NCBI RefSeq assembly: GCF_988243305.1
Contig: NZ_OZ547136.1
DNA length: 64,000 nucleotides
Strand: one strand, 5' to 3'
Position numbers and translations under genes: made by a program
Shown: one piece after another, positions 1 to 64,000 of the stretch
Layout: the number at the start of each line of letters is the position of its first letter
How positions within the stretch are numbered: position 1 is the stretch's first letter
Notes under the pieces: model-generated
What the model saw: the letters and a program-made list of their open reading frames with translations, nothing else
The model's database searches: none
Told to the model about the DNA's origin: nothing

Positions 1-509
1 AGCGGGTTTTCTCGCTGATGATCATCAGTAACCAGTTCAATGCTATCGCCGTGCTCTTCGCGCCACTCATCGTAGGAGAAGAGCTGGCTGTTATTGGTGT
101 CGAGCAACATTTGGCGATAATCGGCAATATCGATCCCTAAACGTTCCGCTACCTCAGTTTCCGTGGCGTTACGGCCAAGTTCCTGCTCCAGTTGCCCTAT
201 TGCCTGTGCCACTTCACGCGCGTTGCGTCGCACGCTGCGCGGCACCCAGTCACGGCTGCGAAGTTCATCCAGCATAGCGCCACGTATACGCTGCACTGCG
301 TAAGTTGTAAATGCCGTTCCTTGTAGGGCGTCATAGCGTTCGACGGCATTAAGTAACCCAATGCCGCCCGCCTGTAGCAGATCGTCAAGTTCCACGCTCG
401 CGGGCAGTCGAACCTGCAGGCGCAATGCTTCGTGACGCACCAGCGGGACATAACGCTGCCACAGCGAGTGTTTATCCATTACACCTTCAGCGGTATAGAG
501 TGAATTCAC
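1..509 (-). CDS. fliA: RNA polymerase sigma-28 factor FliA, N-terminal part (3' end lies beyond the window start); GTG start at 509
   Basis: Minus-strand translation reads V/MNSLYTAEGVMDKHSLWQRYVPLVRHEALRLQVRLPASVELDDLLQAGGIGLLNAVERYDALQGTAFTTYAVQRIRGAMLDELRSRDWVPRSV..., recognised as FliA; absent from the ORF track because it has no in-window stop. Confidence 0.85.
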   Translation of the reverse strand, partial: MNSLYTAEGVMDKHSLWQRYVPLVRHEALRLQVRLPASVELDDLLQAGGIGLLNAVERYDALQGTAFTTYAVQRIRGAMLDELRSRDWVPRSVRRNAREVAQAIGQLEQELGRNATETEVAERLGIDIADYRQMLLDTNNSQLFSYDEWREEHGDSIELVTDDHQRENP

Positions 510-631
510 GATAAACAGCCCTGCGTTATATGAGTTATCGGCATGATTATCCGTTTCTGCAGGGTTTTTAATCGGACGATTAGTGGGTGAAATGAGGGGT
601 TATTTGGGGGTTACCGGTAAATTGCGGACAG

Positions 632-657
632 AAAAAACCCCGCCGTTGGCGGGGTTT
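632..657 (-). terminator. Rho-independent terminator downstream of fliC
   Basis: GC hairpin ccccgccgttggcgggg (638-654) followed on the minus strand by a U-run (A-run 632-637 on plus), just 3' of the fliC stop. Confidence 0.7.
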
Positions 658-673
658 GAGCGATAAGTGTAAA

Positions 674-2134
674 TTAACGCAGCAGAGACAGTACGTTCTG
701 CGTGGTCTGGTTAGCCTGCGCCAGAACAGAGGTACCCGCTTGTTGCAGGATCTGCGCACGAGACATGTTAGACACTTCGGTCGCGTAGTCAGCATCTTCG
801 ATACGGCTACGGGCAGAAGACAGGTTGTTTACGGTGTTGCCAAGGTTGGTGATAGCAGAGTCGAAACGGTTTTGTACTGCACCGAGGTCAGAACGCAGAT
901 TGTCAACTTTAGCCAATGCCTTGTCGATGGTTTCGAGCGGGTTGGTAGTAGATTGCAACGATTTTGCTGCATCTTCTTTTACCAGAATCGGGCTACCACC
1001 TTCTGATTTGCTCAGATACATAGTTTTGCCAAGCCCAGTTACTGTCTTACCATCAGCGCTAACTTCATAATCAGCGCCATTTACAACTAAAGAACTACCC
1101 ACTTTTTTAGCGTTATTTAAGTCCAGATCCGATGCTGTAGCGGCTTTGTTTTCAACCTTAGTTGTAGTGAACTGACCTGCACTATTTTTGTAAACAGGAT
1201 CAGACGTTTTTAATGTTGCGTCCTTCCCTGTCGCATCAATAGTAAAGGTTACATCTTTGCCATCAATATTAGCGGTTAGAGTGCCGTTACCACTGCCATC
1301 AAATGCATCAGTGCCTTTGTTGGTGAAAGTAATACCTTGGTATTTAATTGAGGCATCTTTAGCTAAAGAAACTGCGGCTTTTGCAAGCCCAGTCGCATCA
1401 ATACCTGTACCACCGACTTTTGTATCACTCTTAGTAGTCAGAGAACCATCGGTAGCGCTAACAAAAATTGCGTCACCATCCTCATTTTGAACTGCTCCAC
1501 TATCTACATTAACAGTATAGTTATCAGTACCGTTAATTTGATAATTATCAGTACCTGTCGCTTTAAATTTAGAAATCAGGTCACTGCCAGTTGCTTTCTG
1601 CGCGCCATCGATATTAAAGCCGTCCAGGCCGAGAGTTTTCGCATCAATTTTTGCCAGATTGATAGTGATGGTTTCCCCATCATTAGCACCAACCTGAATT
1701 TTCATTTCATTATTTTCGGCAAGGACTTTCACGCCGTTAAACTGAGTTTGCTCAGATACACGGTCAATTTCTTCCAGACGTTGAGTAATTTCTGCCTGAA
1801 TAGAAGAAAGATCGCTGTCAGAGTTAGTACCGTTAGTTGCCTGAACAGTCAGTTCACGTACACGCTGCAGGTTGTTGTTAATTTCATTCAGCGCACCTTC
1901 AGTAGTCTGCGCAACAGAAATACCATCATTCGCGTTACGGGAAGCCTGAGTCAGACCTTTAATATTTGCCGTAAAACGGTTAGCAATCGCCTGACCTGCT
2001 GCGTCATCTTTAGCACTGTTAATACGCAGGCCAGAAGAGAGACGCTCAATAGCAGAGCTAAGAGAAGACTGAGATTTGTTCAGGTTATTCTGGGTCAACA
2101 GCGACAGGCTGTTTGTATTAATGACTTGTGCCAT
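674..2134 (-). CDS. fliC: Flagellin, 486 aa
   Basis: Conserved flagellin N-terminus MAQVINTNSLSLLTQNNLNKSQSSLSSAIERLSSGLRINSAKDDAAGQAIANRFT and C-terminus ...TTQNVLSLLR, with a variable central domain. Confidence 0.95.
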   Translation of the reverse strand: MAQVINTNSLSLLTQNNLNKSQSSLSSAIERLSSGLRINSAKDDAAGQAIANRFTANIKGLTQASRNANDGISVAQTTEGALNEINNNLQRVRELTVQATNGTNSDSDLSSIQAEITQRLEEIDRVSEQTQFNGVKVLAENNEMKIQVGANDGETITINLAKIDAKTLGLDGFNIDGAQKATGSDLISKFKATGTDNYQINGTDNYTVNVDSGAVQNEDGDAIFVSATDGSLTTKSDTKVGGTGIDATGLAKAAVSLAKDASIKYQGITFTNKGTDAFDGSGNGTLTANIDGKDVTFTIDATGKDATLKTSDPVYKNSAGQFTTTKVENKAATASDLDLNNAKKVGSSLVVNGADYEVSADGKTVTGLGKTMYLSKSEGGSPILVKEDAAKSLQSTTNPLETIDKALAKVDNLRSDLGAVQNRFDSAITNLGNTVNNLSSARSRIEDADYATEVSNMSRAQILQQAGTSVLAQANQTTQNVLSLLR

Positions 2135-2203
2135 GATCTTTTCCTTATCAATTACAACTTGATGTTATTGGGCTGTTGCCCACGGTTTCTCACCGTACCC
2201 CTT

Positions 2204-2230
2204 GTATCGGCACCTGAATTTCGAACTTTA
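2204..2230 (-). promoter_or_regulatory. Sigma-28 (class 3) promoter of fliC
   Basis: On the minus strand TAAAGTTC, 11-nt spacer, GCCGATAC, close to the TAAAGTTT-N11-GCCGATAA consensus, upstream of the fliC start. Confidence 0.65.
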
Positions 2231-2323
2231 GAAAATTTTAGTTTCTCTCCTGTTTTTTCTTAACGGCTGAAATATCCGTAATATACAACTCTACTCTGCG
2301 CATCATCTTCGTGAATCAACTAT

Positions 2324-2350
2324 TAAACTTTGCGCACAAATTGCCGATAA
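2324..2350 (+). promoter_or_regulatory. Sigma-28 (class 3) promoter of fliD
   Basis: TAAACTTT, 11-nt spacer, GCCGATAA, about 40 nt upstream of the fliD ATG. Confidence 0.7.
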
Positions 2351-2388
2351 CCCGCTTATCTACTGTTTGCAATCAAAAGGAATTAGGT

Positions 2389-3801
2389 ATGGCTTCATTT
2401 ACATCTCTTGGCGTTGGTTCGAATCTGCCGCTGGATACATTGCTAAACAACCTGACCATCGCTGAAAAAAAACGCTTAAACCCAATTACTCAGCAACAGA
2501 GTGACAACACCGCACGTCTGACAGCCTATGGCACATTAAAAAGTGCATTAGAAAAATTCCAGACTGCAAATACTGCGTTAAATAAAGCCGATCTGTTCAA
2601 AAGCACTACCGTTACCAGTAGCAATGAAGACCTTAAAGTTTCCACCGAAGCAGGTGCTGCCCCCGGTATCTATACCATCAGCGTAACCCAACTGGCGCAG
2701 GCGCAATCTTTACGAACTGATTCCCCGACAATCATTGCATCAACAAAAGATGCACTGGGTGATGAGTCATCAGATACACGCACAATAAAAATTACCCAAG
2801 ACGGCCGTAAAGAGCCGCTGGAAATCAAGCTCAATAAAGATCAGACGTCATTGGATGAGATCAGCAAAACCATTAACGATGCCGATAGTGGAATTTCCGC
2901 TAGTATCGTTAAAGTCAAAGATGGTGACTATCAATTGGTATTGACCGCCAGTGAAGGTCTGGCCAATAAAATGACCATATCTGTTGAGGGTGACAGTAAA
3001 TTAAATGATCTGCTGGCTTATGACAGCAAGACCAACACCGGGAATATGAAGGAACTGGTTAACGCGCAAAATGCACAGCTAAACGTTAACGGTATCGATA
3101 TTGAACGTTCAAGTAACAAAATTACCGATGCTCCTCAGGGAGTGACTCTCGATTTGACCAAAAAAGTCACTGACGTCCGGGTCACGGTGACAAAAAGCAA
3201 CGATAAAGCAACCGAAGCAATTAAAGGCTGGGTGGATTCATATAACTCCCTCATTGACACCTTTAACACCCTGACAAAATATAAAGAAGTAGACCCAGGT
3301 GCTGAAGCACAAGATAAAAATAATGGTGCACTTCTCGGAGACAGCGTTGTACGTACAATTCAAAGCGGCATCCGCGCACAATTTGCAAACGGTGCCAGCG
3401 ACGGTGCCTTCAAAACATTAAACGAGATCGGGATTAAGCAGGACGGCACGACGGGTAAGCTGAAAATTGATGATGATAAACTCAAAAAAGTCCTGAATGA
3501 AAATACAGCATCCGTACGTGAATTGCTGGTAGGCGATGGTAAAGAAACAGGAATTACCACCAAAATTGCCACCGAGGTAAAAGGTTACCTTGCCGATGAT
3601 GGCATTATTGATAGCGCACAGGACAGTATTAACGCCACACTGAAAAAACTAACCAAACAGTATCTATCCGTCAGTGCCAGCATTGATGACACCGTGGCGC
3701 GTTACACTGCACAGTTTACGCAATTAGATACCATGATGAGCAAACTGAATAACACCAGTACCTATCTCAGCCAACAATTTACTGCAATGAGTAATTCCTG
3801 A
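2389..3801 (+). CDS. fliD: Flagellar filament capping protein FliD
   Basis: ATG at 2389 gives MASFTSLGVGSNLPLDTLL...; size and position after fliC match FliD; the track ORF from 2311 is an upstream extension. Confidence 0.9.
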   Translation: MASFTSLGVGSNLPLDTLLNNLTIAEKKRLNPITQQQSDNTARLTAYGTLKSALEKFQTANTALNKADLFKSTTVTSSNEDLKVSTEAGAAPGIYTISVTQLAQAQSLRTDSPTIIASTKDALGDESSDTRTIKITQDGRKEPLEIKLNKDQTSLDEISKTINDADSGISASIVKVKDGDYQLVLTASEGLANKMTISVEGDSKLNDLLAYDSKTNTGNMKELVNAQNAQLNVNGIDIERSSNKITDAPQGVTLDLTKKVTDVRVTVTKSNDKATEAIKGWVDSYNSLIDTFNTLTKYKEVDPGAEAQDKNNGALLGDSVVRTIQSGIRAQFANGASDGAFKTLNEIGIKQDGTTGKLKIDDDKLKKVLNENTASVRELLVGDGKETGITTKIATEVKGYLADDGIIDSAQDSINATLKKLTKQYLSVSASIDDTVARYTAQFTQLDTMMSKLNNTSTYLSQQFTAMSNS

Positions 3802-3815
3802 TCACGGAGGTCAGC

Positions 3816-4226
3816 ATGTATACCGCGAGCGGCTCAAAAGCCTATGCACAAATTGGCGTCGAAAGCGCCGTAATGAGCGCCAGCCAGCAGCAGCTGGTCA
3901 CCATGCTATTTGATGGAGTGCTGAGCGCACTGGTTAGAGCGCGCCTGTTTATGCAGGACAACAATCAGCAAGGCAAAGGCGTCTCTTTGTCAAAAGCGAT
4001 CAACATCATTGAGAACGGACTGCGGGTGAGTCTTGATGAAGAGAGCAAAGACGAATTAACCCAAAACTTGATTGCTCTTTATAGCTATATGGTCAGGCGC
4101 TTGCTGCAAGCCAATTTACGCAACGATGTCTCCGCAGTCGAAGAAGTGGAAGCATTAATGCGTAATATTGCCGATGCCTGGAAAGAGTCGTTACTCTCCC
4201 CTTCTTTGATTCAGGACCCAGTCTGA
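3816..4226 (+). CDS. fliS: Flagellin-specific chaperone FliS
   Basis: 136 aa [34 protein letters not shown]...; fliDST operon position. Confidence 0.92.
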
Positions 4227-4591
4227 TGAACCATGCACCGCATTTGTATTTCGCCTGGCAACAACTCGTCGAAAAAAGCCAGCTCATGTTACGCCTGGCA
4301 ACGGAAGAACAATGGGAAGAACTCATCGCCAGCGAAATGGCGTATGTGAATGCGGTGCAGGAGATTGCACATCTGACTGAAGAGATTGACCCGTCCACCA
4401 CGATGCAGGAGCAGCTCCGCCCGATGCTGCGCCTGATTCTCGACAACGAAAGCAAGGTAAAGCAGTTATTACAGATTCGGATGGATGAACTGGCGAAACT
4501 GGTCGGTCAGTCATCGGTGCAAAAATCGGTGTTAAGTGCCTATGGCGATCAGGGCGGCTTTGTGCTGGCTCCGCAGGATAACCTCTTTTGA
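4226..4591 (+). CDS. fliT: Flagellar chaperone and anti-FlhDC factor FliT
   Basis: 121 aa [33 protein letters not shown]...; start overlaps the fliS stop. Confidence 0.9.
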
Positions 4592-4668
4592 ATCTGAACG
4601 AGTCGATGGCTCGCGAATAATCCGATTACGGCTACGCTTCTAATGTTCCCCTTGAATGGAGTCGAAGA

Positions 4669-6156
4669 ATGCGTAATCCCACGCTGTTACAATGTTTTCA
4701 CTGGTATTACCCGGAAGGCGGTAAGCTCTGGCCTGAACTGGCCGAGCGCGCCGACGGTTTTAATGATATTGGTATCAATATGGTCTGGTTGCCGCCCGCC
4801 TATAAAGGCGCATCGGGCGGGTATTCGGTCGGCTACGACTCCTATGATTTATTTGATTTAGGCGAGTTTGATCAGAAAGGCAGCATCCCTACTAAATATG
4901 GCGATAAAGCACAACTGCTGGCCGCCATTGACGCTCTGAAACGTAATGACATTGCGGTGCTGTTGGACGTGGTAGTCAACCACAAAATGGGCGCGGATGA
5001 AAAAGAAGCTATTCGCGTGCAGCGTGTAAATGCTGATGACCGTACGCAAATTGACGAAGAAATCATAGAGTGCAAAGGCTGGACGCGTTACACCTTCCCC
5101 GCCCGTGCCGGGCAATACTCGCAGTTTATCTGGGATTTCAAATGTTTTAGCGGTATCGACCATATCGAAAACCCTGATGAAGATGGCATTTTTAAAATTG
5201 TTAACGACTACACCGGTGAAGGCTGGAACGATCAGGTTGATGATGAACTCGGTAATTTCGATTATCTGATGGGTGAGAATATCGATTTCCGCAATCATGC
5301 CGTGACGGAAGAGATTAAATACTGGGCGCGCTGGGTGATGGAACAAACACAATGCGACGGTTTTCGTCTTGATGCGGTCAAACATATTCCGGCGTGGTTT
5401 TATAAAGAGTGGATCGAACACGTACAGGAAGTTGCGCCAAAGCCGCTGTTTATTGTGGCGGAGTACTGGTCGCATGAAGTCGATAAACTGCAAACGTATA
5501 TTGATCAGGTGGAAGGCAAAACCATGCTGTTCGATGCGCCGCTGCAGATGAAATTCCATGAAGCATCGCGCATGGGGCGCGACTACGACATGACGCAGAT
5601 TTTCACGGGTACATTAGTGGAAGCCGATCCTTTCCACGCCGTGACGCTCGTTGCCAATCACGACACCCAACCGTTGCAAGCCCTCGAAGCGCCGGTCGAA
5701 CCGTGGTTTAAACCGCTGGCGTATGCCTTAATTTTGTTGCGGGAAAATGGCGTTCCTTCGGTATTCTATCCGGACCTCTACGGTGCGCATTACGAAGATG
5801 TCGGTGGTGACGGGCAAACCTATCCGATAGATATGCCAATAATCGAACAGCTTGATGAGTTAATTCTCGCCCGTCAGCGTTTCGCCCACGGTGTACAGAC
5901 GTTATTTTTCGACCATCCGAACTGCATTGCCTTTAGTCGCAGTGGCACTGACGAATATCCCGGCTGCGTGGTGGTCATGTCGAACGGGGATGATGGCGAA
6001 AAAACCATTCATCTGGGAGAGAATTACGGCAATAAAACCTGGCGTGATTTTCTGGGGAATCGGCAAGAGAGCGTAGTGACCGACGAAAACGGCGAAGCGA
6101 CCTTCTTTTGCAACGGCGGCAGCGTCAGCGTGTGGGTTATCGAAGAGGTGATTTAA
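4669..6156 (+). CDS. amyA: Cytoplasmic alpha-amylase
   Basis: 495 aa GH13-type sequence (…[14 protein letters not shown]…[11 protein letters not shown]…) in the conserved position after fliT. Confidence 0.9.
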
Positions 6157-6159
6157 ATT

Positions 6160-6188
6160 CATCCCCGGCGGCAAGCCGGGGAGATTTC
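6160..6188. terminator. Hairpin between convergent amyA and yedD, probable bidirectional terminator
   Basis: Inverted repeat ccccggc-ggcaa-gccgggg immediately after the amyA stop and before the yedD stop. Confidence 0.5.
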
Positions 6189-6189
6189 A

Positions 6190-6606
6190 TTACGGCAGTG
6201 GCGTCGGTAACGGCGCTTTATCCAGCGCGGCGGCACACTCTGCCGTCGGGCGATCCACACGCTCCATCGTCATACCATCGTACTCAATGGTGTTACCGTC
6301 ACGCTCAACCTCGTACAGCTCACGTTTTACGGTAACGTTAGTGAGATCATCAGACATCAATGTCAACTTGCCCGGCACGGCAATCACCCGCTGCCACTGA
6401 CGGCAATCCAGGGTATCGCCCTCTTTAGTGACAATCAGGCTGCCTATCGCTTCCGGACTGACCAGCGCACGTTGCGGCCCTTTGGTCTGCCAGTAGCCCG
6501 CCAGCCAGTCCGGCGCGGGGGTTTTCACGACATTGTTATAGTTTTCGACTTCGGCACAGCCCGCCAGCAACATGAGCGCGCCTGCAATTGCGAGTTTTTT
6601 CATCAT
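6190..6606 (-). CDS. yedD: Lipoprotein YedD
   Basis: Lipoprotein signal peptide with lipobox MMKKLAIAGALMLLAGC; 138 aa. Confidence 0.85.
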   Translation of the reverse strand: MMKKLAIAGALMLLAGCAEVENYNNVVKTPAPDWLAGYWQTKGPQRALVSPEAIGSLIVTKEGDTLDCRQWQRVIAVPGKLTLMSDDLTNVTVKRELYEVERDGNTIEYDGMTMERVDRPTAECAAALDKAPLPTPLP

Positions 6607-6789
6607 TCGTCCTGCATGAGAAGAAAAGAGGATTGTGGCATTAAAGCCCTGATGTCGCCAGCCTTTCCAGGTTCAGAGAGAAATTTGATCTAACTATTAT
6701 TTTTGTGAATTATTACCCCGAAAATAAATTTGCATGATGTATGATTCGCGATTCTTGTTTCAAACCTTCTGAGTTCAGAGGCTACATTC

Positions 6790-7995
6790 ATGTCATGGCA
6801 GCAATTCAAACACGCCTGGTTGATTAAATTCTGGGCACCCATCCCTGCGGTCATCGCGGCGGGTATTCTCTCCACTTACTATTTTGGCATTACTGGCACC
6901 TTTTGGGCTGTCACGGGTGAATTTACCCGTTGGGGCGGTCAGCTCCTGCAGCTGTTTGGCGTCCATGCTGAAGAGTGGGGTTATTTTAAAATTATCCATC
7001 TGGAAGGATCGCCATTAACCCGCATCGACGGGATGATGATCCTCGGCATGTTTGGCGGCTGCTTTGCCGCAGCGCTGTGGGCCAACAATGTCAAACTGCG
7101 CATGCCGCGCAGCCGTATCCGCATTATGCAGGCCATTATTGGCGGCATTATCGCCGGTTTTGGCGCGCGTCTGGCAATGGGCTGTAACCTGGCGGCGTTC
7201 TTTACCGGCATTCCTCAGTTCTCGCTGCATGCCTGGTTCTTTGCCATCGCCACTGCCATTGGTTCATGGTTTGGCGCGCGCTTTACCCTGCTGCCCATCT
7301 TCCGTATTCCCGTGAAAATGCAGAAAGTTTCTGCCGCCTCACCGCTGACGCAAAAACCGGATCAGGCGCGGCGTCGTTTTCGTCTCGGGATGCTGGTCTT
7401 TTTCGGCATGCTGGGCTGGGCGCTGCTCACGGCGATGAACCAACCCAAACTGGGGCTGGCAATGCTGTTTGGCGTCGGCTTTGGTTTACTGATTGAACGT
7501 GCGCAAATCTGCTTTACTTCGGCGTTCCGCGATATGTGGATCACCGGACGTACCCATATGGCGAAAGCAATCATTATCGGTATGGCGGTGAGTGCCATCG
7601 GGATCTTCAGTTACGTACAGTTAGGCGTTGAACCCAAAATCATGTGGGCGGGACCAAACGCGGTAATTGGTGGTTTACTGTTTGGTTTTGGCATCGTGCT
7701 GGCAGGCGGCTGCGAAACCGGCTGGATGTACCGCGCGGTAGAAGGCCAGGTGCACTACTGGTGGGTCGGTCTGGGCAATGTGATCGGCTCGACGATTCTG
7801 GCGTATTACTGGGATGATTTCGCTCCGGCGCTGGCCACCGACTGGGACAAAATCAACTTGCTGAAAACCTTTGGCCCGATGGGTGGCCTGCTGGTGACAT
7901 ATTTGCTGTTGTTTACTGCGCTGATGTTGATTATCGGCTGGGAAAAACGCTTCTTCCGCCGTGCGGCACCGCAGACTGCTAAGGAGATCGCATGA
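6790..7995 (+). CDS. yedE: YedE/YeeE family inner-membrane transporter-like protein (sulfur/selenium related)
   Basis: 401-aa polytopic membrane protein, translationally coupled to downstream yedF. Confidence 0.85.
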   Translation: MSWQQFKHAWLIKFWAPIPAVIAAGILSTYYFGITGTFWAVTGEFTRWGGQLLQLFGVHAEEWGYFKIIHLEGSPLTRIDGMMILGMFGGCFAAALWANNVKLRMPRSRIRIMQAIIGGIIAGFGARLAMGCNLAAFFTGIPQFSLHAWFFAIATAIGSWFGARFTLLPIFRIPVKMQKVSAASPLTQKPDQARRRFRLGMLVFFGMLGWALLTAMNQPKLGLAMLFGVGFGLLIERAQICFTSAFRDMWITGRTHMAKAIIIGMAVSAIGIFSYVQLGVEPKIMWAGPNAVIGGLLFGFGIVLAGGCETGWMYRAVEGQVHYWWVGLGNVIGSTILAYYWDDFAPALATDWDKINLLKTFGPMGGLLVTYLLLFTALMLIIGWEKRFFRRAAPQTAKEIA

Positions 7996-8225
7996 AAAAT
8001 ATCGTTCCTGATTACCGCCTTGATATGGTGGGTGAACCCTGCCCTTATCCGGCAGTCGCAACTCTTGAGGCGATGCCGCAGTTAAAAAAAGGGGAAATCC
8101 TGGAAGTGGTGAGCGACTGTCCACAGTCGATCAATAATATTCCACTGGATGCGCGTAATCACGGCTATACGGTGCTGGATATTCAGCAAGACGGGCCGAC
8201 CATTCGTTATTTAATTCAGAAGTAA
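7992..8225 (+). CDS. yedF: TusA-like sulfurtransferase family protein YedF
   Basis: 77 aa containing the CPYP motif (VGEPCPYPAVATLEAM); overlaps the yedE stop. Confidence 0.85.
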   Translation: MKNIVPDYRLDMVGEPCPYPAVATLEAMPQLKKGEILEVVSDCPQSINNIPLDARNHGYTVLDIQQDGPTIRYLIQK

Positions 8226-8331
8226 TCCCTCATTCCCGCTGTGGCCCACAGCGGGAACATCGTTGCCTCTGACACATAGATTTTACCCGCCCCCTCTCCT
8301 ATTCTTTTCAGTATGATCTCAGGAGGTTTCT

Positions 8332-9000
8332 ATGTGTGGACGCTTTGCCCAATCCCAAACGCGTGAAGATTACCTTGCGCTTCTCGCGGAAGATATTGAA
8401 CGCGATATTCCCTACGATCCCGAACCCATTGGCAGATACAACGTCGCGCCGGGAACCAAAGTTCTTCTGCTCAGTGAACGTGATGAACACCTTCATCTGG
8501 ATCCGGTTTTCTGGGGATATGCTCCCGGATGGTGGGATAAACCGCCGCTGATTAACGCCCGCGTAGAAACTGCGGCCACCAGTCGTATGTTTAAACCGCT
8601 CTGGCAACATGGTCGGGCAATCTGTTTTGCCGATGGCTGGTTTGAGTGGAAAAAAGAAGGCGACAAAAAACAGCCTTATTTTATCTATCGCGCTGATGGA
8701 CAACCTGTTTTTATGGCCGCGATAGGTAGCACACCGTTTGAGCGCGGTGACGAAGCCGAAGGATTTTTAATTGTCACTGCAGCAGCAGACCAGGGTCTGG
8801 TAGATATTCATGACCGCCGCCCGCTGGTTCTGTCGCCAGAAGCTGCACAGGAATGGATGCGGCAAGAGATTGGCGGTAAAGAAGCATCAGAAATTGCTAC
8901 CAACGGCTGTGTGCCAGCAAACCAGTTCACCTGGCACCCGGTATCGCGCGCGGTGGGTAATATCAAAAACCAGGGAGCGGAGTTAATTCAACCGGTTTGA
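8332..9000 (+). CDS. yedK: SOS-response associated peptidase (SRAP) YedK, abasic-site processing protein
   Basis: 222 aa starting MCGRFAQ with the catalytic Cys2, a SRAP/HMCES hallmark. Confidence 0.9.
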   Translation: MCGRFAQSQTREDYLALLAEDIERDIPYDPEPIGRYNVAPGTKVLLLSERDEHLHLDPVFWGYAPGWWDKPPLINARVETAATSRMFKPLWQHGRAICFADGWFEWKKEGDKKQPYFIYRADGQPVFMAAIGSTPFERGDEAEGFLIVTAAADQGLVDIHDRRPLVLSPEAAQEWMRQEIGGKEASEIATNGCVPANQFTWHPVSRAVGNIKNQGAELIQPV

Positions 9001-9393
9001 TAAGCCAGGAGACTATTGATCAATAATACTGCGTCATAAGAAATCTCTATTAGACAAAGTAGACGCTCCTTCCACATGCGCCACAAGAAACCTCTATTCC
9101 AGTGACACAATTACGCCTGATTATTTCCCTAGCCCGGAATATGAATAAAAACATCAACAAAGATTAAATTATTCAAACGTTACTGTTGCGTCTGCGGTCG
9201 TAGCAACATTCGACGTGGTGATGAGTGTTAAAAGAGACACTCTGATGTTCAGAGGGGTTATCGCGTTTACGGATCGTGGATGGCAGAAAACTTTCAGGAT
9301 CAGGTATCCATTTTAAACCAGAAATTGAGTGAGTTTGCCCCATCCATGCCCCAAGCGGTGAGATTGGAAGTAATTAACAACAGGTTACAAAAC

Positions 9394-9708
9394 CTACACC
9401 TGCATGGACATCACTTCCTGATACGCCGCCACCAGCTTATTACGCACCTGAATCCCCATTTGCATAGAAACTGAGGCTTTTTGCATATCGGTCATCACAT
9501 CGTTTAACGCCACGCCGGGTTCACCGAGGGTGAATTTTTCTGCCTGCGTGCGGGCAGCTGTTTGTGTATCGCTAATGCGATCGAGCGCGGCGTGCAGCTG
9601 CCCGGCAAAACTAATGGTCGGTTGCGGCAGTGAATCCTGCGCACGCGCACTCATCGCCGTAGCCTGTAACTGGCTGATAACCCCTTCAATCCCCTGTATC
9701 GCTGACAT
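9394..9708 (-). CDS. fliE: Flagellar hook-basal body protein FliE
   Basis: 104 aa from the internal [27 protein letters not shown]...; divergent from fliF. Confidence 0.9.
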
Positions 9709-9922
9709 TTTCGTCTCCTGGATAATTTCTGTTAGCAAAGCCTACCAGTAAGTCAATAAGACAAAGGCGCTAAATAGCAACAAAAAAACGGGTTTATTGG
9801 CGGATAGAAAAAAACGAAAGCACAAATAATGGCAGCGTCAATTTTTCGAGTTTGCTGACCCGGGAGTGAGTCTTGTTCCACTTTGCCAATAACGCCGTCC
9901 ATAATCAGCCACGAGGTGCGCG

Positions 9923-13247
<3,325 letters not shown>

Positions 13248-13248
<1 letters not shown>

Positions 13249-14621
13249 TGACCACGCGCCTGACTCGCTGGCTAACCACGCTGGATAACTTTGAAGCCAA
13301 AATGGCGCAGTTGCCTGCGGTACGTCGCTATGGGCGATTAACCCGCGCTACCGGGCTGGTGCTGGAAGCCACCGGATTACAATTGCCGCTCGGCGCAACC
13401 TGTGTCATTGAACGCCAGAACGGCAGCGAAACGCACGAAGTAGAAAGTGAAGTCGTTGGCTTTAACGGTCAACGGCTGTTTTTAATGCCGCTGGAGGAAG
13501 TGGAAGGTGTCCTGCCCGGCGCGCGTGTTTATGCCAAAAACATTTCGGCAGAAGGGCTGCAAAGCGGCAAGCAGTTACCGCTCGGTCCGGCGTTATTAGG
13601 TCGTGTTCTGGACGGCAGCGGTAAACCGCTCGATGGCCTCCCCTCCCCCGATACGACGGAAACCGGTGCGCTGATTACCCCGCCATTTAACCCGTTGCAA
13701 CGTACACCGATTGAACATGTGCTGGACACCGGCGTGCGCCCAATCAATGCCCTGCTTACCGTTGGGCGTGGGCAGCGTATGGGACTGTTTGCCGGGTCTG
13801 GCGTTGGTAAAAGTGTGCTGCTGGGGATGATGGCCCGTTACACCCGCGCCGATGTCATTGTCGTGGGTTTGATTGGTGAACGTGGGCGCGAAGTAAAAGA
13901 TTTTATTGAGAATATCCTCGGTGCCGAGGGACGTGCACGCTCCGTGGTGATTGCCGCTCCGGCGGATGTCTCTCCTCTCCTGCGAATGCAGGGTGCCGCC
14001 TATGCCACGCGCATTGCCGAAGATTTTCGCGATCGTGGTCAGCATGTGTTGCTGATTATGGACTCCCTCACCCGCTACGCGATGGCCCAGCGTGAAATTG
14101 CGCTGGCGATTGGCGAACCACCTGCCACTAAAGGTTATCCACCGTCGGTGTTTGCCAAATTACCGGCACTGGTCGAGCGTGCCGGAAATGGAATTAGCGG
14201 CGGCGGCTCGATTACCGCGTTTTATACCGTGCTCACCGAAGGCGATGACCAGCAGGACCCCATTGCCGACTCTGCGCGGGCAATCCTCGACGGTCACATT
14301 GTGCTGTCTCGCCGACTGGCGGAAGCCGGGCACTATCCGGCTATCGATATTGAAGCGTCGATCAGCCGCGCAATGACGGCGTTGATCAGTGAGCAACATT
14401 ACGCGCGAGTGCGCACCTTCAAACAGCTGTTGTCGAGTTTTCAGCGTAACCGCGATCTGGTTAGCGTCGGCGCGTATGCCAAAGGCAGCGATCCGATGCT
14501 CGACAAAGCCATCGCCCTGTGGCCGCAGCTGGAGGGCTATTTGCAACAAGGCATTTTTGAACGCGCGGACTGGGAAGCGTCTCTCCAGGGGCTGGAGCGT
14601 ATTTTCCCGACAGTGTCATAA
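13248..14621 (+). CDS. fliI: Flagellum-specific ATPase FliI
   Basis: 457 aa with Walker [12 protein letters not shown]. Confidence 0.95.
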
Positions 14622-14639
14622 CCCAGGAGATAACGGCAG

Positions 14640-15083
14640 ATGGCAGAACATGGCGCGCTGGCGACCCTGAAAGATCTGGCAGAAAAAGAGGTAGAGGATG
14701 CCGCGCGCCTGCTGGGTGAAATGCGTCGCGGGTGTCAGCAGGCGGAAGAACAGCTCAAAATGCTGATCGATTATCAGAATGAATATCGCAATAACCTCAA
14801 CAGCGATATGAGTGCCGGGATGACCAGCAACCGCTGGATCAACTATCAGCAGTTTATCCAGACGCTGGAAAAAGCCATTACTCAGCATCGCCAGCAACTT
14901 AATCAGTGGACGCAGAAAGTTGACATTGCCCTGAACAGCTGGCGAGAAAAGAAACAACGTTTGCAGGCCTGGCAGACACTGCAGGAACGGCAATCCACGG
15001 CGGCACTGCTTGCAGAAAACCGCCTCGATCAGAAAAAGATGGATGAGTTCGCCCAGCGCGCCGCCATGAGGAAACCTGAATGA
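14640..15083 (+). CDS. fliJ: Flagellar export protein FliJ
   Basis: 147 aa coiled-coil protein [25 protein letters not shown]... Confidence 0.9.
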
Positions 15084-16207
15084 TTCGCTTAGCGCCCTTA
15101 ATTACCGCCGACGTTGACACCACCACATTGCCTGGCGGCAAAGCCAGCGATGCTGCACAAGATTTTCTCGCGTTGTTGAGCGAAGCATTAGCAGGCGAGA
15201 CAACTACCGACAAAGCGGCCCCCCAGTTGCTGGTGGCAACAGATAAGCCCACGACAAAAGGCGAGCCGCTGGTCAGCGAGATTCTTGCCGATGCGCAACA
15301 AGCGGATTTACTGATCCCTGTGGATGAAACACCGCCTGTCATCAACGACGAACAATCCACATCAACACCATTAACCACCGCTCAAACGATGACGTTGGCT
15401 GCGGTGGCTGGCAACAATACGGCAAAAGACGAAAAAGCGGATGATCTGAATGAAGACGTCACCGCAAGCCTGAGCGCCCTTTTTGCGATGTTGCCGGGTT
15501 TTGACAATACGCCCAAAGTGACTGATGTGCCGTCAACCGTGTTACCGGCAGAGAAACCAACGCTCTTCACAAAACTGACTTCTGCGCAACTCACAACAGC
15601 ACAGCCTGATGATGCCCCCGGCACGCCAGCTCAGCCATTAACACCGCTGGTAGCAGAAGCCCAGAGTAAAGCGGAAGTCATCAGCACACCTTCACCGGTG
15701 ACCGCTGCCGCCAGCCCGCTAATTACTCCACACCAGACACAGCCACTGCCCACCGTCGCCGCGCCTGTTTTGAGTGCACCGCTGGGTTCTCACGAATGGC
15801 AACAATCATTAAGCCAGCATATTTCGCTGTTCACCCGCCAGGGGCAACAAAGTGCAGAGTTGCGTCTGCACCCGCAGGATTTAGGTGAAGTGCAAATCTG
15901 CCTCAAAGTGGATGATAACCAGGCGCAAATCCAGATGGTTTCACCGCATCAGCATGTACGCGCCGCCCTGGAAGCAGCGCTGCCGGTACTGCGTACGCAG
16001 CTGGCCGAAAGTGGCATTCAGTTAGGGCAAAGCAACATCAGTGGCGAAAGCTTTAGTGGTCAGCAGCAGGCCGCTTCCCAACAACAGCAAAGCCAACGCA
16101 CAGTAAACCATGAACCTCTGGCGGGGGAAGAAGACGATACGCTTCCGGTTCCCGTCTCTTTACAAGGGCGCGTAACAGGCAACAGCGGCGTTGATATTTT
16201 CGCCTAA
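15080..16207 (+). CDS. fliK: Flagellar hook-length control protein FliK
   Basis: 375 aa, Pro/Ala/Thr-rich central region, conserved C-terminal domain. Confidence 0.9.
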
Positions 16208-16311
16208 CGTCAGAGGTAGCACCGTAATCCGCGTCTTTTCCCCGCTTTGTTGCGCTCAAGACGCAGGATAATTAGCCGATAAGCAGTAGCGACACAGGAA
16301 GACCGCAACAC

Positions 16312-16776
16312 ATGACTGATTACGCGATAAGCAAGAAAAGCAAGCGATCGCTTTGGATCCCAATTCTGGTATTCATTACCCTCGCGGCCTGTGCCAGCGC
16401 AGGTTACAGCTACTGGCATTCGCATCAGGTTGCCGCTGAAGACAAAGCGCAGCAACGCGTCGTGCCCTCACCGGTCTTCTATGCGCTGGATACCTTCACG
16501 GTCAATTTGGGCGATGCGGATCGCGTGCTGTATATCGGCATAACCCTGCGCCTGAAAGATGAAGCTACCCGCTCGCGGCTGAGTGAGTATTTGCCGGAAG
16601 TCCGTAGCCGTTTGCTGTTACTGTTTTCGCGTCAGGATGCTGCCGTACTGGCGACAGAAGAAGGCAAGAAAAACCTGATTGCCGAGATTAAAACCACGCT
16701 TTCCACCCCGCTTGTTGCAGGGCAACCGAAACAGGATGTCACCGACGTGCTGTATACCGCCTTTATTCTGCGATAA
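16312..16776 (+). CDS. fliL: Flagellar basal body-associated protein FliL
   Basis: 154 aa with one N-terminal TM segment; first gene of fliLMNOPQR. Confidence 0.9.
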
Positions 16777-16780
16777 CGAC

Positions 16781-17785
16781 ATGGGCGATAGTATTCTTTC
16801 TCAAGCTGAAATTGATGCGCTGTTGAATGGTGACAGCGAAGTCAAAGACGAACCGACAGCCAGTGTTAGCGGCGAAAGTGACATTCGTCCGTACGATCCG
16901 AATACCCAACGACGGGTTGTGCGCGAACGTTTGCAGGCGCTGGAAATCATTAATGAGCGCTTTGCTCGCCATTTTCGTATGGGGCTGTTCAACCTGCTGC
17001 GCCGTAGCCCGGATATTACCGTCGGGGCCATCCGCATTCAGCCGTACCATGAATTTGCCCGCAACCTGCCGGTGCCGACCAACCTGAACCTTATCCATCT
17101 GAAACCGCTGCGCGGCACAGGGCTGGTGGTGTTCTCGCCGAGTCTGGTGTTTATCGCCGTGGATAACCTGTTTGGCGGCGATGGACGCTTCCCGACCAAA
17201 GTGGAAGGTCGCGAGTTTACCCATACCGAACAGCGCGTCATCAACCGCATGTTGAAACTGGCGTTAGAAGGCTATAGCGACGCATGGAAGGCGATTAATC
17301 CGCTGGAAGTTGAGTACGTGCGTTCGGAAATGCAGGTGAAATTTACCAATATCACCACCTCGCCGAACGACATTGTGGTTAACACGCCGTTCCATGTGGA
17401 GATTGGCAACCTGACCGGCGAATTTAATATCTGCCTGCCATTCAGCATGATCGAGCCGCTACGGGAATTGTTGGTTAACCCGCCGCTGGAAAACTCGCGT
17501 AATGAAGATCAGAACTGGCGCGATAACCTGGTGCGCCAGGTGCAGCATTCACAGCTGGAGCTGGTCGCCAACTTTGCCGATATCTCGCTACGCCTGTCGC
17601 AGATTTTAAAACTGAAACCCGGTGACGTCCTGCCGATAGAAAAACCCGACCGCATCATCGCCCATGTTGACGGCGTCCCGGTGCTGACCAGTCAGTACGG
17701 CACTCTCAACGGTCAGTATGCGTTACGGATAGAACATTTGATTAACCCGATTTTAAATTCTCTGAACGAGGAACAGCCCAAATGA
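16781..17785 (+). CDS. fliM: Flagellar motor switch protein FliM
   Basis: MGDSILSQAEIDALLNGD... (CheY-P binding N-terminus) from the internal ATG at 16781; the track ORF from 16679 overlaps the fliL 3' end. Confidence 0.93.
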   Translation: MGDSILSQAEIDALLNGDSEVKDEPTASVSGESDIRPYDPNTQRRVVRERLQALEIINERFARHFRMGLFNLLRRSPDITVGAIRIQPYHEFARNLPVPTNLNLIHLKPLRGTGLVVFSPSLVFIAVDNLFGGDGRFPTKVEGREFTHTEQRVINRMLKLALEGYSDAWKAINPLEVEYVRSEMQVKFTNITTSPNDIVVNTPFHVEIGNLTGEFNICLPFSMIEPLRELLVNPPLENSRNEDQNWRDNLVRQVQHSQLELVANFADISLRLSQILKLKPGDVLPIEKPDRIIAHVDGVPVLTSQYGTLNGQYALRIEHLINPILNSLNEEQPK

Positions 17786-18195
17786 GTGACATGAATAATC
17801 CGGCCGATGACAACAACGGCGCAATGGACGATCTGTGGGCTGAAGCGTTGAGCGAACAAAAATCAAGCAGCAGCAAAAGCGCTGCCGACGCGGTGTTCCA
17901 GCAATTTGGCGGTGGTGATGTCAGCGGAACGTTGCAGGATATCGACCTGATTATGGATATTCCGGTCAAGCTGACCGTCGAGCTGGGCCGTACGCGGATG
18001 ACCATCAAAGAGCTGTTGCGTCTGACCCAAGGGTCAGTCGTGGCGCTGGACGGTCTGGCGGGCGAACCGCTGGATATTCTGATCAACGGTTATTTAATCG
18101 CCCAGGGCGAAGTGGTGGTCGTTGCCGATAAATATGGCGTGCGGATCACCGATATCATTACTCCGTCTGAGCGAATGCGTCGCCTGAGCCGTTAG
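17782..18195 (+). CDS. fliN: Flagellar motor switch protein FliN
   Basis: 137 aa MSDMNNPADDNNGAMDDLWAEAL... Confidence 0.93.
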   Translation: MSDMNNPADDNNGAMDDLWAEALSEQKSSSSKSAADAVFQQFGGGDVSGTLQDIDLIMDIPVKLTVELGRTRMTIKELLRLTQGSVVALDGLAGEPLDILINGYLIAQGEVVVVADKYGVRITDIITPSERMRRLSR

Positions 18196-18197
18196 TG

Positions 18198-18563
18198 ATG
18201 AATAACCACGCTACTGTGCAATCTTCCGCGCCGGTTTCTGCTGCGCCACTGCTGCAGGTGAGCGGCGCACTCATCGCCATTATTGCCCTGATCCTCGCTG
18301 CTGCCTGGCTGGTAAAACGGCTGGGATTTGTCCCTAAACGCACTGGCGTTAACGGTCTGATAATTAGCGCCAGTGCTTCACTGGGCGCGCGTGAAAGGGT
18401 TGTGGTGGTCGATGTGGAAGATGCACGGCTGGTGCTCGGCGTTACCGCAGGTCAAATCAATCTGCTGCATAAACTTCCCCCTTCTGCACCAACGGAAGAG
18501 ATACCGCAGACCGATTTTCAGTCGGTCATGAAAAATTTGCTTAAGCGTAGCGGGAGATCCTGA
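18198..18563 (+). CDS. fliO: Flagellar biosynthesis protein FliO
   Basis: [38 protein letters not shown]...; ATG at 18198, or GTG at 18195 overlapping the fliN stop. Confidence 0.85.
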
Positions 18564-19300
18564 TGCGTCGTTTATTGTCTGTCGCACCTGTCCTTCTCTG
18601 GCTGGTTACGCCCCTCGCCTTCGCGCAACTGCCGGGTATCACCAGCCAGCCGCTGCCTGGCGGTGGACAAAGCTGGTCGCTCCCGGTGCAGACGCTGGTG
18701 TTCATCACCTCGTTGACGTTCATTCCAGCGATTTTACTGATGATGACCAGTTTCACCCGCATCATTATTGTTTTTGGTTTATTGCGTAACGCGCTGGGAA
18801 CACCCTCCGCGCCACCTAACCAGGTATTGCTGGGGCTGGCGCTGTTTTTGACCTTTTTTATTATGTCGCCGGTGATCGATAAAATTTATGTCAATGCGTA
18901 CCAGCCATTCAGCGAAGAGAAAATATCAATGCAGGAGGCGCTGGAAAAAGGGGCGCAGCCGCTGCGTGAGTTTATGCTGCGTCAGACCCGTGAGGCGGAT
19001 TTAGGGTTGTTTGCCAGACTGGCGAATACTGGCCCGTTGCAGGGACCTGAAGCCGTGCCGATGCGCATTTTGCTCCCGGCCTACGTGACCAGCGAGTTGA
19101 AAACCGCATTTCAGATAGGCTTCACGATTTTCATCCCTTTTTTGATTATCGACCTGGTGATTGCCAGCGTGTTGATGGCATTGGGGATGATGATGGTCCC
19201 CCCCGCCACCATTGCTCTGCCCTTTAAACTGATGCTGTTTGTACTGGTGGATGGCTGGCAATTGCTGGTCGGTTCGCTGGCGCAGAGCTTTTACAGCTAG
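18563..19300 (+). CDS. fliP: Flagellar export apparatus protein FliP
   Basis: 245 aa polytopic membrane protein with signal peptide. Confidence 0.93.
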
Positions 19301-19309
19301 AGAGGCAAA

Positions 19310-19579
19310 ATGACACCTGAATCGGTCATGATGATGGGGACTGAAGCGATGAAAGTCGCGCTGGCACTGGCTGCCCCGCTGTTGCTGGTGGCGCTGGTCA
19401 CGGGCCTTATCATCAGTATTTTGCAGGCCGCCACGCAGATCAACGAAATGACGCTGTCGTTTATTCCAAAAATCATCGCCGTATTTATTGCCATTATTAT
19501 TGCCGGACCGTGGATGCTCAATCTGTTGCTGGATTACGTCCGCACCTTGTTCACTAACCTGCCGTATATCATCGGGTAG
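19310..19579 (+). CDS. fliQ: Flagellar export apparatus protein FliQ
   Basis: 89 aa hydrophobic protein. Confidence 0.93.
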
Positions 19580-19587
19580 CCCGTACA

Positions 19588-20373
19588 ATGATGCAGGTGA
19601 CAAGCGATCAATGGCTTTCCTGGCTAAGTCTGTACTTCTGGCCGTTACTGCGCGTGCTGGCGCTCATTTCTACCGCGCCAATTCTGAGCGAACGCAGCGT
19701 GCCGAAACGGGTAAAACTGGGTCTGGCAATGATGATCACGTTCGCTATTGCCCCATCATTACCTACCAACGATGTTCCTGTTTTTTCGTTCTTTGCTCTG
19801 TGGCTGGCCGTGCAGCAGATCCTGATCGGCATTGCGCTTGGTTTTACCATGCAATTTGCCTTTGCCGCTGTGCGAACCGCTGGCGAAATTATCGGTCTGC
19901 AAATGGGGCTGTCATTTGCGACGTTTGTCGATCCGGCCAGCCATCTCAATATGCCTGTTTTAGCGCGTATCATGGATATGCTGGCGTTACTACTGTTCCT
20001 GACATTTAACGGTCATTTATGGTTGATTTCACTGCTGGTCGATACCTTTCACACCCTGCCAATTGGTGGCGAACCGTTGAACAGCAATGCGTTTCTGGCA
20101 CTCACCAAAGCAGGGAGTTTGATTTTCCTTAACGGGCTGATGCTGGCGTTACCGCTCATTACTCTGCTGCTGACACTGAATCTGGCATTAGGTTTACTTA
20201 ATCGTATGGCCCCGCAATTATCCATTTTTGTTATTGGATTTCCATTAACTCTGACTGTCGGTATCTCTTTAATGGCGGCATTAATGCCGTTAATTGCGCC
20301 TTTTTGCGAACATTTATTCAGTGAGATGTTTAATTTGCTGGCTGATATTATTAGTGAATTGCCATTAATATAA
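19588..20373 (+). CDS. fliR: Flagellar export apparatus protein FliR
   Basis: 261 aa polytopic membrane protein, last gene of the operon. Confidence 0.93.
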
Positions 20374-20398
20374 TTCCGTAACGTTTATCATGTTATCC

Positions 20399-20412
20399 TA
20401 AGGATTATCCGA
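20399..20412 (+). promoter_or_regulatory. Candidate RcsAB box upstream of rcsA (autoregulation)
   Basis: TAAGGATTATCCGA resembles the RcsAB box consensus, in the AT-rich rcsA upstream region. Confidence 0.45.
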
Positions 20413-20662
20413 AAAATAATACCTACGAACATCTTCCAGGATACTCCTGCGGCGAAATATTTGTTTTAAGCTCACTCACATATCGCAACATTTACTTTAC
20501 TTTAAGACAATTCCAGGCAAATTATACAACACTTTACGGGATAGTAAGTCCGCCTGAAAAATCGCGAGAGTGGCGCATTAGGTGACCCATGTTGTTCCGT
20601 TTAGTCATGATGAAATATTCAGGTAAGGGGAATTATCGTTACGCATTGAGTGAGGGTATGCC

Positions 20663-21286
20663 ATGTCAACGATTATTATGGATTTATGTAGTTACACCCG
20701 ACTAGGTTTAACCGGGTATCTGTTGAGTAGAGGGGTTAAAAAAAGAGAAATCAACGACATTGAAACCGTTGATGACCTTGCCATAGCTTGTGATTCACAG
20801 CGCCCTTCAGTGGTGTTTATTAATGAGGACTGTTTCATCCATGATGCTTCTAACAGTCAGCACATCAAGCACATCATTAATCAACATCCCAATACGTTAT
20901 TTATCGTTTTTATGGCAATTGCCAATGTTCATTTTGATGAATATCTATTGGTCAGAAAAAATTTATTGATCAGTTCTAAATCGATTAAACCGGAATCTCT
21001 CGACGATATCCTTGGCGATATTCTGAAAAAAGAGACAACGATAACCTCGTTTTTAAATATGCCGACGTTATCATTGAGCCGAACCGAATCGAGTATGTTG
21101 CGAATGTGGATGGCAGGTCAGGGAACCATTCAAATCTCTGACCAAATGAATATCAAAGCCAAGACCGTTTCATCGCATAAAGGTAATATTAAACGTAAGA
21201 TCAAAACGCATAATAAACAGGTTATCTACCATGTCGTCCGACTGACGGATAATGTGACTAATGGTATTTTTGTCAACATGCGCTAA
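20663..21286 (+). CDS. rcsA: Capsule synthesis regulator RcsA (LuxR-type)
   Basis: 207 aa [58 protein letters not shown]... Confidence 0.92.
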
Positions 21287-21329
21287 CACATTCTGACTGG
21301 TGGTTTCCCACCAGTCAGGCTGAATAAGA

Positions 21330-21608
<279 letters not shown>

Positions 21609-21680
21609 CTATACTTAAGAGATGCCAGGCGGACTTAACGACTGGCGGCAACAACAGAGTAACGGTTGCGAGGAAAGATG

Positions 21681-21908
21681 ATGAAAACCGCAAAAGAGTA
21701 CAGCGATACCGCAAAACGTGAGGTCAGCGTCGATGTCGATGCCCTGCTGGCGGCGATCAATGAAATTAGCGAAAGCGAAGTTCATCGCAGCCAGAACGAT
21801 TCTGAACACGTTAGCGTCGATGGACGTGAATATCATACATGGCGTGAATTGGCGGATGCCTTCGAACTGGATATTCATGACTTCAGCGTCTCTGAAGTGA
21901 ATCGTTGA
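21681..21908 (+). CDS. yodD: Stress-induced small protein YodD
   Basis: 75 aa from MKTAKEYSDTAKREVSVDVDALLAAINEISE... Confidence 0.8.
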   Translation: MKTAKEYSDTAKREVSVDVDALLAAINEISESEVHRSQNDSEHVSVDGREYHTWRELADAFELDIHDFSVSEVNR

Positions 21909-21917
21909 ATGCACAAT

Positions 21918-22008
21918 AAAAAAATCCCGACCCTGAGGGGGTCGGGATGAAACTTGCTTAAGCAAGAAGCACTTAAAAAATTCGTTACACCAGGAAATCT
22001 GATGTGTT
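21918..22008 (-). ncRNA. dsrA: Small regulatory RNA DsrA (Hfq-dependent regulator of rpoS and hns)
   Basis: Minus-strand sequence AACACATCAGATTTCCTGGTGTAACGAATTTTTTAAGTGCTTCTTGCTTAAGCAAGTTTCATCCCGACCCCCTCAGGGTCGGGATTTTTTT matches DsrA, including its terminator hairpin. Confidence 0.85.
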
Positions 22009-22187
22009 CATCACCTTATCCGCAATTTTTTTCGCTGACAAGAAAATATTCGCGATATGAATGATTAACGCTACTTATGAATAGAAATGTGACGTGCGTC
22101 ACCCCTTGGTGGCTCTGGCGTCAACGGGATCGCTCCCGAAAAAATCATCTTTGATTATTTGTGCTGTTTTGAGAATCATCCTGGTAA

Positions 22188-24712
<2,525 letters not shown>

Positions 24713-24882
24713 CCTGACGACTCCCAACCTGCTTTTTTATGATTCTGGCATAACCTGGCGATAGCGTACCGCAAAACAGCGATAATTTTATAATGGTGGC
24801 ATGATAAGACGCGACTATCATTCATTGCAGGCATTGGCACACCAGGCCGGAAGTGATCCGGCCTGGTGTTAATGATACCCTT

Positions 24883-25065
24883 TCAAACTTTTTCCGCAGA
24901 ACGACTCCCCTCCCCCGGAACAAGCTCGGTTTCATGAAAAGCTTCCCGCTTGACCCCGTAACCGTCATACCAACGACACTCAACCATACCGCTGGAGTAT
25001 CCAGTGACAATCATCCGCGGGCCGCCCTCTTTAACCGTAACTTCCTCACTAACCATAAAGCTCAT
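24883..25065 (-). CDS. yodC: Small protein YodC
   Basis: 60 aa MSFMVSEEVTVKEGGPRMIVTGYSSGMVECRWYDGYG... Confidence 0.75.
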   Translation of the reverse strand: MSFMVSEEVTVKEGGPRMIVTGYSSGMVECRWYDGYGVKREAFHETELVPGEGSRSAEKV

Positions 25066-25143
25066 ACTCGCCTCCTTTTTTCGAGTGAAACTTGTTCACC
25101 TTAGTTGAAGATGGCGAATTTTGCATAATAGCCTGTGCGAGTA

Positions 25144-26061
25144 TTAATGTGCCTGACCGCGCATTTTCGCTACGGCTTTCACTCCCAGCACCACGATGCC
25201 GCCGATGATAAATCCAAGAATCAGATTTAAAACAGTCGGTAATATCATCGCCACCACTGCACTTTGCTGCCCGGCGAAATGTTCAATGGCGTGATGCAGC
25301 GGCGCAATACCATGTACCACAATACCGCCGCCGACGAGGAACATCGCCAGCGTGCCGACAATCGATAACGCCTTCATCAACCAGGGCGCAATGATCAATA
25401 ACCCTTTACCTAATGCCTGCATCAGCGCGCTGGATTTTTCCGCCAGCCAATACCCCAGGTCATCAATCTTAACGATAACCCCTACCAGACCGTAGACGCC
25501 CACGGTCACTACCAGCGCGATGCCTGAAAGCACCAGCACCTGATTAAGCAACGGCGCTTCGGCCACAATCCCCAGCGTGATGGCGACGATTTCGGCAGAC
25601 AATATAAAATCGGTACGAATCGCCCCTTTTATTTTGTCCTTTTCAAACTTCAGCGGATCCTGCGCCGCCAGCTTCTCCAGACGCTGCTGGCTCTGCGCCG
25701 GATCTTCTTTATGTTTACGCGCCTCCAGCATATGCAGCACTTTCTCTACTCCTTCAAAGCAGAGAAACGCGCCACCAATCATCAACAGAGGCGTAATCGC
25801 CCACGGGATAAACGCACTGATGATCAGCGCCAGCGGCACCAGAATCACTTTATTAATCAGCGATCCTTTCGCCACGCCCCAGACCACGGGAAGTTCCCGG
25901 TTGGCCCGCACGCCTGAAACTTGTTGCGCATTGAGCGATAAGTCATCCCCTAATACACCGGCGGTTTTCTTCGCCGCCAGTTTGCCCATCACGGAGATAT
26001 CGTCCAGTAGTGTGGCGATATCATCGAGCAACGTCAGTAAACTACTCCCGGCCAAAAGCAT
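25144..26061 (-). CDS. yedI: DUF808 inner-membrane protein YedI
   Basis: 305 aa [47 protein letters not shown]... Confidence 0.85.
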
Positions 26062-26233
26062 TCCCTCTCATTTTTATTGTTGAAGGGTGTAAGTATGAAG
26101 CAAAAACGGCAGCTCTGATACTTGCTTCACAGGTCAACATTTTTTTAACAATCAAGTGCAATTATATCTCTCGCCAGCAGAATGATTTTCACGTTTACTA
26201 TGAACCACCTTTTTATTTCCACCGTGAGGGATT

Positions 26234-27154
26234 ATGCGTTTCCGCCAGTTGTTACCGCTTTTTGGCGCGCTGTTTGCGTTGTATATCATTTGGGGCTCAA
26301 CCTATTTTGTCATTCGGATTGGCGTGGAAAGCTGGCCTCCGTTAATGATGGCAGGCGTTCGATTCCTGGCAGCCGGTATTTTATTGATGGCATTTTTGCT
26401 ACTGCGCGGACACAAGCTCCCCCCGCTACGTCCGCTGCTCAATGCCGCGCTGATTGGCCTGTTATTGCTGGCTGTCGGTAATGGCATGGTGACGGTTGCC
26501 GAGCATCAAAATGTTCCTTCCGGCATCGCCGCCGTTGTGGTTGCAACCGTGCCCCTCTTTACCCTGTGCTTCAGCCGCCTGTTTGGCATTAAAACGCGCA
26601 AACTGGAATGGGTGGGTATCGCCATTGGGCTTGCCGGAATCATCATGCTCAATAGCGGTGGAAATTTAAGCGGCAATCCGTGGGGCGCGATTCTGATTTT
26701 AATCGGCTCGATTAGCTGGGCGTTTGGCTCGGTTTATGGCTCGCGCATTACCTTACCTGTAGGGATGATGGCGGGTGCGATTGAGATGCTGGCGGCAGGC
26801 GTGGTGTTAATGATCGCGTCGATGATTGCAGGTGAAAAACTGACGGCGCTCCCTTCCCTTTCAGGCTTCCTTGCGGTCGGCTATCTGGCGCTGTTTGGTT
26901 CGATTATCGCCATCAACGCTTATATGTATTTAATCCGTAATGTCAGTCCGGCTCTCGCCACCAGCTACGCCTACGTTAACCCGGTGGTCGCGGTCTTGCT
27001 GGGTACGGGACTGGGCGGAGAGACGCTGTCGAAGATTGAATGGCTGGCGCTCGGCGTAATTGTCTTCGCGGTGGTACTGGTCACGTTGGGAAAATATCTC
27101 TTCCCGGCAAAACCCGTAGTTGCGCCAGTTATTCAGGACGCATCAAGCGAGTAA
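26234..27154 (+). CDS. yedA: EamA/DMT family transporter YedA
   Basis: 306 aa, ten predicted TM helices, divergent from yedI. Confidence 0.85.
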   Translation: MRFRQLLPLFGALFALYIIWGSTYFVIRIGVESWPPLMMAGVRFLAAGILLMAFLLLRGHKLPPLRPLLNAALIGLLLLAVGNGMVTVAEHQNVPSGIAAVVVATVPLFTLCFSRLFGIKTRKLEWVGIAIGLAGIIMLNSGGNLSGNPWGAILILIGSISWAFGSVYGSRITLPVGMMAGAIEMLAAGVVLMIASMIAGEKLTALPSLSGFLAVGYLALFGSIIAINAYMYLIRNVSPALATSYAYVNPVVAVLLGTGLGGETLSKIEWLALGVIVFAVVLVTLGKYLFPAKPVVAPVIQDASSE

Positions 27155-27613
27155 ATGAATCCCCTGCGTGTCGATCTGCGCGCTGGCACCTTCGCCGCAG
27201 ATCCACTCTTCCAGACGCTCGGTAAGCGCTTCATCCGTCAGCTTCTCGCGCCCACGTAATGCACACTCCCAGACAATCAGTACGCGCCAGCCGAGTTCCT
27301 GCAAACGACTGATATCGCGGCGATCGCGTTCAACATTTTTACCTATCTTCTCCAGCCAGAACTCGGTTCGAGTCGCAGGCACTTTAAACAGATAGCAGTG
27401 ATGATGATGCCAGAAGCAGCCATGGGTAAATATCACGCAGCGATATTCATCAACGACAAAATCCGGGCTTCCGGGCAGACTGGCGTCCTGAACGCGAAAC
27501 GCCAGGCCCTGCCCGGTTAACAGACTGGCGAGGCGCTTCTCAATCGCCGTATCACGCGTGGCAATCGCGCGCATATTTTTGCTGCGAGTGGCCTTATCGT
27601 GAACGTCGGCCAT
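27143..27613 (-). CDS. vsr: Very-short-patch repair endonuclease Vsr
   Basis: 156 aa from [28 protein letters not shown]...; 5' end overlaps the dcm 3' end in a different frame, as is characteristic of dcm-vsr. Confidence 0.92.
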
Positions 27614-29012
27614 GTTGTGCCTCTTGCTGACGCAACGCCACCGCCTGTTTGATTTTTGGCTCAAGCAGTTTTGCCACCGCGGCAAAGACCGGCACGACCA
27701 CCGAGTTACCGAACTGGCGATAGGCCTGAGTGTCCGAAACCGGAATGCGGAATTTCGCTTCTCCCGGCGCTTCAAAACCCATTAAGCGCGCGCATTCCCG
27801 AGGCGTTAACCGACGTGGACGATGTTGCTGATTCAGCGGATCGTCAAAGTCTTTCTCACCTTTGGCCATATCCCAGCCGCGATCGATTAAAATTTCCGCG
27901 CCATCTTTGTAATAACGCGCAGACAGCGTACGCGTGACGCTTTGCGGATTGTTCGGATAAACCATTCCATAACCGAAGCCGTTACCGCGCGCCTGATGTT
28001 TTTTCGCATATCGATAGAGGTACTTCCACAGCACCGGCGTCAGGATATATTTCGCCTCGACCATCGGGTCCAACAGCTGCGCCAGCGTCACTCGCTGTGC
28101 AGGGAAACATTCGCTGATATCACGCAGAGTAAAATCGGCTTTCAGATTAAGATCGCGACGAAAACCCACCAGCACGATGCGTTCACGGTGCTGCGGCAGA
28201 AAATGTTTACCATCGATGATTTTCGGATCGTCCGGCCCGTTATCTTCTGCATCAGCCACGTCATAGCCCAGTTCGTCCAGCGTCTGCATGATGATGCGGA
28301 ACGTTTTACCCTGGTCGTGACTTTTCAGGTTTTTGACGTTTTCGAGCACAAACATCGCCGGACGACGCGCGTCGATAATGCGTACCACATCAAAAAACAG
28401 CGTGCCCTGGGTATCGCAGGCAAAACCGTGCGCCCGCCCGAGCGAGTTCTTTTTCGATACGCCAGCCAGCGAAAATGGCTGACAAGGGAAACCGGCCAGT
28501 AAAACATCGTGTTCAGGAATGTGTTGACGAATATGTTCCGCCGCCGCCTCATCACTCACGCCTTCTTTATGGCTGAGGGTGATATCGCGGATATCTTCAT
28601 TAAAATGATGCGTCGCCGGATCGCAATAATGGTTGGCTTTATAAGTGCGTACCGCATGTTTGTTCCATTCGCTGGTAAACACGCATTGTCCGCCAATCGA
28701 TTCAAAACCGCGACGGATGCCGCCAATTCCGGCAAATAGATCGATAAAGCGAAACGCATAATGCGGATGATGTGCCGGTGGTTTGGGTAACAACGTTTGC
28801 AGATGGGCGAACTCTTTCTCACTTAAACGGTGCCATGCCGAGTCATTCGCCAGCGCACGTTTTAAAATTGCCGCGCTCCAGTGATTCTCACCCACACCAT
28901 TAAGCTGCGCCACCAGCGTTTTAACATCATAAATTTGCAGCAGTTTCTCCAGCATTGCCTGTGCGGCATTCCCGGTGCTGTATGAATCGGTTACTGATAT
29001 ATTTTCCTGCAT
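27594..29012 (-). CDS. dcm: DNA-cytosine C5 methyltransferase Dcm
   Basis: 472 aa with C5-MTase motifs FAGIGG and PCQPFS. Confidence 0.93.
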
Positions 29013-29078
29013 AGATTTAACCGGCCATCTGAGATGGCCGACAGGTTAACATAATTACAGCCATTTAGGGCCACGCGC

Positions 29079-29774
29079 TTATCCCGCGGGTGAAAACGCA
29101 TCTATCACCTTGTGATCGACACCTTCATTCTCCCCCGCCAGTTCGGCACTGAGCTTCGCCATAAACTCGACTAAAAAATGCGCGTTGTGCTGCGCCAGCT
29201 GCTTGCCTCTTGCGGTTTGCATGGTTTGCGGTAGCTTCAGCAACTTAGTCTGGAAATGATCCAGCGCGTAGCGTTTATCATCAAGCGGGCGATGCTGTGC
29301 GAACGGATCTTCACCATCAAACAGCGCCACGCCCAATGCCCCTGAAACGGCAAACACGCGCGCCAGGCCAATCGCCCCCAGGGCTTCCAGCCGATCCGCA
29401 TCCTGGACGATTTTAGCTTCCGTTGTTAAGGGGGCGATTTGCGCGCTGAAACTGTGAGCGGCAATGGCATGACAAACGGCCTCGATTTTCTCCGCCGGAA
29501 ATTGCTCGAACTCTTCACGGAGCAGGCGACGCGTCTCTTCTGCCGCCAGGATTGAAGAACGCTGCCTTTGCGGATGATTTTTCGCCAGGCTCACAATATC
29601 GTGAAAATAACAGGCGGTTAAAATCACCAGCATATCGACATCGTCATCTGCCGCCAGCTTCTGTGCCGTAGCCCAGACGCGGCGAAAATGACACACGTCA
29701 TGGGCCGCGTCCTGGTGCTGATGATGGTTTTTCAACCAGTTTTCGAACTGTGCCTGCCAGTGTTGTAAGTCCAT
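29079..29774 (-). CDS. yedJ: HD-domain phosphohydrolase YedJ
   Basis: 231 aa with HD-domain His/Asp motifs. Confidence 0.85.
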
Positions 29775-29829
29775 ACGCGCTCCGTTGCCAAAGAGTCGCC
29801 ACCTTAGCAGTTTTTATTCATAGCGTCTG

Positions 29830-30198
29830 CTACGTGCGGGACGAGGTCGGGTGTACCAGGCAATGCTGCCTAACAATGCCCCGACCAGAGCCATAAATAA
29901 AAATCCGACCAGTGCCCCTAACCACTTTCCCGCGGTAGAGCCTAAATCGCTTTTCAAATCCCGACACCGGGGCATCAGGGATCCGGCTCATCACCCAGAT
30001 GTAACGCGCCATTGCCCAGACGAAATAGCCACACCATGTATAGAAAGCCCACAAAGCCAATTTGCCGCCAGGGCTGCGAGAGAGTCTCTCTTCCATCTTT
30101 GTCGAACCGTATTCCATTTTGAGATAACCCGGAAAATTCAGACATAGTACTATTATGTGATAAAAGTCACATTTTTCCACATTGGATGAGCCAGTCAA
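29830..30198 (-). CDS. yedR: Putative inner-membrane protein YedR (start uncertain; an internal ATG at 30117 is possible)
   Basis: 122-aa ORF with the hydrophobic segment KLALWAFYTWCGYFVWAMARYIWV, in the yedR position between yedJ and the porin. Confidence 0.6.
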   Translation of the reverse strand: MTGSSNVEKCDFYHIIVLCLNFPGYLKMEYGSTKMEERLSRSPGGKLALWAFYTWCGYFVWAMARYIWVMSRIPDAPVSGFEKRFRLYRGKVVRGTGRIFIYGSGRGIVRQHCLVHPTSSRT

Positions 30199-30343
30199 GA
30201 CTCAATCATTTTTTGAACAAATAGATAAATTTTGCGCAACGGCAATAATTACTGGAAAAACAGCAATAAAGATTTATTTATATCCTTGGTAATAGTTTTA
30301 TTAATTCACCCAAACAATATATTAGCACTGAATACAATTATAC

Positions 30344-30434
30344 CTTTTTTGATTTCTGTGTCATGATAACCCCGTTATTAGCCTTTTATCGTCTTGTTTA
30401 TATTTTTTGGGCCGGCATGATGCCGGCTTTTTTT
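30344..30434 (+). ncRNA. rseX: Candidate small RNA, probably RseX; only the 3' end is defined
   Basis: Strong plus-strand intrinsic terminator (gggccggcatgatgccggc plus 7 T, 30409-30434) with no plus-strand protein gene upstream; RseX is recalled to lie between yedR and yedS in K-12; the 5' end is a guess. Confidence 0.4.
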
Positions 30435-30745
30435 ATACCTTCATTAATGTGCGCGTGATCACGCCTGCCGTTTGGCGCAACAATCATTGATACTCCCTAT
30501 CTTTCCATTCAACTCATAACATATTGATATACATTTATAATTTTCATGAATGTTTATATTTAGAATTCATAATTCTGAATTATATTAAATAGATTAGAAA
30601 CATTTTGAAATCTTTTAAATACATTTGTTACATGTAATCCTTAAAATAAAATGAACTTCATAGAATAGTATCCAAATGTGCTTTTTTTTGGATAACGGCA
30701 CTTATTGATATATTCATGAAGATTATAATCACAAGGGAATACATA

Positions 30746-31933
30746 ATGAAAAGAAAAGTTCTGGCAATGCTGGTCCCGGCGTTATTAGTTGCTGGCGCAG
30801 CAAATGCGGCTGAAGTCTATAATAAAGATGGTAATAAACTGGATTTGTACGGAAAAGTAGCGGGCCTGCACTACTTCTCTGATGATGCTGGCAGCGATGG
30901 CGACATGTCATATGCCCGTATCGGTTTCAAAGGTGAAACTCAGATCGCTGACCAATTCACTGGTTATGGTCAGTGGGAATTTAACATTGGCGCAAACGGT
31001 CCTGAAAGCGACAAAGGTAATACCGCAACGCGTCTGGCATTTGCAGGTTTAGGCTTTGGTCAGAATGGTACTTTCGACTATGGTCGTAACTACGGTGTCG
31101 TATATGACATCGAAGCATGGACCGATATGCTGCCAGAATTTGGTGGCGATACCTATGCTGGTGCCGACAACTTCATGAACGGTCGTGCTAATGGTGTTGC
31201 AACCTACCGTAACAATGGCTTCTTTGGTCAGGTCGATGGCCTGAACTTTGCTCTGCAATATCAGGGTAATAATGAAGATGATGGATTATTCGGTCAGGAA
31301 GGTTCTGGTAACGGTAATGGCCGTAAGTTAGCTAAAGAGAACGGCGACGGCTTCGGTATGTCCACTTCCTATGACTTTGACTTTGGTTTAAGTCTGGGCG
31401 CTGCTTACTCTAACTCTGACCGTACCGACAATCAGGTTCACAAAGGTACTCATAACACTCGTTATGGAGATCGCTTCGATGCAACTGCTGGCGGTGAAAC
31501 AGCAGAAGCATGGACCGTTGGTGCTAAATACGACGCTAATAACGTTTACTTAGCAGCTATGTATGCTGAAACCCGTAACATGACTGGTTACGGTGATGCT
31601 GATGCGATCGCTAACAAAACCCAAAACTTTGAAGTTGTTGCTCAGTATCAGTTCGACTTCGGTCTGCGCCCGTCCATCGCTTACCTGCAATCTAAAGGTA
31701 AGGATTTAGGCGGTGTAAATAGTGATAACTTCGACAGCCAGGGCAATCATCATTACACCAACAAAGATCTGGTTAAATATGTTGATATTGGTATGACCTA
31801 CTACTTCAACAAAAACATTTCCACCTACGTTGATTACAAAATCAACCTGCTGGACAACGACGACGACTTCTACAAAGAAAACGGCATCGCTACCGATGAT
31901 ATCGTAGCTGTGGGCTTAGTCTACCAGTTCTAA
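30746..31933 (+). CDS. OmpC/OmpF-family general porin, apparently intact (yedS-like)
   Basis: Signal peptide [21 protein letters not shown], then [16 protein letters not shown] and C-terminal ...VAVGLVYQF, hallmarks of enterobacterial 16-strand porins; the track ORF starts 30 nt upstream. Confidence 0.9.
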
Positions 31934-31977
31934 TCAGCCAACGCGCCGCGGCGTGTTACTGTAAAACTTAACAATAG

Positions 31978-32013
31978 CCTGAGTTCGTCCCTCATCGAAC
32001 TCAGGCTTTTTTA
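31978..32013 (+). terminator. Rho-independent terminator of the porin gene
   Basis: Hairpin cctgagttcg...cgaactcagg followed by CTTTTTTATT. Confidence 0.7.
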
Positions 32014-32525
32014 TTGGCATTTCATCTCCATCTGTGGCACACGCAATTGCCAAAGCATATCGATACAGCACATTACCCCGCCACTCCTGGCTCAATAAAA
32101 TCTACCAGCGTCTCTTCCAGCCAACACCCAAATGCATTTCTTTATGAATTAATCCGCAACAAAACCGCCGTCCATATAGAAATATTTGCAAAAATAGTGC
32201 ATGAAAAAAGCTTTTTCTCTGCCAATCCGGGATATAAATATTCATCAGCACCATAATATTCCACATCACTAAATCTCTCCCCATCGCCCCCAAACCTCTG
32301 ATAATGGTCTAAAATCATTGAGGCCACTTGCGACGACGTTACTCAATAAGGAAAGTTTGGCGTGAATAATATTCAACACCAGTGCAGCATCATCATTACA
32401 TACTTATGCCCGCCAACTACCGCTTTCGATATATTGACTCAATTTTTCAGCCTGGTTAAAAATAGCGACCAGCTCAGTCGCAAATATAGTGACTACCCTA
32501 ACTAAGCAACAATAAGGAATACACT

Positions 32526-33377
32526 ATGACTGTTCAAACAAGTAAAAATCCGCAGGTCGATATTGCTGAAGATAATGCCTTCTTCCCTTCAGAATATTCG
32601 CTTAGCCAATATACCAGTCCTGTCTCTGATCTTGATGGCGTGGACTATCCAAAACCGTATCGCGGTAAACATAAAATTCTGGTGATCGCCGCGGACGAAC
32701 GTTATTTGCCGACCGATAACGGGAAACTGTTCTCGACCGGTAACCATCCGATTGAAACGTTGCTGCCGTTGTATCATCTCCATGCTGCAGGTTTCGAATT
32801 CGAAGTGGCGACCATTTCCGGTCTGATGACCAAGTTTGAATACTGGGCTATGCCGCACAAAGATGAAAAAGTAATGCCATTCTTTGAGCAGCATAAATCG
32901 ATGTTCCGCAATCCGAAGAAACTCGCGGATGTTGTCGCCAGCCTCAACGCTGACAGCGAATATGCAGCAATCTTTGTTCCTGGTGGTCATGGCGCACTTA
33001 TTGGTTTACCAGAAAGCCAGGACGTGGCTGCCGCTTTACAGTGGGCAATAAAAAATGACCGTTTTGTTATCTCCCTTTGCCACGGCCCGGCGGCTTTTCT
33101 GGCGCTTCGCCACGGCGATAACCCACTGAATGGTTATTCCATTTGCGCATTCCCAGACGCCGCAGACAAACAAACGCCAGAGATAGGCTATATGTCGGGT
33201 CATCTCACCTGGTACTTCGGCGAAGAACTGAAGAAAATGGGCATGAACATCATTAATGACGACATCACCGGGCGAGTACATAAGGACCGTAAACTTCTCA
33301 CCAGCGACAGTCCTATCGCAGCGAATGCGTTGGGTAAACTGGCGGCGCAGGAAATGCTGGCCGCTTACGCGGGTTAA
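32526..33377 (+). CDS. hchA: Hsp31 chaperone/glyoxalase III
   Basis: 283 aa MTVQTSKNPQVDIAEDNAFFPSEYSLSQYTSPVSDLDGVDYPKPYRGKHKILVIAADERYLP...; DJ-1/PfpI family with the catalytic Cys in the SLCHGP motif. Confidence 0.92.
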   Translation: MTVQTSKNPQVDIAEDNAFFPSEYSLSQYTSPVSDLDGVDYPKPYRGKHKILVIAADERYLPTDNGKLFSTGNHPIETLLPLYHLHAAGFEFEVATISGLMTKFEYWAMPHKDEKVMPFFEQHKSMFRNPKKLADVVASLNADSEYAAIFVPGGHGALIGLPESQDVAAALQWAIKNDRFVISLCHGPAAFLALRHGDNPLNGYSICAFPDAADKQTPEIGYMSGHLTWYFGEELKKMGMNIINDDITGRVHKDRKLLTSDSPIAANALGKLAAQEMLAAYAG

Positions 33378-33413
33378 TCCCTGTTACGTTTGAATGTAAG
33401 CGCATAATCAATC

Positions 33414-33451
33414 GCAGCCACGTTAATACTCACGACGTGGCTGCGTTTTTT
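33414..33451 (+). terminator. Rho-independent terminator after hchA
   Basis: Hairpin gcagccacg...cgtggctgc followed by a T-run. Confidence 0.65.
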
Positions 33452-33484
33452 CATGGTTAATTTATGGCGTACTGAAGCCCTATG

Positions 33485-34843
33485 TTAATTTCTTTGCGGT
33501 AACGTAATCCGGAACACATTATGCTTATTGAGATAGTGATACGTAGCACTTCCCCCATGCAATTCGGCAATCGCTTTGACTAAAGAAAGACCAAGTCCCT
33601 GACCTACGGAATGACGCGAATTATCTCCCCGCCAAAATCTACGGAAGAGTTTTTCAGGCTCATTAATTTTCGTTCCAGGACTGGCGATATCAATATTAAG
33701 AGAACCGTTGTTATCAAGAAAACTGGTTATCTGAATACGCGATTTTTCTGGCGAATATCGAATGGCGTTAACAATAAGATTCGATAACATTCGTTGCAGT
33801 AAAATTTTATCCGCAAAGATTTGTTGATTGCACTCGACCTTAAAACGAATCTCTTTCTCGTCTGAAAGATATTCAAGATAGTCCAAAAGATTTTCAACTT
33901 CCTTATTGAGAGAAAGCGCATCCAGTTTCACCAAAACATTGTTTTTGTCTGCCCTGGCAAGAAACAGTATATTCTCTGTTAACCGCGAAATATTTTCCAG
34001 CTCTTCAATGTTTCCGGCAATTGTTTTTTGATATTCAGCGATACTTCTGGTTTGACTGAGCGTAACCTGATTCTGACCCAGTAATGCATTAATTGGTGTT
34101 CTAAGTTCATGAGCGAGATCGTCAGCAAACTGACTTAGACGCTCAAAATCTTTGACTAAAGCATGATGCATTTTATTCAACGCCTGCCCAAGAGGTTTTA
34201 GTTCTCTCGGTAATGCGCTAACCTCAACAGGCTCCCGGTTATCGTTATAATTCAGCGCTTCCGTTACACCACTCAACTTTTTGATCTCTCGTAACCCCGT
34301 TCTGATTAACAACGGACTTAATACTGAGCACAGTATAATGGCGACAATGCAAATTATAATGCTATTAATTTTATACTGTTCAAGCATGTTATGTCTGGCT
34401 GAAGCCAATTTAGCCACAGTAACCGTTAATGATGGCGAAACTTCATCAATATTAATTCGTAAAGCATCTATCTCTGTGTCATTAATAATGCTTCTGTAAA
34501 TGCCAGCTGCGCTAATTGTCTCACTAGCAGGTATGTTATTTAACATGCCATCACTGACATTTGTCCGGTTAACAATTTTATTGATGCCATCACCATGAAT
34601 GATCAAGATATCCTGACTAACATCCATCATCCGGTTAAAGTACACAGGTAACGTATCTGGATTTACCCCATCAATTAACAACTGCTTGATCTGCGCTGTC
34701 CGGTTAATGAGTGTTGTATCATCGCGCCATTTCAACTCACTTGCCAGGCCATTATAGAGAGTCCAGACAATTCCAGCGCCAGCAACAGACAGCAGCAATA
34801 TAAAAAGCAAGGTTAAACGGACGGTTATAGATAATCTTTTCAT
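33485..34843 (-). CDS. hprS: Two-component sensor histidine kinase HprS (YedV)
   Basis: 452 aa, two TM segments, H-box LAHELRTP, ATPase G-boxes. Confidence 0.9.
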   Translation of the reverse strand: MKRLSITVRLTLLFILLLSVAGAGIVWTLYNGLASELKWRDDTTLINRTAQIKQLLIDGVNPDTLPVYFNRMMDVSQDILIIHGDGINKIVNRTNVSDGMLNNIPASETISAAGIYRSIINDTEIDALRINIDEVSPSLTVTVAKLASARHNMLEQYKINSIIICIVAIILCSVLSPLLIRTGLREIKKLSGVTEALNYNDNREPVEVSALPRELKPLGQALNKMHHALVKDFERLSQFADDLAHELRTPINALLGQNQVTLSQTRSIAEYQKTIAGNIEELENISRLTENILFLARADKNNVLVKLDALSLNKEVENLLDYLEYLSDEKEIRFKVECNQQIFADKILLQRMLSNLIVNAIRYSPEKSRIQITSFLDNNGSLNIDIASPGTKINEPEKLFRRFWRGDNSRHSVGQGLGLSLVKAIAELHGGSATYHYLNKHNVFRITLPQRN

Positions 34844-35514
34844 TATTTTTTTACCGCTACGAATGAATAGCCCATCCCCCGGATTGTGGCGATTAGCTTT
34901 TCAGGAAAAGGATCATCAACTTTTGCGCGGAGCCTGCGAATGGCGACGTCCACCGTATTGGTATCACTATCAAAGTTGATTCCCCAAATTTCACTCGCAA
35001 TAACCGTTCTGGGGATAATCTCGCCAGCTCTGGAGGCCAGTAGCCAAAGTAACTGAAACTCCTTGCGCGTCAGTGTAATACTGATATTGTCCCTGCTCAC
35101 ACTTTGACTAACAGAGTCCATTCTTAAGCCGCTGATTTCTAATGATGAATTCAGAGCGTGATGTTGCCTTAATTGTGCCCGAACCCTTGCCAGCAACTCA
35201 GAAAATGAAAAAGGTTTTACCAGATAATCATTTGCTCCACTGTCCAGCCCTCTGACTCTGTCATCGACAGAATCCCTTGCAGTAAGGCAAATAACAGGGG
35301 TTTGCTTTGCCGTTCTTAACGTTTGTAAGATCTGCCAGCCATCCATACCCGGAAGCATAATATCCAGAATGATCAATGCATAATCATCCTTCAGCGCAAG
35401 ATAAAGCCCATCTCTGCCATCTGAAACGGCATCAATGACATAACCCGCTTCGGAAAGCCCCTGCGTTACCCATTCCTGGGTCCTTTGATTATCTTCAATA
35501 AGTAGAATCTTCAT
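34843..35514 (-). CDS. hprR: OmpR-family response regulator HprR (YedW)
   Basis: 223 aa from MKILLIEDNQRTQEWVTQGL...; the track ORF is extended upstream. Confidence 0.9.
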   Translation of the reverse strand: MKILLIEDNQRTQEWVTQGLSEAGYVIDAVSDGRDGLYLALKDDYALIILDIMLPGMDGWQILQTLRTAKQTPVICLTARDSVDDRVRGLDSGANDYLVKPFSFSELLARVRAQLRQHHALNSSLEISGLRMDSVSQSVSRDNISITLTRKEFQLLWLLASRAGEIIPRTVIASEIWGINFDSDTNTVDVAIRRLRAKVDDPFPEKLIATIRGMGYSFVAVKK

Positions 35515-35646
35515 GAAAATAATATGCCATAAATCATATGTTATAGAAACAGCCTGGTTCATTACAAAATTGTAATGCTGCTGTAAGGTTACCCTGGCCG
35601 TTTTTTCGCTATCCTCAAAACTCATTCACATGACAAGGATATAAAC

Positions 35647-36060
35647 ATGTTAAAGCGTTATTTAGTACTCTCCGTAGTAACGGCTGCATTTTCATTACCT
35701 TCTTTGGTTTATGCCGCACAACAAAACATTCTTAGCGTGCACATTTTGAACCAGCAAACAGGAAAACCCGCTGCCGACGTGACAGTCACTCTTGAAAAGA
35801 AAGCGGATAACGGCTGGTTACAACTTAATACCGCCAAAACAGATAAGGATGGACGAATTAAGGCACTGTGGCCCGAGCAAACTGCGACTACTGGCGATTA
35901 CCGTGTCGTATTTAAAACCGGGGACTATTTCAAGAAACAAAATCTTGAAAGTTTCTTCCCTGAGATCCCCGTTGAATTTCATATTAATAAAGTGAACGAG
36001 CATTATCATGTGCCTTTGTTACTCAGCCAATATGGGTATTCAACCTATCGTGGCAGTTAA
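35647..36060 (+). CDS. hiuH: 5-hydroxyisourate hydrolase (transthyretin-like periplasmic protein)
   Basis: 137 aa with signal peptide and the C-terminal YRGS motif typical of HIU hydrolases. Confidence 0.9.
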
Positions 36061-36165
36061 TGCGTAAATATGTAAAAGCTGATCTCTGCTACTGTTAGGG
36101 AGGTGACTCCCTGACAGATTAACAGTAAACGGCTCTTGTTGGCTAACGACAAAAAAGTGTGATAG

Positions 36166-37173
<1,008 letters not shown>

Positions 37174-37809
37174 ATGCGTCTGACAGCAAAACAGGTGACA
37201 TGGCTGAAAGTTTGCCTGCATCTTGCCGGATTGTTGCCGTTTCTCTGGCTGGTCTGGGTGATTAATCACGGTGGACTGGGTGCCGATCCGGTGAAAGATA
37301 TTCAGCATTTTACCGGTCGCACTGCACTGAAATTTTTGCTGGCGACCTTGTTAATCACACCTCTGGCACGCTACGCAAAACAGCCGTTATTGATACGCAC
37401 TCGCCGCCTGTTAGGATTATGGTGCTTTGCCTGGGCGACACTGCATTTAACCAGTTACGCATTGCTGGAGCTGGGCGTGAATAATCTGGCGTTATTAGGT
37501 AAGGAGTTAATTACCCGGCCTTATTTAACGTTAGGAATTATCAGCTGGGTTATTTTGCTTGCTTTAGCGTTCACTTCAACCCAGTCGATGCAGCGAAAAC
37601 TCGGCAAACACTGGCAACAGTTGCATAACTTCGTCTATCTTGTCGCGATCCTGGCCCCAATACATTATCTGTGGTCAGTGAAGATTATTTCACCGCAGCC
37701 ACTCATCTACGCTGGGCTGGCTGTACTGCTTTTAGCCTTACGGTATAAGAAGTTGCTTTCCCTTTTCAACCGGTTACGCAAGCAGGCCCACAACAAATTA
37801 TCTCTATAA
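37174..37809 (+). CDS. msrQ: Heme-binding membrane subunit MsrQ (YedZ)
   Basis: 211-aa polytopic membrane protein immediately after msrP. Confidence 0.9.
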
Positions 37810-37837
37810 CTTCATATTGCCGACAAACTTCGCGTTA

Positions 37838-37875
37838 TCCCGGCCGGATGCGGCGCGAGCTCCCTATCCGGCCCA
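37838..37875. repeat. REP (repetitive extragenic palindromic) element
   Basis: GCCGGATGCGGCGCGAGCTCCCTATCCGGCC resembles the E. coli REP consensus, in the msrQ-zinT intergenic region. Confidence 0.6.
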
Positions 37876-38011
37876 CACAGATCGCATCAAGTTATGTTTC
37901 GTTTGTCATCAACCTTTCATCACCAGAATAATTTATTTTATTTCAATAAGATAGTTCAATACACCTGAGAATACCATGCTCTCATTTCCTAATGAGTTGT
38001 TGCATTTTTTC

Positions 38012-38030
38012 ATATGTTACAATATAACAT
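38012..38030 (+). promoter_or_regulatory. Zur box in the zinT promoter
   Basis: Near-perfect palindrome ATGTTACAATATAACAT about 40 nt upstream of zinT, matching the Zur operator pattern. Confidence 0.7.
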
Positions 38031-38066
38031 TACACATCATGTACATTAACTCTGGAGGAAATTGTT

Positions 38067-38717
38067 TTGGCGATTCGTCTTCATAAACTGGCTGTTGCTT
38101 TAGGTGTCTTTATTGTTAGCGCTCCTGCCTTTTCGCATGGTCATCATTCTCATGGCAAACCCTTAACAGAGGTCGAACAAAAAGCTGCTAATGGTGTTTT
38201 TGATGATACCAATGTACAAAACCGAACGCTCAGTGACTGGGATGGAGTCTGGCAATCCGTTTACCCTTTACTGCAAAGTGGCAAACTTGATCCCGTCTTT
38301 CAGAAGAAAGCGGATGCAGATAAAACCAAAACATTTGCTGAAATTAAAGATTATTATCGCAAAGGTTATGCGACAGATATCGAAATGATTGGCATTGAGG
38401 ACGGCATTGTCGAATTCCATAGAAATAATGAAACAACATCCTGTAAATATGATTACGATGGATACAAAATACTCACCTATAAATCAGGCAAGAAAGGCGT
38501 TCGTTACTTATTCGAATGTAAAGATCCTGAAAGCAAAGCCCCTAAATATATACAATTTAGCGATCATATAATTGCACCACGAAAATCATCTCATTTTCAC
38601 ATTTTTATGGGTAATGATACCCAACAGTCTTTATTGAATGAAATGGAAAACTGGCCAACGTATTATCCCTATCAGTTGAGTAGCGAAGAAGTGGTCGAGG
38701 AGATGATGTCTCATTGA
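38067..38717 (+). CDS. zinT: Periplasmic zinc/cadmium-binding protein ZinT (YodA); TTG start
   Basis: 216 aa [47 protein letters not shown]... with His-rich metal-binding N-terminus. Confidence 0.92.
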
Positions 38718-38805
38718 TTTTTTTGCGCTGACTTCAGTTATTTAACAGAACAGTGCCTGGTAGTAACAACAATAATTTACCAAGACAAATAAGTAAGACA
38801 AACTC

Positions 38806-38838
38806 AGACACGCTCATACTTGAGTCGTGTCTTTTTTA
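38806..38838 (+). terminator. Rho-independent terminator downstream of zinT
   Basis: Hairpin gacacg...cgtgtc followed by TTTTTTATT. Confidence 0.55.
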
Positions 38839-39386
38839 TTATGTCTGTAGAAAAAAACTGCGAAAAAGGCGAACAATAAATACACAACTCAGCCATACAG
38901 ACTAGCAGCGCAAATGTTTCCAGGAGCAAGTCATCTGTCATGGTAAAACTAACCATAAATATAGGTTAATTTTGATGTTTAAACCTTTTTTACTTGTTAG
39001 TATGATACAAAGGCTTTCAAAAAAGCTGGGAAATTCAACAACTCTTGGAAATTATGGACTTTGTCCCGCAGCTTTAATCTGACGGCCGCGTTCCTTTTTT
39101 GGCTCAATTATTGACCCCTTCTCTACGCAACTTCAGTTCCCGCCAGCAACTTTGCGGCAGTTTCATAGGATCAATGTCTAAAAGAATAATGGTGACCGAT
39201 AAGAAAACGACTGAATAACTGTAGATTTTCGCTCGAAACCTTCCTGTCAGACCCATAGCGAATCAAGTGCTGAATGTCACAGTATCGAACAGAAAACAGT
39301 GACGATCTAACCCTTCAAGAATATTCTACGAATGTTCTGTTTAGGAAAAGCAAGGCGGGAAGTCGAGAGATAAGTCATTGATAAAG

Positions 39387-39476
39387 TGGCGGAGAGAGGG
39401 GGATTTGAACCCCCGGTAGAGTTGCCCCTACTCCGGTTTTCGAGACCGGTCCGTTCAGCCGCTCCGGCATCTCTCC
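39387..39476 (-). tRNA. serU: tRNA-Ser (anticodon CGA)
   Basis: Minus-strand GGAGAGATGCCGGAGCGGCTGAACGGACCGGTCTCGAAAACCGG...GGGGGTTCAAATCCCCCTCTCTCCGCCA with long variable arm and CGA in the anticodon loop. Confidence 0.9.
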
Positions 39477-39569
39477 GTTCAGATGGTTGCCATGATGCCA
39501 GGAAATTTGGCATTTTAACAGTCCCTGTCCGTGCAATTTTGTTCAAGTGACGAGTTTGCGAGCAAAACG

Positions 39570-40367
39570 ATGATTAAGTGGCCCTGGAAAGTACAAGAAT
39601 CAGCACATCAAACTGCCCTTCCCTGGCAGGAAGCACTATCGATCCCCCTTTTAACGTGTCTGACAGAACAGGAACAAAGCAAATTGGTCGCTCTTGCCGA
39701 ACGTTTTTTACAGCAAAAACGGCTTGTTCCTTTACAGGGCTTTGAGCTGAATTCATTAAGAAGCTGCCGGATAGCACTTCTATTTTGCCTGCCCGTTCTG
39801 GAGTTAGGACTGGAATGGCTGGATGGTTTTCATGAAGTCTTAATTTATCCTGCGCCATTTGTGGTCGATGATGAATGGGAAGACGATATCGGTCTGGTGC
39901 ATAACCAACGTATTGTTCAGTCAGGTCAGAGCTGGCAGCAAGGGCCTATCGTTTTGAACTGGTTGGATATACAAGATTCTTTTGATGCTTCTGGTTTTAA
40001 CCTGATTATTCATGAAGTCGCTCATAAGCTGGACACCCGTAACGGCGATCGCGCCAGCGGAGTTCCCTTTATTTCGTTGCGTGAGGTTGCTGGCTGGGAA
40101 CACGATCTTCATGCTGCAATGAACAACATTCAGGAAGAAATCGAATTAGTTGGTGAGAATGCGGCGAGCATTGATGCTTATGCTGCCAGTGATCCTGCTG
40201 AATGTTTTGCCGTACTTTCTGAATATTTCTTTAGCGCCCCAGAACTTTTTGCTCCTCGTTTCCCTTCATTGTGGCAACGTTTCTGTCAATTTTATCAACA
40301 AGATCCTTTGCAGAGACTGCATCACGCTAATGATACAGACTCGTTTTCGGCGACGAATGTTCATTAA
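39570..40367 (+). CDS. mtfA: Mlc titration factor A (YeeI)
   Basis: 265 aa from [29 protein letters not shown]..., with HEVAH zinc-peptidase-like motif. Confidence 0.9.
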
Positions 40368-40420
40368 TTAACAACTTTGCAGATTAATTAACCAATTGAA
40401 ATGGCTTATGAAATTTAGTG

Positions 40421-40449
40421 TTGACAGACAAGGTACCGCTAAGTAATAT
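40421..40449 (+). promoter_or_regulatory. Sigma-70 promoter of asnT
   Basis: TTGACA, 17-nt spacer, TAATAT, then a GC-rich discriminator (gcaccccg), about 20 nt upstream of the mature tRNA 5' end. Confidence 0.7.
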
Positions 40450-40467
40450 GCACCCCGTTCTCACGAT

Positions 40468-40543
40468 TCCTCTGTAGTTCAGTCGGTAGAACGGCGGACT
40501 GTTAATCCGTATGTCACTGGTTCGAGTCCAGTCAGAGGAGCCA
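40468..40543 (+). tRNA. asnT: tRNA-Asn (GUU); integration site of the High Pathogenicity Island
   Basis: TCCTCTGTAGTTCAGTCGGTAGAACGGCGGACTGTTAATCCGTATGTCACTGGTTCGAGTCCAGTCAGAGGAGCCA. Confidence 0.95.
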
Positions 40544-40704
40544 ATTTTCTGTTTTCTTGCATCCTTGCGAATCTTTATCTGATGTTGATTCAACAGGTTA
40601 GTGTGAAAACTCTTCTCGGTGCATTTTGATTTTACCCTACGCATCGGGAAAAATTGGTGGTCAAATCTGGGGTCAGGTTAGTTCGATAATGGAGTGACCC
40701 CCAT

Positions 40705-49673: not shown

Positions 49674-52600
49674 ATGATTTCTGGCGCACCATCTCAGGAT
49701 TCGCTGTTACCGGACAACCGCCACGCGGCTGATTACCAACAATTACGCGAGCGGCTCATACAGGAACTGAATTTAACGCCGCAGCAGTTACATGAAGAGA
49801 GCAACCTGATCCAGGCCGGCCTGGATTCCATAAGATTGATGAGATGGTTACACTGGTTTCGTAAAAATGGCTACCGCCTTACCCTTCGCGAGCTGTATGC
49901 CGCCCCCACGCTGGCGGCATGGAACCAGTTAATGCTCAGCCGGTCGCCGGAGAACGCGGAAGAAGAAACGCCGCCCGACGAATCATCCTGGCCGAACATG
50001 ACCGAAAGTACCCCCTTCCCATTGACGCCAGTACAGCACGCCTACCTGACGGGCCGCATGCCGGGGCAGACGCTTGGCGGCGTGGGTTGCCACCTGTATC
50101 AGGAGTTTGAAGGCCATTGTCTGACGGCGTCGCAGCTGGAGCAGGCCATCACGACCTTGCTGCAACGCCACCCAATGCTGCATATCGCCTTTCGCCCCGA
50201 CGGGCAGCAGGTCTGGCTACCGCAACCTTACTGGAACGGCGTCACCGTCCATGATTTACGCCATAACGACGCTGAAAGCCGCCAGGCCTATCTGGACGCA
50301 CTGCGCCAGCGCCTGAGCCACCGTCTTTTACGCGTGGAAATCGGCGAAACGTTTGATTTTCAGCTGACGCTCTTGCCGGACAATCGCCACCGCCTCCATG
50401 TCAATATTGACCTGCTGATTATGGATGCCTCCAGCTTTACGCTTTTCTTCGATGAGCTTAACGCCCTGCTGGCCGGAGAATCGCTGCCGGCTATCGACAC
50501 CCGCTATGATTTCCGCTCGTATTTGCTGCACCAGCAGAAGATCAATCAACCACTGAGAGACGACGCGCGCGCTTACTGGCTGGCGAAAGCATCGACGCTT
50601 CCCCCCGCGCCCGTCTTGCCGCTGGCCTGCGAACCCGCCACGCTATGTGAAGTCCGTAATACCCGACGCCGCATGATTGTCCCGGCAACACGCTGGCACG
50701 CCTTTAGCAACCGGGCCGGCGAGTATGGCGTGACGCCGACAATGGCACTGGCGACCTGTTTTTCTGCCGTGCTGGCTCGCTGGGGCGGCCTGACGCGTCT
50801 GCTGCTTAACATCACCTTATTCGACCGCCAGCCGCTGCACCCGGCGGTTGGCGCGATGCTTGCCGACTTCACCAATATTCTTCTGCTGGATACCGCCTGC
50901 GATGGCGATACCGTCAGCAACCTGGCGCGTAAAAACCAGCTCACGTTTACGGAGGACTGGGAGCATCGCCACTGGTCCGGCGTCGAATTACTCCGTGAAC
51001 TCAAACGCCAGCAGCGCTACCCCCACGGCGCCCCGGTGGTATTTACCAGCAATCTGGGGCGTTCCCTCTACAGCAGCCGCGCAGAATCGCCGTTGGGCGA
51101 GCCGGAATGGGGCATCTCGCAAACGCCGCAGGTCTGGATAGATCATCTGGCGTTCGAGCATCACGGCGAGGTCTGGCTACAATGGGACAGCAACGACGCG
51201 CTGTTCCCTCCGGCGTTAGTCGAAACATTGTTCGACGCCTACTGCCAGTTGATTAACCAACTCTGCGATGACGAAAGCGCCTGGCAAAAGCCGTTCGCAG
51301 ATATGATGCCCGCCAGCCAGCGCGCGATACGCGAACGGGTCAACGCCACCGGCGCCCCCATTCCCGAAGGCTTGCTGCATGAAGGCATTTTCCGTATCGC
51401 TCTGCAACAGCCGCAGGCGCTGGCGGTAACGGACATGCGTTATCAGTGGAATTATCATGAGCTGACAGACTATGCCCGCCGTTGCGCGGGCAGGTTAATC
51501 GAGTGCGGGGTTCAGCCCGGCGATAATGTGGCTATCACGATGTCGAAAGGCGCAGGACAACTTGTTGCGGTTCTGGCCGTCCTGCTGGCCGGGGCGGTTT
51601 ACGTTCCGGTTTCGCTGGATCAGCCTGCCGCACGGCGCGAGAAAATCTACGCTGACGCCAGCGTCCGGCTGGTGCTCATTTGTCAGCACGACGCCAGCGC
51701 CGGGTCAGACGATATTCCCGTCCTTGCCTGGCAGCAGGCCATTGAGGCGGAGCCGATCGCCAACCCGGTAGTACGCGCCCCCACGCAACCGGCCTACATT
51801 ATCTACACCTCCGGCTCTACCGGTACGCCGAAAGGGGTAGTCATTTCTCACCGGGGAGCGCTTAACACCTGTTGCGATATCAATACCCGCTATCAGGTTG
51901 GCCCGCATGACAGGGTGCTGGCCCTCTCCGCCCTACATTTTGATTTATCGGTTTACGACATTTTTGGCGTACTGCGCGCGGGCGGCGCGCTGGTGATGGT
52001 GATGGAAAATCAACGGCGCGATCCTCACGCATGGTGTGAGCTGATCCAGCGCCATCAGGTCACGCTCTGGAACAGCGTCCCGGCGCTGTTCGATATGCTG
52101 CTGACCTGGTGTGAAGGTTTCGCCGACGCCACGCCGGAAAACCTGCGCGCAGTGATGCTTTCCGGCGACTGGATCGGGCTTGACCTCCCCGCCCGTTATC
52201 GGGCCTTCCGGCCACAAGGACAATTTATCGCGATGGGCGGTGCCACCGAGGCGTCTATCTGGTCTAACGCCTGCGAAATTCACGACGTCCCCGCCCACTG
52301 GCGCTCCATCCCTTACGGTTTTCCGCTAACCAACCAACGCTACCGGGTGGTGGATGAACAGGGCCGGGACTGCCCTGACTGGGTGCCGGGTGAATTATGG
52401 ATTGGCGGCATTGGGGTCGCGGAAGGCTATTTCAACGATCCCCTGCGTAGCGAGCAGCAATTTTTGACGCTCCCGGACGAGCGCTGGTATCGCACCGGCG
52501 ATCTCGGCTGCTACTGGCCAGATGGCACAATCGAGTTCCTCGGTCGTCGCGACAAGCAGGTCAAAGTCGGAGGATATCGCATCGAGCTGGGCGAAATCGA

Positions 52601-55600
52601 AAGCGCGCTCAGCCAGCTGGCGGGGGTGAAACAAGCAACCGTTCTGGCGATCGGCGAAAAAGAAAAAACGCTGGCGGCATACGTTGTTCCTCAGGGCGAG
52701 GCTTTTTGCGTTACCGATCATCGGAACCCGGCACTGCCGCAGGCGTGGCACACGCTTGCGGGAACGTTGCCCTGTTGCGCCATCTCGCCAGAGATCTCCG
52801 CAGAACAGGTAGCCGATTTCCTTCAGCATCGCCTGCTAAAACTGAAGCCGGGTCACACCGCTGGCGCCGATCCTCTCCCCCTGATGAACTCACTCGCTAT
52901 CCAGCCGCGCTGGCAGGCCGTGGTGGAACGCTGGTTAGCATTTCTGGTGACACAACGGCGACTGAAGCCCGCTGCTGAAGGTTATCAGGTCTGCGCTGGT
53001 GAAGAACGCGAGGATGAGCACCCGCACTTCAGCGGACATGATTTAACGTTATCGCAAATTCTTCGCGGTGCCCGTAACGAACTGTCGTTACTGAACGACG
53101 CGCAGTGGTCGCCGGAAAGCCTGGCCTTTAACCATCCGGCCAGCGCCCCGTATATTCAGGAACTGGCGACAATTTGCCAACAGCTTGCACAGCGCTTACA
53201 GCGCCCGGTGCGCCTGCTTGAGGTGGGAACCCGCACTGGCCGCGCCGCAGAATCGCTGTTAGCACAGCTCAACGCCGGACAGATTGAGTATGTCGGGCTT
53301 GAGCAGAGCCAGGAGATGCTGCTGAGCGCCCGGCAGAGGCTCGCCCCCTGGCCTGGCGCCCGTCTGTCCCTCTGGAATGCAGACACGCTGGCGGCGCACG
53401 CTCACTCGGCGGACATTATCTGGCTTAATAACGCCCTGCATCGTCTGCTGCCGGAAAATCCCGGGCTCCTTGCGACATTACAACAGCTTGCCGTTCCCGG
53501 CGCGCTGCTCTACGTGATGGAGTTTCGCCAGTTAACGCCGTCCGCCCTACTCAGCACGCTCCTGTTAACCAATGGGCAGCCGGAGGCCTTGCTGCATAAC
53601 AGCGCCGACTGGGCGGCATTATTTAGCGCGGCCGCCTTCAACTGTCAGCATGGCGATGAGGTCGCGGGGTTACAACGCTTCCTCGTACAATGTCCTGACA
53701 GGCAGGTGCGCCGCGATCCCCGTCAACTTCAGGCCGCCCTCGCCGGGCGTCTGCCGGGGTGGATGGTGCCGCAACGGATCGTCTTCCTCGACGCCTTACC
53801 GCTGACGGCTAACGGGAAAATTGACTACCAGGCGCTGAAGCGTCGTCATACCCCTGAAGCGGAAAACCCGGCCGAAGCGGATTTACCCCAGGGCGACATT
53901 GAAAAACAGGTTGCCGCCCTCTGGCAGCAACTCTTATCAACTGGCAATGTCACCAGAGAAACCGACTTCTTCCAGCAAGGCGGCGATAGCCTGCTGGCGA
54001 CCCGTCTGACCGGGCAACTTCATCAGGCAGGTTATGAAGCGCAATTAAGCGACCTGTTTAATCATCCCCGGCTGGCGGATTTTGCCGCCACGCTGCGGAA
54101 AACCGACGTCCCGGTCGAACAACCATTCGTCCACTCCCCTGAAGATCGCTACCAGCCCTTTGCGCTTACCGACGTGCAGCAGGCTTACCTGGTGGGGCGT
54201 CAGCCGGGCTTTGCCCTGGGCGGCGTCGGCTCACATTTCTTTGTTGAATTTGAAATTGCCGATCTGGATCTCACCCGGCTGGAGACGGTCTGGAACCGAT
54301 TAATCGCCCGCCACGATATGCTACGCGCCGTCGTGCGTGATGGACAGCAACAGGTGCTCGAACAGACGCCTCGCTGGGTAATACCCGCACACATCCTCCA
54401 TACGCCTGAAGAGGCGTTGCAGGTGCGCGAAAAACTGGCCCATCAGGTACTCAACCCCGAAGTCTGGCCGGTATTCGATCTCCAGGTCGGTTACGTTGAC
54501 GGGATGCCCGCCCGCCTGTGGCTGTGTCTGGATAACCTGTTACTTGACGGGCTGAGCATGCAGATCCTGCTGGCGGAGCTGGAGCACGGCTACCGCTACC
54601 CGCAACAGCTGCTTCCGCCGCTGCCCGTCACCTTCAGGGATTATCTGCAACAACCCTCGCTACAGTCGCCCAATCCAGATTCTCTGGCATGGTGGCAGGC
54701 GCAGCTTGATGATATTCCTCCGGCGCCTGCGTTGCCGCTGCGCTGCTTGCCTCAGGAGGTTGAAACACCGCGCTTCGCCCGCCTGAACGGCGCACTGGAC
54801 AGCACGCGCTGGCATCGGCTGAAAAAACGGGCGGCTGACGCCCATCTCACCCCGTCGGCCGTACTGTTGTCGGTGTGGTCAACGGTTCTCTCTGCATGGA
54901 GTGCACAGCCTGAGTTCACGCTTAACCTTACGCTTTTCGACAGGCGACCGCTGCACCCGCAAATCAACCAGATTCTGGGCGATTTCACCTCGCTGATGCT
55001 GCTGAGCTGGCATCCCGGCGAAAGCTGGCTGCACAGCGCGCAGTCACTACAGCAGCGGCTGAGCCAGAACCTCAACCACCGCGATGTGTCAGCCATCCGC
55101 GTGATGCGTCAACTGGCGCAACGGCAAAACGTGCCTGCCGTTCCGATGCCCGTCGTCTTTACCAGCGCACTGGGCTTTGAGCAGGATAACTTCCTCGCCC
55201 GGCGTAATCTGCTCAAACCGGTCTGGGGCATCTCCCAGACGCCGCAGGTCTGGCTCGATCACCAGATTTATGAATCCGAAGGCGAACTGCGCTTTAACTG
55301 GGATTTTGTCGCCGCGCTGTTTCCTGCCGGGCAGGTGGAGCGCCAGTTTGAACAGTATTGCGCATTGCTAAACCGAATGGCCGAGGATGAAAGCGGCTGG
55401 CAACTGCCGCTCGCCGCGCTGGTGCCTCCCGTTAAACACGCAGGGCAATGCGCAGAGCGCTCACCGCGCGTATGCCCTGAGCACTCTCAGCCACACATTG
55501 CGGCGGACGAGAGCACCGTCAGCCTGATTTGCGACGCCTTCCGCGAGGTGGTTGGCGAGTCTGTCACGCCCGCAGAAAACTTCTTTGAGGCGGGCGCAAC

Positions 55601-55781
55601 GTCGCTGAATCTGGTGCAACTGCACGTTTTGTTACAACGTCACGAATTTTCCACCCTGACGTTGCTTGACCTCTTCACCCACCCTTCTCCTGCTGCCCTG
55701 GCCGATTATCTGGCCGGCGTCGCCACGGTGGAGAAAACAAAACGACCTCGCCCTGTTCGCCGTCGTCAGCGGCGGATATAG
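49674..55781 (+). CDS. irp2: Yersiniabactin NRPS HMWP2
   Basis: 2035 aa from [28 protein letters not shown]...; carrier, cyclization/condensation and adenylation domains (e.g. [18 protein letters not shown]). Confidence 0.93.
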
Positions 55782-55868
55782 CGCGAAGCAAACTGATTTT
55801 CCCCGGAACGCCATCGCGAACGCATGGCGTTCCATTGACTTTGTGAATCTTAGGAAACGGGACCGATT

Positions 55869-58800
55869 ATGGATAACTTGCGCTTCTCTTCTGCGCCGAC
55901 AGCAGATTCCATTGATGCATCGATCGTTCAACACTACCCGGACTGCGAACCTGTCGCGGTTATCGGCTACGCCTGCCATTTTCCTGAGTCGCCGGATGGC
56001 GAAACGTTCTGGCAAAATCTGCTGGAAGGTCGTGAATGCAGCCGACGCTTTACGCGCGAAGAGCTTCTGGCCGTCGGTCTGGATGCCGCCATCATTGACG
56101 ATCCTCATTATGTCAATATCGGTACGGTGTTAGACAACGCCGACTGCTTCGACGCCACCCTGTTTGGCTATTCGCGACAGGAAGCGGAGTCGATGGACCC
56201 GCAGCAGCGCCTGTTTTTGCAGGCGGTCTGGCATGCGCTGGAACATGCCGGTTATGCCCCCGGCGCCGTCCCCCATAAGACCGGCGTTTTCGCCTCTTCC
56301 CGGATGAGTACCTACCCCGGTCGCGAAGCATTGAACGTGACAGAAGTCGCGCAGGTAAAAGGTCTGCAATCTCTGATGGGCAATGATAAAGACTATATTG
56401 CCACCCGCGCCGCGTACAAACTCAACCTGCACGGCCCGGCGTTATCGGTACAGACCGCCTGCTCCAGCTCGCTGGTTGCCGTGCATCTGGCCTGTGAAAG
56501 CCTGCGCGCAGGCGAATCCGATATGGCGGTTGCCGGCGGCGTGGCGCTCTCTTTCCCCCAGCAGGCAGGCTACCGCTACCAGCCCGGAATGATTTTCTCT
56601 CCTGATGGTCACTGTCGTCCCTTTGACGCCTCGGCTGAGGGCACCTGGGCCGGTAACGGTCTCGGCTGCGTGGTGCTGCGTCGCCTGAGAGACGCGCTGC
56701 TGTCAGGCGATCCGATTATCTCGGTGATCCTCTCCAGCGCGGTCAACAACGACGGCAACAGAAAGGTCGGCTATACCGCCCCTTCCGTCGCAGGGCAACA
56801 GGCAGTCATCGAAGAGGCGTTAATGCTGGCGGCCATCGACGACAGGCAGGTAGGTTACATTGAAACCCACGGCACCGGCACACCGCTGGGCGACGCGATT
56901 GAAATTGAAGCGTTACGCAACGTCTATGCGCCTCGCCCGCAGGATCAGCGCTGTGCGCTCGGTTCCGTGAAAAGTAACATGGGCCATCTGGATACCGCGG
57001 CGGGCATTGCCGGACTGCTGAAAACCGTTCTGGCAGTCAGTCGCGGGCAAATTCCTCCCTTACTGAATTTTCACACCCCCAACCCGGCGCTGAAACTTGA
57101 AGAGAGCCCCTTTACCATACCGGTGTCGGCACAGGCATGGCAGGACGAAATGCGCTATGCGGGCGTCTCCTCCTTTGGTATTGGCGGCACCAACTGCCAT
57201 ATGATCGTCGCCTCGCTGCCCGACGCGCTCAACGCGCGCCTCCCCAATACGGATAGCGGCAGAAAAAGTACCGCGCTGCTGCTCAGCGCCGCCAGCGACA
57301 GCGCGTTGCGGCGGCTGGCGACGGATTATGCCGGGGCGCTGAGAGAGAATGCGGATGCCAGCTCTCTGGCCTTCACAGCCCTGCACGCGCGCCGTCTCGA
57401 TCTCCCCTTCCGCCTGGCGGCGCCATTAAACCGTGAAACCGCCGAGGCGCTCAGCGCCTGGGCCGGTGAGAAATCGGGGGCGCTGGTTTACAGCGGCCAC
57501 GGCGCCAGCGGCAAGCAGGTGTGGCTGTTTACCGGCCAGGGCTCGCACTGGCGCACTATGGGTCAAACGATGTACCATCACTCAACGGCGTTTGCCGACA
57601 CGCTGGATCGCTGTTTTTCCGCCTGTAGCGAAATGCTCACGCCGTCACTGCGCGAAGCGATGTTTAATCCCGATTCGGCGCAGCTGGACAATATGGCCTG
57701 GGCGCAGCCGGCGATTGTCGCGTTTGAAATCGCGATGGCGGCGCACTGGCGTGCTGAAGGACTGAAGCCAGACTTCGCCATTGGGCATTCCGTCGGTGAA
57801 TTTGCCGCTGCCGTTGTCTGCGGACACTATACGATTGAACAGGTCATGCCACTGGTTTGTCGGCGCGGCGCGCTAATGCAGCAGTGCGCAAGCGGCGCGA
57901 TGGTGGCGGTATTTGCAGACGAAGACACGCTGATGCCGCTGGCTCGCCAGTTTGAGCTGGATCTCGCCGCCAACAACGGTACGCAACATACGGTATTTTC
58001 CGGGCCGGAAGCCCGTCTCGCGGTATTTTGCGCCACGCTCTCGCAGCATGACATTAACTATCGTCGCCTGAGCGTAACCGGTGCGGCGCACTCCGCTTTA
58101 CTGGAGCCGATACTCGATCGGTTCCTGGACACCTGCGCGGGACTGCACGCGGAGCCGGGGCAAATACCGATTATTTCCACGCTCACCGCCGACGTCATTG
58201 ATGAGTCAACGCTCAACCAGGCGGATTACTGGCGCCGACACATGCGCCAGCCGGTGCGTTTTATCCAGAGTATTCAGGTGGCGCATCAGCTCGGCGCCCG
58301 CGTTTTTCTGGAGATGGGGCCCGATGCCCAGTTGGTTGCTTGCGGGCAGCGCGAATACCGCGATAACGCATACTGGATAGCCAGCGCCCGGCGTAACAAA
58401 GAGGCGAGCGATGTCCTCAATCAGGCCCTGCTCCAGCTTTACGCTGCCGGCGTCGCCCTACCGTGGGCCGACCTGCTGGCGGGCGATGGACAACGTATCG
58501 CTGCGCCATGTTATCCGTTTGATACTGAACGTTACTGGAAAGAGCGCGTCTCCCCGGCCTGCGAGCCTGCCGACGCAGCGCTGTCTGCCGGGCTGGAGGT
58601 GGCGAGTCGCGCCGCGACAGCGCTCGATCTCCCTCGCCTGGAAGCGCTTAAACAGTGCGCCACGCGACTGCACGCCATCTACGTCGATCAACTGGTACAA
58701 CGCTGTACCGGCGATGCCATTGAGAACGGCGTGGACGCCATGACCATCATGCGCCGTGGACGTCTGCTGCCCCGCTACCAGCAGCTACTCCAGCGCCTGC

Positions 58801-61800
58801 TGAATAACTGCGTGGTCGACGGCGATTACCGCTGCACCGACGGGCGATACGTCCGCGCCCGCCCCATTGAACATCAACAGCGGGAATCACTGCTGACGGA
58901 ACTTGCCGGTTATTGTGAAGGTTTTCAGGCTATTCCCGACACCATCGCCCGTGCCGGCGATCGGTTATATGAAATGATGAGCGGCGCGGAAGAACCGGTG
59001 GCGATTATCTTCCCGCAAAGCGCCTCCGACGGCGTGGAAGTGCTGTATCAGGAATTCAGCTTTGGCCGCTATTTCAACCAAATCGCCGCCGGGGTATTAC
59101 GCGGCATTGTCCAGACGCGTCAGCCCCGCCAGCCGTTGCGTATTCTTGAAGTTGGCGGCGGAACCGGCGGCACCACCGCGTGGCTGCTGCCGGAACTCAA
59201 CGGCGTTCCGGCACTGGAGTACCATTTCACCGATATCTCGGCGCTGTTCACCCGTCGCGCCCAGCAGAAATTCGCCGACTACGATTTTGTGAAGTATAGC
59301 GAGCTGGATCTCGAAAAAGAGGCGCAGTCTCAGGGTTTCCAGGCACAGTCTTACGATCTTATCGTGGCAGCGAACGTGATTCACGCCACCCGCCATATTG
59401 GCCGCACGCTCGATAATCTGCGCCCCCTGCTCAAGCCGGGCGGGCGCCTGCTGATGCGCGAAATCACCCAGCCAATGCGTCTGTTTGACTTCGTTTTCGG
59501 CCCGCTGGTTCTTCCGCTACAGGATCTCGACGCCCGCGAAGGTGAGTTATTCCTCACCACCGCTCAGTGGCAACAACAGTGCCGCCACGCCGGATTCAGC
59601 AAAGTGGCGTGGCTACCGCAGGATGGCAGCCCGAACGCCGGGATGAGCGAACATATCATTCTCGCCACGCTGCCCGGTCAGGCGGTTAGCGCCGTAACAT
59701 TCACCGCGCCATCAGAACCCGTGTTGGGGCAGGCGCTGACGGATAACGGTGATTATCTCGCCGACTGGTCTGATTGCGCAGGTCAGCCCGAACAGTTTAA
59801 CGCCCGCTGGCAGGAGGCATGGCGTCTGCTTTCACAGCGTCATGGCGACGCTCTGCCTGTGGAACCGCCCCCCGTCGCCGCCCCGGAGTGGCTGGGGAAG
59901 GTTCGCTTAAGCTGGCAAAACGAAGCCTTTTCCCGCGGTCAGATGCGCGTTGAAGCCCGTCATCCTGCTGGCGAGTGGCTGCCGCTATCGCCCGCCGCGC
60001 CTCTTCCTGCGCCGCAAACGCATTATCAATGGCGCTGGACGCCCCTCAACGTCGCCAGCATTGACCATCCGCTTACCTTTAGCTTCAGCGCCGGTACGCT
60101 TGCGCGCAGCGACGAGCTGGCGCAATACGGCATCATTCACGATCCGCACGCCTCTTCACGACTGATGATTGTTGAGGAGAGCGAGGATACGCTGGCCTTA
60201 GCGGAGAAAGTGATAGCAGCGCTCACCGCCAGCGCAGCCGGATTGATTGTGGTTACTCGCCGCGCGTGGCGAGTCGAGGAAAATGAAGCACTCTCTGCAT
60301 CCCATCACGCGCTATGGGCCTTGCTTCGCGTCGCGGCCAACGAACAGCCGGAACGGTTGCTTGCCGCCATCGATCTCGCCGAAAACACCCCGTGGGAAAC
60401 GCTGCATCAAGGGTTGAGCGCAGTCTCACTATCACAGCGCTGGCTCGCCGCACGGAGTGACACCCTTTGGCTTCCTTCACTGTCGCCCAATACGGGATGC
60501 GCCGCTGAATTACCGGCAAACGTGTTTACCGGCGATAGCCGCTGGCATCTGGTGACCGGAGCGTTTGGCGGATTAGGCCGCCTTGCCGTGAACTGGCTCA
60601 GAGAAAAAGGGGCGCGACGCATCGCCCTGCTGGCGCCGCGCGTGGATGAGTCATGGCTACGCGACGTGGAGGGCGGGCAGACGCGCGTCTGCCGTTGTGA
60701 TGTGGGCGATGCCGGGCAACTGGCCACGGTTCTTGACGATCTGGCGGCCAACGGCGGCATTGCCGGAGCGATTCATGCCGCTGGCGTATTGGCTGACGCG
60801 CCCTTGCAGGAGCTTGATGACCACCAGCTGGCTGCCGTTTTCGCGGTAAAAGCGCAGGCGGCAAGCCAGCTGTTGCAAACCCTGCGCAACCACGACGGAC
60901 GCTATCTTATTCTCTACTCTTCCGCTGCCGCCACCCTCGGCGCGCCGGGTCAGAGCGCCCATGCGCTGGCCTGCGGCTACCTGGACGGGCTGGCCCAGCA
61001 GTTTTCCACCCTTGATGCGCCGAAAACGCTCTCTGTCGCCTGGGGCGCATGGGGAGAAAGCGGTCGGGCGGCCACGCCGGAAATGCTGGCGACGCTCGCC
61101 AGCCGAGGTATGGGCGCGTTAAGCGATGCCGAAGGCTGCTGGCACCTGGAACAGGCGGTGATGCGCGGCGCCCCGTGGCGACTGGCGATGCGCGTTTTTA
61201 CCGACAAAATGCCCCCGTTACAACAGGCTCTGTTTAACATCAGCGCCACAGAAAAAGCCGCAACGCCGGTCATTCCTCCTGCTGATGACAACGCCTTTAA
61301 CGGCAGCCTGAGCGATGAAACAGCGGTGATGGCATGGCTGAAAAAGCGGATTGCGGTTCAGCTAAGGCTGAGCGATCCGGCGTCACTGCATCCAAACCAG
61401 GATCTGTTGCAACTCGGCATGGACTCGCTGCTCTTCCTTGAACTCAGTAGCGATATTCAGCACTACCTGGGTGTACGCATCAATGCGGAACGGGCGTGGC
61501 AGGATCTGTCTCCTCATGGACTCACGCAGCTTATCTGTTCTAAGCCAGAGGCGACGCCTGCCGCTTCGCAGCCGGAAGTGTTGCGGCACGACGCCGACGA
61601 GCGTTATGCGCCCTTCCCTTTGACGCCCATTCAGCACGCCTACTGGCTGGGGCGAACCCACCTCATTGGCTATGGCGGCGTCGCCTGTCACGTCCTGTTT
61701 GAGTGGGATAAACGCCACGATGAGTTCGATCTCGCCATACTGGAGAAAGCATGGAACCAGCTCATCGCACGCCACGATATGTTGCGTATGGTGGTTGATG

Positions 61801-64000: not shown

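Follow-up and report, generated by a model that had tools for sequence, protein, structure and literature searches.

The open reading frame on the minus strand at positions 674 to 2134 of the window, that is, of the whole 64,000-nucleotide stretch of DNA that was analysed, is almost certainly fliC, the flagellin structural gene of Escherichia coli, and represents the known H27 allele; no observation speaks against this identification. Both the gene and its H27 form are already known, and the allele supplies the H component of the serotype, H27, a type found in clinically relevant lineages that include Stx-producing EAEC O86:H27 as well as ETEC O166:H27 and O128:H27. Taken with the near identity of all 64 kb to the genome of JE86-ST05, the H27 allele assigns the window to an H27 background within phylogroup B1. 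Apart from its use in typing, the H27 fliC adds nothing new on the working of flagellin; a first-pass annotation, made from the letters of the sequence, had anticipated no mechanistic novelty, and none was found in the protein.

The fliC gene and its protein domains

The reading frame starts with ATG, contains no internal stop codon, and specifies exactly 486 amino acids, as read from the list of open reading frames and the translation. Its earlier identification as a flagellin is borne out by the presence of both terminal flagellin domains and by the curated family model. In Pfam, Flagellin_N (PF00669) corresponds to residues 5-142 (E 1.6e-45) and Flagellin_C (PF00700) to residues 400-485 (E 1.2e-31) of the 486-residue frame, the whole profile being covered in each case, and the NCBIfam FliC/FljB model NF005294 scores the protein at 533.5 bits against a curated cutoff of 387. 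Within the centre of the protein, residues 288-384 match the FliC-like_3rd beta-sheet domain (PF22370; E 3.1e-12). The gene and its parts are as follows.

674 to 2134, minus strand: fliC coding sequence, allele H27, 486 amino acids plus stop (list of open reading frames, Pfam, NCBIfam, and identity over 1461 nt)
1610 to 2134, minus strand: N-terminal conserved helical part (D0/D1 N-arm), codons 1-175 (Pfam and identity to other alleles)
935 to 1609, minus strand: hypervariable central region (outer domains D2/D3), codons 176-400 (allele comparison and alignment to 3v47)
674 to 934, minus strand: C-terminal conserved helical part (D1/D0 C-arm), codons 401-486 plus stop (Pfam and identity)

Cysteine, tryptophan, and histidine are all missing from the translated protein. 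The N-terminal part includes the sequence LQRVRELTVQA, which we take to be the stretch recognised by TLR5 in Salmonella FliC. The GC content is 41.5% in the central region of the gene versus 52% in the C-terminal part. The description of the central region as rich in threonine, glycine, and aspartate is accurate for those three amino acids (13.3%, 11.6%, and 10.2% of residues 176-400, respectively) but incomplete, as alanine (11.1%) and lysine (9.8%) are equally enriched.

Assignment to H27

The gene is assigned to fliC-H27 because it is 100% identical to the fliC of H27-labelled strains and the next types reach at most 75% nucleotide identity in the centre. All 1461 of 1461 nucleotides are shared with O128:H27 strain 90-9281, with the O86:H27 isolates JE86-ST02 and JE86-ST05, and with ETEC E7476, a genome record that was assumed to represent strain E7476A. 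A full-length match at 100% nucleotide identity is present in at least 20 complete E. coli genomes, and the encoded flagellin has the protein accession WP_000079825.1. The serotype labels of such genomes are mostly predicted from the fliC sequence itself, and only the label of E7476A is likely to reflect independent serology. JE86-ST02 and JE86-ST05 are Stx-producing EAEC O86:H27 of phylogroup B1 that were typed from their fliC sequence (PMC7366661), E7476A is listed as O166:H27 with citation of the original 1989 strain description (PMC5149512), and E195 is listed as an H27 reference strain (PMC3578835).

The central region is the discriminating part of the gene. Just 33 of 5426 complete genomes match positions 935-1597 of the window at 95% nucleotide identity or more, and the next-best identities over the same interval are those of an H8-like allele (75%), H8 (73.7%), H21 (72.3%), and H11 (70.8%). 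Between the proteins, identity over residues 176-400 is 70-74% to H8, H11, H21, and the H8-like allele, with several small indels. The flanking residues 1-175 are 98.9-100% identical to those of H8, H11, and H21 and 85% identical to those of the K-12 H48 flagellin, and residues 401-486 are 100% identical to those of H8, H11, and H21; the termini of the H8-like allele also fall in the range of 98.9-100%. Judged by these alignments, the type-specific information lies wholly within residues 176-400. The first-pass annotation had proposed that the central region sets the H serotype and could help to type the strain, and both proposals hold up: differences from the nearest types are confined to residues 176-400, and there is a single clear match among typed strains, H27. 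The comparison of the central region with H-type alleles that it had suggested as a check was run against serotype-labelled complete genomes and returned H27 only.

There is a negligible chance that the gene represents a new or mosaic H type and not H27. Recombination of the central region is common in the H8/H11/H21/H27 group, and a 490-residue variant that differs by an ASSA insertion and four substitutions exists in four genomes, both of which would make a novel type conceivable; yet the full-length identity extends to at least 20 complete genomes, H27-labelled ones included, and comparison with these identical genomes shows no mosaic breakpoint. A new or mosaic type was therefore rejected on the grounds of that identity, and the gene is treated below as fliC-H27.

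Two related alleles can be described separately. The variant H27 allele of 490 amino acids has 98.8% nucleotide identity and occurs in 4 genomes, its carriers including E. coli MS 16-3 (301-1773 of its extracted locus), LR778152, and LR778146. It gains ASSA behind residue 299 through a 12-nt insertion, and its four substitutions (D276G, K309T, K386N, and T396A) likewise fall in the central region. The H8-like allele is 90.5% identical to H8 in the central region at the nucleotide level and is carried by genomes that include USDA-ARS-USMARC-51688 and NCTC9041; no serotype-labelled genome with this allele is among the matches listed, and we presume that the allele may be H40.

Length of the protein

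The flagellin had been described as shorter than several common H types and as having a short central domain. The lengths of the flagellins compared are given below.

H27 flagellin, fliC of the window: 486 aa
H11 flagellin: 487 aa
H21 flagellin: 491 aa
H8 flagellin and H8-like allele: 492 aa
Salmonella FliC: 494-495 aa
K-12 H48 flagellin: 498 aa
EPEC H6 flagellin, PDB 7SN7 / 7SQJ: 546 / 548 aa
EHEC H7 flagellin, PDB 7SN4: 585 aa

The protein is indeed shorter than the H7 and H6 flagellins, but the gap is only 1-12 aa relative to H11, H21, H8, and H48. The central domain cannot be called short, since its approximately 225 amino acids align end to end with the D2/D3 domains of Salmonella Dublin FliC and are not truncated. 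In size, the H27 FliC is thus typical both of its allele family and of the canonical class of Salmonella and K-12 flagellins.

Relation to Salmonella and sheath-forming flagellins

In a PDB sequence search, residues 1-486 of the H27 FliC are colinear with residues 1-495 of the Salmonella FliC structures (E of approximately 1e-125 to 1e-126), the structures matched over the full length being 1UCU, 3A5X, and 9GNZ. When the central 225 amino acids are searched alone, they align with residues 136-378 of Salmonella Dublin FliC (3v47) at an E-value of 8e-23, and no other match is obtained from the PDB at E <= 0.01. At the same threshold, and by sequence comparison only, the outer domains of the H7 (7SN4), H6 (7SN7), and Achromobacter (7SQD) flagellins have no match to the H27 centre. 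An AlphaFold (AF2) model of the protein, built with 7 near-identical sequences, is globally poor (pLDDT 60, pTM 0.38), with mean pLDDT values per 10-residue block of 72-89 over most of residues 181-370. Its best Foldseek match is 3V47 (E 8.8e-23), at a TM score of only 0.30-0.43 that is low because the global model is poor, and for the same reason the evidence on the fold rests mainly on sequence homology. On that homology, residues 176-400 are predicted to form the D2/D3 beta domains of Salmonella-type FliC.

The D0-D1-D2-D3 layout of Salmonella enterica FliC is also that of the H27 FliC, whose centre can be aligned with Dublin FliC from end to end, although the two proteins come from different species and represent different antigens, with a central identity of approximately 50% in the Foldseek alignment. 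The phase-variation partner fljB/hin of Salmonella was not seen in the 64-kb E. coli window. The flagellins of EHEC H7 (7SN4) and EPEC H6 (7SN7) have the conserved D0/D1 core in common with H27 but are 60-100 aa longer.

The outer domains of the H7 and H6 flagellins dimerise to form a sheath, and roles of this kind exist for the outer domains of some flagellins (PMC8931119), so the H27 central domain could in principle do more than present an antigenic surface and act enzymatically, in adhesion, or as a sheath-forming dimer. This is very improbable. The only Pfam match in the H27 centre is the FliC-like beta-sheet domain, the centre matches Salmonella Dublin FliC alone and not the sheath-forming H7, H6, and Achromobacter flagellins at E <= 0.01, and the Salmonella and K-12 H48 filaments are termed 'canonical', those of K-12 being without an outer domain sheath (PMC8931119).

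The flagellar locus and its transcription signals

The genes and signals that surround fliC are listed below.

1 to 509, minus strand: fliA (sigma-28), 5′ part with a GTG start, running off the start of the window (annotation of identical DNA in JE86-ST05 and 90-9281)
632 to 673, minus strand: short fliC 3′UTR with a predicted intrinsic terminator (terminator scan)
2204 to 2230, minus strand: predicted sigma-28 (FliA) class-3 promoter of fliC, TAAAGTTC-N11-GCCGATAC (consensus match)
2324 to 2350, plus strand: predicted sigma-28 promoter of the divergent fliDST, TAAACTTT-N11-GCCGATAA (1 mismatch to the consensus)
2389 to 3801, plus strand: fliD, filament cap (Pfam FliD_N/FliD_C and annotation of identical DNA)
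3816 to 4226, plus strand: fliS, flagellin export chaperone (Pfam FliS and annotation of identical DNA)
4226 to 4591, plus strand: fliT (Pfam FliT and annotation of identical DNA)

Downstream of fliC and on the same strand lies fliA, and upstream, in divergent orientation, lie fliD, fliS, and fliT, which are followed by amyA, yedD, yedE, yedF, and the fliE-fliR operons. The order fliA / fliC / fliD-S-T is the standard enterobacterial arrangement, and every fli gene of the window is intact (fliC, the part of fliA that is inside, fliDST, and fliE-R). A tblastn search with the conserved flagellin termini found fliC alone in the 64-kb window, and a second flagellin or phase-variation locus in the window was accordingly rejected.

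Searching the whole 64 kb with the sigma-28 consensus TAAAGTTT-N11-GCCGATAA yields 2 matches versus 0.42 expected by chance, both of which are located in the fliC-fliD intergenic region, one for each gene; the fliC match is approximately 70 nt upstream of the ATG. A scan for sigma-70 promoters gave 3 sites versus 3.4 in shuffled sequence, and the lack of any excess is as expected for a sigma-28 gene. At the other end of the gene, the predicted terminator hairpin begins 17 nt past the fliC stop codon and consists of a 10-bp GC-rich stem (657..635) followed by a run of T. The hairpin folds at -16.3 kcal/mol (z -3.4), and an Rfam scan of positions 1..5000 at E <= 1 returned only two sub-threshold chance matches, both on the terminator hairpin, with no match to a curated RNA family.

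A short 3′UTR and the FliX RNA

The 3′UTR of the H27 gene measures approximately 42 nt from the stop codon to the end of the terminator (window 632-673). The K-12 gene (H48, 498 aa, b1923) resembles it in locus, promoter type, and terminator hairpin and differs from it in the central region, where the proteins are 21% identical, and in the 3′UTR, which is approximately 156 nt longer in K-12. In an alignment with the K-12 locus (2913-3107), the segment missing from the window comprises two REP elements and the stretch with the FliX seed.

FliX is a sigma-28-dependent sRNA of K-12 that represses fliC and the mRNAs for S10-operon ribosomal proteins; in the RefSeq annotation it is a 195-nt RNA from the fliC 3′UTR (b4827). 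Both FliX and the approximately 100-nt FliX-S lower fliC mRNA, the expression of S10-operon reporters, and the number of flagella, and the position of the seed AATTTGTCAGCAACGTGCTT just 5′ of the terminator was taken from the fliX-M1 primer SM644 (PMC10578931). The seed has no match with 3 or fewer mismatches anywhere in the 64-kb window, and it is absent from the window in the 3′UTR alignment.

The H8, H11, H21, and H8-like alleles that were sampled occupy the same locus and have the same short 3′UTR. Of 5426 complete E. coli genomes, 816 (~15%) have the short junction, and 3504 have the K-12-type segment with the FliX seed. At 99% identity or more, the junction is present in 33 genomes, and the same number of genomes carry the H27 centre at 95% or more. 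The H8, H11, H21, H27, and H8-like alleles have near-identical termini, and the variable block together with the short 3′UTR was probably exchanged among them by recombination. These sequence comparisons raise the possibility, which we consider tentative and rather doubtful, that a considerable share of E. coli is without the negative feedback of FliX on flagellar synthesis, or has another short 3′UTR RNA in its place. If this were true, post-transcriptional control of the flagellar regulon would vary together with the family of the H antigen.

Expression, export, and assembly

From what is established for FliC, the H27 gene would belong to class 3 and depend on a FliA (sigma-28) promoter for its transcription, and the unfolded monomer would be held by FliS, leave the cell by way of the flagellar type III apparatus, and polymerise beneath the FliD cap. 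The conserved termini of FliC carry the export signal and the FliS-binding C-terminus. The helices formed by residues ~1-175 and 401-486 would build the filament core (D0/D1), including the TLR5-recognised surface, and residues 176-400 would form the surface-exposed D2/D3 domains that constitute the H27 antigen. These roles of the H27 FliC in the filament, in export, and as an antigen are those expected from its membership of the flagellin family.

The source strain does not necessarily express fliC, because near-identical JE86 isolates have been reported as non-motile. The gene could be intact but silent, in which case the strain would be non-motile or its H antigen would derive from another flagellin locus outside the window; some E. 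coli possess other flagellin loci, namely flkA, fllA, and flmA. This explanation gains some weight from the almost identical isolates JE86-ST02 and JE86-ST05, which are non-motile and were typed from the fliC sequence only (PMC7366661), but on the whole it is unlikely. The fliC gene, its sigma-28 match, fliDST, fliE-R, and as much of fliA as the window contains are intact, a second flagellin is absent from the 64 kb, and H27 is the listed type of E7476A, whose allele is the same (PMC5149512). Non-motility in the laboratory is a frequent finding that can usually be traced to the regulation of flhDC, which is located outside the window. If the source strain is non-motile like the JE86 isolates, the cause is not in the window.

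Strain context and neighbouring features

The window is colinear with positions 2415371-2479370 of the JE86-ST05 chromosome (NZ_AP022815.1), from which it differs by 23 substitutions and 0 indels in 64 kb, and its first 8 kb are 100.0% identical to the JE86 isolates. The fliC gene and its flanks are identical in JE86-ST05, whereas FliH, FliO, FliR, and RcsA each differ by 1 aa. JE86-ST05 is a Stx2a-producing EAEC O86:H27, and it is among the JE86 isolates reported to be non-motile (PMC7366661).

Several differences from K-12 are found elsewhere in the window. The gap between yedK and fliE (window 9000-9394) holds only a 123-nt integrase remnant (9238-9360), and the window is approximately 2 kb shorter here than K-12, which has yedL, the yedN pseudogene, and intG of the cryptic prophage PR-G. 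The position of yedS, a pseudogene in K-12, is occupied by an intact porin of 395 aa (30746-31933) that is named 'OmpC' in RefSeq and is probably an intact YedS orthologue and not the true ompC. As it is annotated in JE86-ST05, drpB (29814-30096) is frameshifted, and the translated span contains two internal stops. Between zinT and tRNA-Ser (38717-39387), where K-12 has yodB (cytochrome b561), JE86-ST05 has no annotated gene; the gap may reflect either a deletion or a gene missed by the annotation. From 40468 to the end of the window at 64000, and adjoining tRNA-Asn (asnT), lies a yersiniabactin High Pathogenicity Island with an integrase, ybtS/X/Q/P/A, irp2, and irp1, called from the annotation of the near-identical JE86-ST05 sequence; in K-12 this position is taken by yeeJ.

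Follow-up and report, generated by a model that had tools for sequence, protein, structure and literature searches.

A decayed prophage junction at the 3′ end of fliE as the probable origin of the compact yedK–fliE interval in Escherichia coli

Here we describe the interval between yedK and fliE in a 64,000-nucleotide stretch of Escherichia coli DNA (hereafter the window), which is very probably the degraded, integrase-side junction of a prophage that has been almost wholly lost, and not an unoccupied site. Temperate phages encoding a 434-aa tyrosine integrase, such as IdasGreatGrand and CobraSix, would integrate into the last ~20 bp of fliE. The phage attachment site (attP) would bring its own fliE stop and terminal codons, so that FliE would stay intact after integration, and the integrase gene (int) would come to run towards fliE in convergent orientation, with its 3′ end ~16 bp from the stop codon of fliE. 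As to the order of events, we infer that such a prophage integrated in an ancestor of E. coli and subsequently decayed. What would be left of it in the window, read towards fliE, is a 16-bp spacer, ~213 bp of orphan scaffold, 148 bp of the integrase end, a 16-bp arm and a 20-bp core.

The left boundary of the interval is yedK (8332–9000, + strand), an ORF of 222 aa with an ATG start, which is annotated in RefSeq as an SOS response-associated peptidase in a genome identical to the window here. The right boundary is fliE (9394–9708, − strand; 104 aa), with its stop codon at 9394–9396 and its start at 9708; the mechanical ORF extends to a TTG at 9738. Reading of the ORFs places the gap between the two stops at 9001–9393, that is, 393 bp. 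The preliminary description of this DNA had reported 393 bp of non-coding sequence between the two genes, and both the ORF ends and the RefSeq annotation of E. coli JE86-ST05 bear this out: the interval is 100% identical in that strain, and the yedK and fliE ends are annotated there as in the window. The ~1-kb stretch around the gap is 99.9% identical to that of the O121 strain RM8352. The G+C content is 41.5% in the interval versus 47–57% in the flanking genes.

The main component of the interval that can be assigned to a phage is the intG remnant (9230–9377, + strand), a 148-bp, 3′-terminal piece of a tyrosine integrase gene (91% DNA identity over 148 nt). A search of the 393 bp for integrase remnants, proposed in the preliminary description, thus had a positive outcome. 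The translated frame matches the integrase C terminus in 172 phage records (tblastn against phages), the best match being Escherichia phage IdasGreatGrand (82.6% identity over 46 aa, E = 1e-17; 38 of 46 residues identical by BLASTP against its integrase). At the protein level, positions 9238–9375 correspond to residues 386–431 of the 434-aa integrase. Integrases of the IdasGreatGrand type comprise the Pfam domains Arm-DNA-bind_2, Int_N and Phage_integrase, and the catalytic domain spans residues 203–396 in the intact relative, of which the window keeps only what lies within 386–431. The remnant is a pseudogene fragment, devoid of the complete catalytic domain (Phage_integrase, PF00589) and of the arm-binding N-terminal domain. 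RefSeq records an ‘integrase, incomplete’ pseudogene at the equivalent of 9238–9360 in JE86-ST05. The 80-aa frame running through the remnant matches no Pfam family, because the fragment is too short. The remnant ends 16 bp before the fliE stop, and the end of the gene points at the junction.

At the DNA level, the window from 9230 to 9413 aligns with IdasGreatGrand over 171 of 195 bases (88% overall, E = 1e-69), with one 11-bp gap. This 11-bp deletion, which is common to the window and K-12, removes the integrase stop codon. As a result, an ORF of 64 codons (9280–9474, + strand) passes from the C-terminal frame of the integrase through the phage arm and into antisense fliE. The preliminary description had thought this ORF unlikely to be real, and rightly so: it is a chimaera of integrase tail and antisense fliE generated by the deletion, and it has no Pfam match. 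Two TGCCCCA motifs (TTGCCCCA and ATGCCCCA; 9335–9353, + strand) are located inside the remnant. Paired TGCCCCA motifs are kept next to fliE in all integrase-bearing loci of the other genera described below, and phages IdasGreatGrand and PHB10 have similar repeated motifs around attP. The motifs are possibly arm-type integrase binding sites.

Between the end of the integrase remnant and the fliE stop lies a 16-bp phage arm, CAACAGGTTACAAAAC (9378–9393), followed by a 20-bp attachment (att) core, CTACACCTGCATGGACATCA (9394–9413), which is made up of the fliE stop codon, the last five fliE codons and two further bases. Together, arm and core (CAACAGGTTACAAAAC and CTACACCTGCATGGACATCA, 9378–9413) are identical at 36 of 36 positions to the attP region of IdasGreatGrand. 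The fliE end in the window carries the phage-type Ser codon TCC, whereas that of K-12 has AGC. The 20-bp core recurs as a direct repeat at both ends of two elements in other E. coli genomes, the prophage of UTAK-1 and the remnant in UTI89. In UTI89, the displaced copy of the core does not have the 16-bp arm; since this second copy holds only the 20-bp part, the 20 bp can be taken as the core that phage and host have in common, and the other 16 bp as phage arm. The preliminary description had also proposed looking in the 393 bp for att-like repeats. A phage arm and core were found, but a second, direct-repeat copy of the core was not: none was detected in the window, allowing up to 3–6 mismatches, and none in K-12-type alleles. 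The window therefore retains a single junction of an element most of which has been deleted.

The closest known phage systems are the int–attP modules of IdasGreatGrand (PP925829) and Enterobacter phage vB_EclS_CobraSix (NC_071003). The last 46 int codons, the 16-bp arm and the 20-bp core of the IdasGreatGrand type match the window. By contrast, these phages encode the entire 434-aa integrase as well as an excisionase and have a P′ arm, whereas the window has the terminal 148 bp of the gene only and no P′ arm. CobraSix carries an Enterobacter-type fliE end. Integration at the 3′ end of a protein-coding gene, with the phage bringing a replacement end, is familiar from the lambdoid phage 21 and the element e14 in icd. 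As in that system, the att core at fliE overlaps the end of the host gene, and the reading frame is restored by the phage copy, which differs from the host end at synonymous positions (AGC/TCC for Ser, and GTG/GTT for Val in Citrobacter lysogens); the target gene and the integrase lineage differ here. The literature that we searched holds no description of the fliE 3′ end as a phage att site.

We compared the window by local alignment with the same locus of the K-12 derivative MC1061, in which 2,210 bp separate the two stops, so that the window interval is ~1.8 kb shorter. The MC1061 interval contains yedL (a GNAT acetyltransferase), a frameshifted DUF5503/LRR pseudogene (yedN/yedM) and the intG region, which agrees with the preliminary description in that K-12 carries extra genes here. 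Its further statement that the whole yedL/yedN/yedM/intG segment is missing from the window holds for yedL and yedN/M, but not for intG, of which the remnant at 9230–9377 is present. The window equals K-12 minus two separate pieces, and what remains forms three colinear blocks, each ~94% identical: window 8905–9059 against MC1061 locus 3964–4118 (94.2%), 9060–9126 against 4722–4788 (94.0%) and 9123–9500, which includes the intG remnant, against 6001–6376 (94.2%). At the first junction (9059–9060), K-12 has a 603-bp unit composed of yedL flanked by 51 bp on its upstream side and 72 bp on its downstream side. At the second (9123–9127, ambiguous over 4 bp, with the break placed at 9126|9127), it has a unit of ~1,212 bp, composed of the yedN/yedM LRR pseudogene with ~80 bp upstream and 4 bp downstream. 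Thus, in this test of synteny, the interval does not match that of K-12, which is longer by two units at the same yedK–fliE site. The two loci share their flanking genes, the intG remnant with the same 11-bp deletion and the same three scaffold segments; they differ in the yedL unit and in the yedN/M unit, whose LRR/DUF5503 product is EspR-like. Neither unit has a match anywhere in the 64-kb window. A yedL-only genome has the same empty second junction as the window.

The breakpoints of both indels are free of repeats, microhomology and target-site duplications, and neither unit was found to be bordered by the signatures of a mobile element, namely a target duplication, inverted repeats, an integrase or a transposase. 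No inverted repeats were found in the interval. The part of the interval next to yedK starts with a 16-bp spacer, TAAGCCAGGAGACTAT (9001–9016), which is the only yedK-side part common to all E. coli alleles and is presumed to be the original bacterial arm of the att site; homology with UTI89-type genomes stops at 9016. It is followed by three scaffold segments, which in K-12 lie between yedK and the yedL unit (9017–9059), between yedL and yedN (9060–9126; 67 bp) and between yedM and intG (9127–9229). The first two segments each contain one copy of a 22-nt imperfect direct repeat (9030–9051 and 9077–9098; 86% identical), the only direct repeat found, which brackets the position of yedL; in K-12, the two copies are 650 bp apart. 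The scaffold (9017–9229), yedL and yedN/M have no DNA match among sequenced phages, and the whole K-12 interval matches phage DNA at the integrase tail only; a phage origin of scaffold, yedL and yedN/M is assumed. In some E. coli, RefSeq annotates an 18-codon ORF just 3′ of yedL as a ‘cyclic lactone autoinducer peptide (AgrD family)’, as at 2410–2466 of the yedL-only genome locus; it looks like a spurious call in the non-coding scaffold.

Among 5,426 complete E. coli genomes, 5,278 contain some part of the 393 bp and 2,695 the K-12-type scaffold. The compact form, in which both junctions are those of the window, is present in 1,014 genomes (18.7%); 992 of these share at least 99% identity with the window, against ~94–96% for the K-type scaffolds. 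The yedL-only form accounts for about 130–170 genomes (an estimate by subtraction), and the junction of the UTI89 type, in which yedK, spacer, core and arm follow one another, is intact in 456. A synthetic virgin junction, in which the yedK end and 16 bp were joined to the fliE end, was found in none of the genomes, and a truly empty site thus appears to be absent from E. coli. The window allele is a common, strongly reduced scar. The locus had been proposed to be a variable hot spot, and this is well borne out: at least six structural alleles were seen, plus the intact prophage. All four combinations of presence and absence of yedL and the LRR gene exist, UTAK-1 providing the form with the LRR gene only. 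In the O157-like E. coli strain 118 (locus 2879–7342), a tandem duplication of yedL, LRR effector and integrase remnant gives rise to espR3 and espR4, and the first duplicated copy ends exactly at the start of the 16-bp phage arm.

UTI89-type genomes carry a larger remnant. Here, the interval contains a porin gene, ybcM, ybcL and emrE, ~4 kb of prophage cargo that we take to resemble prophage DLP12 of K-12. A second copy of the 20-bp core, CTACACCTGGATGGACATCA, lies 16 bp after the yedK stop; the DNA beyond it is unrelated and contains many ATGCCCC motifs. The UTI89-type allele has the same att core at fliE as the window and the same integrase tail from 9257 on; it differs in that the ~4 kb of cargo, the core next to yedK and the integrase stop codon are kept. 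The K-12-type and window-type alleles diverge from it exactly at the edge of the displaced core. Many further UTI89-type junctions are separated from yedK by an IS200/IS605 element. An IS200/IS605 split at the yedK stop is widespread among E. coli genomes; in E. coli VG35A2 (locus 1314–2993), for instance, the element (tnpB with a damaged tnpA) sits at the yedK stop, and the YedK C terminus is slightly altered.

The intact state is seen in UTAK-1, where a complete, 38.7-kb P22-like prophage separates fliE from the old remnant, which is displaced to the far side of the prophage. Its integrase is 98.4% identical to that of IdasGreatGrand. The core is present at both ends of the prophage (reverse-complement locus coordinates 10553–10572 and 49278–49297); at the far end, it is followed by a P′ arm whose sequence is the same as in IdasGreatGrand. 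The two copies differ at one Ser codon, which is AGC (K-12-type, that is, host) in the far copy and TCC (phage-type) in the copy at fliE. It follows that the phage brings in a synonymous version of the fliE end in place of the host one, and that the crossover falls within the last 5 bp of the core. In the old remnant of UTAK-1, the two copies of the 22-nt repeat are merged into one. A full-length integrase is present in 8 of the 5,426 E. coli genomes and adjoins fliE in at least six of them.

To extend the comparison across species, we used a degenerate DNA pattern for the conserved FliE peptide on a collection of one genome per species, which yielded 106 loci. A member of the fliE-type integrase family, or a remnant of one, lies 3′ of fliE in 32 of these 106 Enterobacterales species representatives, from the genera Escherichia, Citrobacter, Enterobacter, Erwinia, Pantoea and Mixta. 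All 32 are convergent with fliE and end 22–77 bp from the FliE C terminus; ten of them, from Citrobacter, Enterobacter, Erwinia and Pantoea, are almost full length. Across genera, the junctions have host-matched fliE ends, with GTT-TAG in Citrobacter lysogens versus GTG-TAG in unoccupied Citrobacter. Within Escherichia, remnants or integrases are also present in E. albertii, E. whittamii and Escherichia sp. E1V33. Several Citrobacter species have an unoccupied site, at which yedF and a hairpin are followed by the fliE stop within ~15 bp and yedK is absent. Both occupied and unoccupied states of the fliE site thus exist in nature, the latter only in outgroups such as Citrobacter.

Several further loci are worth recording. 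The yedF–fliE space of E. albertii (locus 70–2824) consists of 2.7 kb of AT-rich DNA with an integrase remnant next to fliE and no yedK; a 102-aa ORF within it (837–1145, − strand) resembles, by eye, PerC-type prophage regulators. In Salmonella enterica subsp. diarizonae and arizonae, yedF and fliE are ~0.8 kb apart, with a small, secreted-looking ORF in between; this space contains no yedK, and tblastn detected no integrase remnant in it. An E. coli-type fliE end with an integrase remnant also occurs on a 268-bp contig labelled Nocardioides malaquae and, together with yedK at 96% identity, on a contig of a Lachnospiraceae metagenome-assembled genome; both are most likely E. coli contamination.

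How the compact form arose can be read in several ways. The preliminary description took it for an empty or ancestral-like state, which would make the yedL–intG block of K-12 a single insertion. The shortness of the interval relative to K-12 and the absence of yedL and yedN/M from the window are what such a history would leave, but the window also holds an integrase fragment, a phage arm and phage-type terminal fliE codons; moreover, it differs from K-12 by two separate indels and not by one block, all four presence/absence combinations exist, and the virgin junction occurs in 0 of 5,426 E. coli genomes. We therefore consider an empty site highly improbable. Scarcely any credence attaches, either, to the idea that the interval is itself functional and was retained for the sake of the 64-codon ORF, a small RNA or a terminator. 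The ORF is indeed open over its 64 codons, and the fliE strand has a single weak hairpin resembling a terminator (9254–9240); against this, the ORF is the chimaera described above, an Rfam scan of the interval gave no match at E ≤ 1, no promoter-like sites were seen, terminator-like sites were not above shuffled expectation, and the hairpin region is missing from UTI89-type alleles. We attribute a function solely to the 20-bp core, as an attB that can still be used, on the basis of the natural lysogens.

Some observations weigh against the preferred reading, that of a decayed prophage junction: with a single core copy, the window does not preserve the far junction of the original prophage; the scaffold, yedL and yedN/M are without a DNA match among phages; and the K-12-type sequence departs from the UTI89 type precisely at the core edge. 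Within this reading, the direction of the two indels has still to be weighed. We infer, with a slight leaning, that yedL and yedN/M were lost by deletion during decay. The opposite polarity, in which the compact scar is the older form and the K-12- and O157-type alleles later gained yedL and one or more LRR effector genes as self-contained units of cargo, whether on the chromosome or within a phage that recombined with the scar, is a serious contender that falls somewhat short of our preference. Each indel comprises one gene with short flanks, and such neat indels, with no repeats at their breakpoints, fit cargo insertion as well as deletion. The occurrence of all four yedL/LRR combinations, the further gain through tandem duplication in O157-like genomes, and the compact allele being a distinct, abundant and old haplotype (992 of 1,014 genomes at ≥99% identity, with K-type scaffolds at ~94–96%) point the same way. 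On the other side, neither unit is bordered by a mobile-element signature, prophage remnants generally shrink through deletion, and UTAK-1 shows that yedL can be lost via recombination between the 22-nt repeats. The cross-species loci yielded no outgroup with the scaffold that would set the polarity.

The prophage-derived DNA may extend further. The entire stretch from the yedF terminator to fliE could have come from a prophage, yedK having entered the E. coli lineage as the first cargo gene next to attP of a phage inserted at the fliE 3′ end and having become fixed as the remaining prophage decayed; we put this forward tentatively. YedK is the bacterial model for HMCES/SRAP abasic-site crosslinking. 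In Citrobacter, Salmonella and E. albertii, no yedK is found between yedF and fliE, and phage-borne YedK homologues with 79–84% identity adjoin the att site and are oriented like int: the gene immediately follows int in PHB10, lies near the end of the Gifsy-2 prophage and is at the end of the record in a Klebsiella phage. This layout matches the order yedF, yedK, int remnant and fliE. PHB10 was considered as a fliE-integrating phage and rejected, its integrase being only 44% identical and its attP having no fliE core; for the same reasons, it supports the argument from layout only. Against a phage origin of yedK, the displaced core of UTI89-type genomes lies downstream of yedK, so that yedK must have been in place before at least the last integration, and no convincing core remnant was found between yedF and yedK. 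Loss of yedK in the outgroups is a possible alternative to its gain from a phage. In PHB10 (2436–4675), the yedK homologue that directly follows int and attP is near umuDC-like genes; CobraSix likewise has umuDC-like genes beside attP, and no YedK match.

For annotation, the yedK–fliE interval is to be treated as a prophage junction, comprising an intG remnant and an att core, and not as an empty site, and the 64-codon ORF is not a gene. Since the integration site lies there, cargo collects between yedK and fliE: yedL, EspR3/EspR4-type effectors in O157 and emrE–ybcL–ybcM in B2. Every complete E. coli genome examined in which the locus is retained carries at least a scar at fliE, and in the strain of the window the final codons of this core flagellar gene are phage-supplied. 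The interval is in itself an ordinary feature, a tidy case of prophage decay at a gene-end att site, and the site adds a further example to a well-known type while leaving known principles unchanged. The last 20 bp of fliE emerge as a recurrent target of one integrase family across the Enterobacterales.

Follow-up and report, generated by a model that had tools for sequence, protein, structure and literature searches.

The closest described protein to the one discussed here is DrpB (YedR) of Escherichia coli K-12. [quoted passage not shown] The gene is nonessential; the delta-drpB phenotype is mild, and a synthetic defect is seen with delta-dedD (PMC7648144). When overproduced, DrpB activates Rcs in an RcsF-independent manner. 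The T89A substitution abolishes this activation, and deletion of loop residues 48-57 abolishes ftsEX suppression (PMC11709261). Normal DrpB is an inner-membrane hairpin of 100 aa in which a cytoplasmic N-terminus precedes TMH1, a periplasmic loop of ~20 aa leads to TMH2, and a basic tail lies in the cytoplasm.

The drpB locus analysed in this study lies in a stretch of DNA of 64,000 nucleotides, the whole of which is called the window. In this window drpB is a gene remnant and not an intact member of the DrpB family. A 53-codon hydrophobic ORF at the 3' end of the locus represents, with a probability of about 0.96, TMH2 and the tail of DrpB put out of frame by one extra A, and the gene a lineage-specific drpB pseudogene.

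The drpB locus and its overlapping reading frames

The 53-codon ORF is located at 29814..29975 (-) in the ORF listing, begins with ATG and encodes 53 aa. It was recovered with exactly the sequence quoted in the original prediction. A TTG-started ORF of 122 aa at 29830..30198 (-), also taken from the ORF listing, overlaps it in a different frame. The Kyte-Doolittle hydropathy (19-residue window) of the 53-aa ORF peaks at 2.35 at ALVGFLFMALVGALLGSIA, and the maximum of the other frame over the same stretch is 0.38. The six frames of the window contain 122 ATG-ORFs of 45-70 aa; 14 of these have a hydropathy of at least 1.6 and the 53-aa ORF alone has a hydropathy of at least 2.3.

The window is of E. 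coli origin. A 601-nt query around the ORF matched 4,910 of 5,426 complete RefSeq E. coli genomes, and the features beneath these matches are "drpB: cell division protein DrpB" and "yedJ: phosphohydrolase." The remaining genomes (~516 of 5,426) gave no match to the locus query; H30 retains yedJ alone. In the window, yedJ encodes an HD-domain phosphohydrolase and is the conserved neighbour downstream of drpB at 29079..29774 (-), as identified by the ORF listing, annotation and synteny. The rseX sRNA is the divergent neighbour upstream of drpB at 30345..30434 (+) (RF01401, 97.8 bits, Rfam gathering score), and its 3' end is a terminator-like hairpin at 30409-30429. The DsrA sRNA was found at 21922-22008 (-) (102.5 bits, Rfam gathering score). 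Upstream of rseX and drpB, an intact gene for an OmpC-like porin occupies 30746-31933 (+) (WP_000824408.1 in JE86-ST05) and is labelled "ompC" by PGAP. In K-12 this porin is called yedS, and the K-12 copy is a frameshifted pseudogene with an internal stop.

The drpB (yedR) pseudogene spans 29814..30117 (-) from the mapped start ATG-22 to the native TAA, based on the annotation of JE86-ST05, the alignment to K-12 and the published start site (PMC7648144). ATG-22 lies at 30117-30115 (MEYGSTK...) and the native TAA stop at 29816-29814, and PGAP uses a span of 29814-30096 with the start at ATG-29 (MEERL...). A candidate drpB promoter, a consensus match only (TGGAAA / 16-nt spacer / CATAAT, 30152..30179 (-)), sits between the old GTG-1 start (30180) and ATG-22 and is conserved in K-12, W619 and locus L010. 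In the drpB promoter or leader region, 8 nt downstream of the candidate -10 box CATAAT (30157-30152), the window has a private SNP at 30144 (coding-strand A to T) relative to JE86-ST05, W619, K-12 and L010. This SNP gives an ATG to a 56-aa ORF at 29975..30145 (-), which is probably meaningless.

The frameshift and the frame of DrpB

In the alignment to K-12, a +1 insertion was detected after codon Glu55 of drpB, at an A4 run (GAAAAG) at 29951..29954 (-). K-12 and ~4,900 other genomes have A3 (GAAAG) at this site. In an alignment of the window, JE86-ST05 and K-12, the change from TTTGAAAGCG in K-12 to TTTGAAAAGCG in the window, A3 to A4, is the sole indel in the gene. Four further differences separate the drpB sequences of K-12 and the window; each is synonymous in the DrpB frame, and none lies downstream of the insertion. 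When one A was deleted in silico, the resulting protein was 100% identical to K-12 DrpB. The K-12 gene is intact (282 bp) and reads ...PVSGFE-SDLGSTAGKWLGALVGFLFMALVGALLGSIAWYTRPRPARSRRYE straight through in the TM frame.

The features of the hairpin can be placed on the two frames. TMH1 (~residues 20-43, 29989..30060 (-)) is in frame with the start codon, as indicated by the ORF listing, the family model NF038392 and the ortholog alignment. TMH2 (WLGALVGFLFMALVGALLGSIAW, 29856..29924 (-)) is out of frame with the drpB start and was assigned from hydropathy, the ortholog alignment and the published topology (PMC7648144). Its distal end carries the IAWYTRP motif (29844..29864 (-)), which includes T89 and was placed by the ortholog alignment and from the literature (PMC11709261). 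Codons 9-53 of the 53-aa ORF are residues 56-100 of K-12 DrpB, which cover TMH2 with the IAWYTRP motif as well as the basic cytoplasmic tail. Codons 1-8 (MPRCRDLK) come from reading DrpB loop codons 47-55 out of frame. The clean TM helix claimed for the ORF is therefore confirmed as DrpB TMH2, and its positively charged tail is the basic tail of DrpB. After the insertion, the frame of the drpB start continues into a hydrophilic nonsense tail (KRFRLYRGKVVRGTGRIFIYGSGRGIVRQHCLVHPTSSRT and a stop at 29832-29830; 29830..29950 (-)), which was defined from the ORF listing, the 95-aa protein BCA74418.1 and the ortholog frames. The first codon of this tail, AAG (K), starts at 29952 and overlaps the inserted A-run. 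Thus, a single uninterrupted two-TM ORF of ~85-103 aa was not found; TMH1 and TMH2 are in different frames.

The original prediction took the hydrophilic frame to be the annotated frame of yedR. This does not hold, as the TM frame is the one that the reference K-12 DrpB uses, and two TMHs are described for the published protein (PMC7648144). The 122-aa frame that was regarded as annotated is the frameshifted ORF of the window, and its length is close to that of the old 121-aa K-12 YedR, which is in the TM frame, by coincidence.

Family membership was evaluated with the NCBIfam model NF038392 (div_DrpB_YedR, an equivalog of 86 positions with a curated cut-off of 50). The 53-aa ORF scored 64.1 bits (E 1.1e-17) over model positions 46-85 of 86, a result that rules out the earlier suggestion that the ORF is a product of chance. 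The frameshifted N-terminal product scored 81.4 bits over positions 1-58 and the repaired protein scored 151.6 bits over positions 1-85. A Pfam scan of both frames gave nothing significant, just a sub-threshold glycine-zipper and other noise; the homologs carry precomputed PF28000 "DrpB" tags. In a protein search, DrpB orthologs were found in E. albertii, E. fergusonii, Citrobacter, Lelliottia, Klebsiella, Pseudocitrobacter, Atlantibacter, Kluyvera and Phytobacter. The 53-aa ORF aligns with the C-terminal halves of the orthologs, and those of E. albertii, E. fergusonii, Lelliottia, Klebsiella, Atlantibacter, Pseudocitrobacter and Phytobacter align to the ORF frame. Residues A86, W87, Y88, T89 and P91, which are nearly invariant in 15 orthologs, are present in the frame of the 53-aa ORF. 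The hydrophilic tail of the frameshifted product gave no alignment to the orthologs. In addition, the porin-drpB-yedJ-dcm/vsr synteny is kept in E. coli and seven other species or genera.

The reading frames were also compared on the DNA of eight sequences (seven orthologs and K-12); for the Citrobacter amalonaticus ortholog (P0026), a search for encoding contigs gave none. In the C-terminal half, the mean pairwise differences per codon position in the DrpB frame were 0.356/0.191/0.621, which is an ordinary coding signature. This third-position excess fits the DrpB frame alone, and the other two frames contain stops in most orthologs. The DrpB (TM) frame is open in all eight sequences, and the read-through frame of the window (RFRLYRGKVV...) has stops in seven of the eight and no conservation. 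No dual-frame constraint, in the form of suppressed synonymous variation, was found in these eight sequences. A check of codon conservation across relatives had been proposed with the original prediction, with conservation confined to the 122-aa frame as the adverse outcome; the opposite was observed.

It was also suggested that the ORF could be an independent gene for an overlapping small membrane protein, a single-pass peptide translated from its own ATG at 29975. The ORF is open, ATG-started and strongly hydrophobic, and gene callers sometimes call the second half of a broken drpB separately, for example as the 72-aa product in L010. However, such a gene is highly unlikely for several reasons. 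First, without the insertion the frame of ATG 29975 ends after 10 codons (MPPCRDLKAI* in K-12-type sequences, with the same frame in P0106), so the 53-codon ORF exists because of the frameshift only and cannot represent a conserved overlapping gene; the full ORF is present in just three of the 5,426 genomes. Secondly, residues 9-53 of the ORF are simply residues 56-100 of DrpB, and the variation by codon position is that of one gene in the DrpB frame. Third, ATG 29975 is internal to a translated ORF, and no GGAG, GAGG or AGGA is found within 25 nt upstream of it, a weak point in that the genuine drpB start also has no Shine-Dalgarno motif (PMC7648144). Lastly, a collection of 15 billion proteins contains no exact copy of the 53-aa sequence.

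Full-length DrpB could still be produced if programmed +1 frameshifting or transcriptional slippage occurred at the A-run. The lesion does lie within a homopolymer, AAAA, and low-level spontaneous slippage occurs at homopolymer runs of this kind. The run lengths known for efficient transcriptional slippage are ~9 or more, though, and four A's are well below them. Moreover, no recognisable +1 slippery or stop-codon context is present at GGA TTT GAA AAG CGA, the frameshift site is not conserved (~4,900 genomes have the in-frame A3 and all orthologs are single-frame), and PGAP treats the allele as a pseudogene. Recoding of this kind is thus scarcely credible, and a plain frameshift in drpB is the preferred reading.

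Distribution and origin of the insertion allele

An exact 80-mer across the A4 run was found in three of 5,426 complete E. coli genomes, JE86-ST05, JE86-ST02 and W619; among the matches listed, all other full-length 80-mer matches were one base shorter. When the A4 insertion was grafted on the K-12 haplotype, no exact match was found among 4,902 genomes. Recurrent independent insertion at the A-run is accordingly unsupported in complete genomes, none of which has it on the K-12 haplotype, although the identity bands alone leave some room for carriers on other, more divergent haplotypes. W619 and the window differ by three SNPs in 3,080 bp around drpB and share a local haplotype, which indicates that their A4 allele is identical by descent.

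JE86-ST02 (1999) and JE86-ST05 (2014) are Shiga-toxin-producing enteroaggregative isolates of serotype O86:H27, ST3570 and phylogroup B1 (PMC7366661). Over 50 kb, the window and JE86-ST05 are collinear and differ by 20 substitutions without a single indel; none of the complete genomes searched is identical to the window. This comparison places the source of the window very close to the O86:H27 ST3570 Stx-EAEC isolates. The window also contains a yersiniabactin island (ybtS, ybtX, ybtQ, ybtP, ybtA, irp2...) at 40468-50000+, which is inserted beside tRNA-Asn (40468-40543), carries a tyrosine integrase (40705-41967) and looks like the High-Pathogenicity Island. A short integrase fragment at 9238-9360 (+) between yedK and fliE interrupts the flagellar region and is an incomplete pseudogene in JE86-ST05.

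The A4 pseudogene allele is already known, being flagged in the RefSeq annotation. PGAP lists drpB of JE86-ST05 (JL003_RS12480) as a "frameshifted" pseudogene at exactly 29814-30096 (-), and drpB of W619 (QC808_RS09440) is likewise "frameshifted." For the exact 95-aa frameshift product, the sole record is BCA74418.1 of JE86-ST05. Three ENA metagenome contigs encode a 116-aa form that has this shift (P0105), and exact-sequence look-ups of the 88-aa, 116-aa and 122-aa products returned no record.

Homopolymer indels are the commonest type of long-read error. The extra A belongs to this class and might be regarded as a sequencing or assembly artefact in an intact gene. However, the run is merely four bases long, and the same A4 is present in three independent complete assemblies, the window and the three ENA metagenome contigs. 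In addition, its carriers were sequenced on different platforms, JE86-ST02 with PacBio and Illumina polishing and JE86-ST05 with Nanopore and Illumina (PMC7366661), and the isolates are 15 years apart. Because the platforms are independent and the isolates so far apart in time, an artefact is very unlikely, to the point of being negligible.

A true insertion in drpB thus remains the preferred reading. The original prediction had also raised the possibility that yedR carries a historical frameshift and that the TM segment is the true C-terminus. The frameshift and the identity of the C-terminus were borne out, but the lesion is not historical, as it is a 1-bp insertion limited to three of the 5,426 genomes. 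Since there is no further decay downstream and deletion of one A restores the exact K-12 protein, the comparison suggests that the drpB lesion is recent.

Proposed consequence and comparison with other drpB alleles

The change from A3 to A4 falls in the loop-coding region and shifts the frame after Glu55. Ribosomes that initiate at 30117 would make DrpB residues 1-55, which cover TMH1 and the greater part of the loop, and then 40 basic, hydrophilic nonsense residues up to the stop at 29832-29830. The frameshift thus strips TMH2, G83, T89 and the tail from the product, and it changes how the loop ends. The DNA downstream still encodes TMH2 with the IAWYTRP motif and the tail, out of frame, as a remnant that would not be expressed. 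An ATG at 29975, which by chance lies out of frame ahead of the insertion, now reads into the TM frame and in this way creates the 53-codon ORF. The most likely outcome predicted from these reading frames would be loss of DrpB function; as drpB is nonessential, such a loss would be tolerated. Some activity could persist in the truncated TMH1 fragment or in a TMH2 peptide with an initiation of its own.

The carrier lineage, which is close to Stx enteroaggregative O86:H27, is very probably without functional DrpB, and its members would be natural drpB mutants. Carriers could show delta-drpB division defects in sensitised backgrounds, namely delta-dedD at high ionic strength. DrpB is a nonessential accessory protein of the divisome and a multicopy activator of Rcs, and the pseudogene matters little beyond correct annotation. 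The case offers a useful pattern for genome scanning: when a small membrane-protein gene has a hydrophobic ORF in an alternative frame at its 3' end, this is the signature of a frameshift pseudogene and not of an overlapping gene.

Several other broken alleles of drpB were observed. A net 8-bp deletion at L010:1585-1664, homologous to ~29975-30035 of the window, leads to a 42-aa product (P0102, P0104), and P0103 is a related 42-aa DrpB variant. Gene calling treats the second half of the L010 remnant as a "DrpB" gene in its own right, with a product of 72 aa. Of the 5,426 complete E. coli genomes, 74 contain the exact 80-mer of the 8-bp deletion, and P0102 has entries in 1,920 index blocks. Further frameshift or truncation alleles of drpB among the protein hits are P0010, P0020, P0021, P0022, P0075, P0079, P0089, P0106 and P0107. 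Going by these alleles, drpB seems to have been lost recurrently in E. coli, in several independent ways. The A insertion, the common 8-bp deletion, the many frameshift alleles and the absence of the locus from ~10% of complete genomes lead to a reading in which drpB is a recurrent target of inactivation and its loss could be adaptive in certain lineages, for instance by sparing them DrpB-driven Rcs/Psp envelope-stress signalling, as opposed to neutral decay. We consider adaptive loss improbable. In a weaker variant, the TMH1-only fragment or the accidental TMH2 peptide may have residual or new activity in O86:H27.

Three kinds of drpB allele can be compared with that of the window. K-12 drpB is like it in locus and synteny (rseX/porin - drpB - yedJ - dcm - vsr), and its DNA differs by four synonymous SNPs and the insertion. 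In K-12 the two-TM hairpin is one polypeptide, whereas in the window it is split across two frames after codon 55. The common 8-bp-deletion allele resembles the window's in that it truncates DrpB after TMH1 and leaves an out-of-frame remnant of TMH2; unlike the window's, its lesion is at the end of TMH1 and it is much commoner. The drpB genes of JE86-ST05, JE86-ST02 and W619 carry a frameshift allele identical to the window's, with identical coordinates; the 20 private SNPs per 50 kb that set the window apart from JE86-ST05 include the one at 30144.

Follow-up and report, generated by a model that had tools for sequence, protein, structure and literature searches.

An rseX orthologue between drpB and an intact yedS porin gene in Escherichia coli: a minority allele of a known small RNA gene

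Background

MicA is a sigma-E-dependent and Hfq-dependent small RNA that represses ompA and pairs with the Shine-Dalgarno region of the ompA mRNA. The E. coli K-12 RNA RseX, 91 nt long and a repressor of OmpA and OmpC (PMC7648144), is likewise Hfq-dependent; its targets are ompA, ompC, fimB and ihfB, it has neither a sigma-E nor an OmpR site, and it is silenced by H-NS, for which a site has been placed at -42 to -32 of the gene (PMC8313858). Its 5' end has been mapped by 5' RACE as that of a primary transcript from a sigma-70 promoter, and none of the conditions tested made the RNA detectable in wild-type K-12; it is de-repressed in hns and hns/stpA mutants (PMC8313858). The 3' end of RseX represses fepA in a process that needs the terminator loop and relies upon Hfq as well as RNase E (PMC11979758).

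The K-12 record (NC_000913.3) lists the ncRNA rseX (b4603) at 2033649-2033739, with drpB (formerly yedR; b1963, minus strand) on one side and the pseudogene yedS (b4496) on the other, in the order drpB (-), rseX (+), yedS (+), hchA (+). Here we describe the corresponding locus in a stretch of 64,000 nucleotides of contig NZ_OZ547136.1 (the window), in which this order is identical.

Results and discussion

A terminator in the spacer upstream of the porin gene

G+C content is 29% in the spacer that separates drpB from the porin gene (30117-30745), and 200-nt windows across the spacer range from 21 to 38%, versus approximately 53% in the genes to its left. The stretch 30399-30439 reads ...tatattttttGGGCCGGCATGATGCCGGCttttttt-atacc and contains gggccggcatgatgccggc at 30409-30427 followed by seven T at 30428-30434, so that the terminator consists of GGGCCGGCAUGAUGCCGGC plus seven U and ends at 30434. 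A terminator scan likewise reports a plus-strand site (30409-30429) in which 6 of the 9 stem pairs are G-C, the loop measures 3 nt and the tail is rich in T. The porin start codon (30746-30748, beginning the protein MKRKVLAML) lies 312 nt after 30434. The protein genes upstream, namely drpB, yedJ with its HD domain and dcm, which encodes a C-5 methylase, all read from the minus strand; therefore, no plus-strand protein gene feeds the terminator. An earlier note made from the sequence alone had described the site in just these terms, as a plus-strand terminator with seven T ending at 30434 in an AT-rich spacer, approximately 310 nt before the porin start and with no plus-strand protein gene upstream, and each of these points is borne out.

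The hairpin alone is not statistically remarkable: eight terminator-like sites were found in 3.5 kb, versus 3.9 expected from shuffled sequences, and the significance of this one derives instead from the Rfam match described below (E = 3.5e-13). Nor is it a bidirectional terminator, because the minus-strand stem is followed by CCAAAAAA rather than by a U run. A match to STnc430 on the minus strand (30398-30491, 25.8 bits versus a gathering score of 47, E = 0.84) was rejected as a sub-threshold chance match that arises from the same hairpin read on the opposite strand.

Identity and boundaries of the gene

A search of 27000-34000 with all 4227 Rfam families and permissive filters returned a single significant match, that of RF01401 (rseX) to 30345-30434 on the plus strand, with 97.8 bits versus a gathering score of 50; the match spans model positions 1-94 of 94, untruncated and with no non-canonical pairs flagged. 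Colinear DNA alignment with b4603 over 91 columns places the first nucleotide of K-12 rseX at 30345 and the end of the U tail at 30434, giving a length of 90 nt here versus 91 nt in K-12. The gene points away from drpB (yedR) and precedes the porin gene yedS, in the order dcm-yedJ-drpB-rseX-porin-hchA. The features of the locus are as follows.

30333..30338, plus strand: putative -10 hexamer of rseX, TACAAT, read from the sequence and identical in K-12
30345..30434, plus strand: rseX, gene of a small Hfq-dependent regulatory RNA, from the RF01401 match and the colinear alignment with K-12 b4603
30364..30380, plus strand: 5' hairpin UGAUAAC-CCC-GUUAUUA with 7 pairs and a CCC loop, from the MFE and centroid folds and the Rfam structure line
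30374..30394, plus strand: invariant core CGUUAUUAGCCUUUUAUCGUC, identical in 8 of 8 Escherichia and Citrobacter sequences
30381-30394, plus strand: RseX nt 37-50, predicted by windowed duplexes to pair with the ompA translation initiation region
30409..30434, plus strand: Rho-independent terminator, GGGCCGGC-AUGAU-GCCGGC(UU) plus a U7 tail, from the terminator scan and the fold

The earlier note had proposed that the terminator probably belongs to RseX, which K-12 encodes between yedR and yedS, and had suggested an Rfam covariance search and an alignment with K-12 rseX as checks; the end-to-end match, the K-12 annotation and the colinear alignment all agree with that proposal. We conclude, with a probability of approximately 0.95, that 30345-30434 is the E. 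coli rseX orthologue, a free-standing gene of approximately 90 nt for an Hfq-dependent small RNA that represses mRNAs of outer-membrane proteins. Its identity, boundaries, structure, gene order and conservation are established by the present analysis. The feature is thus an already known small RNA gene in a natural allelic form, and an ordinary orthologue.

Structure of the RNA and differences from K-12

In the predicted fold, U/A-rich single-stranded RNA separates the 5' hairpin from the terminator, as in the architecture of the Rfam consensus; the fold of the whole RNA only modestly beats those of shuffled sequences (z = -1.92). RseX of K-12 (RF01401) agrees with it in locus and length, and is likewise built of a 5' hairpin, a U/A-rich core and a Rho-independent terminator. 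The G+C-rich 9-pair stem with its U7 tail is a 3' module typical of Hfq-dependent small RNAs; Hfq binding by this RNA is putative.

The two alleles differ by eight substitutions and one indel over the 91 alignment columns, and the BLAST identity of the gene to K-12 derivatives is 92.3%. Four substitutions lie at nt 6-9 (UGAU in the window, AUUA in K-12) and four at nt 24-27 in the loop and upper stem of hairpin 1 (AACC in the window, GCUU in K-12), where they lengthen the stem from approximately 5 pairs in K-12 to 7 in the window; the U tail has seven residues here and eight in K-12. In contrast, the two alleles share nt 28-83 without change, a stretch that takes in the single-stranded core (nt 28-64) and the terminator stem-loop. 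The loop sequence of the window (AACCCC) is nearer to those of other Escherichia species (AACCGC, AACUCC and AGCCCC) than to that of K-12 (GCUUCC); because of this resemblance, judged from a comparison of sequences, K-12 may be the strain that carries the derived hairpin-1 loop.

A 31-codon open reading frame overlapping the RNA

A hydrophobic open reading frame of 31 codons plus stop (30363-30458), with an ATG start and the product MITPLLAFYRLVYIFWAGMMPAFFIPSLMCA, overlaps the gene. The earlier note had considered such a frame probably fortuitous, which agrees with our reading, although it had extended the frame to 30461 and counted 32 codons. If the region encoded a small hydrophobic protein, the hairpin would be incidental, and the presence of an ATG-initiated frame is what this explanation has in its favour. 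However, the ATG is preceded by TTTCTGTGTC, with no Shine-Dalgarno sequence before it, and in Escherichia homologues the same frame yields products of 18, 31, 39 or 42 amino acids with unrelated C-termini, because T runs that differ in length break the frame. Citrobacter amalonaticus has ATT in place of the start codon. The N-terminal residues that the homologues have in common simply mirror the conserved RNA core, and the ATG itself lies inside the conserved GUGUCAUGAU. That the region is protein-coding is therefore scarcely credible.

Distribution and conservation

A query with the 90-nt gene recovered rseX from 4876 of the 5426 complete E. coli genomes, leaving approximately 10% without the sequence. 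The allele of the window, taken as at least 99% identity, is a minority form present in approximately 218 complete E. coli genomes (approximately 4%). For the wider spacer of 661 nt, identity reaches 99% or more in just 49 genomes, the best match being strain JE86-ST05 at 99.8%. Two of the rseX-matching places in complete E. coli genomes sit on plasmids. Strain WR3-3 (NZ_AP041134.1) shows an interrupted match to the drpB-yedS spacer: it falls into two parts, and the annotation beneath names an IS1 family transposase, a sign that IS1 has inserted into the rseX/yedS spacer.

When one genome of each species was scanned for the pattern, six loci emerged, in E. albertii, E. whittamii, two further Escherichia species, E. 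coli E69 and C. amalonaticus, all six of which score above the Rfam threshold (70.9-95.2 bits). Gene order was checked in two of them, E. albertii and C. amalonaticus, and both retain yedJ-drpB-rseX-porin. An alignment of eight sequences shows little or no variation in CUGUGUCAU, CGUUAUUAGCCUUUUAUCGUC and the terminator, the variable parts being the flanks and the loop of hairpin 1; among the Escherichia sequences CCGGCATGATGCCGG does not vary. The 3' arm of the 5' hairpin is invariant and its 5' arm variable, with no clear compensatory changes in this hairpin among the eight homologues.

Conservation of the 5' part could in principle have another cause than RseX function, namely a minus-strand sigma-70 promoter that drives divergent transcription toward drpB. 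A consensus scan does find a minus-strand match (ATGACA, 16 nt, TATAAT; 30364..30337) that agrees with the consensus at 11 of 12 positions, overlaps the 5' end and the -10 of rseX and points toward drpB, and both of its hexamers are conserved in K-12, E. whittamii and two further Escherichia species. Against this stand the frequency of 11/12 matches in dinucleotide shuffles of the 29%-GC spacer (7.8%), the loss of the minus-strand -10 in C. amalonaticus and the conservation of core and terminator, which such a promoter leaves unexplained. We regard this explanation as very improbable. As a candidate drpB promoter the match was also rejected, the mapped drpB promoter being elsewhere and the match statistically not unusual.

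A different doubt is whether this true rseX homologue is inert, a permanently silenced relic that has been kept because it is linked to the yedS porin locus. In wild-type K-12 native RseX escapes detection and is seen only without H-NS (PMC8313858), the -35 of its promoter is weak, and neighbouring genes have decayed in some strains, yedS being a pseudogene in K-12 and drpB frameshifted here. However, the core and terminator of rseX do not vary among Escherichia species and persist for the most part in Citrobacter, whereas the flanking spacer is heavily diverged; the contrast between an invariant RNA and diverged flanks argues for purifying selection on the RNA. Retention of the gene in 90% of complete E. 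coli genomes also speaks against a relic, which on these comparative grounds is disfavoured and, in our estimate, quite unlikely.

The finding matters little beyond correct annotation. In the PGAP records of 30 of 30 sampled genomes no feature is annotated under the rseX match, and only the curated NC_000913.3 names the gene; a lone terminator at this site will therefore keep looking unexplained to naive scans. The series of alleles, with variable nt 6-9 and hairpin-1 loop around an invariant core and terminator, constitutes a natural mutagenesis set for working out which target each part of RseX recognises.

Promoter and upstream DNA

Homology with the 5' end of the K-12 RNA leads us to infer a transcription start at 30345, and the putative -10 hexamer TACAAT is 6 nt upstream of it. 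A weak -35 is common to both strains. That of the window is CAAACA, which matches 3 of 6 positions and is set off by a 16-nt spacer, and the -35 region (CAAACA/CCAAAC) is poorer here than in K-12. The consensus promoter scan did not report an rseX promoter, because this -35 falls below the cut-off of the scan. The stretch 30-100 nt upstream of rseX (30246-30315) is far more diverged from K-12 than rseX itself, and the diverged upstream stretch takes in the -35 and the region of the H-NS and Fis sites proposed for K-12. Because the -35 and the upstream DNA have diverged in this way, the regulation of rseX may differ between the alleles.

Predicted targets and proposed mechanism

For this strain, transcription of the gene, binding of Hfq and repression of targets are what we infer from the literature on K-12. 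By analogy, rseX would be transcribed from its own weak sigma-70 promoter (-10 TACAAT), and H-NS and StpA would keep it transcriptionally silent under laboratory conditions. Once expressed, RseX is expected to use its conserved core to base-pair with the mRNAs of ompA and ompC, and also of fimB and ihfB, at their translation initiation regions, so that translation would be blocked and the mRNAs would decay. The terminator loop would contribute additionally to repression of fepA, a function that the allele of the window should retain because its terminator stem-loop is identical to that of K-12.

Whole-length RNAduplex predictions of RseX with the ompA, ompC and yedS leaders were set aside, being sprawling, bulged and no better than those of shuffled sequences, and windowed duplexes were used in their place. 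These are crude, with no accessibility term and only 40 shuffles. On that crude scale, nt 37-50 of RseX are predicted to pair with positions -30 to -7 of ompA at -18.0 kcal/mol in both alleles, a value equalled by 3 of 40 shuffles for the allele of the window and 0 of 40 for that of K-12. The predicted site on ompA falls within the region of ompA that MicA pairs with; MicA differs from RseX in its unrelated sequence and locus and in its sigma-E promoter.

For ompC, the same crude method gives -19.7 kcal/mol for the allele of the window (1 of 40 shuffles as good) and -17.1 kcal/mol for the K-12 allele (3 of 40). The better duplex is predicted to use the polymorphic AACCC against GGGUU of the ompC Shine-Dalgarno region. 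This difference between the alleles is a lead only. It bears on a more far-reaching reading, in which the minority allele retunes the choice of targets and a small RNA that controls porins varies naturally between alleles in its specificity or its regulation. Such a reading draws on the AACC loop, the improved predicted ompC duplex, the diverged DNA upstream of the promoter and the adjoining intact yedS; it is tentative and we consider it unlikely. The mRNA of the adjacent yedS was tried as a target and rejected, since the best duplex at its initiation region reaches -9.7 kcal/mol and 37 of 40 shuffles equal or better it.

Neighbouring genes

The yedS porin gene (30746-31933, plus strand) is an intact open reading frame of 395 codons that encodes an OmpC paralogue (Pfam Porin_1, 472.9 bits), whereas in K-12 a frameshift and an internal stop make yedS a pseudogene. 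The cell-division gene drpB (yedR; 29814-30116, minus strand) has a 1-nt insertion relative to K-12, with AAAA on its coding strand here versus AAA in K-12, that creates a frameshift at 29941-29944; its 100-amino-acid protein is therefore split across two frames. PGAP also flags drpB as frameshifted in the near-identical strain JE86-ST05. A strong terminator follows yedS at 31976-32007.

Follow-up and report, generated by a model that had tools for sequence, protein, structure and literature searches.

The window, the 64,000-nt stretch of DNA analysed here, carries at 30746..31933 (+) a gene that we identify with high confidence as an intact yedS, a general-diffusion porin paralogous to OmpC that is probably expressed conditionally and would serve as a back-up route if OmpF and OmpC are lost. 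The gene goes by the name ompS1 in some E. coli literature. An intact yedS is not new: this alternative porin is a known gene, the allele in the window is already catalogued, intact copies are common in wild strains, and K-12 is the exception. An active YedS porin with a role in carbapenem susceptibility has been described in clinical isolates by Warner et al. 2013 (AAC 57:1935), as far as the work is represented in the citing papers PMC4048246 and PMC11267920.

The coding sequence comprises 395 codons plus the stop and, in the open reading frame list, is free of stops and frameshifts. The listed open frame, 30716..31933 (+), encodes 405 aa, and an internal ATG at 30746 yields the 395-aa protein ending in ...GLVYQF. 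The complete genome of the pig isolate E. coli W619 is 100% identical to the window over 30400..32300 (megablast, 1.9 kb), which makes an assembly error in the window very unlikely. Its RefSeq CDS WP_000824408.1, ‘porin OmpC’, is 100% identical in protein and starts at the ATG matching 30746. A Shine-Dalgarno sequence, AAGGGA (30733..30738, +), lies 7 nt 5’ of this ATG and is kept across genera. The 21-residue signal peptide (30746..30808, +) is cut before AEVYNK, the mature PDB chains of OmpC and OmpK36 beginning at query residue 22. A comparison of loci across genera showed that sequence is conserved from the Shine-Dalgarno onward, while most Citrobacter loci, Klebsiella and Enterobacter lack the ATG at 30716. 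The RefSeq start in W619, the Shine-Dalgarno, the classical porin signal peptide and the cross-genus conservation of the ATG together identify 30746 as the true start. The 405-aa version from ATG 30716, given in GenBank records such as P0006 and P0013, was rejected, as it would bury the signal peptide and begins at an ATG mostly unconserved in other genera. The initial annotation, made from the sequence alone, had described an uninterrupted 395-aa frame with a signal peptide, a conserved porin N-terminus and a C-terminal GLVYQF. The open reading frame list and the alignment with the K-12 allele revealed neither a hidden stop nor a frameshift, and the mature N-terminus proved identical to that of OmpC.

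The protein matches Pfam Porin_1 (PF00267) with 472.9 bits against a cutoff of 23.7, over residues 27-395 and profile positions 1-337 of 337. It also scores 539.7 bits against the NCBIfam model NF007841 ‘porin OmpC’ (cutoff 484), a subfamily model and not an equivalog. With E-values of 9e-142 and 3e-162, respectively, these matches exclude a chance ORF. Scores for the OmpF equivalog NF007446 (444.8 bits, cutoff 583) and the PhoE equivalog NF007544 (440.3 bits, cutoff 599) fell below their cutoffs. The best solved relatives by sequence were, in order, K. pneumoniae OmpK37 (6v78, E = 6e-145), Omp36/OmpK36, E. coli OmpC, PhoE and OmpF. Membership of the OmpC family, as originally proposed, is thus corroborated by the NCBIfam subfamily, by Pfam, by the solved homologues and by the Foldseek comparison described below.

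An AlphaFold2 model of YedS, computed from a 73-sequence alignment, contains 16 strands (pLDDT 85.4, pTM 0.85). Low-confidence regions are confined to the signal peptide, L4 (residues 180-192, pLDDT below 50) and L5 (234-245). Foldseek gave target-normalised TM-scores of 0.94 for OmpK37 (6v78) and 0.93-0.97 for OmpK36, OmpC, OmpF and PhoE, those for OmpK36/OmpC being 0.94-0.95. YedS is therefore predicted to be a 16-stranded β-barrel, with loop L3 (31094..31183, +; AlphaFold2 secondary structure) folded into the lumen and bearing the PEFGG motif. All six constriction-zone residues listed for OmpK37 (PMC7157821) occur in YedS at identical mature positions. The basic residues K16, R37, R75 and R126 of the barrel wall face the L3 acids D106 and E110, whereas Tyr118 of OmpK37 is replaced with Gly in YedS. 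The protein ends in a terminal Phe. From the modelled fold and the conservation of these residues, we infer a function as a pore. In the proposed pathway, YedS would be exported by Sec via its signal peptide and then inserted by the Bam machinery. Its features and solved homologues suggest that it forms trimers, and that small hydrophilic solutes, including β-lactams and carbapenems, could diffuse through an OmpC/OmpK37-like pore.

The initial annotation had further described a long Gly/Asn/Asp-rich insertion forming an extended surface loop. The motif corresponds to residues 183-204 (window 31292..31357) in predicted L4 (residues 174-201; 31265..31348, +), which AlphaFold2 places between strands 166-173 and 202-210. 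Mapping of the loops on the structure model put this stretch on the external side, unstructured, so that the surface loop stands. The description as an insertion does not, since L4 aligns gap-free with the equally long L4 of OmpC. Its length stands out only beside OmpF-type porins and the class C and D alleles described below, from which this loop is absent. The length excess over OmpC resides instead in L5 (31421..31498, +; 11 residues longer, variable), in L7 (31709..31756, +; 12 residues longer, the most variable class-A loop) and in single residues elsewhere. The evidence on both loops comes from the AlphaFold2 model, the OmpC alignment and the class-A variants.

Among 123 distinct protein variants of class A, the allele class of the window gene, variation is concentrated in L2, L4, L5 and L7 (Mann-Whitney p = 1e-8; Fisher p = 2e-6), with hardly any in the barrel, the periplasmic turns or L3. 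Nearly all of the differences between strains thus fall in the eight external loops. L3 has the lowest mean entropy of any loop (0.03), and L7 the highest, with 63% non-reference residues. The clustering of substitutions in external loops, sparing the barrel and L3, points to a protein that is produced and exposed. Such loop-focused variation is the pattern that would be expected under exposure to phage, colicins and antibodies.

The gene order dcm-yedJ-drpB(yedR)-rseX-porin-hchA-hprSR identifies the position in the window as the yedS locus. The same order was found in all E. coli loci sampled, except for IS elements 3’ of the porin in strain Z217-2. In a K-12-lineage genome the same slot is annotated ‘porin OmpC, frameshifted; internal stop’. 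Alignment of the two alleles revealed exactly two disabling changes in K-12 that the window allele lacks: codon 162 reads TAG in place of CAG, and one base pair is deleted near nt 663. No other differences disrupt the frame. The alleles are identical in 1047 of 1212 aligned columns (86% overall), with hardly any differences in the first ~520 nt and strong ones in loops L4-L7. The K-12 pseudogene, annotated as three fragments (b1964-b1966), is the same gene, with the slot, flanking genes and signal peptide of the window gene. The TAG codon and the deletion account for the three fragments. Synteny, the pseudogene annotation and the mapping of the lesions thus agree with the original placement of the gene at the locus where K-12 carries a fragmented yedS.

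Upstream of yedS by 311 nt and on the same strand lies rseX, an Hfq-binding sRNA gene with its terminator (30345..30434, +; Rfam RF01401, 97.8 bits), so that a porin-regulating sRNA adjoins the spare porin. RseX has been reported to be repressed by H-NS and to act on the mRNAs of ompA and ompC. The cell-division gene drpB (yedR; 29814..30096, -) is frameshifted by an extra A near 29954 (GAAAGC to GAAAAGC). It is likewise annotated ‘frameshifted’ in W619, in O157:H7 TX376-2 and in strain H3, and is intact in K-12; with yedS intact and drpB broken, the window strain is the reverse of K-12. In E. coli Z217-2 (L013, 3958..5844), IS30 and IS600/IS3 fragments follow a frameshifted porin and replace hchA within the 2.5 kb examined, which indicates that the slot can be disrupted by insertion sequences too.

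The exact protein is present on at least 1000 public contigs, and its 90%-identity cluster has 1201 members; about 110 complete genomes, from humans and pigs, carry the CDS at ≥99% identity, many at 100%. Among 13 E. coli loci sampled across the similarity range, ten are intact and three, in K-12, O157:H7 and Z217-2, are pseudogenes. A 63-mer containing the K-12 nonsense mutation occurs in 357 of 5426 genomes. The independent inactivations in these three strains indicate that yedS is dispensable. Database names include porin OmpC and OmpN, with relatives called ‘yedS’ or ‘outer membrane protein S1’. PGAP assigns the symbol ‘ompC’ to yedS (e.g. in NZ_CP122503.1), giving genomes with two ‘ompC’ genes. 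In resistance genomics, this label can cause automated calls of porin loss to confuse yedS with the real ompC, and the 405-aa GenBank starts can mislead such calls too.

A porin directly 3’ of dcm-yedJ was also found in other genera. Among the best 80 loci listed from a genome scan, this porin is 88-97% identical to the window protein in other Escherichia and 76-81% identical in Citrobacter, and it occurs in Superficieibacter as well. Porins in this position with 64-70% identity were found in Klebsiella, Enterobacter, Lelliottia, Kluyvera, Buttiauxella and others. Conservation of the dcm-yedJ-porin arrangement across Enterobacteriaceae argues that yedS is an old resident and not a recent insertion. 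No Salmonella dcm-yedJ-porin locus appeared among these best 80.

Several known porins invite comparison with YedS. K. pneumoniae OmpK37, the top solved match, shares its fold and constriction residues at 63% identity, differing at the Tyr118 position noted above. OmpK37 and OmpK38 are, like YedS, alternative porins, with a role in β-lactam permeability (PMC7157821). OmpK37 was rejected as the yedS orthologue, because L035, the porin 3’ of dcm-yedJ in K. pneumoniae ATCC 13883, shares only 69.5% identity with the crystallised OmpK37 and is thus another paralogue. The positional counterpart of yedS in K. pneumoniae is possibly OmpK38. Salmonella OmpS1 shares its name with E. coli yedS, through a label in PMC2731931 and one record named ‘outer membrane protein S1’. 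Both are long-looped OmpC-like porins with AT-rich upstream regions and OmpR-box-like repeats, and the shared names suggest a putative orthology. Our search retrieved no literature pairing STM1995 with ompS1. Salmonella ompS1 is repressed by H-NS and StpA and activated by LeuO and OmpR, whereas for the E. coli gene we infer its regulation.

The E. coli yedS slot is occupied by at least four allele classes, which are 59-72% identical in protein and range from 352 to 404 aa. These were compared using the E. coli loci L004, L005, L006, L010, L011 and L012 together with the window, and their approximate frequencies were obtained by probing 5426 complete genomes with the central ~500 nt of each class. 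Class A, the window type (393-404 aa, 88-97% identical within the class), was found in 1393 genomes and has Citrobacter positional orthologues at ~80% identity. Class B (FORC_042, O111:H8; L004:1848-3011) encodes 387 aa with 72% identity to the window protein and was found in 371. Class C (EC6563, UID2404240038; L005:1848-2921) encodes 357-371 aa with 61% identity and was found full-length in 742, ~496 further genomes having only matches of 80-90% identity. Class D (E1648; L006:1848-2906) encodes 352 aa with 59% identity and was found in 1148. Among the classes sampled, the promoter and 5’ region are near-identical, and the signal peptide is identical bar one A/T difference.

The classes differ in their affinities. 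Class B lies nearer to the dcm-yedJ porins of Enterobacter, Lelliottia and Trabulsiella (80.7% identity) than to class A. The best solved match of both class C and class D is OmpK35 (506 and 442 bits, respectively, versus 400 and 367 for E. coli OmpF). Both have the L3 sequence VEWGGDSW, not PEFGGDTY, and fall below the cutoffs of all three NCBIfam models. These affinities suggest either inter-genus exchange or a very old polymorphism. The central region of class D (L006:2298-2780) matches up to four places per genome and gave one plasmid match, so class-D-like porin sequence is also present elsewhere in some genomes. A search of the literature mentioning yedS, itself incomplete, returned no description of this four-class polymorphism. 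We tentatively raise the idea, which we hold to be possible but doubtful, that the slot is an under-described multi-allelic ‘porin cassette’, with OmpC-like classes A and B and OmpK35/OmpF-like classes C and D kept by balancing selection. If such selection, by phage, colicins or antibodies, acted together with recombination break-points at the signal-peptide junction and in the 3’ flank, the slot would be a case of trans-specific polymorphism, swapping pore type plus antigenic surface at one locus.

The region upstream of yedS bears several putative regulatory elements. Four phased 10-bp units, GAAACATTTT GAAATCTTTT AAATACATTT GTTACATGTA (30597..30636, +), are putative OmpR-binding boxes. The block is conserved in syntenic loci of Escherichia, Citrobacter, Klebsiella and Enterobacter, and sequence further upstream is not. 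It has the 11-mer ACATTTTGAAA in common with TTTACATTTTGAAACATCTA upstream of ompC, which we take to be OmpR site C1. A consensus scan alone gave a candidate weak σ70 promoter, TTGTTA-16 nt-TAAAAT (30625..30652, +), which overlaps the last 10-bp unit and implies a 5’UTR of ~85 nt. G+C content falls to 21% upstream of yedS, this promoter stretch included, a composition like that of regions silenced by H-NS. A hairpin, ATCCAAA...TTTGGAT (30670..30693, +), was read from the sequence of the 5’UTR, with a T tract in its loop. The length of this T8 tract (30682..30689) differs among strains and species, ranging from T7 to T9. Downstream, an intrinsic terminator with a 12-bp stem and a T run is predicted at 31976..32007 (+). 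Codon bias is weaker than in ompC (Asn AAC/AAT 22/14 versus 31/0; nine TTA Leu codons versus one).

A CRP site upstream of K-12 yedS was identified in vitro by Footprint-seq (preprint PMC12871828). The corresponding window sequence is TAATGTGCGCGTGATCACGCC (30445..30465), in which one half-site reads TCACG versus TCACA in K-12. K-12 ‘yedS (ompS1)’ is repressed on σE overexpression (PMC2731931). Salmonella ompS1 is quiescent and silenced by H-NS and StpA, and LeuO antagonises H-NS there (PMC4264507). The low upstream G+C content, the OmpR-box-like repeats, the weak promoter, the codon bias and the behaviour of Salmonella ompS1 indicate that expression of yedS is probably conditional. The promoter, the OmpR boxes and silencing by H-NS are proposed from sequence features, and on this model expression would be OmpR-dependent and H-NS-silenced rather than constitutive. 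In strains deficient in OmpF and OmpC, YedS would act as a back-up entry route, the manner in which a functional YedS reportedly influences carbapenem susceptibility.

YedS is reportedly regulated by MicF. A duplex calculation (RNAduplex) between MicF nt 1-40, using a query sequence matched at 100% in 2030 genomes, and yedS from -90 to +45 gave -12.6 kcal/mol (z = +0.4), no better than shuffled sequences. The ompF control gave -27.4 (z = -4.0). The lack of an ompF-like MicF duplex at the start of yedS suggests that the link with MicF is either indirect or acts via a weak site. Whole-sRNA duplex energies for RseX were no better than those of shuffles, for yedS and for the known RseX target ompC alike.

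The name given by RefSeq and PGAP, ‘ompC: porin OmpC’, and the score above the NCBIfam OmpC cutoff would fit the strain’s ompC or a duplicate of it, a reading we regard as very improbable. NF007841 defines only a subfamily, and the 60% pairwise identity to K-12 OmpC (a comparison sequence 100% identical to PDB 2j1n) is that of a paralogue that shares fold, mature N-terminus, L3 motif and L4 length with OmpC and differs in L5, L7 and codon bias. The position also differs: canonical ompC (b2215 in K-12) lies between apbE and micF/rcsD, whereas the window gene lies between rseX/drpB and hchA with no micF next to it, and no second porin was found within the 64,000 nt of the window. Phage-encoded porins of the same family do give full-length matches, which would fit a phage-derived porin of the NmpC/Lc/OmpD type left as a prophage remnant. 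We consider this origin scarcely credible, since phage-borne matches reach at most 67% identity and mostly show 60%, the flanks contain no phage genes, and the dcm-yedJ-porin arrangement recurs in Citrobacter, Klebsiella, Enterobacter, Lelliottia, Kluyvera and Buttiauxella. The possibility raised at the outset of a duplicated ompC or nmpC is therefore countered by 60% identity to OmpC, at most 67% identity to phage-borne NmpC/OmpD-type porins and the lack of another porin in the window.

A further reading accepts the intact frame and holds the gene to be effectively cryptic, with no transcription under any natural condition and with drift toward a K-12-like pseudogene. The independent inactivations in K-12, O157:H7 and Z217-2, the 357 genomes with the K-12 nonsense 63-mer, the extremely AT-rich upstream region, a codon bias weaker than that of ompC, and a namesake Salmonella gene that is ‘quiescent’ in the laboratory (PMC4264507) are all consistent with this. 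Drift of this kind is nevertheless unlikely in our judgement, given that ten of the 13 sampled loci are intact and that substitutions cluster in exposed loops while sparing the barrel and L3. Moreover, other genera share the promoter-proximal block and the Shine-Dalgarno, the pore residues are intact, and a functional YedS phenotype has been published, as reported in the citing papers PMC4048246 and PMC11267920. We therefore favour an intact and conditionally expressed yedS.

The window strain has retained a spare porin that looks functional, a point relevant to how readily it can lose OmpF/OmpC and still be permeable to carbapenems. The polymorphism of the slot in pore type and loops could alter phage host range and colicin sensitivity strain by strain, and could also affect the choice of vaccine antigens and drug permeability between strains.

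Follow-up and report, generated by a model that had tools for sequence, protein, structure and literature searches.

Does the DNA between zinT and serU owe its lack of yodB to a loss, or is yodB an addition made elsewhere? In Escherichia coli K-12 MG1655 the annotated gene order is zinT (b1973), yodB (b1974), serU (b1975), mtfA, asnT, the preliminary description of the DNA analysed here having rightly placed yodB between zinT and serU, and yodB codes for a cytochrome b561 (PF01292, NF008566). The analysed DNA, a stretch of 64,000 nucleotides called the window below, has 669 bp from the zinT stop codon to serU (38718–39386, 37–39% GC), which had been described as a strain-specific deletion or alternative content next to a tRNA hot spot. 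According to the comparisons below, this interval very probably represents the ancestral, yodB-free version of the zinT–serU intergenic region; it would encode no protein and have three functional parts, namely, a zinT 3' untranslated region with its terminator, AT-rich filler, and the downstream flank of serU, which is the attB region.

Two versions of the interval

The left anchor of the interval is zinT (38067..38717, plus strand, 216 amino acids), an open reading frame annotated as zinT in the near-identical strain JE86-ST05, which differs from the window at three of 5,669 bases; msrQ lies upstream of it (37174–37809). On the right the interval is bounded by serU, the tRNA-Ser(CGA) gene (39387..39476, minus strand; identified by ARAGORN and by the Rfam tRNA model with 57 bits), a site of phage and island integration that is 100% identical to serU of K-12. 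It is followed by mtfA (39570..40367, plus strand), collinear with the annotated mtfA of K-12 and JE86-ST05, and by asnT, the tRNA-Asn(GTT) gene (40468..40543, plus strand), after which the yersiniabactin island begins. From fliA to asnT the window is collinear with K-12 at a baseline identity of 97.5%. Around the interval both have msrPQ and zinT upstream, and a 447-bp spacer, serU, mtfA and asnT downstream, at 95–98% identity; the zinT region is 96.7% identical across the gene and 96.8% in the coding sequence.

Within this shared frame, the blastn alignment with K-12 ends exactly at the zinT stop codon (breakpoint 38717/38718) and restarts at 38940 (breakpoint 38939/38940). Between the breakpoints the window has 222 bp (38718..38939, 37.4% GC), whereas K-12 has 995 bp including the 531 bp of yodB, which makes the interval of the window 773 bp shorter than that of K-12. 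The remainder, 38940..39386 (38.9% GC), is the 447-bp non-coding spacer common to both E. coli alleles, 95.3% identical to K-12.

The interval had been described as non-coding, and this is borne out: the largest open reading frame contained in 38718–39386 has 50 amino acids, and a 79-amino-acid frame on the minus strand (39307–39546) overlaps the interval only by running antisense through the tRNA gene. Absence of a 60-codon frame is by itself unremarkable, since ~50% of the sequences simulated for the interval with a first-order Markov model lack one as well.

The absence of yodB, also noted earlier, is confirmed at both the protein and the DNA level. A tblastn search with K-12 YodB against the 900 nucleotides from 38601 to 39500 yields, in any frame, at best a 12-amino-acid match with E = 0.053, and with relaxed settings the best E-value elsewhere in the 64-kb window is 0.3, with no remnant. 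When the DNA of the K-12 yodB cassette (positions 1506–2500 of locus L001) is compared with the window by blastn with word size 7, only a 28-nucleotide hairpin is matched, at 87% identity, the rest being unalignable. By both tests the interval is neither a yodB gene nor a yodB pseudogene: the spacer of K-12 is not the same as that of the window, and no degraded yodB is detectable. As 222 bp of the window stand opposite 995 non-aligning bp of K-12 with no remnant of yodB, we are dealing with a replacement and not with a deletion that has left a scar. The hairpin is common to both alleles, with 13 + 9 identical nucleotides at an equal offset from the stop codon, and thus the K-12 cassette is not wholly foreign over its left 130 bp; the exchange of alleles may have involved more than one step.

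The common hairpin is the one that the preliminary description had taken for a terminator, and its folding agrees with that reading. The feature (38806..38838, plus strand) consists of an 11-pair stem with one bulge, a 4-nucleotide loop and a U-run: the stem–loop occupies 38806–38832 and is followed by five T's (38833–38837), all within TTTTTATTAT, the U-run side being UUUUUAUUAU. Its folding energy is -17.9 kcal/mol (z = -4.0), a value not reached by any of 200 shuffled sequences. A simple terminator scan missed it because of the one-base bulge in the stem. All five sequences compared (the window, UTI89, WG5, K-12, and E. albertii) retain the hairpin, and in this small sample the 11 stem pairs include one compensatory change from A–U to G–C, in E. 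albertii, and one G–U change. With a stable GC-containing stem–loop and a U-run after the stop codon, and with the structure conserved among relatives, 38806–38838 is a predicted conserved intrinsic terminator of zinT.

The homologous zinT hairpin of K-12 (positions 1598–1640 of L001, equivalent to 38806–38846 of the window) lies 93 nt after the stop codon, compared with 89 nt in the window. Its stem–loop is intact, but, unlike that of the window, it is followed by GUAUAUUAAU and the U-run is gone. Given this loss, read-through from zinT into yodB is conceivable in yodB-carrying strains.

Distribution of the two alleles and the older arrangement

E. coli is dimorphic after the zinT stop codon, having either the 222 bp or the non-homologous 995-bp yodB cassette. 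Of 5,426 complete E. coli genomes, 2,304 (~42%) have the yodB-free segment and 3,114 the K-12 cassette, frequencies that tell little about selection, as genome sampling is strongly biased to clinical clones. The shared 447-bp spacer is matched in 5,420 genomes, so that the two alleles are mutually exclusive and, taken together (2,304 + 3,114), nearly exhaustive. An allele present in some two fifths of the complete genomes is not strain-specific, and that part of the preliminary description has to be dropped. Carriers of the yodB-free allele include UTI89, ATCC 25922 and an O2:K2:H1 strain, and carriers of yodB include K-12, HS, O157:H7 and O111:H8; judged by the phylogroups of these strains, the division would roughly follow B2 and its relatives versus A, B1 and E. 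In UTI89, ATCC 25922 and JE86-ST05, as in the window, zinT is followed by 669 bp and serU with nothing annotated between them.

Within the yodB-free class, the 222 bp are 93–100% identical to those of the window (94.1% in UTI89), and the haplotype of UTI89 and WG5 differs from the window by ~6% over this segment. Among the matches listed, all full-length yodB cassettes are at least 98.4% identical to K-12. Judging from these identities, the yodB-free class is deep and more diverse than the yodB allele, the depth of the latter being that of the cassettes among the matches listed. The strain WG5 has MtfA identical to that of K-12 and yet carries the yodB-free allele; this combination means that recombination has shuffled the locus, and it blurs a simple tree with one gain. 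The whole pattern is an ordinary accessory-gene dimorphism, already plain in thousands of annotated genomes, and our literature search found no paper treating the yodB dimorphism.

Several individual records deserve mention. In E. coli HS-02, 43 bp are deleted within the 222-bp segment, and in E. coli FDAARGOS_1373 a deletion has brought fliP next to the serU flank, after which comes an island with an integrase, an HNH protein and an AAA-ATPase. The zinT–yodB–serU–mtfA region of E. coli is also found, 98–100% identical, on contigs filed as a Bacillota MAG and a Bacteroides MAG (L036 and L074), almost certainly as a result of binning contamination.

In order to polarise the two arrangements, loci outside E. 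coli are required. A scan for ZinT with one genome per species returned 80 loci, among which the synteny of msrQ, zinT and serU is kept only in Escherichia. No YodB match was found within 4 kb of zinT at any of 78 loci in other genera, nor at the loci outside E. coli. The Escherichia outgroups are two only, E. albertii and MOD1-EC7003, the latter with the informative segment deleted.

The informative outgroup is E. albertii NBRC 107761, in which zinT is followed by 567 bp and serU, and yodB is absent. Like the window, it has a homologous zinT 3' untranslated region, terminator, post-terminator sequence and serU flank; unlike the window, it lacks a piece of ~115 bp that is present in E. coli (38992..39105 according to the MAFFT alignment), and identity is 60–84%. 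The 222 bp of the window are homologous to positions 4652–4881 of the E. albertii locus (L004), with global-alignment z-scores against shuffled sequences of 5.3 and 6.6 before and after the hairpin, respectively. For the K-12 cassette the corresponding scores are 0.3–2.1 against the window and at most 0.7 against E. albertii. The second outgroup, the cryptic-clade Escherichia MOD1-EC7003, also has no yodB; here the zinT stop codon is joined to the equivalent of 39241 of the window, the equivalent of 38720–39240 is missing, and serU holds an island with a P4-type integrase (positions 4652–6207 of L003).

Since E. albertii aligns with the 222 bp and has no yodB, the yodB-free arrangement appears to be the older one and yodB a gain. 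Taking all this into account, we consider it very likely, on the basis of the alignments, that the yodB-free arrangement predates E. coli and that yodB is a derived insertion. It would have entered an ancestor of the K-12-like lineages once, in place of the 222 bp, and the cassette would later have spread or been reshuffled by recombination.

An alternative reading takes both alleles to be ancient and to persist together in a trans-specific or balanced polymorphism, so that neither would be ancestral within E. coli. It would account for the intermediate frequency of both alleles, although the bias of sampling to clinical clones weakens these frequencies as a sign of selection. It would also fit the loose association of the alleles with their flanking haplotypes, as in WG5, and the rise in divergence beside the breakpoints, where, over 100 bp on either side, the window and K-12 are 93% and 92% identical, below the baseline of 97.5%. 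An ancient yodB allele, however, is at odds with the shallowness of the cassettes (at most 1.6% divergence among the matches listed) and with the lack of yodB at this place in the loci examined outside E. coli, and we regard such a polymorphism as unlikely. An import of foreign DNA into zinT was considered separately and rejected: when 30 variable zinT sites are polarised with the two outgroups, the 3' end of the K-12 gene has the ancestral states.

That the lineage of the window deleted yodB from a K-12-like ancestor, as the presence of yodB here in K-12 and the 773-bp difference in length might imply, is highly improbable: 222 bp without a counterpart in K-12 that align with E. albertii cannot arise by deletion, no YodB remnant is left, and the yodB-free allele, carried by 42% of complete genomes, exceeds the yodB allele in diversity.

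Thus, of the preliminary description, "alternative content next to the tRNA hot spot" stands, while "deletion" does not, as the 222 bp replace 995 unrelated bp of K-12 and are homologous to the sequence after zinT in E. albertii. The direction of change is hereby corrected: with the yodB-free arrangement as the older state, yodB would be an accessory gene gained by K-12-like strains and not a core gene lost here, and K-12 is therefore a poor reference for the normal content of the zinT–serU locus. UTI89, ATCC 25922 and the strain of the window lack one of the CybB-family cytochromes b561.

YodB relatives in lambdoid prophages

The identity of YodB proteins is 99% within E. coli and then drops to at most 77% in the protein search and at most 80% in viral contigs. 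Partial hits of 84–87%, which could have represented diverged YodB in other Escherichia, were examined and turned out to be copies of the E. coli gene at this locus with frameshifts or to come from poor assemblies. The nearest relatives outside E. coli (72–80%) are accessory genes of lambdoid prophages. In four out of five proteins examined from genomes and a metagenome (72–77% identity), the gene lies on the opposite strand between holin/lysozyme/spanin genes and HNH/terminase genes; such prophage-borne relatives come from Citrobacter portucalensis, a metagenome, Hafnia paralvei, and Salmonella enterica. The same slot between lysis and terminase genes is occupied in 12–13 out of 14 IMG/VR contigs, across different types of terminase and lysozyme. 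The position between the lysis cassette and the terminase is the classical slot for morons, a class that includes bor of phage lambda.

The homology between yodB and the prophage loci extends, at the DNA level, ~88 bp upstream of the gene and includes a conserved motif. In every yodB-family gene examined, chromosomal or prophage-borne, the motif TAAGGATTTGTTAAG(C/G)TT occurs ~60 nt upstream of the start codon (positions 1788–1810 of the K-12 locus L001 and the aligned positions of L084, L088, L099, L100, and L101 in alignment A2). This motif probably serves as a common promoter or operator that moves together with the gene. In a neighbour-joining tree, built without support values, E. coli YodB groups with the prophage-borne clade, and more distant chromosomal versions are found in Salmonella and Citrobacter.

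Taken together, the homologues from Citrobacter, Hafnia, Salmonella and IMG/VR are morons of lambdoid prophages, 72–80% identical to YodB, on the strand opposite to the late genes and with an upstream region of their own. E. coli yodB differs from them in its setting: it has the conserved upstream region but lies outside a prophage, alone between zinT and the serU spacer, with no phage gene adjoining. Hence yodB may have descended from a moron, though it is not one now, and the K-12 cassette would have come from a moron of a lambdoid phage, provided that transfer ran from phage to chromosome. A source for the parts of the cassette flanking yodB was sought as well. None of 80 zinT loci from other genera matches them, and the phage collection yields a single match, a record that contains E. 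coli chromosomal flank.

Another candidate origin, that yodB is a remnant of a prophage integrated into serU, was rejected for its geometry: such a prophage, as O157:H7 illustrates, has the 447-bp spacer on one side and serU on the other, whereas the yodB cassette lies beyond that spacer, 569 bp away from serU.

Combined with the loss of the U-run in K-12, these data allow a fuller but only tentative picture, to which we assign a rather low probability: yodB of K-12 would be a domesticated moron that displaced the 222 bp and is co-transcribed in part with zinT, the 42% of strains without it ending zinT cleanly. If so, the domestication of a moron and its co-transcription with the zinc-starvation gene zinT would amount to a lineage-level difference in the wiring of periplasmic redox and metal stress beside msrPQ, and ~42% of E. 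coli would have to do without one of three CybB-family cytochromes b561. In any case, yodB is an uncharacterised gene of K-12, and the kinship of its product with phage morons offers a clue to what it does. The practical importance of the locus is small; what is added here is the polarity of the change, this kinship, and a long phage-shared block beside serU.

The serU flank and the wider neighbourhood

Besides the zinT terminator, the serU end is the one place where structured content of the interval could be substantiated. The block comprises 340 bp (39109..39448), that is, 278 bp of the spacer and the 3' 62 nt of serU, and is also present in the lambdoid phages mEp332, ev099, and PhiR70_1. 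The phage copies are 338–340 bp long, 96–97% identical to the window, and located between integrase and AraC-type regulator genes and the tail-fibre genes. They nest inside the diversity of E. coli alleles, the closest being WG5 (97.9–98.5%), with the E. albertii block at ~74%; the phages thus carry host-type sequence and not the reverse.

The gene serU has been named as a prophage insertion site, and serU and yodB as prophage borders (PMC9729726; PMC8190617). The Sp14, Stx1d and LT-IIb prophages found at serU are integrated in its 3' part, and in the O157:H7 Sp14 lysogen the prophage junction maps to 39447 of the window. An identity block with the phage attachment region and a prophage junction inside it are thus both seen here, and 39109–39448 is, as judged by these alignments, an extended attB/attP identity block, the predicted target region for serU-integrating lambdoid phages. 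At 340 bp, the arm of identity between the chromosome and mEp332 or ev099 is unusually long compared with Sp14, whose repeat has ~77 bp and reaches only 16 nt beyond the tRNA. Since mEp332-type phages share this block, the spacer belongs to the hot spot of integration at serU.

Unlike the Sp14, Stx1d and LT-IIb lysogens, the window has nothing integrated at serU: 38600–39386 contains no partial copy of serU (best matches of 7–8 nt), no repeats and no frame of integrase size. A scar of a prophage or island at serU was accordingly rejected as the origin of the interval, a tRNA repeat, other repeats and an integrase all being absent from it, while integration junctions at serU do show in MOD1-EC7003 and O157:H7.

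Conservation of the spacer could also mean that it hides an unannotated small protein or small RNA, the candidates being the 130 bp beside serU and a minus-strand hairpin at 39017–39082. Indeed, 39257–39386 is 84.5% identical to E. albertii, conserved like the flanking genes, and the folding scores are z = -2.3 for 39241–39386 on the plus strand and z = -3.4 for 38940–39089 on the minus strand. Yet the Rfam scan reports only tRNAs and sub-threshold noise; promoter-like sites are at the chance level (six observed versus 4.7 expected); a 35-amino-acid frame at 39274–39381 loses its ATG in E. albertii and shows ~12 non-synonymous versus 2 synonymous changes by hand count, and the other small frames are broken by indels in E. 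albertii. The spacer thus yields no Rfam family and no frame with a coding pattern of substitutions, and MG1655 has no annotation within its 447 bp. As conservation beside serU is explained by 3' processing of the tRNA and by the role of this region as a phage attB flank, a hidden gene is very unlikely, and we retain the reading of the spacer as a non-coding serU flank.

The minus-strand hairpin at 39017–39082, which has a U6 run, lies inside the ~115-bp piece, which was found in all E. coli alleles examined. The hairpin scores weakly in folding, at z = -2.05 for the window and z = -1.18 for K-12, and it could serve as a terminator of read-through from serU, although support for this is weak.

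Other differences from K-12 are observed along the window. The fliC–fliD region (655–3839) has no megablast alignment with K-12, which suggests a different flagellin type, and the K-12 segments with yedL and with the yedN/intG pseudogene remnant are absent from the window (joins at 9059/9060 and 9123); these are further differences of the presence/absence kind within the same 40 kb. Beyond asnT (40705–64000), the window has a P4-type integrase of 421 amino acids, with a non-canonical start as annotated in JE86-ST05, then a salicylate synthase (TIGR03494, 682 bits), an AraC-type regulator and a frame of 2,041 amino acids, a layout that matches the yersiniabactin high-pathogenicity island; K-12 has yeeJ in place of this island. 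Closer to the interval, the msrQ–zinT intergenic region (37750–37999) is 89.6% identical to K-12 compared with the baseline of 97.5%, forming a peak of divergence upstream of the zinT promoter region.

Follow-up and report, generated by a model that had tools for sequence, protein, structure and literature searches.

Intercistronic stem-loops that act as stabilisers of part of a message are known from the malE-malF junction (REP hairpins), from the Rhodobacter puf operon and from papB-papA. The hairpin described here, in the spacer between irp2 and irp1, is like these in being a stable GC-rich stem-loop in an untranslated operon gap without efficient termination, and by analogy with them it may be placed to stall 3'-to-5' exonucleases and to set unequal abundances of the upstream and downstream segments. 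Unlike the malE-malF REP hairpins, it is single-copy and not a REP/BIME member, and unlike the stabiliser systems in general it separates two genes whose products share one assembly line, where a need for unequal expression is not obvious. A second related class is that of the Rho-independent terminators and intra-operon attenuators, with rplL-rpoB as an example. Here too there is a GC-rich hairpin with a U-containing tail inside an operon, but the U-tract is weak and interrupted, the genes downstream lack promoters of their own, and the terminator-like score does not exceed that of shuffles. The third is the ompA 5' UTR type, which our hairpin resembles in position: in each of the eight lineages that we compare, the start codon follows it at 15-35 nt; after an upstream cut it could, by the same analogy, serve as a protective 5' structure for irp1 mRNA. 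The difference from ompA is that such a role would require an endonucleolytic cut just 5' of the stem. Full-text literature searches find no description of the hairpin, a mention in the original irp2/irp1 sequencing papers being possible, and no transcript-end mapping, half-life or mutational data across it.

The window (the whole stretch of DNA analysed, 64,000 nucleotides) carries an E. coli high-pathogenicity island (HPI). A segment of 251 nt around the hairpin has 100% identity to many E. coli chromosomes in which RefSeq annotates irp2 (HMWP2) and irp1 (HMWP1), with the same gene ends and the same gap of 87 nt in the identical E. coli locus. The features of the locus, and the spacing at the other HPI junctions, are the following.

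49674..55781, + strand: irp2 (HMWP2) coding sequence, the upstream cistron (open reading frame 49656..55781; the 6108-nt irp2 of RefSeq, ending 87 nt before irp1, puts the annotated ATG at 49674)
55779-55781, + strand: irp2 stop codon TAG, read from the sequence
55782..55868, + strand: irp2-irp1 intercistronic spacer, 87 nt, from the sequence and the RefSeq annotation
55805..55814, + strand: 5' arm of the hairpin, GGAACGCCAT, from the sequence and predicted folds
55815..55823, + strand: loop of the hairpin, CGCGAACGC, from predicted folds
55824..55833, + strand: 3' arm of the hairpin, ATGGCGTTCC, from the sequence and predicted folds
55834..55868, + strand: 3' part of the spacer, with the interrupted U-rich tail AUUGACUUUGUG and then the irp1 translation initiation region
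55852-55855 and 55859-55862, + strand: the SD-like AGGA and GGGA, respectively, of the irp1 translation initiation region
55869..64000, + strand: irp1 (HMWP1) coding sequence, the downstream cistron, truncated by the window end (translation MDNLRFSSAP...; RefSeq annotation)
55869-55871, + strand: irp1 start codon ATG, read from the sequence
Junctions irp1/ybtU and ybtU/ybtT: overlap of 4 nt; junction ybtT/ybtE: 3 nt between the genes
Junctions ybtP/ybtQ and ybtQ/ybtX: overlap; junction ybtX/ybtS: 27 nt between the genes

Within the HPI operons, RefSeq annotation shows no sizeable gap apart from the irp2-irp1 spacer, all other junctions overlapping or leaving at most 27 nt; therefore the hairpin marks the sole HPI junction with uncoupled translation and naked mRNA. 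A Y. pestis RNA-seq table reports a joint response of irp2 and irp1, whose cotranscription we take to be established, and irp2 mutants are reportedly polar. The two genes are in the same frame, 29 codons apart, with in-frame stops at 55779 (TAG), 55794 (TGA), 55836 (TGA) and 55851 (TAG). Within irp1, window position 55927 is a T (Val20 of HMWP1), where three of the four E. coli HPIs sampled have a C (Ala).

The arms GGAACGCCAT and ATGGCGTTCC are perfect reverse complements around CGCGAACGC and form a perfect 10-bp stem with 6 G-C pairs. The earlier note had placed such a stem at 55805-55833 in the 87-nt spacer, and these coordinates are exact by the sequence, by folding and by RefSeq. In predicted folds two more pairs can form inside the loop, G55816-C55823 and C55817-G55822, leaving a GAAC tetraloop and a bulged C55815; these inner two pairs are invariant across 6 HPI variants. 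The 29-mer hairpin folds at -18.7 kcal/mol. With flanks of 4 nt (37 nt in all) it reaches -20.2 kcal/mol with z = -4.94, none of 200 shuffles is as good, and the hairpin takes up 82% of the ensemble, so the stability that the note expected of it is borne out by folding. Over all 87 nt of the spacer the fold stands out less (z = -1.8). An inverted repeat of this kind appears in only 12 of 20,000 shuffles of the spacer itself. Over the whole window, where we count perfectly paired inverted repeats with stems of at least 10 bp and loops of 3-12 nt, there are 11 distinct cases, where 100 dinucleotide shuffles give 0.57 +/- 0.78; all but one of the 11 fall outside open reading frames of at least 180 aa. 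From the fold energy, the excess of repeats in the window and the spacer shuffles together, it follows that the irp2-irp1 hairpin is not a chance feature. The one window repeat within an open reading frame of at least 180 aa is CAGACGCTGG-N10-CCAGCGTCTG at 45951-45980, inside ybtQ, which is on the minus strand.

Two other foldings of the spacer came up in this analysis. The hexamer GAACGC is directly repeated at 55806-11 and 55818-23, and this repetition allows an alternative 6-bp hairpin with a 3-nt loop at 55818-55832, which is much weaker than the 10-bp stem. The minimum free energy structure of the 87-nt spacer also proposes a lower stem (55782-91 with 55835-45), which we reject; every substitution in the other lineages breaks it.

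Set against the general form of an intrinsic terminator, the stem has the expected shape (GC-rich and about 5-14 bp long, with a short loop), with its 10 bp and its 9-nt loop closing to a tetraloop. There is no uninterrupted U-tract directly 3' of the stem. The tail AUUGACUUUGUG has 6 U in 12 nt and 4 U in its first 8 nt, so the absence of a U-run that the earlier note remarked on holds in the strict sense, but the tail is still U-rich, if interrupted. Under a lenient terminator rule (5 T in 8) the only hit is the shorter hairpin 55818-55832 with its tail, a count of 1 compared to 1.2 +/- 1.3 in shuffles. Nor is the hairpin located where a transcription unit ends: irp2 precedes it, irp1 follows, and the downstream genes overlap one another. 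A promoter scan of 55300-56300 on both strands finds no sigma-70-like promoter, and we dismiss the TTGACT at 55835-55840 as a promoter element for want of a -10 partner. The Rfam 15 covariance models, scanned over 55000-56600, give no match over 55782-55868 even at E-values up to 10. Membership in a dispersed repeat family (REP/BIME) is not supported either, as E. coli genomes carry a 47-nt query at a median of 1 place each, and only those that are HPI-positive have it. Matches to an arm with at most one mismatch number 11 in the window, both arms included, versus 5.5 +/- 2.4 expected, an over-representation that is marginal at most. Two kinds of coding reading are rejected. The mini-ORF ATG GCG TTC CAT TGA in the 3' arm has no SD, and its ATG is lost in K. 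oxytoca; the long open reading frames that cross the junction, 55666..56133 on the + strand and 55632..56108 on the - strand, are spurious, both frames being broken by a 1-nt spacer indel in K. michiganensis.

For variation among HPIs, we compare five lineages: the main E. coli/Klebsiella pneumoniae type, a 95.6%-identical E. coli type, and those of Salmonella, K. michiganensis and K. oxytoca. A genome scan provides S. diarizonae, K. michiganensis and K. oxytoca as the only extra lineages, and a metagenome scan anchored on the 5' part of the spacer, which avoids a bias towards the hairpin, returns only both Klebsiella types. Within E. coli, a 47-nt segment is identical in 2202 of 2265 HPI copies (97%), which reflects recent spread rather than constraint. 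Across lineages, a stem-loop is present at this spot in five out of five. The 95.6%-identical E. coli type has the same hairpin as the main type. The Salmonella HPI has GG changed to AA at the base of the stem, uncompensated, which leaves 7-8 bp and about -13 kcal/mol, and the K. michiganensis hairpin consists of a 6-bp core and two outer pairs at -12 kcal/mol; in these two lineages the outer 2-4 stem pairs are lost without compensation, and both hairpins are compatible with neutral decay (P = 0.16-0.40). The K. oxytoca HPI has 9 changes in 37 nt and still folds at -22.0 kcal/mol, with one A-U pair replaced by G-C as a compensatory change, an extended helix and a GCAA loop. When the substitutions are placed at random, such stability has P = 0.001 under a uniform null, and P = 0.036 when the types of substitution are preserved. 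A formal pair count over the HPI lineages gives 88.7% of cells paired and one compensatory pair, which 93 of 500 shuffles equal; this covariation is not significant.

The hairpin diverges by 14% from that of K. michiganensis and by 24% from that of K. oxytoca, and third codon positions by 24-30%; by these figures its sequence is conserved no better than at a near-neutral rate. The conservation across HPIs by which the earlier note proposed to judge the hairpin is therefore present for the stem-loop as such, but not for its sequence, nor for the outer pairs in Salmonella and K. michiganensis. For the downstream part of the spacer (55834-55868, TTGACTTTGTGAATCTTAGGAAACGGGACCGATT) the divergence in the HPIs of K. 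michiganensis and K. oxytoca is 6-9%, versus the 24-30% of third codon positions, and this stretch therefore is under stronger sequence constraint than the hairpin. Presumably this part is the irp1 translation initiation region, or else another binding site.

One natural variant in E. coli TUM14664 (L120) changes the hairpin at two positions: a loop C-to-A at the equivalent of 55817, which removes an inner pair, and a stem C-to-U at the equivalent of 55828, which turns G55810-C55828 into a G-U wobble. It folds at -17.2 kcal/mol on the + strand and at -14.2 on the - strand. Taken over all lineages, the strand evidence from G-U wobbles is mixed: TUM14664, K. oxytoca and Photobacterium damselae favour the + strand, and Salmonella and K. 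michiganensis fold better on the - strand. As the lineages contradict each other, we discard the assignment of a strand by this route.

The hairpin of the HPI ends 35 nt before the irp1 ATG. When its 5' arm is removed or disrupted in silico, the predicted opening energy of the irp1 initiation region becomes about 1.7 kcal/mol higher, and compensatory changes in both arms bring it back; the predicted effect of the hairpin on this region is small. That change is what speaks for a modulator of irp1 translation, one of the roles put forward by the earlier note, but the pairing by which an SD would be sequestered is not kept in other lineages. As to which SD irp1 uses, the equivalent of AGGA at 55852-55855 is AGAA in the K. 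oxytoca-type metagenome contigs L106, L111, L113 and L116, and because of this the GGGA/GAGA at 55859-55862 is more likely to be the functional one.

Outside the HPI, homologues of irp1 at 65-71% identity (in Morganella, Azoarcus and three metagenomic contigs) overlap the irp2-like gene by 1-4 nt. Short gaps without a hairpin are present in a Klebsiella cluster (61% identity), where the gap is 12 nt, and in a Winslowiella cluster (53%), where it is 20 nt. In Xanthomonas and Ralstonia an MFS gene intervenes, and in Pseudomonas the upstream gene is a different one. As the relatives that overlap or are closely spaced have no hairpin, spacer and hairpin go together. Among the relatives examined, a comparable spacer is present only in piscibactin-type clusters, whose irp1 is 60-63% identical and to which plasmid searches add one Vibrio locus. 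The spacers that carry hairpins in these clusters are the following.

L088 1445-1500, L125 240-295 and L091 1440-1500: piscibactin-type irp2-irp1 spacer hairpins, 15-25 nt upstream of the start codon

The P. damselae junction has a 56-nt spacer with 14 pairs (z = -3.8), that of Vibrio sp. THAF64 a 56-nt spacer with a perfect 14-bp stem (z = -6.1), and that of V. mimicus a 61-nt spacer with a weak hairpin of 6 bp (z = -0.8). Between P. damselae and THAF64, which have 77% nucleotide identity, two pairs are changed on both sides, one wobble becomes a Watson-Crick pair, none is broken, and the loop is completely changed. After the stem comes AUUU in P. damselae, and the THAF64 and V. mimicus tails are not U-rich; a strict U-tract is found in none of the eight lineages (five HPI and three piscibactin-type). 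The piscibactin hairpins are like that of the HPI in their position at the same junction in the same gene order, and in being GC-rich stem-loops without a U-tract just upstream of the SD of an irp1 that starts with MDN or MNN. They are unlike it in their unrelated stem and loop sequences and in the longer 14-bp stem, and they sit closer to the stop codon (8-9 nt) and to the ATG (15 nt). The hairpins of the two families may be homologous or of independent origin, either being compatible with these observations. From the comparison of sequences, the hairpin appears to be kept as a structure, with stems and loops varying freely between lineages.

Our preferred reading, which we hold tentatively and at a little below an even chance, is that of a non-terminating intercistronic hairpin in the sense mRNA, kept for its structure and acting as passive punctuation, decay barrier or insulator. 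The inverted repeat would form a stable stem-loop in the sense-strand irp2-irp1-ybtUTE mRNA, at the place where ribosomes would leave the operon message uncovered, and RNA polymerase would mostly read through it. In the message the hairpin could block 3'-to-5' exonucleases, by which the irp2 segment would be protected; after an upstream cleavage it could form a protective 5' structure of the irp1 segment; and by folding away about one third of the naked spacer it might keep the irp1 ribosome-binding region free of long-range pairing. By analogy with the described systems, an exonuclease barrier or a post-cleavage protective 5' structure would be the most likely mechanism. We infer that the action is at the RNA level and on the + strand, and the consequences for stability, processing and insulation are inferred with it. 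Efficient termination is spoken against by the absence of a strict U-tract in any lineage and by the reliance of the downstream genes on the irp2 promoter, and the lack of loop conservation between families points to a generic structural role and against a sequence-specific binder. With no promoter nearby, no strict U-tract and a joint response of irp2 and irp1, a read-through hairpin in a cotranscribed message is the natural reading. In that form the earlier note is partly supported, with some evolutionary evidence added, and one or another of the roles it proposed (stabiliser, processing site or irp1 translation modulator) may apply.

Several other explanations compete with this reading. The hairpin could be a neutral quasi-palindrome without function, produced by chance or by template-switch correction in replication, its apparent conservation being due to the recent spread of the HPI. 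We regard this as unlikely, although a good part of the variation data is in line with it: the identity of 97% of the E. coli copies, the lack of significant covariation in the HPI, a stem base that decays uncompensated in Salmonella and K. michiganensis, a hairpin that evolves at about a near-neutral rate, and relatives that lack the spacer and manage without the hairpin. Template switching at quasi-palindromes can moreover mimic compensatory change. Against a neutral origin stand the rarity of the repeat in spacer shuffles, the location of 10 of the 11 comparable window hairpins outside open reading frames of at least 180 aa, and the full stability of the K. oxytoca hairpin after 9 changes. 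Three piscibactin-type lineages, moreover, have a hairpin of unrelated sequence at this junction, and two of these lineages differ by compensatory changes without a broken pair. Distinctly unlikely, in our estimate, is a leaky intrinsic terminator or intra-operon attenuator, at which some polymerases would stop in the U-rich tail and irp1-ybtUTE would be lowered relative to irp2. It would explain the GC-rich stem followed by AUUGACUUUGUG, the hit of the lenient scan at 55818-55832 with its tail, a tail more conserved than the stem, and the AUUU after the P. damselae stem; but the U-tract is interrupted, terminator-like structures are no more numerous than in shuffles, and the tails of THAF64 and V. 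mimicus are not U-rich. The overlap of the tail with the conserved irp1 initiation region by itself explains the conservation of the tail, and irp1 and the genes downstream of it, which have no promoter of their own, are needed in step with irp2 for the same product.

A translational switch of irp1 would give the 3' arm (GCGUUCC) two alternative partners, the 5' arm and the SD-like GGAAACG, and a factor that binds the 5' arm would then shut off irp1. As read from the sequence, CGUUCC can pair with GGAAACG around one bulged A, and with the 5' arm complemented in silico the initiation region takes 1.7 kcal/mol more to open. The hairpin far outcompetes this alternative pairing in the predicted ensemble, though, and in K. 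oxytoca, K. michiganensis and the Salmonella plasmid HPI it is abolished by changes in the 3' arm, the SD region being unaltered. With AGGA replaced by AGAA in some K. oxytoca-type copies and the hairpin 35 nt from the ATG, we consider such a switch very improbable, and we reject the anti-SD pairing of the 3' arm with GGAAACG, which is not conserved across lineages. Hardly credible, finally, is an element that acts at the DNA level, as an operator for a dimeric regulator or through a structure of the minus strand (antisense RNA or cruciform). The repeat is a perfect palindrome, the same island has another perfect palindrome upstream of irp2 (49566-49599), and for the variants of Salmonella and K. 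michiganensis the - strand gives the better fold. An operator should keep its half-sites, but here the half-site sequence is unconserved (14-24% divergence) and the pairing is kept; compensatory changes that keep the symmetry are unexpected for a protein operator. The stems of the HPI and piscibactin clusters share no sequence, no promoter-like site is nearby on either strand, and the arm matches the upstream palindrome at only 8 of 11 positions, a likeness that is lost in other lineages.

For Yersinia, extraintestinal E. coli and Klebsiella, yersiniabactin is of major importance in virulence and fitness, and accounts of its regulation deal almost exclusively with the promoter (Fur, YbtA). A hairpin selected for its structure, at the single uncoupled junction of a biosynthetic mRNA of about 22 kb, would point to a post-transcriptional layer. 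This layer would consist of segmental mRNA stability or of insulation of irp1 initiation, and it could affect the HMWP2/HMWP1 balance and the cost of the siderophore; a hairpin under such selection would also be relevant to heterologous expression of the cluster. An inert hairpin would leave this picture unchanged, and in both cases the element is of a well-known class. A further-reaching reading, which we think improbable, makes the hairpin a conserved regulatory RNA element specific to operons of the yersiniabactin/piscibactin type: a determinant of processing or stability, possibly the target of an iron-responsive sRNA or of an RNA-binding protein, that sets the ratio of HMWP2 to HMWP1 (and YbtUTE) independently of the Fur/YbtA promoter. 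If true, it would account for the loss, in these lineages, of the translational coupling that their relatives have.

The window also shows features upstream of irp2. No match to the 19-bp Fur consensus occurs anywhere in the window at up to three mismatches. The ybtA-irp2 intergenic region (49484-49673) has two perfect palindromes. A 14-bp stem at 49515-49547, just after ybtA, is followed by TTCTTTCC and is terminator-like. The other is a 12-bp palindrome at 49566-49599, ACCCGAAACGGG-N10-CCCGTTTCGGGT, upstream of an AT-rich stretch, and we take it to be, probably, the known YbtA operator of the irp2 promoter.
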